This document shows, piece after piece, positions 1 to 64,000 of a stretch of 64,000 nucleotides of DNA. The translations under genes and the position numbers were made by a program. The notes beneath the pieces were generated by a model. That model saw nothing but the letters and a program-made list of their open reading frames with translations. It was not told where the DNA came from and did no database searches. The stretch's first letter is position 1, and each line of letters starts with the position of its first letter. Source of the DNA: Iphione sp. A-MEVVRFRX5 (taxonomy: Eukaryota); contig OZ320313.1 of NCBI GenBank assembly GCA_976226885.1, positions 52,142,001 to 52,206,000 on the forward strand. The letters are read 5' to 3'.

Positions 1-934
1 CAATTTCTCTGGGCTTTCTTTAGGCTGTGGGACCCTGTTCATTTATTCTGGGATCTAGATTGAGGTGGGAAAAGTGCCCCTTAAAACAAAAGAAACAAAT
101 CGTCTTGACAAATTTTTTGAAACGGGAAACCATCTTTAGAATAATGAGTTTCCAGTGTCTTATGATCCTGTACAAACGAAAGTGATTTGTGTTTTGTTAT
201 GTTTCGATTGTTATTGTTTTGTATCGTTAATTGTCGGCCACACAGTTCCTGGTGGGAACTCATGCCCCGAAGAAAAAAATCCTACATCATTAAATAGACA
301 TGATGGCCCAAGCATCATGATCACTTGCTCTTTATTTGTCATGTGATTCTGCATAACAAGAAGTAGAATATGGCTGTGGAGAAATGTAAAACTATGGAGG
401 AATCAGATTTAGAATTTACATACTTGAAAGAGAAATGTAAACTTTACTTTAATTACCTCTTTAACTAGCTAGATATTTCTTAACTATTATGAGTAAAATC
501 TGTACCCTTAGAAAATCTATTTATGAACCGGCTTTCTCACCAGTATAATTCACTGGCAACATAAGTTATCGATTGCTCTCAGGTATAAACTTAAGCTTCT
601 AGAGCAGATAAACAACTTTAGGCAGTTTCCATGACTGTAATAGAGTCATGGGACACATCAGAAGACGCATAGTAGTTGCTTACCTTTGTTTAACTTTTTA
701 ACTATTATTTACAATGGCTCTTGACTGATAAAGTCGGCAGCAACAGTCGAAAAAAATCGAAATTACAGTCTCCATTTGGTTGCATAATCACTAAAAAGTT
801 CTCCGACTCATTTATTAAATTGAAAAAAAATCATCATTACGTTCTGACTCAGCCACCTTGCTCGTTCTGCTAAACTTGTAAGTAACCATCGTTTCCCATC
901 AGCACATTTCATTTTATATATGGGCCTTTTACAG

Positions 935-1082
935 GGAACCGGTGTGACGCCCGGTATGGTCCCTATGATAAAGAGACCTGCAGTGGCTGACAGTAAAAGT
1001 GGGATTCCCATGTACCAACCGAACACGGGCACTGCCGCCTACCAGCAAGCTCTGGCAGCAGTGCAGTTACAGCAGCCCTTCG
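935..1082 (+). CDS. mbl: Muscleblind-like protein, internal coding exon (KRP / SGIPxYQP / YQQAL...QLQQ region)
   Basis: Acceptor ttttacag|G at 934/935, donor TTCG|gtaagt at 1082/1083, phase 0 to 1. Translates GTGVTPGMVPMIKRPAVADSKSGIPMYQPNTGTAAYQQALAAVQLQQPF, matching the recalled Muscleblind motifs GMVP.KRPA..KSGIPVYQP..TAYQQ (insects) and KRPALEK...YQQALANMQLQQ (vertebrate MBNL). Upstream exons with the N-terminal zinc fingers are outside the window. Confidence 0.93.
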
Positions 1083-1870
1083 GTAAGTTGTCTCCGTCCA
1101 TTGGTTATCGTCCATCTCCCCTCAAGCTTGTGCGCACATATTCCCATGTTTTTCAAATCTGCATTGGTTTCCTTCTTCCGCCATCTCTTCTATGCCAAAT
1201 TATTTTACTGGGTCTCCAGTAGGAACCATTTATTACACTTTTAACATTATAAAGTCCATAAGTGCATCGAAAATGATCGATTTCTTTATTAATTCTGCCT
1301 TGCAACATTGCAGTCCTCTTATAACTATTATTTCACAGTTTTGGAATTGGGAAGATCACCGTTATGTTAATGTTGACATCTCTTTTCCCAGTTTCTGACT
1401 ATGAACTGCAATTCAGTCCGTCAAGATGATTGGTCAAGCTACATATAGATACATGTGTATATATGTATATGTACATATATATGTTTACATGTATGCTATA
1501 TAATGTAATGGAACTGCTTCATTTGAGTCAATTAAACCAAATTTACGCTGGTTAAGTTATTGGTTTGTAAACGTGAAAGGCAATCGCCAGTGCAAACTGC
1601 CCTCTACTTGCTTTCTCGACACAGTTTCCCTGCTAATTGTTGTTGCGAGTGCACATTATGTCAGCTATATAAAGGTGGTACTAAGGAGATCCCTTCTCGA
1701 CAACATCGATATAATGCAGTCTCGCTTCATGGTCACTCACTGCATATGTGTTTCTACTGCCGCTCTATCTAATGGAAAATGCTGAATGGATATTTTGATG
1801 AATACTCTTAAGAGGAACTGTTCAATGATATCCGATACCTATGCATATGTATAGAATTGCACCGGTTTTT

Positions 1871-2013
1871 TCTGACGGTCAAATGTTGATGTTTCTCTTT
1901 TCATGCCTTCTCCTGTCGCTTGTTCCTGGCGCGCACACTCTGCATGCTGTCACTCATGTGCTTTCCAACCATCCAATCGCTGGCCTTGTTTACTGTGTTG
2001 CCATGCCAACCAG
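1871..2013 (+). promoter_or_regulatory. Splicing-regulatory 3' intron end: distant branch point, AG-exclusion zone, YGCY cluster, RBFOX site
   Basis: No AG dinucleotide from 1855 to 2011. CTGAC branch-point consensus with A at 1875, 138 nt upstream of the acceptor, followed by a pyrimidine tract. YGCY at 1904, 1917, 1945, 1959, 1978, 1999, 2004; TGCATG at 1941-1946. Confidence 0.55.
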
Positions 2014-2117
2014 TGTCCCTGATTTCCAACGGCCAAGCGGCAGCCGTCAGCGCAGCCGCCGCCGGTGCCCTGGTCTCCAACGCCACTAGTGTTAATTACT
2101 TTGACGAGGCCAATCAG
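2014..2117 (+). CDS. mbl: Muscleblind-like protein, Ala-rich linker exon (probably alternative; 104 nt, phase 1 to 0)
   Basis: Acceptor ccaaccag|T, donor AATCAG|gtagcg. Joins exon 935-1082 (phase 1) to exon 4077 (phase 0) in frame: (V)SLISNGQAAAVSAAAAGALVSNATSVNYFDEANQ. The Ala-rich composition and terminal ANQ resemble the vertebrate MBNL exon ending ...ATANQ. Confidence 0.85.
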
Positions 2118-4076
2118 GTAGCGGTTTACAAATGAGCTTTGGGCATTTCCTAAGCCTGGCCCGCGACGGATCACAGCCCCTACCGATCTAAGGAGAGATT
2201 CCTTACCACACCCTTTCATGCAAAGTGCTTTCATAGGGAAATAGACCCCATGCCAAATTTCAAGAATGGAGTTTTGGTCGACGGCGATCAATTTCCAGAG
2301 AAACACGTTTTGACATTGAAGAGACCTTTGCCCCCGTTTTCAATGTTATAAGATGGCTACTAAAGATGCGCAGGCTTTCGTAGTAGTTTTGCCAATGTTT
2401 TATGCAGATGTATACGTCCCTTAATGGTGTGGCTAAAACAAGGCGATCCTGACCGAAAGGGCTTAGAAGTGGCTTTTTGTAGGCTTGCTGCTTATATGAA
2501 AGGTACTCCACGACCCCCTTTCCTGTCCTGTTCCTACCTTTAAGTCCAGACCATGTACACTTTTCACCTAGCTGTCAACTTTACCTGGAACGGAAAATTT
2601 GCGTAATGCAGCATTGCATGCAAATTTCAGTCTCTGGATTCATCTTCGTTTTAAAAGGCTCCAAATTATGCAAATGAAACCGCGTGATTTGGGAGTGTGT
2701 ATGGTATGAGGAAAAGGGCTTTGGTCCAATGGTTGAGGTTGCTCTGAGCCAAATTCCAATCCCCCATGGACAAGAGTGTTGCTATTCATACTCCAAAGAA
2801 GCTGAATATAACTGTTGTTCAAACAAGATAGAACTCGGGCTTTATTTGCTCTTGTAATCGTTGTAGGATATTCCCCTTCTGCCCTATACCCTTTGCCCTT
2901 ATCCCAACATTAAGTTTCCGCCAAGGATTGTGAAGTCGTCGGTTCGAAAGGCCGCCAGTAGACTGTTAGATCACCGCAGCTTCGTCGTACCCTAACAGCT
3001 AAGAATTGCAGCTTTTTGGCTGGCTTACATATTTGCAGCAAGCCTTCTCTTCATTTTCCTCTATATCAAGTTATAAGTAGTTTCAATGTAATGTTCAGTG
3101 ATTATCAGAACAAGAATGAATTTCGAATCTTTTCGACATTTTAACCTTGAACGACTGGAAGGAGTGGCTATACTTTAACTCCTGAAAAATTTCTATCGGT
3201 TTTTCTTTTTCAAATAGTGCATGACTTCTGAATTAACATTGACTTTCATCCTCGTAACCAAAAAGTACTTCTCTAGCGTACTCATACCAGTGAACGTATC
3301 ACTTAGACATGACAAAATTAACAAATCACAAAATCAAATTGAAGGGCTCTAATCATATACACAGAAGAGTACATGTCTGCTCCAACTGCATGCATGTGAT
3401 GCTTAAAAACTAAACTGCTTGCCAAAAATCAAACATGAAGCTTTCTTTCTATCGCACTACAAGCTACAATCAATGTCTTACACAGCCTATGCTTCAGCAC
3501 TAACATCCTAGCTCCTACTTTCGCCTTATTCCTTAGTTTCTTCACAGGACGGTTTTGTTTCAGAGGTTTATTCTAAGTTTTAAATGGTATCCTTTTTTCT
3601 ACAAGTGATTGTCCATGTTTTTCAGTAGAAAGACAATTGGGCTAACAGGGACTTCCACTTATGTGCATGGTATTTCAAGTTCATTTTCACACATACATTG
3701 TTCAGGCCTAACATTTTCGGAACACTGCGGAGAAGGAAACAGTGATCAAACATGATATTTACAGGATTCTTCACATTATTTTCAGTTTCACGTAATCGCA
3801 ATATACACCTTGATCCATATAATGCACATTTGGAAATCCTCTTGTACAAATACACGGCCAGTGACGCTAGGTTTGTTTTCTCACCCTGAAGAAATAGTAT
3901 GGTATCTGGGTTTTTCCCGTCACGTCTTAGTATGAAAAGAAACATTTCCTACATTAACGACGCAAATGCACACACTGACACACATGTTAAACAGACATAC
4001 AAGACTGGAAGCAACATACGCCAAGTTTCGCTAGCAGAGAATGACACCTAAGTTGCGGATTTGTTGACCTTTTCAG

Positions 4077-4161
4077 TTGCTGGACACCCTCCCAATTTGC
4101 CGAGATTTTAAATCTGGACAGTGCAAGCGGCCACAATGCAAATATGTTCACCTTGTAGAGG
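4077..4161 (+). CDS. mbl: Muscleblind-like protein, CCCH zinc-finger exon (C-x7-C-x4-C-x3-H); dual reading frame
   Basis: Acceptor cttttcag|T, donor GAGG|gtatgt. Frame 0 reads LLDTLPICRDFKSGQCKRPQCKYVHLVE, similar to the recalled insect Mbl second tandem finger LDTLPVCQDF..C.R..C.FVHL. The phase-1 frame reads VAGHPPNLPRF* (stop 4109-4111). Confidence 0.93.
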
Positions 4162-4937
4162 GTATGTACATGCTTCCAGCTTTCATATGCTACGCCTATT
4201 CATGTATTTTGTATTCTTTCCGAATTTCTTTCTCGATAATGGCGTCGCTGGTGTCGGAATTGATGGCGGTCACTCTCTCACTGTAACAGGCAAGTCAAAA
4301 CCTTGCCAGGTTCAAGTGTGCAGCAGTATCAGTCCTAAACGTTCCGGATAAATTCTACTGCAAGGGAAAATATAGTCGGTAAATCGGAACTGTTGATGCA
4401 CTTAAATAAATCTAGCCGATGTGTAAACATCTCCCATACCACCTCAGAAGAAAGAAGCTGCGCAAATGATTGTTGAATATGGGGTACCGCTATGGTGTTT
4501 CTGTGTGTTCCCTGGACTACGATTAAAGCGAACGTCACCGAAAATGTTGATTTAGATACCACTGCACTCTCTGCTAAACTGCTCCTCTCCGAAGCAACAG
4601 CTGCATGTGAGCTTTCTCTCACAGACAAAGGGCTAACTGTTCATACCGCTCCTGGGCGCACTCACCGTTTTTGTTTAATGTAAACATAACGACTTTATAT
4701 TAGCTATTTGTATTCATAACTTGCAGTTTCAATACCGTCTAGTTATAAATTCCTAGTTGTGCAATATCCATTTATCCTATTTTGTCTTCGAAATAGGTCA
4801 GATAAGTGGGATGATTGGTTGGTCAACAATTCTTTGTCAAATCATTCTCATATCTTCCTGTTCACCATAAATGAGAGGTTGGTCTCATTTGATTATATGG
4901 TATCTCATTTTATCCTCTGCGTTTGCGTATCTTTCAG

Positions 4938-5059
4938 ATTATGTTGAAGTAACGGATGGGAAAGTCACTGTATGTAGGGATGCTGCCAAAGGACGATGCT
5001 CTCGGCCGATGTGCAAATACTACCACATCCCTATGGTACCCCAACTCCTTGTGGGTTAA
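4938..5059 (+). CDS. mbl: Muscleblind-like protein, last coding exon with second CCCH finger and stop
   Basis: Acceptor ctttcag|AT, phase 1 matching the upstream donor. Reads (D)YVEVTDGKVTVCRDAAKGRCSRPMCKYYHIPMVPQLLVG*; V.V.DGKVTVC.D..KGRC.R..CKY.H is the MBNL finger signature. Confidence 0.92.
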
Positions 5060-6480
5060 TCAATGAACTTAAATAGTCTCCTTCTCGAAGCTTTCACCAA
5101 CCCAACCAAATAATGAGGTCAACGACACAACGTAACAAAACAGAACCAGAAATCATCGTCAAAGAAGAATAATGTATCATCACCAAGTCTTCACTTCAAG
5201 TTAGGAGACCAGCGTCTCAGCCGTTGCAATCGAATCTTATGGTGTCGTAAGAAATACGTATTTACGTTCACTTTTAGACTTTATTTCCTTTTTTTAAAGA
5301 GATGTTAAGAAAGACACATAAGTTGTTATTATTACGTTTATGACATAATGACATTATGTCTCATGTAACCATGGCAACCAGATGTACATTATATATACAC
5401 GTACAAGAAACTTGAATTTCGAAGGTCGAAGTGTACAAGTTAAGCTGACAGTGTTCAGAGATGGTTACCAAAGTCTCCAAAGTTCACTTGATATATGATA
5501 GATATTGCATATAGATTCATGTTGAGTATTTATACTCGTATGATTCTTCTCTTGATTCCTATCATGGTTGCCCTCTGATGATGCCCTAGACAACTGGTGC
5601 AACACGCAGAGTTCTGTTTTGACATTATGTTCCGTGTAACGATAGTGTTAATAGTAATGTAGGATCTACATATTACGGTACATATATAATGCCATAAATT
5701 GGTTAAGTTGTTGTTACTGTGTTGTTACTTTTAACTGCCAAAAAAGGGAACCAGAACGAGACAGGTGATTCCATAAAAGGAACTGGTGAACTACAAATCG
5801 GTCACTAGAGGTCTTAATGAACCTGCAGACCGTTCCTAGAAGTAATGTCACCAGAATGGTGGCACTGTGGTGAAAACGATAAAGTCACAATGTCGGTAGT
5901 GACGATGACGATACTTGTTGTTCTGAGCCAGGCTCAGAGTTTTTTGGTGCTTACTTTATCTGACTCCTCTAATGTTGCTAACTGGTGCAAGCATTGGAAT
6001 CGGTGCCTTGAGTGCTTATCGAGATGAGAGAGAGGGCTAGGTTGGTTAGACTGAACGCAACCCTAAGGAGAGATAATCGCATAAAAACCAAGAGAAGAAA
6101 TCGAAAATAGGAGCTCTGCCATTGACATGGCCCGAGTAACCTGCAACATAATGTGAAAACAGATCTGCACTCGAGGGATATTGTCCCTACATAAATATAT
6201 CTGGGGTGTCGCTTCCTGACCTTTTATATTTTGCATTATACGTTTGATTACCCATCCCTGTGCTTCAACTTAGTACTCCATAACAAGGCATAAATAAGCT
6301 TGCATGTATACTAATGACCTGGTTCTTGTTGTTTTCCTTTTATTCAACCAATTTCTGAAATCTTTGTCAGTTTAATGTTTAAGTTGGTAATGAAACCATG
6401 ATCACAAATGTATCAATCCCATAATGATTACAATGAGGAAATGATTATGTAACAGGTGCAATTAAATTGCATTTGTACCA
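5060..6480 (+). other. Probable 3' UTR of the muscleblind-like gene
   Basis: AT-rich, ORF-poor sequence after the stop codon. The end is inferred from the candidate poly(A) signal; there is no transcript evidence. Confidence 0.4.
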
Positions 6481-6495
6481 TTTTTATATGTGTTA
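6461..6495 (+). terminator. Candidate polyadenylation site (ATTAAA, CA, U/GU-rich downstream element)
   Basis: ATTAAA at 6461-6466, CA at 6479-6480, then tttttatatgtgtt; TGTA motifs upstream. I saw no AATAAA on the + strand between the stop codon and ~9900. Confidence 0.33.
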
Positions 6496-9400
6496 CATAT
6501 ACAGATATAAGAGAACCATTTGTCTGATGTGCCATATACTTGATTTTTAATCTTGAGGTCATTTTACTATTACAATGATTTTGTGTCTAATCTATGAGTC
6601 CAGCAATTTCCATGCTGCCTTGTTAATAGTTAAGATGGTTTTATACATATAACCATTACCAGGTGGTTTCATCTTAGATAGTTTTAGTTTTAGTTAGACA
6701 TGAATTGGTTTTTATTTCAATATAGTAGGTTGAATACTCCCTGATTTTAGAAGTTGTGTAGATACATATATAACACATACCTAGACAACACATAAGCAGG
6801 AGTTGACACTCCACGGTGAATGTAGTATACCGTAGCAAACAGATGAAATACTTGAATTGTTTTTGAGTCACAGACTACCTACATTTATTCAGTAGTTTAT
6901 ACCCACTTGTTTGATCCATAGCGTCTATTCGCCGAGTGAATTATACGGTGTGAGTCTAAGTATATTGACCGTGGCAAGTGCCAATGCATGATCTGATACA
7001 ATTCCTGCAAAAAATGCCAGCCCTGTGCATGGTTTTGGTCGAATTTAAGGCACACTCTCCTCGCTCGATATGATAACAGAAATCAGCTTCAGGCACGCCA
7101 ACGCAACTGTCACCAAATGTATTAGGTCCGAGCCCCAACAATGTGGAGAAAACTAACGAGCGCTTACTGCTCTCCGTTGAGACCTAAACGGCGCCCTCTC
7201 AACTTCTGTCTTCGTCACCAAGCGAATGGAGACTGGAGGGAATGGTGTCGCTTCAGTTGGGAATTGGTAATGGTTTGGCTAGCACATGTGTCTAAACTGG
7301 CGCCATAGGGGCGAGTGGCAGGAAACTTTCTGCCTCTATATATTGTGGTCTTTGGCGACACACACCAGTCTACATTCGTAATGTGATACTGACTTTTTCT
7401 CTCTTTACTGTATCTAAAGATAACATGTTTTATGAAATTATTCGCAAAAGACCGGTTATGAACTGGTTGACATTGGCTTTAACCGGCTTGATGCTCGCAG
7501 AGCATTGCACTCTCACGCAAAGACAAACCCTCTTCTTGACATTTCTGACACACCCTGCGCCGTGTTAAATGTGCTTATCTGACAGGTTTTATGAGGCAAT
7601 AGACTGATGTATTGGTGCAGAACAGGGCTCCCGTGCGTATTTGTTGTAGTTAAAGGTTCGCTGGTGCAAAGCTAAAAGTGTTGGTGCAAAGGCATCTCTC
7701 TGCAAAGGTTTGCCGCTGCAAAGATATGGCACTGCACAGATGTACAGGTGCGAAGTGAATTAACTTGGCTGCAAATATCCAGCGTTGGCACGATAGAGGT
7801 CCCGTATTTTCGTGGGCTCTGTCAGATAAAGGTATAGGAGGAACTAGGTAGAACGGAGAGGTGCTGATTAAAAAATGATGTGAAGAATCCTGATCGCACT
7901 GCAAAAACGGGGACCGAGGTTTTTGGTCCTGATGGATGATGGCAGAGTACAGTGTAGTCAGAGAACGACTAGCGGTTAAAGATGAAAAGCCATAGGTACT
8001 GTGGCGAAATAATACACAGTGCATTCTGGAGAACAAACCAGGTCGGTACGTTTTTGTGATGCGGCAATTAGACATATCATACTGTACCCAATACTGTTTT
8101 AATACTTAGGTGATACTGAAGAGCGAAACAAAAACACAAGATTCCATCTGATAGCGGTCCTCGAAAACCGTTTAAAATCTTTGAAACCTCCCATGGAAAC
8201 TCCTTTCATGTAGCCTAGTTAGTTATATCCAAGTATGTATGTTTGTCCTAATGATATAGTCACTTGCACCGTAATTCTAGTAAACCATGTATGTGTACGA
8301 TAATCGCCACACCGTCATGTAATTGATCATGTAAAGTGTTTTATGTACACGATAAGCTAACAGACCTCTTAATGTACAGAGGCCTGTACGAACGACTTTC
8401 ATTATAATGAATTTTAGGTAATTATCACGCATAGCATCCAAGTGAAATTCTAAATATTCTGACCATATATGATAGTTACTATTTTTGAATGTAAAAATGC
8501 AAAAAAATACTAAAAAATATATAAGAAACATGGTTACGAATTTGAAAAGCAGATAAAATTTCACAACATAATTTTGTGATATTTTATTATCAATGTTGCG
8601 TCGAATACGTAGTAGTGTAATAATGTATTGTAGTTGTTACCTAGGTTCTTTCATATCTTGTCTCGACTTCAATGGAAACTGGAAAGCCCTTCAAACTAAA
8701 GGGGTCCACTGTGTTCGTGACGGCTCCCATGCTGAACCGTCGGTTCAGTAATTTCTTATATGTATGTACAGTTCTGTCACACTGTTACCAACGTGGTCGA
8801 ACTCCAGCCATTGCTTGTTGTTACTACAGTAAAATGTAACGATGGCAACTTAGAATATTGAGAGAAGCAAGCGAAGACAAGAGGGTTTCCCCCCTTCTAT
8901 GTGTATTTGTGTTTAGAGCTGAGGTATAGGAAAGGACAGAAGGAATGAGGCATTTTCAGATAGTGTGGAGAAAGAAAAACATTGCCTAGGCAGGAGTGCA
9001 AGCCATTCAGGTCTGAGACAACTAGGGTTTTTTTGGTTTCCTTTTGTTACGACTCTGTTGATTTGCAAATCCCATGGCCACTACAACGGCAACCCTATGT
9101 CAAACATAGGCAGGTGTCGATGATTGTTGTATAATTGTTACTCGAAATATTGAGGATTTTTTCCTGCTTTTTTTCTCACTACTTTTTTTATTTTCGAAGG
9201 AGAGATGGTATTTAAGGACATCAAATGTTCTTCTTTCAAGATATTTTAAGCATTGCGAAACGAGAGTGTGGCGAGAGGAGAAAAAGGTTTTATGCTCAAC
9301 GAATGCCTATCGGAAAGATGCATCCTGCATGCAATGTACAGTTCGCTTTGTGTGGGCCTATGGCAGTGCGCCGCCCGGGGCTGACAAACGCCACACTGTC

Positions 9401-10623
9401 AAACGGCTCTAGAGCTGCTAAACTGTCAAACTGTCAAACAGTCATCAGTGCTGCATACCATGCCTGGCTGCCGTAGTGTTACTAGGCTGCACATTGTAAA
9501 GTATCTTGAAAGAGACCCCTCATCCAAACCTTTTGTTTTCCTTTATCATCGAAAAACATAAATAGTGCGAGTATAACTTAAGAGCGTGCCCCATTGGCCG
9601 TTAACATCGCTTTAACCGCATGCTTATGGAAGAAAGACCTCTCTGTATTTGCGAAAGAACACGTCTTATGGCATTAAGAACATTGATTTCAAGATACATT
9701 ATCCCTTCCTAAATCCAGCACTAGAGCCCCCCTCACTGTCATATTGAGCTTGTAATCCTAGGTAGCCAACCAATGCTTCTGCTTTTCTGCATCTCAAGGT
9801 AACCGTTAAGACGATTACGAGTTTGTTGGTTATTTTTTTTCAATACGGCTTCACTCTGTGTCTGTCTGCTTTGCTCTCCATGCTCTGAGTACGCGCGGTG
9901 AAAATAAATGCTGAATTCAGAGTATACGCATTCTTATGTGTTGTGCCTTCTTTTGCATGGGCCATGTAGTCGAAAGGCGCTTTTTGACGATAAAATCGCC
10001 GGCCTCACTTTCCCGATTAACGGGAAGCAAGCCTGTTTTTTCGCTCCTTTTTTCCTGACGTATAAAGAAACCAGCACCAAGCTTTATGTGTGCTTCTTGT
10101 CACCTGGGAAGTTGGAAGATGTTCGTACACAAAACGAAACCCTCTGCCCTTGACATCCCTATATATAATTGCCCTCCCCCATCGCCCCTTCCAATCAACC
10201 ATCTCACCCACCCACCAAACCCAACCAGCGGGAAACGTTTCATCGCCTCGTCTTTGGCCTCAGGAGTGCTGTTTTATAGACTGCGACCCGCTATAGATCG
10301 ATCAACCCTCGAACGTAACCTTTAAAAACACTGTAGACGACCTTGTTCTCACTCTACAGTAACAAGAAAACTGGAAGTTGAATCGTGCTGCAGATCCATG
10401 TGCCTGTTATTAGGGACTGTTCCTTTGTTTTGAGGACAACTAATAACCTCGCCCACCACACACACAAAAAAACAAAACAACCCCTAAATTTATACGATAA
10501 AAGATCTCCCGGGTAGGTGGTTATCATTCGCTTTTTGTTTGCCTCCACAGCCCTCGGTCGCAGCCATGTTTCAACTGTGATAACACGAACGCTGAAGTGC
10601 TCTTAACAAGCGCGCGCAGTCTC

Positions 10624-10672
10624 GGTTCAGTGAACTGGAACGGGGTCAACCAGAGGTCACGCACATAGTTCA
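10624..10672. promoter_or_regulatory. Composite nuclear-receptor response element (IR1 + ER6 + DR5 + DR7)
   Basis: Half-sites GGTTCA 10624-29, TGAACT 10631-36, GGGTCA 10643-48, AGGTCA 10654-59, AGTTCA 10667-72. GGGTCA-n5-AGGTCA matches the DR5 RARE consensus. Confidence 0.5.
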
Positions 10673-13600
10673 ACCACAGCCACTTGTTACATGCGCGGGG
10701 ATTGGTTGGTTGGCTTTTGTTTCTCATGTTTTTGCCAGATGATAACTTGCAATTGGATGGAAATATCACTGATGTCCTCCTGTATAGTTGAGATACAACA
10801 CATATATCACATGTTCCCTTTTCAGTAGACAAAGAAAAATTTTTAAAGTCATTTTGAAAAATATTTAGGTCAGAATCTTTGCCATTATTTCATATGAAGG
10901 AATGAAATGAAGATGTTAGAGTTTTCAAGTATTTCGAACTTTCAAGTCCCCTACCAGAGTTCTACAACAAATTATGCATGTTTTGTTGCTTTGAAATCTA
11001 GACACACATCTATTGGACTTATATATGCACAATCACATATATCTTCGTGTAATAATGAGATCTAACTTCACCTTATGCCTGGATGCTTATGTTTAACTTG
11101 GAATGGGGTGCCACCCATCGTTGCCTCTATGTCCCAAACGGCCGATTAATGATCCATTGATGCAATCCATCATGAAGCCTCCAAGCTTCCCTCAAACGCC
11201 GTCCGCTAGAAGGCGCCTCTCACCATGCTACATCATACAAAAAAACACCATTTGGACAAATTCTAGGGCTTTTTTGGCAAGAATTGCTGTGTGCAAACTG
11301 CTTCTGCTTTTGTTATTGGATATTTAATTGTCTCTTTTTATTATTGGGAAAGGAAGATAAACGTCAAGGCAAGATCTTAAATCTTTGTCCGATGAGTCAT
11401 GTAGCACTTGAAGCTTATAGTTTTTTCATGAATTATTGACGTCCTGGTTTTTTTCGCATTTCCTACACATTGTGGGCAGCATTTAAGAAGACTGTAAAAT
11501 GTTTATAATTATTATTCAATTCATATAAGGCCAAATGCATCTAGAGTGAAGATGATACTCACTTTTATCTCGGGGTTTGCATAGCATACCCCTGTTTTTA
11601 ATGAAGCCAATTGGTAGACAGTATTTCATTTACTTCTTTGCTATATTATAAATACAGAGTCCACGGTGACTGAAAATCATGTTATTATTGAAGAAAACTT
11701 AGATGTGATGATGTTAATTGTCAGAGAAATGGTGCTGGCAAGGGACATGGTTGTTTTCATAGACCGAGTCTGTGGTAAACTTCCACCTGGAGACGTTTTA
11801 GGCTTTGGGGGAATTGCACCCAAACAACCCCACCAGTCAAATATTTGGGGCAAAATTATGGCTAAACCATTCCAGGCATAGCAACATAGAATGTGTGTCC
11901 ACGATATGAGATATATGATATTCATTCTTTATCATTTTATTATCATTATGAACAAAAGGAAATAAATACTTTTGAATGAAGACCAATGGATAACAAAGAC
12001 TGCATCTGTGATATATTCCTATTTTGTGAGGGTTTATTTGTGAACTCTTTCATAAGCACATGAGGACGGCATAGGTGATGTAATGGAGATTGAGATCGCC
12101 CTTTGCGTGCTCTCTGGGTGTATCTTTCTTAGACGCCCATTAAATGTTGAACCAAGAGAAATCTATGCAGACTGGGGAAGGAGACCTCCTGCTCCACCTG
12201 TCGGTCACATATGAAGAAGACCAGTGGATTCTGGCATTTTGTTGAAACATTCGCAGTGGGTATCGGCGAAGTACAGCAGGGAACGTACAGGCCAATCTCC
12301 AATCTCCAATGCTTCTGGTTTTCAAATGGATCAGTGAATACTGAGGGTGGGTAAGGCTTCCCCAGGAGCGAGAACCTCCCCGGCTGGGCTCTTCAATCCG
12401 GCTCCCAACTTACCTTTTTTCATGAATTTCACAAGGTGCTGCCATAGTGTTGCAACCCTTCTCACACGGATGGGGGTAAATAGGACATTTCTGGTATTTA
12501 TATCCCTTGAACGAAAGGTCAAAGGGGGAAGTACAACACGAAAAGCCATAGGGAAATACTAGCATATATACGAAGTATGGTGCTAGAGACAAACATTATG
12601 ATTGGGAAATACGATCTCCCTTGGCAGGTATGATGCTAGGGTACAAGTGGAGGACATGCCACGTTCCCACGTCATTGCCCAAAAAAGGTCTTGTCGACTG
12701 AAGGCGCAATAGTACCGAGTCCAGCAGGTTTATGATTATATATATACGGGACAGTCTCTTTCGTTTTATACCTGACTCCGTAGTTGTGATTACAAGTTGT
12801 CATTTGTCCTTTCAATTAAATTGAACAGCGCGTGGAAACTCGCCCCTTTTTCATGCGACCGCAATTGGCAGCGTTGGCAGGCCCGACTGTCAGGCTGTGG
12901 AGACAAAATAAGTTCGGAAACTTTAAAAATTGCAACAATGAAATGGTTTAGGCGGCATTGTCACCAGGCCAGGCCATTCGGGGCCCTTTAATAAGGTACA
13001 AGAGAGTGCTGTTAAGGTACCACCGCCAATATGGATTCCTCTTCACAAGTGTTAGTCAATGAAACCTTAACACGAAATGTAAATTTGAGGGAGAAGGTAG
13101 GAGTGACATTTAAACATGTTATGCTATCTTCAGGGTTGGCAAATCAGGCAGGAGTACTCCATGGTACATATGACAGAGAGCGTTATTATATGTCATCTCA
13201 AAGCAGTATGTTAAAAGACGGTTTCCTATGTGAGTATTTCACATTACTATAGGGTAGAGACATTACCTGCATGTATATCCAAAATAAGACCAAGGCAGAA
13301 TCCTTCTATCACATTTGTATAAAAAAATTCTAACTGTTACATACACCTATATATCGTCTTTATATTTACGTCCCTTGCTTTCCTCTGACGTCAGTAATAT
13401 CATATTGCACTGCCTAATCGTGGGGAGTTGCCGATCCAGGCAGACGATAGCGGTAGATGTGGGCGGAGCGGGCGTGGAACCTGGCCATCAATTTCTACTT
13501 GTACGAAGCCCCGATGGCAGGCATAAAGTCTAGGTATTCTTTTGTTCTAGTCCATGAGTTGTCAGATTCCACTCTTGAAACTACGCAAGCCTTTCAAAAT

Positions 13601-16600
13601 TACCCTGTCTTAGAGAATCTAGGTGCCTGTCCCCACTCTTTCCCTGTCCTTCCCTTCCCGCCCATCTACTCCCACCAACCCTCCTATACAGAAAGTCCAC
13701 CTGTCGAATCATCAATACATTATTGGCCGAATTTTCATCTAACCCTATAGAGGCAACATGGTGTAATAGTCTTTTTGGCATCCGCAAATTCGAATGATGC
13801 AACGTGTTTAGTGGTAGTGCAGTAGCAACTTTCACCGTTAGTCGTGTGTTTGTAGGACTGTTTAGATTGTCAGACAGGAAGTCCCTACGGCCATACCCCA
13901 GCGCATGCGTGCGGCCGGTCAGCCGAACGGGCGTCCAATGTAGTTTTTAATGTGATACCTTTTATGTAGATTACAAGTGAAGAATGAAGTAGAATGTTGC
14001 GAGAACCTTTTAGTCTAAAATCAGCTTTAGAGAATCCAAACGTACTTTATAGTAATAACGATTTAAACAAGTACTACATGGCAATGATTCAGCCTCCTAA
14101 TTATCCCACTCTTTCTTGACCCTCGGTGGCGATCGGATCTCGACGTGCCGGCTTGTGCTCGGACGACGAGAGCCCCTGACGAGCCCCACTCAACCATCCA
14201 CCCGAAGTGTGGACCCACAAGCTCATGTGATATTTCCTTCCCCTTTACGGCCCCAGTGCGTTGGTTGGCTCCTCGACCGGGCCTCGAGATGGGAACAAAA
14301 CGTCCAAGAAATACATTTTTTAATCTCATTTTCCTAGCTTTAATACTGTGAACATTACCATACTGTCATCGTGCGTAGGGATCGTTTTATATACACACCA
14401 TAAATAACAAAAAAAATCACAAAAATAATAACAATCACAGGAAGGGCTAATGATATGAGGGAGCCATATGTTAAATACGTTTTACTACACATCCAACGCC
14501 GTGCTATGCAGAATTGATCATTTGAACACTCCTCGTGGCTTTAGGACCATCCAACGAATGCAGATACCAACACCATAAGTAAGGCACAGGTCAATGTCAG
14601 TAGAGAACCCGGTGGCAACCGCTCCAGAAATAACTCTTAATTTTACATGCTGGACTGACAGTATACGGAAGTCTTCCCTATAAAAAGTCGAATCGTTGGA
14701 AATTTATTTTGATGCGCCAGTCGGGAGTTCTTTGTTTGATGTGTACTTCTCTCTTTATAATTGACAAATTATTTACCTATTGTCCCCCCTTTTGTTGTAA
14801 ACAAATTGTATACATGTATAGATATTTTTGGTTGATACAGGTTTTAACATGAGTAGATGGAACACTTATGAAGGTGGTATTTTCTCTAAGGACGTCTTTA
14901 TGATCAACCAATAAAACTCTCCTGACCAGATTGTGCATGTTGATTTTTCTGTATTTCAAAGGGCGTTGTATACGATTATTATATGCACTATGGACCCAGA
15001 TGCACTTTCAACATAACACCAAAGGAGGTCACTGTTTTCATACATAAAGTTTGGTATGTTAGAATAAAAGGGATATGATAGACATCTGGCTTTTGATTTG
15101 TATCACTTCCTCGCAGGGCCTTCTGTGGATCAACCATCAAAATGTGAATCGGCTTCCAAAATTTATTTTAAGATGTTCACATGAAAGTTGTATTGGTATA
15201 TTTAGATTCGAGCTTTTAATGGTTTTTCCACAAAGAAAGCTCTAGCACCCTTTAACTACAACATTAACTGAAAACGTAGAATTGGATACTAATTTGAGAC
15301 GCCAGAACGTTGCACGATTTAAAGAGATAATAAAACCTTCTAAATTTAATTCCATACCAACCAATGTATGAGATGAAAATGAAGAAAATTACTAATTACG
15401 ATGAAGCGACGAAAGAAGAACTGTAAACGACAGTACATAGAAGACCAGAGGCAAACTTTCTACATGAGTTCAAATAATAAGAGTGAGACATCAAGAAGCA
15501 TATATTATCTAGCGGTGTAATTAGCATGGAGTAAACAGACGTACTGCCTAAGGTGTTAAAAAATCGACATATGTATTTCAAGTAACAGCCCGAAGAAATC
15601 TAGTATTGGTATTTACTGTGACTGCCTTTCTAGCCTGGTTTGGTTGTTTTGGCTTGTTTAGCCCCCTGTTATCATCATTATAAGTCCAACTAGGCTACTA
15701 ATTACAAAGAAATTCTAAACAAAATCAGGGTTGAAAAAATTCAGGACAAAAAAACGTGTAGGTCTAGTTATCAGAAACACCAATATTTTTTTTTTAGGCC
15801 TTATCGTAAACTGTACATCACATCTGATTTGAACAATGCCAATAGGTCCAAATAGAGAGCCGTGTGTTTGTACATATAAATGTATATGCATACATAGAAT
15901 ACATTTGAAGAGGCGGCCATTGGAAAGTGCTCTTTTTAACAATGTCGGCCTCTGAGGGTAACACGTTAAGCGGACACACATTAGTCGCCTTGGAAACGGC
16001 CGCATGACGAAAATTCAGATCAGTTCAAAACCTAAGCGCACCCGGGAGCCGTCAATTCACTGTGGTTCGATCGACTGCACCAAGTCAACATGCAAATCTA
16101 CCACCGTAGTTTGTACCGCGGCACTTCCCGTTTGATTCTGTCAAACCGTCTGGGCCTTTTTCCCAGAGCATACCGGATCGGTCGGAACAGATTGACCGAA
16201 GCTTTCCGGATCAGCTCGACTAGATCACATTTGTACCGTGGTCAGCCGCGGAGTACCTCTAGCTAGACAAGGCAGGTCCCTTTCCTTGCCTAAATAAGAA
16301 GCTGCTTGCTACTGCATGTTTAAGCCATGTGTATTCTTGAGGAATATAAGTATCCCAAATTTTGAATTTTACCTGGAATTTAACACAGGTCTATTTCATT
16401 CTATTAAAGTCTATAGAACGCACATCTGTATTGATATACATGTACATGTATCGGATACTTGGTCCTCATAGCAATAGGCTCATTCAAAGCCGGATAAAAG
16501 AAAAAAGTCGGATAATGTGATATGGATGGCACAAGCAGCACAATAAATAATATCATTTCTGAGAATCTTCAGGGGACGTTATAAAACATTAAATTGTATT

Positions 16601-17771
16601 TTAAAAAAATAAACTGTTCAAGCACGGCTGAAACATACTTTCCTTGAGACAACGGCCGTATATACGAAATGATGAGCCAGATATGAAATATTTAAACTAG
16701 ATTTGAGCATTGTTACCTGACCTGAGTTGGACAGGTCAGTGTCTAAGACAACTTTTCCATAACATTTTGAGCTGGATTTTTCAGCCCCAACCAGAGTACT
16801 GAGTTAAGTCTGTGGCATAGATGAGAATAAAAACAATATCAAGTATGGTGGGGTCCTTGGCGAAAAATATGACCTCAAGCGTAAGCATCAATTGTGCTAA
16901 GATCCATGACCTTTGACAGAAAGGGGGAGGTGCGTCGAAATTTTCAGAAATTTCCAAACTCAGCACCAGGCCTTGCCTGAACTGAGCTCCATCGGGCCGT
17001 CAAAAGCGTTGCTATTTGACAGTCGTCAGTGACTACCCTTCTTCCCCTATCGATTTGAACGACAGACACGACCGATCTTGCGCAACACCGGTGTCCGCAA
17101 GGCACCAAATGGAACTTGCTGCAGTTTTGCCGGCACGAGATTTGGCTGTGGTGTTATTAATTATGACCGATCGTTGGACAGCTAAAACAGCGTGGGATCA
17201 ATAGAATCATTACTTTTATCAGTCTGAATCATTAGATTACAAATTTGTGCCTCCTGGCATGCATTGATCAACATGTAGTTTATAAATTGGTTGTCAGGTG
17301 GATTGGGCTGTCCTTTTCGCCAGGTTCTCATTTTTAAATGCAATGGTAAGCTGGGCGACGATAGACTGAGGTTCACTCCCAAACGAATTCTTCTAAACAG
17401 CTCTCTGATTGGCTAAAGCAGACAGACGGTAGAGAGAACAATAACACAAATGAGAGTCGGGCTCATAAAATGAAATCCATAGAAGCAGATAAATAGAAGC
17501 AAACAATTCAAAACCAATATGCCAGCATGGGTGACCATCTGGTTCACTGGATATATCCCAGCCAGCACAGAAACATTGTAAAAACGTTGTATAAAACGTT
17601 CTCAAAATGTTGTCAATGAAAGTTTGCATAATGTTTTCCTAACCAGATTAGAAAATATTTTTAGAATGTTTTTTACAAACATTTTTAGAATATTTTTTTA
17701 AAACTTTTTAAGAACATTTTTGAAAAAATGTGTGAGAGACCTGTACAGTGTTTGAACCTGGATACTTGCAC

Positions 17772-18102
17772 CTCCCATGGTATTCCCTGCCTTCCCCATC
17801 ATCCTGTCCTTCATAACAGTTCCCACACCTCATCAGGTCCTCCCCTGGCCTTGGCCGTCATCCTGCCATTCTCAGAAGCCCCCACACTTTGTCAGGTCTT
17901 CCCCCGGCCTTGGCCGTCCTCCTGCTGCTCTCAGAAGCCCCCATACCTCGTCAGGTAGTATTCCTAGCCGTCACCGTCCTCCTGTCCCCTTATCAAAGTT
18001 CCCACACCTCGTCAGGTGGTATCCCCAACGGAATGCCCATCCTCCTGCCACTCTCAGAAGCCCCAAACTTTGTCAGGTGGTATCCCTTGCCTTGGCCGTC
18101 CT
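17772..18102. repeat. Degenerate ~60-bp minisatellite, about 5.5 copies
   Basis: tcaggt core recurs at 17833, 17892, 17951, 18012 and 18073, with shared ttggccgtc and ctcagaagcccc motifs. Confidence 0.85.
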
Positions 18103-18179
18103 TGCATTGTCTTGCCATTTGGGAGTTGCTTAATCCAGCTAGCAGCTATATTTGCTTCTGTTTGTGCATTCCATGGGTC

Positions 18180-18620
18180 CATAGCTCGTTGTCTGATCCT
18201 GGTTTTGATCTGGCTTTTGCTTATGGGGATATTGTCATGTGGTTTCCTGGCACCCATTTTGGCTGCTTTATCTGCTGCCTCATTCCCAGGAATCCTGACA
18301 TATCTTGAGATCCAGTTGATGAGGTGACTGGGGCTTGCTCTTTCTACTTTCTTATGGATCTGGTTAGTTAGTTGGGTGGTCATTTTGTCTGTGTTGCTGT
18401 AGATTTGGGATAGTACCTAGTGAATCAGTGTGAATTACAACTCTGGTGTAGTTATGTTTGGCTGAATCTTCTACTACCCTAAGGATTTCAGCAAGTTCTG
18501 TCTGGATAGTGGAAGAGTGGTCTGAGACTCTAAAGGTTCTGGTTCTGTGTAGTGAGATTTAGGTGCAGCTTGCTTATCCTCCTAGGATAACAGATCCATC
18601 AGGGTAGTACTGAAGGTTTC
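18180..18620 (-). pseudogene. LINE ORF2 RNase H remnant
   Basis: YYPDGS, SSTIQTELAEI, VVIHTDS and WISRYVRIPGNEAADKAAK correspond to the four catalytic motifs of non-LTR RNase H. Confidence 0.85.
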
Positions 18621-18999
18621 ATGGACAGGTAATCTTGTCTATGCAGTGGAAGGCTGCATCTCTGATCTCAATTCTCCTCCATTTTCCTCTAAAAGGGCTT
18701 GTGTAGGCAGGTTTTGATGGGGATTCCTGTCCATGCTGGCCAGGCTTCCTCACAGGGCTCAGGTGCAAGTTCTGGGAGGAGGAGGGGTCTATAGATGTTC
18801 ACTGCTTGGCCTGCCCAGGTTGTGCAATGCTGAGATATTTCTAGTGCTTCTCTCATTTTCTGATGTAGGGGTTGTCTGTCTTGTGTGATAGTTTTGCAGA
18901 TGAGGTTGGCTGTTAGCATGTGTCAGCATATGTAGAGTGGGTGGATGGCTGTTTCTGTCTTCATTGCATCTGTGTTGGTCCATTGGGGTAGTTGGAGGA

Positions 19000-19480
19000 T
19001 GGTCCTCAGTGCACTGTTTTGTAATTATTCTAGCTTCTTTACAGCTGTTTTGCAGATTGTAGTGAGGGCTGGGCGTCCATACTCTAGGAATGGTCAGATG
19101 GCTCCAAGGTAGACATCATGTAGGACACCTAAGTACTTAAATTCTTTGACCCACTCAATATCGTTGTGGGCATTTGGGGGCTGCTATGGAGAAGTGCATA
19201 GCCTTTGTTTTCTCAGTAGAGATCTTGAGGCCAAGGGATTTTGTCTCTACTTCCAGAGTGTTGAGAGCTTGTTGTTCTACTGTCCCTGGATGCTTTTCTC
19301 TGTAGAGTAGTGCTAGGTCATCTGCATATGCAATGAGTTGGGTTTGCAGTGGTAGCTGGATGTGTACTAGTCTCTCTACCAAGATATTGAAGAGTATTGG
19401 GCTGAGAGAGCTTCCTTGGGGAACTCCATTTTGGAAGCCCTGTGGTCCGGATCTGTTGTTCTGGAAGTTAATGACTGCAA
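19000..19480 (-). pseudogene. LINE ORF2 reverse transcriptase, C-terminal half
   Basis: NGVPQGSSLSPILFNILV...LIAYADDLAL...GLKISTEKTKAMHF, then EFKYLGV after a frameshift. The N-terminal RT motifs are missing and replaced by unrelated sequence above 19480. Confidence 0.9.
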
Positions 19481-19481
19481 T

Positions 19482-19585
19482 AAAGTTCTAAGCATGCTGA
19501 ATTTGATGGGCAAACTTTAAAAAGTTCTAAATGTGCTGAATTTGATGAGTTAAACTCCAAAAAAATTCTAAAAGTGCTGAATTTT
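19482..19585. repeat. AT-rich ~39-bp tandem repeat, 3 copies
   Basis: aaagttctaa..tgctgaattt recurs at ~19482, ~19520 and ~19561, at the break in the RT. Confidence 0.7.
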
Positions 19586-19805
19586 AAATAATGAATAAAA
19601 ATGAAATTAGGAATAACATATTCACAGAGAGTTATTGCAATCAGATTTTTTAGAGGATGTACATGTACTTATTTATCAATGATCCAGCATGTTGAGGATC
19701 TCATGATGTTTGTACTGGGTTCCTGGGATCCATCCCTGGATTCTTCACTCTGTACTTAAAGACCAACTTTCTCCTTGGCCTCTTCAATGACACAGCAGGA
19801 AGGAC

Positions 19806-20195
19806 ATCCAACAACATGAGCGACCTGGGCTTGAGTCTCCACTTACCTCTCCAAAAGGGGTGGGGGGGCTGCTGGGTTCTGGGCCCAGATACCCTCCGAC
19901 AACATGGGCGACTGTAGGGGTTGAGTCTCCACTTTCATCTCCAAATGGGTACAACCACCAAGTTCTTGGCCCTGATACCCTCCAACAATATGGGTGACTG
20001 TTCCTTGAGGTACTCTTGTCATCTCCATGGCAGGTGCCTGTCGAATTCTTGGGCCAGATACTGTCCAACAATACAGGCAGCCTTCCCTTGAGGCACTCCT
20101 GTCATCTCCATGGTTGGCGCCTGCTGAATTCTAGGCCCGGGTACCCTCCAACAACATGACCTGGGCTTGAGTCTCCACCTTCATCTCCAAATGGG
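19806..20195. repeat. Degenerate ~85-bp minisatellite, about 4.5 copies
   Basis: ccaacaa(c/t)a core at 19808, 19896, 19982, 20065 and 20148, with shared tcatctcca and gataccctcc motifs. Confidence 0.85.
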
Positions 20196-20209
20196 GACGA
20201 GTGGTCACC

Positions 20210-20885
20210 CAAGACAACTAAGAAACATCATTTCATACCAAAAATAGAGGTCCTTTTGGCCAATTGGTCACCCTGGGCGAGTGGTTGCTGTGGGCAGTGA
20301 GTATCATATAGAGAATGTACTGAAATTTGATTCATTCTGGGCAAAAGCAGTCACCTGACCCAAGTGGTTGCCCTATTGGAATGGTTGCAGGGTTAGAGTG
20401 TGAAGGGAGTGTGACCCAATATGTTCTAGCTGTCTCATGATGTCCTCCGCATATCTGTCTTGTCTGTCTCCCTATATGAGTTGGTGTGCGTTGAAGTTAC
20501 CACAGATGATTGATGCTCCATAATCTCTGATGGCAGTCTCTATGTCCATTGCTCCTCATAGACAGTAAATATTGTGGACAGTGACCTACTTGGAGGAAAG
20601 CTATATCATTACACTGAGATGTTCTGTATTGTTGCCAAAGGTGTGTTGGTGAGTAACTTCCTTTACAGGGTATCTGTTATGTATGGCAATGAGGATCCCA
20701 TGGTGTCCCTCCTCTGCAGGGTAGTGAAAGATGTTGAAACCTGGAATGCAGAGTTGTGGACATCCATCCTCATTCCTTTTCAGTTTAATGTTTTGTAGGC
20801 AGAGTATATCTATGTCTTTGTTAATGACGGTTTGTTGGATAATCGTGATCTTCTTGCCAGCTCTTTTGCAGTTCCAGTGAATCAA
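20210..20885 (-). pseudogene. LINE ORF2 apurinic endonuclease remnant
   Basis: MIHWNC...DIDILCLQN (WN and LQE motifs), HGILIAI, and IICGNFNAH near 20487-20510 (GDFNAH motif). Confidence 0.82.
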
Positions 20886-20889
20886 TTGA

Positions 20890-22400
20890 AGGCCCAGTGG
20901 ATTAACTCAAGGGAGCATGCCTCCATCATTGAACAGATTATGGGGAGGAAGGTCTTGACTAGCTGGATTAGTTGTCTGAATGCGGGGAAGGCTCTAGCAA
21001 AGGCTTCCAAGGCCTTTTTGAGCAGGGTGAACAGGTTGAAAGCTTGGGTAGCTTTGCGGTGTTTCCCGGCCTTTGCTGGTTTTAGTGGTTTGGGGTTGCT
21101 GGGGTGGCTGCAGTTGGTGGGTCTGTGGTGGCTGTTGTGGTTGCCTTGGTTCCTCTCTCTGTTGAGGTTTTTGTGTCTGGGTTGGCTTAGTTTGGCTGGT
21201 CTGTGTTGATCATGTGGCAGTTTTCCTGGAAGGGGTCTTGGGTATTCCATTGTGGACTGTTTGTATAGTTGATTTAGTGTGCTGGGGTATCTTTGACATT
21301 TTCCTCCCTTGTATTGGTTGTACAGTCTGTGCTGAGGTAGGTAGGGTAGCACTGAAATCTTCTGCTGTGGGGACTTTCTGGGGGTCTGGGGCCTTGGGAA
21401 GATACTGTTTTTTGCAGGGACTTGAAGATGTTTTTCCTTCTTTGGCAGAACTTGGAAGCAGTGATGTGGTCTCCTTCACAGTTTGCACATTTCCTGTTAA
21501 TCTCCTCTTTCTTCTCTCTCTTCCTCGGGCAGACTGCAGTGGTATATGCATCAGTGCAGATGCAGATTTCTGTTGTCCATTGCATGTCTTAGCAATGTGT
21601 GTGACATGCTGCCACTTGTACCACCTGGTGGGGTCGGGTACATAGATATGGAGCAGAAAACATCCTAATAGTCTGAAGCTCAGGGTGTCAGATGCAGTTG
21701 CTCCAGTCCATGGGAGCTTGACAGATCTGGTTGGGATGGTCTTTTGGGCCTCTGAGTCCAATCTGGTAAGCAGGGGTGGGCACCCAACAAAAAGTTGTCG
21801 CATATTTTAACCTCTGTACGGCAAAAAAATTGCATTCTATTCATTGTATTGATTTTTTTGAAAGGCACAAAACCTCTGTTGTCGCATATTTTAGTGTCCC
21901 TGTCGCACATTTTTTGCGACATAGCGATAGTTGCCCACCTCTGGTAAGCCTCTTGGCTAACGTGATACTGGGGCTGCTCTGTTTCAGTGCCTCATCAGTT
22001 ACATCTAGACTTTCTCTGCCACCAAGATGTGCCTTTCTAGGTTTTGGACATCTCTGTAAAGGTGACAGGTTTCCCAGCAGGTTCAGTCATGCCTCATAGG
22101 GTGAGGAAGGTTTCTTTGTTTTTGAGTCTGAATTTGTGCTGTCTGGTCCACATTTGTGTTCTGCTCACCATCATTGTTGGGTAGCGGTTACTCAGAGCTA
22201 TGAAAATTTCTTGTTCCATCTTCCAGGGGGCCTCAACCTTGGCAATGAAATCTGGGTATCTTTCTGGTTGGAGGTCAGCTTCAGTGTCCATTCCACTGAG
22301 GGAGCTAGCAGAAGACTGCATGCTGGCTTGGCTGCTAGTACTGCGGATTTATGGACTTCTATTTCCTCTTGATAACCCCCATGAAGAGTTTTTCATCCTC
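20890..22400 (-). pseudogene. LINE ORF1 (gag-like) remnant with CCHC knuckles
   Basis: YVPDPTRWYKWQHVTHIAKTC (degenerate CX2CX4HX4C), CICTDAYTTAVC, CANCEGDHITASKFC. Interrupted by the MITE at 21771-21943 and by frameshifts. Confidence 0.8.
21771..21943. mobile_element. MITE (hAT-like termini) inserted into LINE ORF1
   Basis: TIRs caggggtgggcacc and gttgcccacctctg (12/14 match). Flanking duplication gtaag (or ctggtaag sharing the terminal ctg). Removing it restores the ORF1 frame (...TLAKRLTRLD...). Confidence 0.85.
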
Positions 22401-25400
22401 TGAGAGGTCTCTTTTATGTGTTTGGTTGGGCAGTGCCAGGTGTCCAGCATCTAATCATTATTTGTTGTTAGGGGTGTCCATCCCTGATCCGTTGTGAATT
22501 TTTTTCAAGGCAGTATTCATGGGGATATTTTAGGGCAGTATTTACTTCAATTACAATGAAATTTTCTAAATGGTGTATGAATCTGTGTTTCCTTATCCCC
22601 AGAATACTGAACTAAGGGTTATTTTATTAAAAAAAAAAACCCACAAAAATAGCTGTAACTTCAAATAACTATTTAATATATGTATTAATTGCCATGATAA
22701 TATGCAAAGGGACAATGGAGTTATTGGCAGAAACGTAGCAGGGAAAAAATACGAAAATGCCTTCACCTGAACCCACTCTGGACATGTGAAAGACAAGGTA
22801 ATTTAGATATCAATTATGCAGGATTATACTGATTGAAAATTGACACTTTGGTCTCTGTTGGGGTACGAAAAACCATTAAAGTGATTTATGATATGTTTAG
22901 GGTCGCCGTTGTACGAGTCTCCTGTCGTTCATGTCAATAAACCACCAAAACGTGACTGAGGTGAGTTGGAAAAACCTTAGGATTCTTGGCGGCTGATATT
23001 TGGATGACAAAGTGGATCACCAAACTTACTTCCTAACTAAGGCTGTCTTTCCATTGGTACAAAAAATATGCGCCCGCCCGGCCATGCACACATCTGCAGG
23101 ATCTCCAATGTAACGTCATGCAGTGTGTAAACTATGCACACATAAGTAGGTTGTTGTTCAAATATCCATTTTATGGATATTCATGCACATCCCGTTCTGC
23201 ACTGACACACACCATGGTGTGAACTTCCTAGATGATACAGCGATGGTCCCACACATCACATCCCACAGTGTGTAAAATATGCACACATAGGTAGGCTTAG
23301 GTAGGCCGCTCCTCATTTGTCACATATGGTCCTCATTTACTTATGAGAGTCTTGAAGATTTACTGGCAATTAATACAAACACACATAATTATATAAAACA
23401 TACGGATTCTCTTTTGTCTATTAAAATAAAGTAATTCTTCTAGGAAAAAGCAGAGATATGAGGCATTAACTTTGGCAATTGTGTGAGTCACTGGCGGTGC
23501 AAGAAAAAACTGGTGCTGTTTGGTTAAGGTGCAAGATCTGTTGTGACTGGGTTTGTAGGTCAATAGTCCTACTGCACTGTTGAAAGCTGAAAGGTTCCCT
23601 TTGAAGCTTTACTGAGTAGACACGTCCTACAGGATATACGTGAACTGTATAATAATTTATAATAATGTAATCTAAATATTAAGAAATAGTGTGATTTAAC
23701 AATCAAGTAGCTATAACAAATGATACAGTATGGATGAAGTACACGTACATGTAATGAATACCAATTTACCACTAACCAAATGTAAGCGGAAAAACCGCAC
23801 TAGAAATCAGTATAGCTAGAATGTGATAAATTATATACTGTATGGCTTGTCTGAATATTCCTTTGTAGTAGAAACTAACCGAACATCAAGTCAACATTCA
23901 GTCGAAACGGGACGCAAACTTTCGGAAGAAATGTAGGCAGGAATAAAATAATTTATGGCTTACAATGGAAGGAACCAATATCCCAAGAGCACACCACCCA
24001 CCAAATAATCCAATTGGGTTAAGTTTTCCTCAAACAAAGAAAAGACCCCCGGCAACTTAGCCCACTTTATCACCGAGACAGAGGGAAATGTTACCCACCG
24101 CTTTGTTCTGCCCTTCAGCGCATCATTGATGAGGTCGAAAGAACAGGAAGTTGCCGTTTGAGACGAGGCACGGAACCGGAAGTTCGTCCATGATGCATTG
24201 GGAGCTCAGTGTGGGTCCGGCATTGTGGTGCCGCGGTGGCGGCACTGACAAACGGCCACGAACGGAACACATGTGTCGCAAACGGACAAACGTCGCCGGA
24301 CGGGAAGTGGGTTGTCGTGAAATAGTAGGAGGGCAAGCATTCCAAACGGACGGTGATTCGGCGAATTAATTTCGACACACCCATGTGGAGTACTTAGAGC
24401 GGCAAAACGATACTGTCGAATAAGTGGACCATCAACGAAGAGCCAACAAGTGTCTTTAAGCACGACTCTTCCAGATATTCATGCAAACCCATGGTAAAAC
24501 ATCAAATACGCGTGGCTGGAAGTGAACACGGCTCTTACAGCTGACAGTAACCCTTTTCCCGACATGGTGCTTTGTTGCTACAACGTATCTTCCCACGGGA
24601 AAATAGCTCTGCATGTGTTAAACTTTGCCCAGTCGCAAAAATACAAAGGATTCGAGATTAAAGGATTAAACAAGTTACCATAAACAATTCCCGTCTTTGA
24701 GAATTGTTTCCCTTTGTGTACCTATTTCCTTTTCCATCTCTGATTGTGTTGATCTAATGAATTCGTTTAAAAGTGGAAACACTGAAAAAATAGCAAACTA
24801 TCAACACTATCTCTCCACCTGTTGCCTACTAACTGTTGTTATGTGCTAGGCGCTGTTTCATAATCTTCAAACAGAATTGGAACCACATGTCAAACCAAGG
24901 ATGACTCACACGAAAGGCCTGTCGCATCCATCTCCAGTCTGGACAGCAAAAAGATTATTTGCATAAAACATATGATGCAGGAGTAGGTATCGATTTTGAA
25001 TTATAGTGTTTGCGTTTGAAAATACAAGTTCCGTGAAAATGTAAGATCACGACGTTATCTAAAAATGTATGATGCTATCATGAATGCATCTTAAATTAAA
25101 AAGAAATATTTCGGGACACTTGTCTGGACTTTAATGGATATAATATGGTTAAATTTCAATTCATCTTCCTCCGTTCTTCAATAGTAAACTACAGATGGGA
25201 ATATGGATTGATAGGACCAGGATGTGTGGAAAGCGTGCCATTCTACGCTGTGATTGCTTTTGCAGTTAACTACCAAGTAACTCCTTCCGCAGCCTTTGCG
25301 TTAAGTGACATCATGTGTAGAGCTGACCATCCCAACCGCCTTGCTATCTTCTAGACATAGAGCTAGCTCTTATCCATTCATCTGTCTTGCCTGTATTGAA

Positions 25401-26418
25401 AAAAAAGACACGTGTCTAGTTAGCAGACGCTTCGCCCTTTACTCCGATGTAACTTTGACATTTACGTTGCCGCCCCCCCATCCTTTATTGCATATTACTT
25501 CCTCCTTGGAGAAGGGAATTGTTCATACCAAGAAGTTTGCAACACTTTATTCGTCTTTGAACGTGTCATTCAGCATTACAATTCTGAGGATAGATTTTCC
25601 CACATATCTATCATATACACTATATACCGTAAAACGACCCTATTTTCCTTGATTAACCATGCCCTGCTGTTTTTAATTAGTCTGTTAAATGAATGTCTTT
25701 CTGATGATGATAAGTGAGGACTAAACTAATTAAAAACAAGCCAACAGAGATAAAAGCACTAACAGTAAAACGTAAGGCCAAAGGGGCCAAACAAGGAATG
25801 ATAGAAAAAGTAACCCTACCCACTCACCTCAGATCTTTTCCGTCTGTTACCGGAAACACAGATATCTTTTTTTTAAGAGCTGATCATATTTACCTATTTT
25901 TCTGTTAAACCCTTGTTATCGGCATAAGCAATCACAGTCAGTTCAGTTAACGTGTATATTAGACATATATATATATATATATATGTTATCTATGGACTTT
26001 CTAATAGTTCAGCTCCGTCGACGTCTGTTCTTACTCTTATTGCTAACAAGGACAAATGGTGAGTATGTGATGTGAGGACAATATCGCACAATCAGTAACA
26101 CTACACTATTCTACTTATCAATAACGTTCTCTGACCAACCATGTTTTTCAGGTATTTCATAGCCTGTCAAGCATAACCTATCAGTGTTTACTTTCTTCCT
26201 TGAGGAGTGTTCTGCAGAAACAGTCCTCATCTGGGTCTCCCCACCTCTTTGAGTCTTAGGAGATGGGAGACCCACTGGTGATTGACTGCGTTTGTTGTCA
26301 GTGTACGTTAGTATGTGTTTTACATGTGTTTCCCTTAATGCAGCCTCACGGATAGGGGTGTCTATTGAACATGTGTTTTACCTGTGTTTACCTGCATTTT
26401 AACCTGTATGGGAGCTGT

Positions 26419-26515
26419 AGAAAATCTGGTTAATGTCACTGGAAAAAGTATAAAAACTGGTGAATGTCACTGGAAAAAAGTATAAAAACTGGTGAACGTC
26501 ACTGGAAAAAGTAGA
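26419..26515. repeat. ~31-bp tandem repeat, 3 copies
   Basis: ctggt(t/g)aa(t/c)gtcactggaaaaagta repeated three times; possibly a subterminal repeat of a non-autonomous DNA element. Confidence 0.75.
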
Positions 26516-29500
26516 GTTAACATACTTTTACTGGTATTTTCACCTGATTCAAAGAATATCTGCTGTATACTACTGTCCATTTGGTGTCGGTGTGCATTAG
26601 ATTATCAGTCAAGGACCATTACTGATGAATGGACACCAACAGACACTAACACACACGGACACAATTGACACCTCACAATAGTTATCACTGTTTCAATAAA
26701 TATGCAGAGAAATACACCCAAAATGCATACAAACACACACAGACATCAGCAGAGGTAAGAAAACCGGCCTTAAGTGGAGTGTGCAGTCAGATGACCAGTT
26801 TATTCAGTGCTTGTCACTCATCCCCCAGTCGAGGGTTACAGTGGCTGAGCCACCAATGTCTGGCTGCATGAATATTACTTAAAGCTGGGCTCCGGTTCAG
26901 GTAGGTGTCCTAGGCCTGCCTGACCTTCATCAATACACAGCATACAAAGTTTCAGGAATGTGCTTGTTCAGGGAAGTGGGTAGCTAATCCTCAACCTCTG
27001 AGCTAGCCCCCTTTAAGGGTTGCAAGCTGGTAAGAACCTTTGGTCCAGCTGACACGTTCTGAGAAAGAGGGAATAGGATATCACACTCATACTCTCTGCT
27101 GGGATGCCTATCATCAACACGTCTGCACGCTTCCACCCTAATGAGCGCCCATAGATGTAACTTAATTACTTTTATTGTTTGCTGTAAATCTAATCTTGAA
27201 TCTTGATGTGCTTTATTACAGCGATGATATAAATTTAAGCACCTACACACAACAATTATATATAAAGGTATAGGCCAAATACTAAACCAGCTATAAACTG
27301 CAGCTATAAAACCGGTGTGCTTCTTCATTCCCAGAGAGCTATCTAAAAGGAACGACCTGTTTTCACTCATAATGTATTTTAACATACCGGTGACATGCTA
27401 GATCAGTTCTGCCCCGTCAAATCTCAATCGGCCGACAAGCCTTTCTTCTATCTGTCAGTGGTTTTTATCAGGCTTTAAGAATTATGATGCCACAAGAGTG
27501 AATCACTGGACAGTCATATTAGTTTGGCACAGTCCAGAGCTGGAGCTTCAAAGGAGGTTTAATCTAGAGGAATGACGACCATTTCACGATATGTCACATT
27601 GGTGCACGTTGATTTTGGCTCTAACATTTGAAAACGGTGGTCTATTCAGAGGCAAATAAGGCCAGACGAAAGGGTGTCACCACACAACACTATGCACACA
27701 CACACAATATTATATATATTAATGTACATGTACTTGGATTCAGATTCAAGAATTTAATAACCTAATGTAAATAAATTTCGAATTAAACGGAATGTAACTT
27801 TATGCATACATATTTCGCGTTGCATTCTTTCTAAACGTTTTTTAGGGTATCGTTGGTAGTAACTTAAGCATTTGTCAAACATGTAGGCCTACGGTTACTT
27901 TTACTCATTCCTATTCTTTGGGGTTTCTGCACTCTACCGGTTTGAAATTAGGAGGGGTTCGGTGGGGGGGTCGTTTCGTTCGGTTCCTCAGAGTAGTTGA
28001 GTTCCAACTAGTAGAGAAAAACTTTATATCTATGACGAAATTTGGTATTTCTATGATTTATACTATGCTTACAGCCTCAGCTAATAATAAAACGAGAAAT
28101 TATTTAAAGAATAGTGGTAGGAAAGTCCTTCTTTACCAAAATACGGAACAGTTTTCGAAGAGTTCAATTTGTACCAAAAACGGCATTAGTCTGTCCGGCC
28201 ACTCGTGGGTTAGGCCTGCCCTATTATGATCTGTTTCTACCGGAGTGCTGCAAATGGCGTATATGTAGCGTTGATCGTCACGAACCTGAACATGTCCATC
28301 TGTTCCTACTGTCGGCGACGCCGTGAACGTGACGTCATTTCATGACGTTTCAAATAGGCTCACCGCGTGTTTACAGGTCAGGTCCAAAAGCTGTGTCAAC
28401 GATCTGTCTCTGTCGTTCGGTCTGTGATTTAATGAGGAACAGGCTGGCAGCAGTTTGGTAGTAGTTGTCCATGTGGATGCGTCGGCCTGCCATACCACAT
28501 CAACAGCCCTACACGAACTTCAGATCAACAAGACAACTTTAAAGAGCGTGACAGCTGCGAATCGTCTCTGACGTTTTTGCCAAGTGAGCTTTTTGGGTAA
28601 TGCTAGGACACAAAACGATTTTATACGGCATTTGATGATTTTTGTACGGCTGGCAAAGATACACATTTCACATATTTTACTTTCATTGCTGTGAATACTC
28701 TATTGCAAAGAGTGTTCGTTCTAAACCCGATGCCTGGGATACGCTCTTCGACACATGCTTCTAATTCTGTGCCGTTTTTGTATTCATGTGCTTTCTGGGC
28801 TGTCATCTTTCATCTGCCTGCCCACTCCCTGAAGAAACAAAGTGAGAAGCGGTAAGGTGCCTTAGGAGAGGCCGCCCCAGCACTCCATCTCCCCTGAGGT
28901 GTCAGCGACCGTTTGCTGAGGGAATGGGTCCCATGGTGACAGCCATGGAGACTCATGGAGTAGAAGAGGGGAATTTATGTGAGGTGACTGTCTTTAATCT
29001 CTGAAATGGACCTATGTGAGTCCAGGTTCTCCGGGTGGTAGAAGCAGGTATTCCGTGTCTACTTTGCAATAAATAATGTGCGCATCGCACGTGTAAAACA
29101 TTTGGCGAGCACCCGGTGATAACCATATTAGACTCTGTAATACAGTTTCGGCTGGGCCATATGAGTTAACCTTTACGCCAGCCATATAGAGAGTAATCGT
29201 AGACATCGCCATACAGGTGATCCAGAGGCAGACGAACTCACTTTACTTCGCGGAATCGGTTATTAAATACTAGTGTAATTTACCTATTTAAAACGGCATT
29301 GAATTGATTCAGGGATAAAAGGGCAAACTAAGCAGCTAACAAAGAGAAACTTGCTGCTCTAGGTATGATGAAAGGATTGTAATAGTAAAATGCGTCTTTA
29401 CAGCAAGCATCACATCTCATATAACCTTCCACTCTATAAGTATGCTCTTCTTATGTGCCCTACTCTAGTCTGGTCTTTTCGTCAATCCAACCTTGCTGAG

Positions 29501-31461
29501 TCAGCGCTTCTCGTGTACCTCAAAGAAAGCCCGATGGTTGCGCCACCACACCAGCGGTGCTAGAATTAGGGCGAGCGTGCCTGGATGTCTAGGACCTCCA
29601 CGGGGTTTGCAATGGTAGGGGAGCAGGTCGAAGCGGAGGCCAGACCGAGAGCTACTCAACTCACCACCCAGACAGCGGTGTCGACCAGACGAATGAGCAC
29701 ACAAGTTTTACATGCACCATGCACAAACAAACGGACTTTCAAACACAAAGGAACACGCACGCTCAGTGGCAAAGAAATTACAGGTGCGCACTCGCAAGAG
29801 CACCCATACCCAAGGTCATATTCAACGATATAGTGCAACCTATATACATTCGAGTGCAGACATAAACGAACGCACGAGCATATATATACATGTATAATAT
29901 ACTGTATATAACTATAGAGAGATAATTTTAAAGCAATTTAAATGCGACAGAAACTGTAAAGACCTACATTTAGATAAGGTGATGATCGGGTTGCTGAGGG
30001 AGGTATGTATAAGGTTCAGCGTTATGACGAAACGGATAGACAGGAAAAGAGACATAAATGGCGGGTGGTATGTCTACAATGAAAAAGAAAATCACAGGAA
30101 ACACCCTTTTAAAATTCAAAAACTACACTGTGTAGGTTGTCCGTCCAGACCTCCCCTGGGCTCCACTCAGCCTGGAGCGGTCGATGTTGCATCACAATAG
30201 AGCTACTGGTAGGCAAGCGACAAGTCCCATACGTTCGGCCGTACCACTGGCCGGCCGTGGTCGAAGCGGGAGAGCCCGTCGCTGCCGTTAATCCTAAATT
30301 AGTTAAACTTGGTCCTTTTTTATCGGTACTGTCTGCTTCGCCTGCCACTGGCTCGACCTACCGTTCGTGGACAGAGAGAGTCGATACTACACGAAGGGTA
30401 GGGCGTGGTTTTGAAACGCTGTGTGTAATAGGGCAGAGGTTGGTGTCGAGGAAAATTCATGATGGAAACGATCGATAACTTGCTTGCGGTGTTGTGATAG
30501 ACAGCTGTGGTAAGAATTTTTCAAACCAGACAGAACAATTCATTAAGGGAAATGTACTGATCTCAGGATCTGTAAAGTACTATGATTATCCTCCCCTGAA
30601 TTATACATACACAATAAATTGACTACCACATTAAACGAACCGAGGCGTGCTTCTGTATTCATTCCCCCATCAACCGGTTTTTATCTTCCCTTATATGTAC
30701 ATTTAACGGTCATCTTTCACAAATACACCACAAACCATTTCCTTTTGCGCTGTCCTCCAGACTTCCCTCCCAACCCCTCCTCTCTCTCAGGTGATTCCTT
30801 ACTCGCACGCACAGTCCATCCCTGAGTATCGCCCGATGGAGTGGGGTCAGCGAGTGCGTGGGAATCTTGCAGACAGCACTGCACCGTTGGGTCGATCTTG
30901 TAACTGCATTGCCTCATTACCGATGCTCATAAAGAAGCGGGCACGTACAGCGGCCTCCTAGAAGGTACCGGGCACACCTCGCTCGTAAACGTGCCCGCCT
31001 CCTTAGATCCATGCTCATCCTTGTTTCTTCCCTTTGTTGCAGAAGCCAAATGAGAATGGATTCCGTCGTTGACGAAGCGACATAATGTATCGGTTTCCAT
31101 ACGATGGCCCGTGATTGCGGAAAGGATTACAGTCGCTATGATGGCCGGCTTACGCATACATCAGCGGCGTGTTTGTCTTAGCTTTCCGTTAATTCCCATA
31201 TAACCAGAATGAGAGGATAAAGTAGATTGGATCCAAACTGCCTGGAAATTTAGGTTTCATTATTGCACACACATTTTATTACAACCATTTTCAGCGCCAC
31301 ATGTCTAAATGTAATTTTTTACAGACATGCGAAAGGTCCTTTGATATGATAGTTATTCTGCATTTGAGATGTGGCGAAAGTTCATGATATGGCAGTAAAA
31401 AAGTTCTTTCTACTCCTATTGACTAACGAAAGGATCGGTACAATTGACACTGGATATTGTA

Positions 31462-31705
31462 CTGAGGGTATCCGTGACGTGCACCTGCCCAGCTGAAGGG
31501 AAAATATTCACAATTTCGACCAATATGCCTCAACCTCCATTAAAAACCACACAATTTCAACCATTATGCCTCAGCCTCCATGAAAAACCACACAATTTCT
31601 ACCGATATGCCTCAACCTCCACGAAAAAATATACATGTATATACATTACATCTCTTTATCTATCCCTCTTCCTCTCTCACTCTCTCTATGGCCAATTTCC
31701 CTCAG
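31462..31705. mobile_element. Candidate Tc1/mariner-type MITE with internal 41-bp tandem repeat
   Basis: gTA|ctgaggg ... ccctcag|TAc inverted termini with TA on both sides. Three 41-bp units start at 31509, 31550 and 31591. Confidence 0.5.
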
Positions 31706-33531
31706 TACCAGGGAGTATGGAAAAAAATCCGTACACAAGGAAACTGGGCCTCCGTGCTTGTGCGGAAAGTGGGCCATTTGCCAGACTTGACACACAGTGC
31801 TGAAAAAACCCTGTGTGCATGGAAACCCAGCCTAAGGCAGAAGCTCGGAGAAATACAGACATTTTTACACAGGAACACTATAAATGGCATTGAGATACCA
31901 AGAAAACTCTTCAGATACTGCACCAATACCGTCAAATTCGAACAGTTTTATTGAGTAACACCATTCCAATTACATGTACATATTTCACATACTTCAACAA
32001 ATACACATAATTTAGAGGAACTATACTTCTCACTTTACTTTATGACATTGTCCGGACTCATGCTGTACCAGTTCCTTTTGTTTCGTTAATTGTAAACATA
32101 CATGCATCATGAATAATGATGTAATATTCCTCCAATTTCTCATATGACCATTCTGGTATCTGGAATAAAGTTCTTGTTTTTGGATTGACAGACACGTCGT
32201 CTTTCCGGCTAAGTCATCTAAAGTTTCATATTAGAAAGGTATACAATTGGTTTTAAAAAGGGAAATGTTAGGATTTATCATGACTCTAGTTTAGCATGTA
32301 GCTTAGGACTTGAACTCTGAAATAGCATACATTTTCCTACTTTCCATTCGGGGTACCGCTTGCAGCTTAATTTACCATCAAAATGTCCTTGTTGATAAAT
32401 ATAATCTAGGATAAAAAATGCAGCTTACATCATAGTGTACCCTCCCTAGCTAACTCTCGCTGTCATTGACGAAACTGTCGGTCATACGAATCCACCAGTT
32501 GCCGAAATTAACCTATATGATGGGGCGACTGATATACAGCCAGTTCGTATCTCTCAGACTTTTTAGACCAGTTTTAGTCCAAATAATACAGAGATATATG
32601 TACTTGTGTTATGCTGTTTGAAGTTACTAAAAATGAAAAATTAAGTGAATAATTACGATTAGGAAAGGCGGCTTTACAGACAGGAACAGAATGACGTACC
32701 TAGAGCGAAACATAACTGGAAGGTTGTTTAACACCTCCAGACAGGAAAGTGGGGCGAGAACCTTGCGTTAGCTACTTCAGTATCTTGGGGTTACTACCAC
32801 TATAAATATATAGTCTACATAAATCTGTGATATAACAACCTCTGTTACAGCTGGACAAGAAGTTCCCAATAAAGGCATAGCCCCTAACATGCCCTTAACA
32901 TTCATTGCATATCATATGATGAAGGATGTGATTGACTATAGGTCAAAGCTTTTGATTAAGTTGACATATATCATGACACAATAATGATCATTGTCAGTGT
33001 TTTCATAGATACTTCTCAAGAGACACATTCTACCTTTATACTTCTGTTGGTTCCAAGCGCAAGTTGTTCTTGTGTTATCATCCCGTCTTTGCGCAGTATC
33101 ATTACAAATATTTAGCCTAGTAGGAAGGGGTAATATTGAAATGTGTCAGAGCTTTTTTTGATGATGACTTAGGCGTAAAAAATTTGTGTTCCCGGTAACA
33201 TGGTGAAAAAGCATAGGGTCGATCGATAGGTCGCATTTTTATTTATTTTTTTAATGTGAATTCACACGGACAGCAAATGTACACGGTAAAATACCTTCTT
33301 ATAATTAGATCTTAATGAAACTTATGTTAAATAAAAGCCAGTATGCTAAGGAAGACAGTAACGTATAGTGTAAGTCTCTATCAGTATTCATTCAGGAGTA
33401 ATTTACAAAAGAGTAATAAAATAAAAAGTTCCAATACTCACACAAGTAGGGTCGGTCAGGTTACCAGAAACACAGATAATGTTTTGCTAAGCCTTAATAG
33501 TCTCTACACACGTCCGTTGGCTTAACTATAG

Positions 33532-34617
33532 AATCAAGATTCAAGATTCAAGACGACTTTATTGCCAAATCTCCCTTTTTACAGAGAGCTCTCCTTGGTA
33601 ATAGAACAGAAAAGGAATTGGTAATGTTACTAAAGACATAACGAATATACAAGTAAATCTGTTTCTACAAAAACGCGATCTTCTTAGCGTATTATATCAT
33701 GATAGGTTAAAGTCCAAGAGTGATTACAGTGGAGAAACGTTCATTCACGAGGTCACCATATATGTGTCGAAATACATATAGAGGTGTATAGAGTAATTAA
33801 AGTGATATGTCTTGTGCTAAGTACGAAGCCTTCGTCACTACGCCATTTGTGTACAGCTGTGGCGGCCAGTTGGCAAGTGCCCCTTAGGCATAGCAGGTTT
33901 CTGGCTGATGAGATAACAGTCAAGTCATCTGCATAAGCCACCGCATGGCGATTGGGTGACAGGGATGATAGGACATCATTTATGACCAGGTTGAATGCCA
34001 CAGGACCGAAAACTGAGCCCTGTGGCACCCCCATATCAAGTTGGAGGACGCTCGAAGAGTCACCGTTGCATCGGACAAATTGTGCTCTGTTTGTGAAGTA
34101 GCTCCTCATCATTCTGCAAGTTTTTGACCCGAAGCTAAGCTCTTTCAGTTTAAGCAGAATGCTGTTGTATGGCACTAGATCAAACGCCTTGCAAAGATCG
34201 AAGGCCAGAAGGGTGACATAGTTCCCTGCGTTCAGTAGTTCTTGAGATCTACAATGATCTCAGCTACTGCAGTTTCTGTGCTTCTATAGCTCCTGAATCC
34301 ATGCTTTGAGATGTTAAGCAGGCTGTTCTTCTCCACATGATTCATTAGAACTGGTACGAACCATCGTTCACAAATTTTCCCCGGTAGGGGGAGAATTGAC
34401 ACAGGTCTGTAATTTTTCAACAGGTTTTTAGGTCACCCTTTTTATGCAGAGGGCTAACTCTAGCCACCTTCCAGGAGTCTGGATATATTCCTGTATCAAG
34501 TATCCTTGCAAATACCCAGGATAAGAAATGGGGAATATGCAGTAGCAGCGGCTTCAGGATTCTAGTTGGTAGAGAGTCTATGCCCGACGACTTTGTTACC
34601 TGGATTTGCTTGATTAG
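33532..34617 (-). mobile_element. 5'-truncated CR1/L2-group LINE: RT fragment plus 3' tail
   Basis: KSSGIDSLPTRILK, WKVARVSPLHKKG, NYRPVSILP, KHGFR...STETA, FDLCKAFDLV, GVPQGSVFGP, YADD, with two frameshifts. Minus-strand AATAAA at 33558-33563 is followed by (TCTTGAA)n at 33532-33553. Confidence 0.88.
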
Positions 34618-35473
34618 TTAGAATCAAAACGGAAGATCTTAGGTACTGTGAGCAGGGCATACTTTATTGTGCGCATCTCTAAGCCTATGTATCCACTTGG
34701 TTTGCTTAGTGTGTAGCCTATGCTAATTTATGCACCATTATACGAGGGGTAGAATATTTCTCATTATAAGCTTCTTGTTGGATTCCACTCCATCATTCCA
34801 AAGCTTCATCTAGAATTAATTTCTGATCTACGAAAGTATCTGTCAGTGTACTCTGATAGTCTGATGTAACTAAGCGTAATTGATAGTAAAAGTTGAATTG
34901 ATAATCTCCCTACAAATAAGTTGTAAGACGCGACTGATAACATCCATAAGAAATTATGGTTAACATAAGCTGGTGTGCATAGCATTGAAAAACGGGCAGA
35001 AAATACGTTTGGCATAGAAAATTGATGCTAATGGACCATGCAATTGTTGAAGATAACACTCAAATAGGCAACGCACGCTAACCCTGACAAACTGCGCCGG
35101 CATCACAAGGCAGCCTAACATTCACAATGAAATCACTCATACGTAATAGTGGCAAACATTAGGAGTGATACCTTCACTTGAAATAATGTTGATGCCCTGA
35201 TAAAAGTAATATCATACATGCACTATCAATACACAAATGTCTTTAGCCACATGAGGCGAAAACCCTAGGTTCAGTGATCTGCCGGTCCTAGAGGACATCT
35301 CCGAAAAACGTCCCAATTTTCCCAGACTCTTCACTTTTCTGTGCCTGCCTATCATCCTTACTGACACGGTTTTTCTGTGGCCGCAGGTATGTAGGTGAGA
35401 TGTGGCGTGAACGTCCAGTTGATGATCCAAGCAGCCTCCACCACCCCTATACCACCATCAACACTAAAATGAC

Positions 35474-35614
35474 NNNNNNNNNNNNNNNNNNNNNNNNNNN
35501 NNNNNNNNNNNNNNNNNNNNNNNNNNNNNNNNNNNNNNNNNNNNNNNNNNNNNNNNNNNNNNNNNNNNNNNNNNNNNNNNNNNNNNNNNNNNNNNNNNNN
35601 NNNNNNNNNNNNNN
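35474..35614. other. Assembly gap (141 N)
   Basis: Run of N characters. Confidence 0.99.
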
Positions 35615-50269: not shown

Positions 50270-50470
50270 GAGCCCGTTGCCCTATCGATGGCGGCGCCAT
50301 GTTGGGAATGACGCCGGCTGAAGAATCAACGCGCCGCGCATGCGCTGTCAGTCTTCATTGTCGACCAGTGGTCGATGAATCTTTAATGGTCTGTAATATC
50401 CTGGCGGGACGCATAGGGAGTGTGTAAGGGGGGGGGGGCGGCAAGGGCTAGGCTGTCGTGAAGGGGCCAG
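50270..50470. promoter_or_regulatory. Promoter-like CpG-rich motif cluster (YY1, NRF1, GC box)
   Basis: CGCCATGTT at 50295-50303, perfect GCGCATGCGC at 50336-50345, G-run with GGGGCGG at 50428-50441. Confidence 0.35.
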
Positions 50471-53400
50471 TCTCACAGGTTCTCTAGTACGCATGCACTA
50501 TTCTTCATGGCCCGCTTTCCTTATCACTATTCTTCGCTTCCTCCTTCCCTTCAGACAGTATAAGTGTACACAGAGTGGAAGTGAGGCATGGATTTCTCTG
50601 AGTGAGCGTGCGTCTGTCTGCCTCTCACCTCCGATCCCCTTGCCTCGTCCTCTTGCCTACCTCCCTCTGTCTAGCCCACCCAGCAGGCATTAACCACAGG
50701 CAGCCCGCCTGGCGCCCACTGAATCAGACGATCCGACGCGGGCGGTGACATCATCAGCAGGTGCGGCCTGCAGTGGAGGAGAGGACACTATGGCGTCATC
50801 ATAGAGCCTTATTACCAAAGGCGATAGAGATTCTCCGCAGTATCTAAAGATCAGACGTTGCTGTTAAAGAATCACTTTATAATGCATATACCGAAGAGTC
50901 ATTTCATCGTCTTGCTGGGTAAGGAGGGCAGTTCGCTGGGGGGGGGGTTGTTATCATGCTCGTCACTTCCATTCAGAGGATGGTATTCATTGCCAGACTT
51001 CTGGACATTAACGCGGGTCTTTCACTGGTTTGCGATATTTTATCGGTGGCATTCGCCTGACTGGGATAGCTGAATCTAATCTCAAAGCTCGTACAAGTAT
51101 GGTGCTTAGAGTATTCATTAAATTATAACCTAATGAGACTGTCATCAATGATAAGACCGCAGCGTTTGCATGGAGCAACCACCGTGGTAATTTATGTATT
51201 ATTTTCACTTGCTGCACGCTGGATAAACAAGTAACGGCATGGGCGTACTGTAGCTTTCTATCGGAGGATTATACAGTCACTGCCAGGAGTGGGTAACTCG
51301 GCTACAACTCGAAAAGGAGACTGGCTTAAGAGGGCGGCCAACCACCCGCCCGCCGAGCTCGTCTTCCCTTGCCACTAAGGGGCCTCCATGTCAGCGGCCT
51401 AATGCGGGCAGATTAATAGGAGCCCGCGCGCCGTCTGGTTGCGCACCACCTGAGGCCCCACCCCGACGACCAGCCTCCAGTGTTGACTGCAGGTCCTCCG
51501 TCCGACAGCGTTCAGCCTCCAGACACCCCCCTCCCTCTCCTCCGGGCCGCTGTACCACTTGCACCGCGGGTTCTGAAGGTGCTTGACAGTCATTTGGCAA
51601 CCGATCTGTCCACGTAACCGTCCACCTACACGACCCCCCTAAGAGATCCGCCCGTCCACCAATCGGTCTTACAGCTCGACGTTTTCCTTGAGTGCTACCT
51701 TCAGCGTGTGGCATATTCGCAGCCTTTTTTTCATCCTGGTGAGCAGGGATCAGTGGTAGTTGCATCTAACATAGTTTAAGTTAGGCTCATCTATCAATGT
51801 TGTTGTATGGCATCTTCTCCTTGTTCCTGAAGTTTCCAGCCGCGAACGTCCATCTACGGCTACGGAATGCGGGGGACCTCTATTTTTGTTTGTAGCTGCC
51901 TGCAGTCAGGAGGTTCATGCATTGGTGCTAGTGTATATACAGAGGGAAGCTAGATGTATGACGTTTTCATCTTAGTACCTATGTACCGTTATATCTTAGT
52001 GAATTCATCTTTTCCTCACTTTGCAAATTATCGAAATTCCATTCGTCCCTCTTCTCCTGTGATGATCAGGGCAAGCGTCCCTAACACATGAATATTATAA
52101 TGTTGCCCCACATTGCACTTTTTCAATACAGGTGTAACAGAAATTCTTATTTTCGCTGAATTTCAGCCATACTCACCCGAATTTGGAATCAAGCCCGCTG
52201 TAGGGTTGCCTAAACATGGTTACCCTTTGCCGCCATGGTTGTGATGGATGGGATGAGAATTACACTGATTACATATTTGAAAATTGGCCCCCCCTCCACC
52301 GAAGCTCTATTCTGTACGAAGCATTCATGTCATATTATCATAGGTATGAGGCCGTCCGCTCCACACCTAACCAAGGGCATCGTCTGGCGTTCCATGAAGA
52401 GTTTAATCCATCAGGTAATACAATAGTAAGAGATGAATCATACTTCAAGGCCTATCTATTGCCATATATATTTCTATGGCCTGCTCGGATGATCACTATG
52501 ACCTCGGGCGAGCACAAACACAGACCCTCTCCGTGGCATTGCAAATCGAATCCCAGCGCTATCAATCATTTCGAGGGCAAGTGGCCACGCTTTAGATTTG
52601 CTTTACTTGGAAGGTTGGGACGCGGACGGTGGGCGGCGTCGCTAATAGAAAGCATGCCGAAGGGCGGCGCCGACTACCCAGCACACGTCCGCCCCGCCTG
52701 GCCTTCCCTCCTCCTCTTCCCCACACCCAGCGCACCCTTGCCAACATACACACGCGCAGTCAAACACACACACACACACCGACATATACCCGCCGATCGC
52801 ACTTACCCATCCCATGGGGTGATGTATAGACAGGGAGGTGGAGGCGACGCACGCGGAATCCCCGCCACTCCATCATGGCTACGCGCACTTACGTCGCCGC
52901 CATGGTCTCATCCTCTCCTAGTCGGTCCCCCTTACCTTTCATGCTCTCATAATGCATTGCCCTCACTCTCTTCACCATTGACCGTCAACCTACCACTGCC
53001 CTCCGCCGCCGTCTTCTGCGACGGAAAGAGGAACAAACAGCGAAGTGAGGTGACTGCCATCCAGCAGGAGGCAAATCGTCTCTATGGTAAACCTTATAGA
53101 GGCTCCAGAAAACTATGTAGCTACAATGACGTCAACGATTTATGAGAGGCAGTGCACCAGTTGCAGTCTAATAATTTTATGACGAAATCAACTTCAATAA
53201 CTCGCTGGATCATTCATCTATTTGGCAATCAAGAAGTCAAACAGTCCTAAGAGTTAAGGTCAACTACAGGTACATGTAAACAAATGATTGTTGACCCGTA
53301 TCAGAACATTGTATATCAGTCAGACTTTCACTACAAGATGGTCCTGTATGTATTCCATGCTCAGCAGGAAAAAGACTAATACTCTTCATTCTAAAAACTA

Positions 53401-56400
53401 CTATTATATGGATCATAGTTGAGAACTGATCTCCAATCACTAGTTGGAAAGTCAAAGGGCACTGAAAAAGGCCAGGAAAGGGGAAAAAGAAAAAGGGCTG
53501 TGTGTACTGTATGAGTATGAGTACATGTACATCTACACTAAACAACCTTGTATTCATGGATACACGTATGTCGTTCTATTAGACTATCGGACATGTAATA
53601 TTAGAGAACACTTCTTGCTATGTCTGAATAGGGCAATGTATTTCCTCCTCTTATGAAAGAACCATGACTTGTAATGAGCCAGAGTTCTCTGCCATGTCCT
53701 GCACATCATAGACCCCCAAAGGCCCTTTCTTAGCTGTACACGTATGTATATGAGATAGAAAAAGTGTCCTAATGTTCTGTTCTGTCTTGCTGTTTCCCTT
53801 CTTCCCCCGACCAGCAATACCATTTGGTTCACTGGTCTCATTTAGTAACGGTCTCTTACGCGGTGTCCTAGTAATGTCCATCGCTCGCCTTTCATCTTGA
53901 AGTAGTCTGTCGACCTTTTTGCATGATTCTCTTGCATCTTCCTGCAGCGCGCACGGGACCAATATCACAGGCCACATCCTGCCCACCGGCACTCCGACTT
54001 GTCCCGCGGGACAGGGAGCACCGGCGGCGGGGAACGGGACATGGGCCGTGACAGCCAGGCCTCCGGCTGGTGAGAGGTGGTCTGGGCAGATGGGGCTAAG
54101 GTCCTGGAGGACATCAAGTTAATGGAATCTGGACGAAACTCCTTGCGCTTCTCCGACGCGGACAGTGCGACCACACCGGCTCGCACAGCGTCGACTTTTT
54201 GTCTGACGAACTAAATACAGGTCATTTGCACACTTCCCGAATTGCAGTGATATACAGGAGAAACTCGGTTTTGAGCCATCTCAGACCAAAGGCCGCGTCT
54301 TTAATGCGGCAGATTTTACTGGAACCAAATCTCTTATCTGTAGTTTATTCATCTCTCAGAACTGAGGACACCTTCTAAATGGGGACACTTCAACTGGGAA
54401 CCAAGGATGTCCCCCTAAGTGAGGCTTTAATATATATGTACATGTATATATATACATGGATATATACAGACCCTGGTTGCACTTCAGAAGGGAAATAATT
54501 AGGCACATCTCTCCATCTGACATAAATAAGTTTATATATTTATATATACATGTTTACATCAATACCTCACGTGATATCTGCAGATTGATTTGGTAAGATA
54601 AAAACTAACTTCCCCAAAGATAGTATATGTTTTCACAAAATACACTTGAGGTCCTATGATATGAAATTTCAGATTGGCGTTTACCAATTCTATAGACAAA
54701 TTCCACAGCAAATGCTGGGACGTGCCCCAAACCGGCATATCCGGATCGTAATTTGTTACGGGCCATTACAACGGAGGCAACAGGCCCTCAGGAAGTACTC
54801 ATCAAGCAAATACTGCCCGTATCTCTGCAATGCAATTGTCTTAATAGCTCTTTCGTTTTATCTTTCATATTTCAACGGCCAGAAGCTACGAAAGCAACTG
54901 TCTTAAGTCACACTAGAACAATCGTCTCCTATGATCCTCCTCTGCTGGTGCATGTACCACTAACTTATGCAAATGGGTCCAATAGCAACAGTTAAGATGT
55001 CTTGAGCTATACCCACGTACTGTCTACTACAGGGCGGCTCTAAGGTATATTTACTTGATGAGTACGGAAATGTATCAGAGCCAGCATATGTATGAAACTA
55101 GCGAAAACCTCAGAGCTCCCTTAAATACCATAGAAATATCCGCACGTGTAGTACAGACGACAACTGGTCGTACGCTGCGAATGATTTATAGTACATTGTA
55201 TATGCCAAGGTATATGATGTATGGAGGATGCGAATTACTCGCATAGATTAGGAGCATCATGGGGTGTTATTCACTTTACATACACAGGTACATTTAATAA
55301 TGTATGCCCTATGTGGGCGATACTGCATTAGTCGGGCACTCCATCACGCCAGTTCCTCATTGTGGAGCTGTGAAGGTGAGCACCTTCCACAGGTTCAGTA
55401 ACACGACATTACTCGCTTATCACTGTAGGCGGCATTCCGCTGGGCATCTGGTTTCTCAACCAACCCAGTGACTAAAATACAATGTAGGTGTCCATGTGAT
55501 TCTACAGTACATAAACAACTACGCGTGGTAGTTTCTCTAAAAAAATCTTATGCAGATCTACATGTATTCAAGTGCCAGTTCTGAACATCTTCGTCGAGTT
55601 GCTGTTTCCCAGGCGTGGAACAGATTCTAAAGGTAGTTACATAAGTGTTTCAGTCTAGAGACAAAATATATGTTTCTCCCAGATTACAGAAATATTCATT
55701 GATCCCTCACACCCATTTATGCCATGTGTACTTAAGCTAAATGTCACCGACTGTCCCTAACTTTGATGGAGTTATTTTTTCTCCGGTTACCTTTGGATAG
55801 AATGAACTGAAAGCAGGTGCAAATTAACTTTTTTCAGTAATAAGCAAATGACGTCACTGGTCCTATGTTGTTACAACGTTTTTCTCAGGGCTAAAAGCTC
55901 ACTTCTGTGTTTTACGTAAAATGTATATATGCTCAGTAAAATAAAATGCTCGGTACATCAGGCGTCTACCTATACTCTTGTATATTCTTTGCGACCTGTG
56001 CCTACATCCTCGATCCTGGCCCACCCTGGCAGTCCAGGACGATACCTTCCTGCATCTTTTATTTGCCTCTTTCGGCGCCCACTCTGCCTGGCCGGCCACT
56101 CAGCTCGCCGGGTGTAACTGGCCAATCTTGGTCTTTAGGCCTTGGTCTACAGGTCGCCACTCCTTATTGCTGCGGCACCCATCCATTCTAATTACCGTCG
56201 GCCATTAGGAAGGTTCTTAATTGATGACTAACGGGCTGGATAAGCTTAGGAGCATGCATGCCGGATGCATCACACACGCAGGTTTTAAGTTCTTCGGATC
56301 CACAGAGAGCGTACCTTCCATACTATGCAGGGGTACGGTGTGTTTCTCTCTACCGGCAAGGAAGCATCCACTAAGATATGTCAGTTAACATTTTCCGTGC

Positions 56401-59400
56401 TCCAATACTGTCTTTTAAATTTTACCCATATTTTGGCTGTGAGCTTCCCTCCTAAAATATCTCTTGGCCTGGTTAAATGTGACACATGAAAAATATATTA
56501 TACTACATGTATATTGTAACTGTCTTTCTTTAGCCTTCCGCCTGTTTCTCTTTCGCTGTCTACTCTTCCTCTCTAAAGCTCTAGCGGTCTTTCGCTATTC
56601 TTTTTCAGTCCCTTCGCTCTACTATGAAAACCTCTCGTCCTCTCTGGCAGTCTCTCTTTTTCACAGGTAGAGAGGCTTTACATATACATGTACCAGTGCT
56701 CCCCATACATTTCCTGTCTACAAGTGCGAACGAAGAACCTGGAGAATGGGAAAAAACAAAGTTACAAGAAATTAGATTTGTGTAGTAGGAGGAGGATACT
56801 ATTCAGCGCATGTCAGCTCTAAGTTTTGGTGTAGTCTTCTTCCTTTCAAAGGCGTCAGAAGGCATTACATCCACCAACTACAACCGATCGACCCTCCCCT
56901 CCTGGGCGCTTGTTAGAAAGGTATACTAACATTTCGTGGCATCCATCTGAAGTGGCGTTCGAAGAGTTAAAGTGAACGATCAATCAATTTTTAGTGACTT
57001 TCAATTCACGTGCGGTGTGAAGTATGCCAGAAATAGCCAGCGTCAATAAAAATCAACGAACTGGAGACTTCCTTACCAACGGCTTGCCGCCTGTCAATGG
57101 GAGAATACGCTAACAGTGAGCAATGGATATCCCTCAGTGAAAATATCCTCTGGAGGTTAGAGGCTATCTATTTTTTTAAATGCTGAAGCACTAGATGGAA
57201 AGCCAATGGGCGCTGACAACGGCCAGGGAACAGGACGAAGAAACAGGACTCAGTGGGCAAACATGGCGCTGTTCTGCGGCGCCAAGGGCGACCCTGGGCG
57301 CGACAGGTCACCATTTGACGCGTAGCGACATGGCCAGGGTCGTGAACGAGGTGCACCAGAGGTGGGCACAGCTCGCCAGAAACTCCAACCTGTAGCTCCG
57401 CCACTGCCGCCTTCGTCATCGCCATCACGCCTCCTGAACCGCCACCAGGCAAGATGATGTCGTAATGACTAAGGCCAGGTCATCAGTCATTCGTTTTCAT
57501 TAGCCGGGCACCGGCGCCTTCAGAAGCTCCACCCAAGGCGAGCGCCGCCAGCCCAAGGAGGAGGGGGTAGGGGGAGGCGATGGGAAGGAGGAGGTAGTGG
57601 TGGTGGCTGGTCGAAGGAGAATAAAACTGCCTGGGGGTGAGGCGCACGGCGTCAAGCCTAAAACAAGCCGCTAACGAGAACGAATCGCAAGGCGAGCTCA
57701 GCCAAGATTTACGAAGTGCTAGTTGTCAATTAACAGCTTTATTGCCGTAATACGAGGCGGCGGTGGAGGCGAAGGCTGCCCGACCGCGGCTGCCGGGGCT
57801 CGTCGACGGTCCCGCCGGGACAGGCCCCTTAATGGTGGCGGTATAACGACGGCTGCAACCCCTGCATCCGCCCGTTCCCATGGCTGCGCTTTACCATCAA
57901 CCAGCCCAGACTCGCAGCTACCGCTCAAAGAACACAGGTTTTCAAAGCTCACGCTTAGCGCTTCCGCGATCAAGGACATGAAAAGTTTTGTGTGTACGTT
58001 TGTGGCAAGTCGGCGTTGGGCGTAGCAGAAAGAGGGGCGGGGGAGGAGGAGGGCAGATGCCAAACGGGGTTTTGGGAGATGACAGGGCGACCAGGCATGA
58101 CACACAGATGACAGGGCTAGAGCCCTGGGCCCTGGTGGCAAGTGACCCCGGAATAGGCTAGACTGGGGGAGATCAAGAACGTGGGCTGAGTCTGGAAATA
58201 GGTGGATTGAGTTCTGGAGGTCGGACCTCATCGACTATGATGTAAGTGAACTGAAGATAACCAGATTGTGTGCTGCGGAGAGTAACCAAAACCGATGTAG
58301 GCGACGTACACATTTCCTTTTTTGCTGTCGTATACGAACTTATTATCATGCGTCGAGAGGTTTAGATATAAGTACGAAGCGCATAGAGCTGCTAGAAGTA
58401 GAGATAGTCTCTGGGGGCGTTTGAGAAGCCGCAACCTAGAAGATCACCAGTCATAAAGCGAAGGCTAGGACATTTTTGAAAGAGCACTCTTTCCCTTGCG
58501 GTGCCGACATAGTAAATGCTAGGAAACGTTCAATTGTGTCGACGGACAATTTCTTTCGCACATATCATTCCTTTTTCAAACATACCTGGATCATTTCTCT
58601 TTTCAGGTGAAATGTGCAGTCGATTTCTCACTACCATTGAAATGAACTTAACACGGCGAAGTTTTACAGGAAGGCTGCTGAACCTTGACATTGCATCGGC
58701 AGCTTGTCGGCTACAATTCAAAGAACATATGAACTTCACCTGGCCCCCTGCCCACGGTCCTTATGAAAACTGATCCTTTTCCACATAACAAGAACGAACT
58801 AATATATGTATCACACCGGAATGTAAGCTTCCTTTTGATAATTTTTCAAATAGCATAGGGCAAATGCACTGCTTCGAAATCTGGGATTACTAAAACAAAT
58901 TGCCGAAGTGTACTTAGCCTCGTCAAACGGTCCCAGAATAAGGCGCCCAAATTTAAGGATGACGCGAAAAAAAAGGTGAACACAAATTATTTTTCCTTTC
59001 ACATACATCTTGTGAATGAACATGAATGAAACTTATAACTAGAAGATGCATGAATATTTGAGTCGTGCCATCATCGGTAAAGAATGCTCTAGCTTGTTTA
59101 CTTCGGGTGGACATGAAAAATACATGGTGTAATGAGTAACGTGCGGAGGCAATGGTCTTGGCATAGTGCTGTTCACATTTGCAAGGAAGATGACAGTTTA
59201 CGGACCATTTTTCCTAAAACAAAAGAAGACAAGGTAGGAGTACCTCTAAAATAGTGTCTATAGACCAACTTCTTTCTCGGTAATCATCAACAACTTAATC
59301 GATTATGTATTAGTGTCAAAGATCTTTGTAGATGCCCTGATCGTTCCCTATATTACAAGAAGCATCACGACGTCAGGATTTTATGAAATAGTCACACACT

Positions 59401-62400
59401 TTTGAACGCTCTTCGCAAAATTAGCTGATTAAGAAAACGTTTAAATTTTAGTTTATTAATGTTCATCACCATTCCCAGCTGAAGCAAGGGTCTCTCTAAG
59501 ATTGGGACTGATTGTGAGAGGGAGACCATAGTTACGGTTACGAGGAAAGGACCATCAGGTGCATCCGGTTGAAGTTCAATTTAATGTACTTCTAGAACTA
59601 GGCAATGAAAACTAAGGCACTGCATCCTTGTCTTTCTGAAGGATAACCAATACAAAAAAACAATATTTTTTCTGTTGTACAAAAGTACTATTAACTGAAT
59701 ATACAAATATTATCATATGCACATTGGTAAAAAAAACTAATTTATCGATAATTTCCTGTCCGATGGTCCAGACGTTGGTAGCATTGCTAGGTTACCCAAA
59801 AGGGTAACAAAGGAATACAGTTCATACTCGCATTGATGGCGACGTAGTAAATTCAAAATACATGTATGTGATTGTGACAGCTACACAAATATTATCATAT
59901 ACAAGTATATGACCATATAACTAAGTAAGTTCCAGGAATACAGCAACAACGACAACACCTGTTTACCGGATATTCAAAAAAGCCTTTACCATGCTGTGTT
60001 CAATCTCCTACCTGAATAAGACCTTATGAAGTGAGAAAGTGTTCAAAATTGTAATGTGGTGTATCTAAGAAGAGTGACAAATACATCCAACTAGAGAAGG
60101 ACGGCCCCTGATCAATTAAAATGCGCAGGGAAAAGAGCATTAACAAAAGAGCAGACAAAGAAAACCAGTGTTGCAGTGAACCCCGAACCTTAAACATTTA
60201 CACTGCGAAAGGCAATGATGTGTGGCACGCGGGCACACCCCTCCGCACCTGCAGACACACAAACTGACAACAGGCTCGGCATTGGCATGATGCCGCACTA
60301 TCGTTGCGAGCAAATAACGGCCAGTCACTGACATCAAAGTCGGCATTTTAACCAAATTCATTATGGCGACGCCATGCACAAGCAAACTCTCCGTCGAGCA
60401 GCACTGCAAATTCTCCCCCATTCCCGCAACAAAAACAAATTAAAAGAAACTAAAGATGACGCAATTATTTCCTTATCCAGAACACCCCTCAAGCTTTTAA
60501 ATTATTTCTTAGGTTTTCTTCAGGGTCCTTTTTGTAGCTTTTCTCGAATGTAAGTGTGCTGCTGCGTTTCTACTTTTATACGTGCATGCATGCGCCAGGG
60601 TGTGTGTGTTTCCTCCATGCAACTGAGTGAAACTGATTGCCAGGCTGCTGAGAAACCAGTTGGCCGTGTTGCCTTTTTGCCGCCGGCCAATGTGCCCCAT
60701 CAGCATCCCACCCCCTCTCCGGGGTAGCATTTACTTCACATTTTCTTTTTGAAAATACAGTCAGGCAATCAATGCGTCTGCTGTCGATCAAAGATCACAC
60801 GAGCACTTCAGTATCAACGCACAGGCAGCCGCCCCACTGCCGACTCACCAGTCTTCCCCAGGAGCCCCTGCCTCGGGTCCCTGCCGTGAGCAGATGAGAA
60901 GCTCACTGCCTCGAGCAGCTCGACACTGTTGCCTCCACAGACAATCTCTGGGTCACACGGACAATGCCTTCCCCCCAAAATGAAGGAACTCTCCTGTAAA
61001 CATTCAGGCAACTCGTGGGAAAAATTGAGTCTTATTATAAATTCTTTGAGTGCCAGAACAAATAAACGAAAAGCAATCGTTCAAAAACTTTTAGGTTCTT
61101 TTAAAATAATGCAATTTCATACACGGAACAAAAACACGTTGTTTCCATAACGGTTGATGGTATTACTTGATAATGCACAGACATCATCTCCTTAATGTTG
61201 GAGAGATATTTACAAGAATCTATTTGGTGTAGACTCCCATTACATCTCTGCTCGTGGCTTCGGTTAGGCAAAGATGCCAGCTAGGTATCGCGTTTTCAAA
61301 AAAAAGATACCGTTTAATTTTGAGGTAATATTTGGAAGGGGTGCATTCCACATTCCGATATTCTCAATGAAAAATCTTCAATTAGAATAATCAAAATAGG
61401 GATGGTTTTCATCAATTATTCATACAGTATTGAATGATGAACAGCATGGAAATCTTTCTTGAACGATACGCAATATCAACTCTGGCGACTGAAGACCCAA
61501 TCTGTGCACAGTAATCTAGAGAACAGATCTTCGGGAGTCAAGATAGCTGAGTGAGAGAGCCATCCCTGTACAGAGTAAAGACTTAAGGGATTCGTGTTTG
61601 GAGAGACAATACACATATAATTAGAAATCTAGGATGCAAATGAGTATACATACAAATTATTTAGCTTCCAGCTCAAGTTAGTAATTCCAAATATCAGAAG
61701 GCTATTATGTAGAGAAAACGGATCGATATTTCCAGTGAGGGCATGCGTCCATCTCAGGCGTACTGTAAAAACAGTAATATTTAATAATCATTTAAACTTA
61801 TTTCTTCAAGAAATTTGAACAGATGAACTTTGTCATTCTGCCGAGGCAAATGACGTGCCCCACCTGCAGAGATGTCAGAAAGCCCCACTAAGGATGGATG
61901 AGGCAGGCAATAGCTGGCGGGTGGCAGGCAACGAGAGGCTGACGGTTGTAAAGGAAGGGTGATCGGGAGTAAGACACATGGCTGAAAGGCGCCAGACAGT
62001 GACAAAGATCCCCCCTATCTGGGCACGGGAGCTAGTCACCACTCACCGCCTCAACCCCAGTCTTTCCTTCAGAGTCGCTCCCTGCCAGCTAATGCTAAAA
62101 GACGCTAATCGCCCATGGCTAGATCTAAGGTCGCCTGATGGGTGATCAACGAGTATAAGAGTTCTCGGTGTCTCTTGTTCATAGGGTTATAACTAGTGAT
62201 TTATCTGTGTCTCGAGTGACGTTAAAAAGTTTGGTGAACTCCCTACAACAGCTCTTAATACATCAAGGTGTTTGACCTGTCACTCAAACCTTTGTAAATA
62301 TTGGCATCGCTCTTTTGCGAAGAATGCCTTACTTTCAGCATACTGCATGCTTGATCTGCAGACGTGTTCCCATGACCATCACTTCCACATTGCAAGGTTT

Positions 62401-63699
62401 AAACTAGACCCAGATGGTGGGTCAACAGCGAGCAACATTAAGCTGTGCCAAGAAAGAGCCTCATAGTTAATAATGTAAGCTTACGAGAATCGGGGGAAAA
62501 TGGGAAGCAATTGGCAAGCAACACGCAATTCAATACAACTTATCGTTAGATACTAACAGAGGGAAAAACTGGAACGAATTAAGAAAGTCATTTAAAGAAC
62601 GAACTATCGTAGACTGCTTGTGAGTATAACTTTTCTTTGGTTGGTTATTTTGAGTGCGGCGTAATGGAATCGCTGAGTCAGCGTCTCGGTATCCCGTATC
62701 TGACTAAGCGCCGCTTTGGTGTGTGGATCAAAGTTCTGGCATTAGAAGGAAGACTCGTGCTGCCCCCGCGTGAGCGCTCGCCTGACCAGCGCGGTGCCCG
62801 TGTGAGACCACTGAAAGGCATTGCCCGTTAAGCTTGCCCTGTCCACCGTCAATACATATCTGTCACCTGTTGAGGACAGGGCAAACAGTGAACGACAGGG
62901 AGCAAGACGGGGCGTGCTGTACGCTGCGTGAGGGACTCATAAGTTGCTCGGAACACTCCAGGGCCCCATAAGGGCTTATTGGTAGAGCGCTGTTCCCGCG
63001 GCAATGCCAGAGGGCACAGTACCAAGGCCGCAGCACAGCAAACATCGGCCCCTCAATCCTCCTAATGCTGCCGTAAAGTGCTGCACTGATCCCAATTCTC
63101 ATCTACAAAGCTCCTTGTATTTTGAAGCCTCCACTTTACCTGAAAACCACGTGTGCCTCAGAGATTTGCCAGCACTATAGGTAGATATGAACGGGTTAGA
63201 TCGCCAAGAGGAGGTCTGGCCAGAGGTACTTTTAACGTGTTATCTTTGGGGTTTTCAGTCGCGTGAAACGTAGGCGGGTGGTGCTATCAGCCACGAGTTG
63301 CTCATGCAGTATATATGTATATATGTACCTTGATTTGCTGGTCGATGCAACTGTAACATGTATGTAAGGAGGAAGTTGCCGGCGTTGAATGGAAAAGCAT
63401 GGAAACTTATTGACAGACTGCTAGTAAATCTTGGGTTTAGCCTCCATCTGATAATGGTCGGGGCGGTTCGCCGTAGAAAGGTCCGGGTAGGGGGGGGGAG
63501 GAGCATGTGACCGTCGCCTGGCTGACTGCCCCTCCTCCTCCTACTGTAGCAGCCACCAGTTCCTCCTTGTGGCCTGACTTGATCCCTGGCTGGTCGGTAC
63601 CAGAAACCTTAGCCTCTCCCCCAAGAGGCAGCAGCGCGCTAGCCCGTTGCGAATCAATCACGGGTGATTTCATGGGCTTTAACGGGCTTGATATCAGAC

Positions 63700-64000
63700 A
63701 TAAAATGTCTGAAATCGACGCCCGAGCCGGCTGAGTGCTCTTTGAAGGCTTTCGGTGTTAATCCCCAGGCGGCCCCGGGCGGGGGACGGCGTGGGGCGGG
63801 CGGCGGGCGGCGGGCGGCATTAGGCCGCGCTACCACGGGCCATCGTCTGACAGCCGCATTATAGTGAAACATAGGTGGCCAGCACCGGCGCCTGTCACCC
63901 AGCCGACGGCCACTGCGGCAGGGTCATTGATCAAGAGGCGCCCGCTGACGCCAAGAATAGACGCCTGCGCGTCCGGGCGCTGCGTCTAGACGGGCGGCGG
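63700..64000. promoter_or_regulatory. CpG island-like GC-rich segment running off the window edge
   Basis: Visibly very high GC and CpG density, repeated GGCGGGC / GC-box motifs, canonical G4 motif at 63777-63800. Confidence 0.45.

What the first reader, a model, noticed from the sequence alone, without database searches (positions are those of the whole stretch)
1855..2013. Probable Muscleblind autoregulation cassette controlling the frame-switch exon
Seen: a 157-nt AG-free stretch before a pyrimidine-poor acceptor, a CTGAC branch point 138 nt upstream followed by the real pyrimidine tract, seven YGCY motifs in ~105 nt (about 1.6 expected at uniform base composition) and one TGCATG. Established: MBNL binds YGCY and represses exons when bound upstream; RBFOX binds UGCAUG; human MBNL1 autoregulates its exon 5 via an intron end with a reported distant branch point (~140 nt) and a YGCY cluster. 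Inference: the same architecture here sits on a different exon, which resembles the vertebrate ...ATANQ exon, so high Mbl would cause skipping and cut off its own C-terminal fingers as a feedback loop.
Basis: partly seen in the sequence, partly recalled or inferred. Interest (0 to 1): 0.75.

Follow-up and report, generated by a model that had tools for sequence, protein, structure and literature searches.

The report
Conserved splice switch before muscleblind's frame-shift exon
The last 160 bases of the intron before an optional 104-base exon of this invertebrate's muscleblind gene are more conserved than the exon itself and look like a landing pad for splicing repressors that decide whether the protein gains an extra pair of RNA-binding zinc fingers, but self-regulation by Muscleblind remains unproven.

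Summary
Positions 1855-2011 are a 157-nt AG-free zone. It holds a CTGAC 138 nt from the acceptor, a distal pyrimidine tract, seven YGCY and one TGCATG, and ends at exon 2014-2117 (104 nt, shifts the frame).

Including the exon reads two further CCCH fingers (4077-4161, 4938-5059). Skipping it reads ..QQPF-VAGHPPNLPRF*, the MblC-type end. Both forms are annotated in molluscs, arthropods and amphioxus. The exon matches Drosophila AE3 (mbl-C versus mbl-O/P), so exon and switch are already known.

What appears unreported is the cis element:
- In a related species, intron 1891-2013 is 92% identical, against 78% for the exon and about 47% for the flanks.
- In oysters, Pinctada, Lymnaea and a barnacle the same exon also has a 157-540-nt AG-free zone holding exactly one TGCATG.

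Support for Muscleblind feedback is weaker. The YGCY count matches what the local dinucleotide composition predicts (P=0.49), bivalves have only 3-4 motifs, and fly work reported no crosstalk between mbl-C and mbl-O/P.

Best reading: a repressor platform between a distal branch point and the acceptor, probably read by RBFOX and perhaps by Mbl. No RNA data could be obtained for this species.

The scan had already noted a sister cassette 2.3 kb upstream (NLS exon) and the dual-frame exon.

The parts
935..1082 (+). Exon A (148 nt, ..MIKRPAVADSKSGIPMYQP..YQQALAAVQLQQPF). It ends with one base of a codon and has a GTAAGT donor.
   Evidence: Sequence and frame. A 49-aa query found 54 Mbl proteins or fragments. 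Boundaries are inferred; there is no RNA from this species.
1855..2011 (+). AG-exclusion zone of 157 nt, the regulatory intron end.
   Evidence: It aligns with the related species exactly from 1854 onward, while the rest of the 931-nt intron does not align.
1872..1876 (+). CTGAC, the predicted distal branch point (A1875, 138 nt from the acceptor).
   Evidence: Only CTRAY match in 1800-2013. It is conserved in the relative, where an AG follows it directly and the AG-free zone starts there. Not mapped experimentally.
1891..1935 (+). Distal polypyrimidine tract.
   Evidence: Best 25-nt window has 22 Y at about -124. Oysters (-150) and Pinctada (-121) have the same arrangement.
1941..1946 (+). UGCAUG (RBFOX consensus), 73 nt before the exon. 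It overlaps a YGCY (UGCAUGCU).
   Evidence: Exactly one TGCATG lies in the AG-free zone of the same exon in all seven species examined.
1904..2007 (+). Seven YGCY motifs (starts 1904, 1917, 1945, 1959, 1978, 1999, 2004), candidate Mbl sites.
   Evidence: All seven are identical in the relative. The count is not above dinucleotide expectation.
2014..2117 (+). Exon B, a 104-nt frame-switch cassette (V)SLISNGQAAAVSAAAAGALVSNATSVNYFDEANQ, matching Drosophila AE3.
   Evidence: Orthologous exons of 101, 122, 107, 326 and 44 nt are all 2 mod 3. Proteins that include it are seen.
2118..2150 (+). Weak donor GTAGCG and a conserved downstream intron stretch. Read-through would give ..EANQVAVYK*.
   Evidence: 79% identity to the relative against about 48% further on. 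Donors are GTAGCG, GTAACG, GTACGA and GTAGTA across species.
4077..4161 (+). Exon C (85 nt), read in two frames: LLDTLPICRDFKSGQCKRPQCKYVHLVE (ZnF5) after exon B, or (V)AGHPPNLPRF* after skipping.
   Evidence: It is 85 nt in Magallana, Pinctada and barnacle. Both frames are conserved in the relative.
4938..5059 (+). Exon D: ZnF6 (DYVEVTDGKVTVCRDAAKGRCSRPMCKYYHIP..) and the stop codon of the long isoform.

Best explanation
Positions 1855-2013 are a conserved splicing-control module for an ancient optional exon of muscleblind.

Proposed mechanism:
- The intron probably uses a branch point about 138 nt upstream (CTGAC), followed by its pyrimidine tract. The next roughly 120 nt up to the acceptor are kept free of AG.
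- That stretch serves as a single-stranded platform for repressors.
- Proteins bound between the branch point and the acceptor block use of the acceptor. The best candidate is RBFOX on the conserved UGCAUG at -73. Muscleblind may act with it on the YGCY motifs.
- Exon B is then skipped and the mRNA encodes the four-finger MblC-type protein ending ..AGHPPxxPRF.
- Without these proteins the exon is included, the frame shifts, and a third pair of zinc fingers is added.

Shown: the anatomy, its conservation, both reading frames, and both isoform classes in other animals.
Inferred: the branch point position, the identity of the bound proteins, and the direction of regulation.

My odds: regulated silencer platform 0.85, RBFOX involved 0.55, Mbl itself involved 0.35.
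For: Constraint:
- Intron 1891-2013 is 92% identical to a species in which exon B is 78%, exon A 75% and flanking intron about 47% identical.
- The Magallana and Saccostrea zones are about 97% identical.

Architecture in five further species:
- The AG-free zone before exon B is 157-540 nt, with a distal pyrimidine tract.
- Other coding exons have 15-91 nt. The exceptions are the NLS exon, the GC-rich barnacle's exons C and D (168, 117 nt) and two Lymnaea exons (183, 265 nt).
- One TGCATG lies in every zone. Expected counts are 0.08-0.23 each, about 3e-4 jointly for four independent lineages.
- GCATG lies within 100 nt of only 1 of the 25 other acceptors examined.

The exon is alternative:
- Skip and include protein classes occur across molluscs, arthropods and amphioxus. 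Seven transcript-sized Logan contigs carry the skip form.
- Both frames are intact in this species and in its relative.
- Drosophila AE3 behaves the same way (PMC9352392).

Other points:
- No stable RNA fold (z=+1.05) and no Rfam match, which fits a protein platform.
- Precedents: the YGCY region between a -141 branch point and the acceptor represses MBNL1 exon 5 (PMC7901844). In C. elegans, FOX-1, for which there is a conserved upstream GCAUG site, and MBL-1 both repress mbl-1 exon 7 (PMC10773944).
- YGCY-preserving Y-to-Y changes occur in bivalves: CGCT/TGCT.
Against: - No RNA data for this species: no run was listed, so exon use, branch point and regulation are all inferred.
- Fine-scale conservation rests on one related species.
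- YGCY is not enriched beyond the local composition and is sparse in bivalves.
- Fly data show no crosstalk between mbl-C and mbl-O/P.
- The UGCAUG position varies (-33 in barnacle, -232 in Lymnaea).
- Proximal branch-point candidates (CTCAT at 1953, TTTAC at 1989) are conserved too and cannot be excluded.
- The pyrimidine tract would suit PTB equally well.
Confidence: 0.6

Rival explanations
1. Pure Muscleblind autoregulation. Mbl binds the seven YGCY motifs, represses exon B and so removes its own C-terminal finger pair as a feedback loop.
For: - Seven YGCY in 105 nt is the window maximum, and all seven are conserved in the relative.
- The layout matches the MBNL1 exon 5 intron.
- The neighbouring NLS exon of the same gene carries the same design with 12-13 YGCY.
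- YGCY-preserving substitutions occur in bivalves.
- UGCAUGCY composite sites occur in three lineages.
Against: - The count equals the dinucleotide expectation (P=0.49).
- Bivalves have only 3-4 YGCY, and the barnacle count is at background.
- The whole block is conserved, so the motifs are not singled out.
- In Drosophila there is no crosstalk between mbl-C and mbl-O/P, and O/P is unaffected by MBL-C overexpression.
- The skip product is the active MblC form, so there is no loss-of-activity feedback.
Confidence: 0.3
2. Regulation by a polypyrimidine-tract or other hnRNP-type repressor (PTB/hephaestus, CELF/Bruno on UGU). RBFOX and Mbl motifs would be incidental.
For: - Long CU-rich tracts (TTTCTCTTTTC, CCTTCTCCTGTC) and seven TGT in 1891-2011.
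- Exons with distant branch points are a known class of regulated exons (statement quoted in PMC7901844).
Against: - CU tracts are generic.
- The feature shared by every lineage is UGCAUG, not a PTB or CELF motif.
- No test of these proteins was possible.
Confidence: 0.2
3. The zone is merely an unusual constitutive 3' splice site. It would be conserved because a distant branch point needs an AG-free spacer, with no trans-acting regulation.
For: AG depletion downstream of a distal branch point is mechanically required. No RNA evidence for this species.
Against: - An AG-free spacer needs no 92% sequence identity.
- Skip isoforms are widespread, and the skip-frame tail is conserved in this species and its relative.
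- Fly AE3 is cell-type specific.
Confidence: 0.1
4. The conserved block has a non-splicing role, such as a transcriptional enhancer, a small RNA or minus-strand coding.
For: High non-coding conservation alone does not name a function. ORFs exist on the minus strand.
Against: - The block abuts the acceptor exactly and begins at the predicted branch point.
- No Rfam match and no stable fold.
- Substitutions show no codon periodicity.
- The same layout recurs before the same exon in distant phyla without sequence identity.
Confidence: 0.03

Closest known systems
Human/mouse MBNL1 exon 5 autoregulatory intron (Gates 2011 as described in PMC7901844), and its invertebrate counterpart, C. elegans mbl-1 exon 7 (PMC10773944)
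   Same: Far-distal branch point (-141 against a predicted -138). A regulatory stretch of about 90-120 nt between branch point and acceptor carrying YGCY. Intron conserved at least as well as the exon. An upstream GCAUG with FOX-1 co-repression in the worm. Same gene family.
   Different: It sits on a different exon: not the 54-72-nt NLS cassette, which in this genome lies 2.3 kb upstream with 12-13 YGCY, but a 104-nt frame-shifting exon. YGCY is not enriched over the local composition. The acceptor is CAG, not AAG. Mbl dependence is untested and not seen in flies.
Drosophila mbl alternative exon AE3 (mbl-C versus mbl-O/P; Pamudurti et al. 2022, PMC9352392)
   Same: Exclusion gives the MblC end. 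Inclusion changes the frame and adds two zinc fingers. The two isoforms share the last exon(s) and the 3' UTR.
   Different: The paper describes isoforms, their cell types and circRNA feedback, not the cis elements before AE3. Orthology is inferred from its description and from mosquito proteins. The fly intron could not be fetched here.
Exons with long AG-exclusion zones and distant branch points (Gooding et al. 2006, from memory; statistics quoted in PMC7901844)
   Same: AG-free zone over 100 nt, pyrimidine tract next to the distal branch point, association with regulated cassette exons.
   Different: This instance is conserved at the same exon across at least four invertebrate lineages and carries a conserved UGCAUG.
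RBFOX position-dependent repression through upstream (U)GCAUG
   Same: A single conserved UGCAUG within the last 33-232 nt of the upstream intron.
   Different: No binding or functional data exist. The site lies between the predicted branch point and the acceptor.

Membership tests
MBNL-autoregulated cassette of the MBNL1 exon 5 type | Long AG-free zone implying a far-distal branch point | tested here: met
   157 nt AG-free, CTGAC at -138, pyrimidine tract at about -124. The branch point itself is not mapped.
MBNL-autoregulated cassette of the MBNL1 exon 5 type | YGCY cluster between branch point and acceptor, in excess of chance | tested here: inconclusive
   7 against 1.3-1.9 background, the window maximum. 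Dinucleotide shuffles give 6.5 (P=0.49). Bivalves have 3-4. The NLS exon control has 13 against 8.4 (P=0.0075).
MBNL-autoregulated cassette of the MBNL1 exon 5 type | Exon is an alternative cassette | tested here: met
   Indirect. Both isoform classes occur in many species, both frames are intact here and in the relative, and there is fly AE3. No reads for this species.
MBNL-autoregulated cassette of the MBNL1 exon 5 type | Inclusion responds to Mbl/MBNL level | not testable with these tools
   The only bearing data are from Drosophila: no crosstalk between mbl-C and mbl-O/P, which argues against.
MBNL-autoregulated cassette of the MBNL1 exon 5 type | Intron end conserved like an ultraconserved element | tested here: met
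   92% against exon 78% with one relative. About 97% between two oysters. There is no sequence-level conservation across phyla, unlike the NLS intron, which is about 88% identical between this species and oysters.
RBFOX-repressed exon | Conserved (U)GCAUG in the proximal upstream intron | tested here: met
   One TGCATG in the zone in 7 of 7 species; joint chance about 3e-4.
RBFOX-repressed exon | Inclusion responds to RBFOX | not testable with these tools
   No data. Rbfox1 motifs in fly mbl have been noted only bioinformatically (PMC8742874).
mbl frame-switch exon (Drosophila AE3 type) | Length not divisible by 3. Inclusion opens a C-terminal CCCH pair and skipping gives the MblC tail. | tested here: met
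   104 nt. Orthologues of 101, 122, 107, 326 and 44 nt are all 2 mod 3.

The most novel reading that the evidence does not exclude
The bilaterian ancestor's muscleblind gene carried two consecutive cassettes of the same design: distal branch point, AG-free platform, UGCAUG plus YGCY. Through the second one, Mbl and RBFOX together set how many zinc-finger pairs the protein has (two or three). That would be a second self-regulatory loop, older than 550 million years and lost in vertebrates when the exon fused with its neighbour and the third finger pair disappeared.
Probability: 0.3. Interest if true: 0.7.

Novelty: new member of a known kind. Interest (0 to 1): 0.5.

Why it matters
Muscleblind proteins are central to myotonic dystrophy, and their self-regulation has been studied at exon 1, at the NLS exon and through circMbl.

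The switch between the MblC-type protein and the form with an extra finger pair is cell-type specific in flies, but I found no described cis logic for it. A deeply conserved module with a fixed UGCAUG gives a concrete, testable regulator (Rbfox1). It may explain why neurons and muscle make mbl-C while photoreceptors make mbl-O/P.

It also offers an internal comparison of two cassettes in one gene, one with a strong Mbl signature and one with a weak one.

Tried and rejected
- More relatives:
  - The word search with the intron-plus-exon ORF gave one species.
  - Metagenome pattern scans gave nothing or a chance match in a microbial-looking contig, L013.
  - L008 holds exon A only.
- The look-up of encoding contigs does not hold non-longest isoforms (P0063, P0169, P0127). 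As a result, amphioxus, scorpion, spider and insect introns could not be examined.
- RNA structure: the zone folds no better than shuffles (z=+1.05; relative z=-1.6), so a structure-based explanation is rejected.
- Rfam: no family in 1-6000.
- Coding explanation for the conserved intron: an ORF runs through it, but there is no AG for an alternative acceptor and the substitutions are not codon-periodic. Rejected.
- Literature: searches found no paper on the regulation of this exon. The Gates 2011 paper is not held and was taken second-hand from PMC7901844.
- The vertebrate '..ATANQ' resemblance was not checked against a vertebrate sequence. The amphioxus isoform P0169 (..SNVPYFNAQNQ followed by fingers) is the nearest chordate evidence.
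- The third protein word search and the structure and complex tools were not needed.

Full report
**Where we are.** The window is G000:C1:52142001-52206000 of a 1.18-Gb invertebrate genome. Its first 5 kb hold the 3' part of a muscleblind gene on the + strand.
- From sequence, frames and homology I read these exons:
  - A: 935-1082
  - B: 2014-2117
  - C: 4077-4161 (CCCH finger)
  - D: 4938-5059 (CCCH finger and stop)
- Fetching 20 kb upstream showed that the ZnF3/4 exon lies 5.9 kb before the window. A 72-nt NLS mini-exon lies about 250-320 nt before it.
- The fingers in the window are therefore a third pair.
- The exon B region is single-copy in this genome.

**The observation.** All elements are present as described.
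- The AG-free zone is 157 nt (1855-2011).
- CTGAC at 1872 is the only CTRAY match in 1800-2013, 138 nt from the acceptor.
- The best pyrimidine tract is distal, at about -124.
- There are seven YGCY motifs and one TGCATG (1941).
- The other two AG-free stretches of 150 nt or more in the window are an N run and a CT repeat.
- Exon B is 104 nt. Conceptual splicing gives two products:
  - A-B-C-D: ..QLQQPF-VSLISNG..NYFDEANQ-LLDTLPICRDF.. with two intact CCCH fingers.
  - A-C: ..QLQQPF-VAGHPPNLPRF*.
- Against the window, seven YGCY per 105 nt is the maximum (0.3% of windows). Dinucleotide-preserving shuffles of the zone give 6.5 (P=0.49). The cluster follows from a GC-containing, pyrimidine-rich, AG-free composition.
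- The NLS exon's zone, by contrast, exceeds its own shuffles (13 against 8.4, P=0.0075).

**Is the exon alternative?** No sequencing run could be listed, so there is no RNA evidence for this species. The indirect evidence is strong.
- A search with exon A, followed by a search with the Lineus protein it found, returned annotated Mbl proteins. After exon A they fall into two classes:
  - Skip: ..QQPFVPVx-AGHPPSVPRF*, in nemertean, bivalves, gastropods, brachiopod, ticks, spiders, horseshoe crabs and beetles. Seven transcript-sized Logan contigs also carry it.
  - Include: ..exon B (..NAHSVNYFDxNxQ)-LLDTLPVC.. plus two fingers, in scallop, clams, oysters, Pomacea, scorpion, spider, lobster, many insects and amphioxus.
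- The skip and include forms differ only by this exon.
- Both classes are annotated within the bivalves Ruditapes and Dreissena.
- In the related species the exon is 101 nt and the skip frame of exon C reads ..AGHPPSVPRF*.
- Orthologous exons are 122 nt (Magallana), 107 (Pinctada), 326 (Lymnaea) and 44 (barnacle), all 2 mod 3. Exon C is 85 nt in Magallana, Pinctada and barnacle.
- The literature already describes the switch in Drosophila. Exclusion of alternative exon AE3 gives mbl-C. Inclusion changes the frame and adds two zinc fingers (mbl-O/P). mbl-C is found in brain neurons and muscle and mbl-O/P in photoreceptors (PMC9352392).
- So the exon and both products are known.

**Conservation of the intron end.**
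- An ORF that happens to run through the intron end and exon B found one Logan fragment. Its contigs are L004 and L006, from the same species at 99.9% identity.
- Within the 931-nt A-B intron only 1854-2013 aligns.
- Identity by segment:

| Segment | Identity |
|---|---|
| Intron 1891-2013 | 92% |
| Exon B | 78% |
| Exon A | 75% |
| Exon C | 94% |
| Exon D | 89% |
| Flanking intron | about 47% |

- CTGAC, all seven YGCY and TGCATG are identical in the relative.
- In the relative an AG follows CTGAC directly. Its AG-free zone therefore begins at the predicted branch point.
- The zone has no stable fold and no Rfam match.

**Across phyla.** I fetched the mbl loci of Magallana gigas, Saccostrea echinata, Pinctada imbricata, Lymnaea stagnalis and Amphibalanus amphitrite. 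I solved their exon junctions against the annotated proteins.

| Species | AG-free zone before exon B (nt) | TGCATG position | YGCY in zone |
|---|---|---|---|
| This species | 157 | -73 | 7 |
| Related species | 129 | -73 | 7 |
| Magallana | 171 | -81 | 3 |
| Saccostrea | 171 | -80 | 3 |
| Pinctada | 157 | -71 | 4 |
| Lymnaea | 294 | -232 | 8 |
| Barnacle | 540 | -33 | 19 (at background) |

- In each of these loci exon B has a long AG-free zone, with a distal pyrimidine tract and, in bivalves, a pyrimidine-poor acceptor region.
- Most other coding exons have 15-91 nt. The exceptions are the NLS exon (145-198 nt), two exons in the GC-rich barnacle, and two Lymnaea exons (183 and 265 nt).
- Each exon B zone contains exactly one full TGCATG. 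Expected counts are 0.08-0.23 per zone, about 3e-4 jointly for four independent lineages.
- GCATG lies within 100 nt of only 1 of the 25 other acceptors tabulated.
- Sequence-level similarity between this lineage and bivalves is limited to the tract, GCATG and short words.
- Within oysters the zone is about 97% identical, with a CGCT to TGCT change that preserves YGCY.
- In contrast, the NLS exon's intron is about 88% identical between this species and oysters, with three Y-to-Y changes inside YGCY motifs. That is a much clearer Mbl signature, and it serves as an internal positive control.

**Mechanism.**
- The layout matches the known MBNL1 exon 5 intron: branch point at -141, a weak acceptor, and a 90-nt YGCY region whose deletion abolishes repression (PMC7901844).
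- It also matches C. elegans mbl-1 exon 7, which MBL-1 and FOX-1 both repress; the paper reports a conserved GCAUG in the upstream intron as the putative FOX-1 site (PMC10773944).
- By the position rules for both protein families, binding upstream of the exon should cause skipping.
- I therefore read 1855-2013 as a repressor platform between a distal branch point and the acceptor. It would toggle the MblC-type and six-finger isoforms.
- RBFOX is the best-supported reader, because UGCAUG is the feature conserved everywhere.
- An inference, not a result: fly mbl-C is made in neurons and muscle, tissues where I recall Rbfox1 being expressed. That would fit Rbfox-driven skipping.
- Mbl may co-regulate. 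UGCAUGCY composites occur in three lineages.
- The fly study, however, found no crosstalk between mbl-C and mbl-O/P, and MBL-C overexpression had no effect on O/P.
- Skipping produces the active canonical isoform rather than a disabled one.

**Novelty and verdict.**
- Already known: the exon, the frame switch and both proteins. The scan had also already noted the dual-frame exon (s1-351965) and the sister NLS cassette (s1-327781).
- I found no paper describing the cis element before this exon or its conservation.
- I class it as a new member of a known kind (regulated exons with a distant branch point and an AG-exclusion zone, of the Mbl/RBFOX type), of moderate interest.
Its autoregulation reading is only partly supported.
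- Limits:
  - Exon boundaries are inferred.
  - Only one close relative was available.
  - No insect or amphioxus intron could be fetched.
  - Equating exon B with fly AE3 rests on the paper's description and on mosquito proteins.

Noticed in passing
L002:9480-9749 (window -520 to -251), compared with L005:28630-28833 and L012: The NLS mini-exon (72 nt) has a 198-nt AG-free zone with 13 YGCY. Its upstream intron is about 88% identical between this species and oysters, and three substitutions inside YGCY motifs are Y-to-Y. This is far deeper conservation than at exon B. An earlier scan report already covers it.
   Followed up: partly
window 5371-12065 against L004/L006: Long blocks downstream of the stop codon of exon D align at 70-77% with the related species, while most intron sequence does not. 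This is probably a long conserved mbl 3' UTR shared by both isoforms.
   Followed up: no
window 3977-4076: The 100 nt before the dual-frame exon C are 76-78% identical to the relative, against about 47% before exon D. The acceptor of exon C may be regulated too.
   Followed up: no
window 2118-2135; proteins P0088, P0100 (Ostrea edulis): Annotated oyster isoforms continue past exon B into ..NQQVTCARLCV.., which indicates a retained intron or an alternative 3' end. Here, read-through of the weak GTAGCG donor would end the protein as ..EANQVAVYK*. This would be a possible third outcome of the switch.
   Followed up: no
window 1070-1090 against L006:2290-2340: Exon A of this species ends ..QQPF with a GTAAGT donor. 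It lacks the VPV(T/S) codons found at this point in the relative and in nearly all other animals, so the junction residue differs (V instead of I/F). The boundary is unverified without RNA.
   Followed up: partly
protein P0169 (Branchiostoma lanceolatum isoform): Amphioxus has exon B followed by the third CCCH pair. This pair is therefore not restricted to protostomes and was probably lost in vertebrates.
   Followed up: partly
window 35474-35614: A run of 141 N (gap or masked).
   Followed up: no

What the first reader, a model, noticed from the sequence alone, without database searches (positions are those of the whole stretch)
4077..4161. Dual-frame muscleblind exon: skipping exon 2014-2117 swaps a zinc-finger pair for a GHPPxxPRF* tail
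Seen in sequence: with exon 2014-2117 included, exon 4077 is entered in phase 0 and reads LLDTLPICRDF...(CCCH), leading to two fingers. With it skipped, the phase-1 donor at 1082 gives G+TT GCT GGA CAC CCT CCC AAT TTG CCG AGA TTT TAA = VAGHPPNLPRF* (stop 4109-4111). Recalled knowledge: Drosophila MblC ends ...PYVPVSFTGHPPGVPRF*, and the longer fly isoforms contain LDTLPVCQDF, so these appear to be the same two frames of one exon. Inference: both frames have been under selection across a deep bilaterian distance, forming a conserved switch for the number of RNA-binding domains. The early stop is exactly 50 nt upstream of the last junction, at the edge of the 50-55-nt NMD rule, so the short form may be a stable protein rather than an NMD substrate.
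Basis: partly seen in the sequence, partly recalled or inferred. Interest (0 to 1): 0.85.

Follow-up and report, generated by a model that had tools for sequence, protein, structure and literature searches.

The report
Ancient two-frame muscleblind exon switch
One exon of the muscleblind splicing-factor gene is read in two frames, either starting an extra zinc-finger pair or ending the protein with a short conserved tail; this overlap is shared by insects, molluscs and this animal, so it is very old, although both protein forms were already known.

Summary
Exon 4077-4161 reads LLDTLPICRDFK... (a CCCH finger) when the 104-nt exon 2014-2117 is included. When that exon is skipped it reads V-AGHPPNLPRF-stop (4109-4111), 50 nt before the last junction.

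No RNA run was listed for this genome, so no junction reads could be examined.
- **Tail is widespread.** [AT]GHPPxx[PQ]RF-COOH ends Mbl proteins of a nemertean, a brachiopod, molluscs and chelicerates.
- **Long form is widespread.** It is annotated in bivalves, a gastropod and over 100 insect isoforms, including Drosophila.
- **Same overlap in other DNA.** It is present in Patella genomic DNA, a close relative's contig, three short-form mRNAs and one insect-like long-form mRNA.
- **Synonymous sites are frozen only in the overlap:** 6/8 versus 2/24 codons (p=0.0008).
- **The tail is selected on its own.** Two lineages that lost the finger frame keep the tail peptide through synonymous changes.

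Corrections:
- These fingers are a third pair, so the switch is 4 versus 6 fingers.
- The overlap is shown for protostomes only. Sea urchins have the finger pair with a different start.
- The NMD remark rests on geometry only.

Both isoform classes and dual-coding exons are known. I found no paper describing this overlap. Other notes of this scan concern the same gene, not this overlap.

The parts
935..1082 (+). Exon encoding the conserved MblC-type segment (...MIKRPAVADSKSGIPMYQPNTGTAAYQQALAAVQLQQPF). It ends in phase 1 with a strong donor, GTAAGT.
   Evidence: A phmmer search with this exon finds 54 Mbl proteins. The KRP motif region is described for MblC in PMC2238819.
1854..2013 (+). Conserved intronic block upstream of the cassette. 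It is YGCY-rich, has a 158-nt AG-free zone and ends in a weak acceptor. It is a likely regulatory region for cassette inclusion.
   Evidence: 81% identical over 303 nt to L002, intron included. It holds 7 YGCY in 160 nt against a window mean of 1.9 (top 2%). Similar features occur in L002 and Patella.
2014..2117 (+). 104-nt frame-switch cassette exon (VSLISNGQ...SVNYFDEANQ) with weak donor GTAGCG.
   Evidence: The homologous cassette is 101 nt in L002 and in Patella, all 2 mod 3. The ..SVNYFDxxxQ end is conserved in bivalve RefSeq long isoforms.
4077..4161 (+). 85-nt dual-frame exon. In frame 0 it encodes the first finger of the third CCCH pair.
   Evidence: The orthologous exon is 85 nt in Patella (L001 70937-71021) and in L002.
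4077..4111 (+). Doubly coded stretch. In the skipped form it encodes (V)AGHPPNLPRF plus stop TAA at 4109-4111.
   Evidence: Synonymous sites are frozen here only. This is the only stretch with nucleotide similarity to an insect-like mRNA.
4938..5059 (+). Last coding exon: second finger of the pair (DYVEVTDGKVTVCRDAAKGRCSRPMCKYYH...), stop at 5057-5059. In the short form it is 3' UTR.
   Evidence: The junction homologous to 4161^4938 is present in short-form mRNA L006.

Best explanation
This is the 3' part of a muscleblind (Mbl/MBNL) gene, in which one 85-nt exon is coding in two frames.

**The switch.** A weakly spliced 104-nt cassette (2014-2117, length 2 mod 3) sets the frame.
- Cassette included: exon 4077-4161 and the last exon encode an extra MBNL-type tandem CCCH domain. 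The product is the long form, with six fingers when ZnF1-4 are present.
- Cassette skipped: the same exon is entered two bases out of register and encodes the conserved C-terminal peptide [AT]GHPPxx[PQ]RF, followed by a stop. The product is the MblC-type short form. Its 3' UTR carries the now untranslated finger sequence.

**Shown:**
- the geometry in the window;
- the existence of both mRNA/protein classes in relatives;
- the same overlap in molluscs, an insect-like transcript and the window's clade;
- sequence constraint on both frames.

**Inferred:**
- both forms are made in this animal;
- the tail is a short functional motif (partner binding, localisation or stability);
- the extra finger pair changes RNA-binding valency;
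- Mbl itself may control the cassette through the YGCY-rich, AG-free intron block upstream;
- the short mRNA escapes EJC-type NMD because its stop is only 50 nt from the last junction.
For: **Geometry.**

**Tail distribution.** The query was exon 935-1081 only, so hits were not selected for the tail.
- 17 spliced hits in that search end in the tail.
- Named examples are Lineus, Lingula, Patella, Rhipicephalus and Mya, Dreissena, Potamilus, Limulus.
- In 31 non-redundant tails, G, R and F are invariant.

**Long form.** It combines the cassette with LLDTLPxCxDF and a second finger.
- Found in Ruditapes, Mercenaria, Dreissena, Pecten, Argopecten, Saccostrea, Crassostrea/Magallana, Physella and many insects, including Drosophila species.
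- The pair is MBNL-type: it matches PDB 5u6h/3d2n (MBNL1 ZnF1/2) at E=6.5e-15.

**DNA.**
- Both frames are present in Patella genomic L001, L002, the short-form mRNAs L006, L007 and L009, and the long-form mRNA L008.
- Synonymous test over 7 sequences: identical codons at invariant degenerate residues are 6/8 in the overlap versus 2/24 outside, p=0.00075. With 4 lineages p=0.007.
- Covariation, for example Dreissena LLDNLP with GQPP, and K with Q. Each species' tail is codon-compatible with its own finger start and mostly not with those of other species.
- Tail-only transcripts L004 and L005 keep GHPPG[VL]PRF with synonymous changes at 4 and 9 of 10 codons. L005 also uses a different stop codon (TGA). 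In both, the other frame is no longer a finger.

**Cassette.** Its length is 2 mod 3 in three genomes, with YGCY enrichment upstream.

**Function of the short form.** MblC is functional and rescues fly mutants, as reported in PMC2238819 and PMC13044900.
Against: - No RNA evidence exists from this organism. No RNA run was listed, so the 1082^4077 junction is inferred from relatives.
- The window's exon lacks the usual ...VPV[ST] residues before the tail, so its junction context differs slightly from most orthologues.
- The Patella RefSeq models contain only tail forms, so use of the long form is not documented everywhere.
- Part of the synonymous constraint could be an RNA-level splicing signal.
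- The function of the tail is unknown.
- EJC-dependent NMD is not established for this lineage.
Confidence: 0.8

Rival explanations
1. Skipping the cassette gives a non-productive transcript. This would be a frameshift and early stop used only to lower Mbl output, or splicing noise. The tail would then look conserved only because the finger frame and RNA signals constrain the DNA.
For: - The stop is premature relative to the long ORF and lies upstream of an exon junction.
- The cassette has weak splice sites and a YGCY-rich upstream intron typical of autoregulated exons.
Against: - Lineages without the finger frame keep the tail peptide through synonymous substitutions.
- Tail-ending proteins were the commonest spliced class in a search not selected for the tail.
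- Assembled short-form mRNAs exist.
- Fly MblC is the most active isoform in published rescue assays (PMC2238819).
- The stop is within 50 nt of the last junction.
Confidence: 0.08
2. The frozen synonymous sites at 4077-4111 reflect an RNA element at the 5' end of the exon, such as a splicing enhancer or an Mbl binding site. On this reading there is no selection on a second protein frame in finger-retaining lineages.
For: - The window has UGCU and UGCC (YGCY) motifs inside the overlap.
- Constraint at the starts of alternative exons is common. This rests on general knowledge.
Against: - The YGCY motifs are not conserved: Patella has UGCG and UGCA, and L007 has UGCA.
- Constraint ends exactly at the alternate-frame stop.
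- The variable overlap codons map to the variable tail positions.
- L004 and L005 conserve the peptide, not the nucleotides.
Confidence: 0.1
3. The resemblance between the shifted frame and the MblC tail is a chance resemblance.
For: The peptide is short (10 residues).
Against: - The same overlap occurs in seven further DNA sequences.
- Codon covariation holds within seven taxa.
- Fisher p is 0.0008-0.007.
Confidence: 0.01

Closest known systems
Drosophila muscleblind isoforms: MblC (short, conserved C-terminus) and isoforms with a divergent extra tandem finger (MblF and RefSeq long forms)
   Same: - Same gene family, and the same two C-terminal outcomes.
- The MblC-specific region with the KRP motif is reported as conserved from nematodes to humans (PMC2238819).
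- MblF is cited as having a divergent second tandem finger (PMC3315501).
- Insect long forms carry LLDTLPVCQDFN, whose other frame reads TGHPPGVPRF*.
   Different: - The papers I could read treat these as different C-terminal exons or isoforms. They do not state that the MblC tail and the finger start are two frames of one exon, or that this is shared with spiralians.
- A 2026 review still describes invertebrate Mbl as having one finger pair.
Vertebrate MBNL1/MBNL2 C-terminal dual-coding region (frame shifted by inclusion of a penultimate exon)
   Same: - Same family.
- An upstream alternative exon shifts the frame of a 3' coding exon and gives alternative C-termini.
- It is listed among dual-coding regions preserved across vertebrates (bioRxiv 10.64898/2026.05.28.727796). 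It changes protein stability in Mbnl2 (PMC13044900).
   Different: - In vertebrates neither frame encodes a zinc finger, and no GHPP..PRF tail is seen.
- Homology of the two switches was not tested here.
Alternatively spliced dual-coding exons with constraint on both frames (catalogued for human genes)
   Same: - The reading frame is chosen by an upstream splicing event.
- Both frames are conserved.
- Synonymous rates are depressed in the overlap.
   Different: - This overlap is only 33 nt plus the stop.
- It sits at a domain boundary and is shared across protostome phyla. The oldest human cases in that preprint are described as conserved to the ancestor of chordates at least.
MBNL exon 5-type autoregulated cassette (NLS exon)
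   Same: An alternative exon preceded by a YGCY-rich, AG-poor intron stretch.
   Different: - The cassette here is frame-shifting and switches the C-terminal domain content rather than localisation.
- Regulation by Mbl is only suggested by motif counts.

Membership tests
Muscleblind/MBNL gene | Tandem CCCH zinc fingers of the MBNL type | tested here: met
   - The window encodes C-x7-C-x4-C-x3-H and C-x7-C-x4-C-x3-H in consecutive exons.
- The orthologous Ruditapes pair matches MBNL1 ZnF1/2 structures 5u6h/3d2n at E=6.5e-15, and Pfam zf-CCCH_10.
- The window exons align to it.
Muscleblind/MBNL gene | Conserved KRPA...YQQA...QLQQ segment of the MblC-specific region | tested here: met
   Exon 935-1081 finds 54 Mbl proteins. 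The motif is described in PMC2238819.
Muscleblind/MBNL gene | N-terminal ZnF1/2 and ZnF3/4 | not testable with these tools
   These lie before the window start according to earlier notes. Orthologues of both isoform classes have them.
Alternatively spliced dual-coding exon with selection on both frames | The same nucleotides are translated in two frames in different mRNAs | tested here: inconclusive
   - Shown in relatives: short-form mRNAs L006, L007 and L009, long-form mRNA L008, and RefSeq isoform pairs in Dreissena and oysters.
- No RNA run was listed for this organism.
Alternatively spliced dual-coding exon with selection on both frames | Frame set by an upstream frame-shifting alternative exon | tested here: met
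   The cassette is 104, 101 and 101 nt in the window, L002 and Patella. All three are 2 mod 3.
Alternatively spliced dual-coding exon with selection on both frames | Evolutionary constraint on both frames | tested here: met
   - Finger frame: conserved from sea urchin to insects.
- Tail frame: frozen synonymous sites (p=0.0008-0.007), covariation, and peptide kept by synonymous changes where the finger frame is lost.
Alternatively spliced dual-coding exon with selection on both frames | Protein-level detection of both products | not testable with these tools
   No proteomics data were available.
mRNA escaping EJC-dependent NMD by the 50-55-nt rule | Stop codon no more than about 50-55 nt upstream of the last exon junction | tested here: met
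   - 4161-4111 = 50 nt.
- The exon is 85 nt in Patella and L002 as well.
- In L006 the stop ends at 1544 and the junction is at 1594.
mRNA escaping EJC-dependent NMD by the 50-55-nt rule | EJC-dependent NMD operates in this organism and the short mRNA is insensitive to it | not testable with these tools
   This needs an experiment. The organism was not identified.

The most novel reading that the evidence does not exclude
The overlap of the MblC tail with the start of a third muscleblind finger pair dates to the protostome ancestor or earlier. This rests on the overlap being shared by spiralians and insects. It would be one of the oldest alternatively spliced dual-coding regions known, older than those catalogued for vertebrates. 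It has not been described as such. The tail would be a functional short motif of its own, and the frame-shifting cassette an Mbl-autoregulated switch of RNA-binding valency.
Probability: 0.5. Interest if true: 0.7.

Novelty: new member of a known kind. Interest (0 to 1): 0.6.

Why it matters
Muscleblind proteins are central splicing regulators and the proteins sequestered in myotonic dystrophy. Invertebrate Mbl is still usually described as having one finger pair.

- **A single ancient event links the isoforms.** Here the 'ancestral' MblC-type isoform and a six-finger isoform are two outputs of one frame-switch. The switch rests on a 33-nt doubly coded stretch kept across protostome phyla.
- **It is a clean natural example of two-frame selection.** The internal control is the set of lineages that lost one frame.
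- **It makes concrete questions testable.** What does the GHPP..PRF tail bind? What does a third finger pair add to target choice? Does Mbl set its own valency?
- **It bears on annotation.** Long forms are missing from some RefSeq models, such as Patella, although the exons are intact.

Tried and rejected
- **RNA evidence.** The look-up of sequencing runs for window:900-5100 listed no run.
- **Orthologous DNA.** The look-up of encoding contigs returned nothing for three RefSeq isoforms that are not the longest product (Lingula, Lineus, Patella X2). It returned no DNA for Diadema because the gene spans 162 kb. The shifted frame in echinoderms is therefore unknown.
- **Organism identity.** The two longest ORFs of the window have no Pfam hit and are not in the protein collection. 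The closest Mbl sequences are unnamed Logan/JGI contigs.
- **Literature.** Searches for the peptide strings found nothing. Searches for frame or isoform descriptions found no statement of the overlap. Subscription papers such as Begemann 1997 and Pascual 2006 could not be read.
- **Extra exon.** I looked for the ...YSPYLEN-type exon seen in some relatives inside 1083-4076 and found none.
- **Exonic YGCY as a cause of the nucleotide conservation.** Rejected as the sole cause, because the motifs are not conserved.

Full report
**1. Observation.**

- Exon 935-1082 ends ...AAVQLQQPF plus one G, before donor GTAAGT.
- Exon 2014-2117 is 104 nt.
- Exon 4077-4161 is 85 nt.
- Including the cassette gives ...SVNYFDEANQ-LLDTLPICRDFKSGQCKRPQCKYVHLVE. 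Exon 4938-5059 follows with a second CCCH finger and a stop at 5057-5059.
- Skipping the cassette gives V-AGHPPNLPRF-TAA, with the stop at 4109-4111, 50 nt before the 4161 junction.

Notes from earlier stages of this scan place a ZnF3/4 exon about 5.9 kb before the window start and an NLS cassette exon 211 nt before it. The fingers in this window are therefore a third pair.

**2. No RNA data for this genome.**

All evidence on usage is comparative.

**3. The tail is a widespread protein C-terminus.**

I ran a phmmer search with exon 935-1081 only, so hits were not selected for the tail. It found 54 proteins among 1.8 billion representatives.
- Seventeen spliced hits end in [IFVL][AT]GH..xx[PQ]RF.
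- Named members are Lineus longissimus, Lingula anatina, Patella vulgata and Rhipicephalus, then Mya, Dreissena, Potamilus and Limulus.
- In 31 non-redundant tails, G2, R9 and F10 are invariant, and H3, P4, P5 and V7 nearly so.

**4. The long form is widespread too.**

A search with the C-terminal part of a Ruditapes isoform found proteins with the cassette (ending ..SVNYFDxxxQ), LLDTLPVCxDFK and a second finger.
- They occur in many bivalves, in Physella and in insects.
- A further search listed 115 insect isoforms, all with LLDTLPVCQDFN, including several Drosophila species.
- Sea urchins also carry the pair, but it starts NETIPVCRDFK and lacks the KRPA segment. The finger pair is therefore older than protostomes.
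- The pair is MBNL-type: its best PDB matches are MBNL1 ZnF1/2, at E=6.5e-15.

**5. The same DNA carries both frames elsewhere.**
- **Patella genomic DNA (L001).** The annotated tail AGHPPSVQRF* overlaps LRDTLPVCRDFKAGQC... in an 85-nt exon. An intact second-finger exon lies downstream and a 101-nt cassette upstream, although RefSeq models only tail forms.
- **L002.** This genomic contig of a close relative has the same layout.
- **Three short-form mRNAs (L006, L007, L009).** Each ends its ORF in the tail and carries the rest of the finger exon, spliced to the second-finger exon, in its 3' UTR. In L006 the junction is homologous to 4161^4938 and lies 50 nt after the stop.
- **An insect-like long-form mRNA (L008).** It reads TGHPPGVPRF** in the shifted frame. 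I did not retrieve D. melanogaster MblC itself.

**6. Selection on both frames.**
- **Codon alignment.** Codons 1-11 are almost identical in nucleotides from the window to the insect-like sequence. Later codons differ freely at third positions.
- **Synonymous test.** I counted residues that are invariant and degenerate, and asked whether the codon is identical in all sequences. The overlap gives 6 of 8. The rest of the two finger exons gives 2 of 24 with seven sequences (Fisher p=0.00075), or 5 of 26 with four lineages (p=0.007).
- **Variable positions match.** The two variable overlap codons correspond to the variable tail positions.
- **Covariation.** Tail and finger residues covary as one DNA requires. 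Dreissena has LLDNLP with GQPP. A finger K goes with a tail Q, and R, Q or L with a tail P. Each species' tail is codon-compatible with its own finger start and mostly not with those of others.
- **Tail-only lineages.** Two transcripts have lost the finger frame: L004 (arthropod-like) and L005 (spiralian-like). They still encode AGHPPGVPRF and TGHPPGLPRF. Their synonymous changes affect 4 and 9 of 10 codons, and L005 uses a TGA stop. That is peptide-level selection independent of the finger.
- **Nucleotide similarity.** BLASTN of the insect-like mRNA against the window matches only 4074-4111.

**7. The switch exon.**
- The cassette is 104, 101 and 101 nt in the window, L002 and Patella. All are 2 mod 3.
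- Its donor is weak (GTAGCG or GTAGAG).
- About 160 nt of upstream intron is as conserved as the exon between the window and L002.
- That stretch holds 7-8 YGCY motifs against a background of about 2.
- It is AG-free for 130-220 nt in the three genomes.

This fits regulation by Mbl itself, but it is only a motif count.

**8. NMD.**

The 50-nt distance is real and conserved, because the exon length is fixed at 85 nt. That length is also required by the finger, so its conservation is not evidence of selection for NMD escape. Whether EJC-type NMD acts here is unknown. Assembled short-form mRNAs with the downstream junction argue that the mRNA is not rapidly destroyed.

**9. Comparison with the literature.**
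- MblC is reported as the most conserved and most active fly isoform, with a conserved region around FKRP (PMC2238819).
- Irion 2012 describes isoforms with ZnF3/4 and cites MblF as having a divergent second tandem finger (PMC3315501).
- A 2026 review still speaks of one pair in invertebrates.
- A 2026 preprint lists a vertebrate-wide dual-coding region in MBNL1 and MBNL2. It concerns other C-terminal exons.
- I found no paper stating that the MblC tail and the finger start are two frames of one exon. Older subscription papers could not be read.

**10. Verdict.**

The finding is real and the reading is essentially right. It is a new, very old member of the known class of alternatively spliced dual-coding exons, in a well-studied gene whose two isoform classes were already annotated.

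The main gaps are:
- RNA and protein evidence in this animal;
- the function of the tail;
- the state of the exon in deuterostomes.

Noticed in passing
window 1854-2013: The intron block upstream of the cassette is 81% identical to L002, as conserved as the exon. It holds 7 YGCY motifs in 160 nt (background 1.9) and is AG-free for 158 nt. Patella shows the same features. It is a likely regulatory element. The scan has a separate note on it (s1-351995).
   Followed up: partly
window 1082^4938 (hypothetical junction); protein P0033: A bivalve-like fragment joins the KRPA exon directly to the second-finger exon (...QYIPVS-Y-YVEVNDGRV...). That would be a third form with only one finger of the pair. 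In the window this double skip (104+85=189 nt) would also be in frame.
   Followed up: no
proteins P0130, P0133-P0145 (Diadema, Strongylocentrotus): Sea urchin Mbl proteins carry the same extra finger pair (NETIPVCRDFKSGSCKRPSCKYAH...DYVEVVDGKVTMCRDAVRGKC...). The pair is therefore not protostome-specific, as the title of note s1-352052 suggests.
   Followed up: partly
L001 68568-68668, 70937-71021, about 72012-72140 (Patella vulgata): The cassette and both finger exons are intact in the genome. The longest RefSeq product (412 aa) nevertheless ends in the tail, so the long isoform appears to be unannotated there.
   Followed up: partly
L001 about 67195-67290; proteins P0037/P0059, P0069, P0070, P0078, P0079: Several lineages insert a further in-frame exon between the KRPA exon and the tail, for example Patella PNFHTTEDQ...YTQNL and others ...YGSYSPYLEN. 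No counterpart was found in the window.
   Followed up: partly
window 35474-35614: A run of 141 N (gap or mask). It was left untouched.
   Followed up: no
window 52216-53145 (+) and 21210-21803 (-): These are the only ORFs of 180 aa or more in the window. They have no Pfam match and are not in the protein collection.
   Followed up: partly
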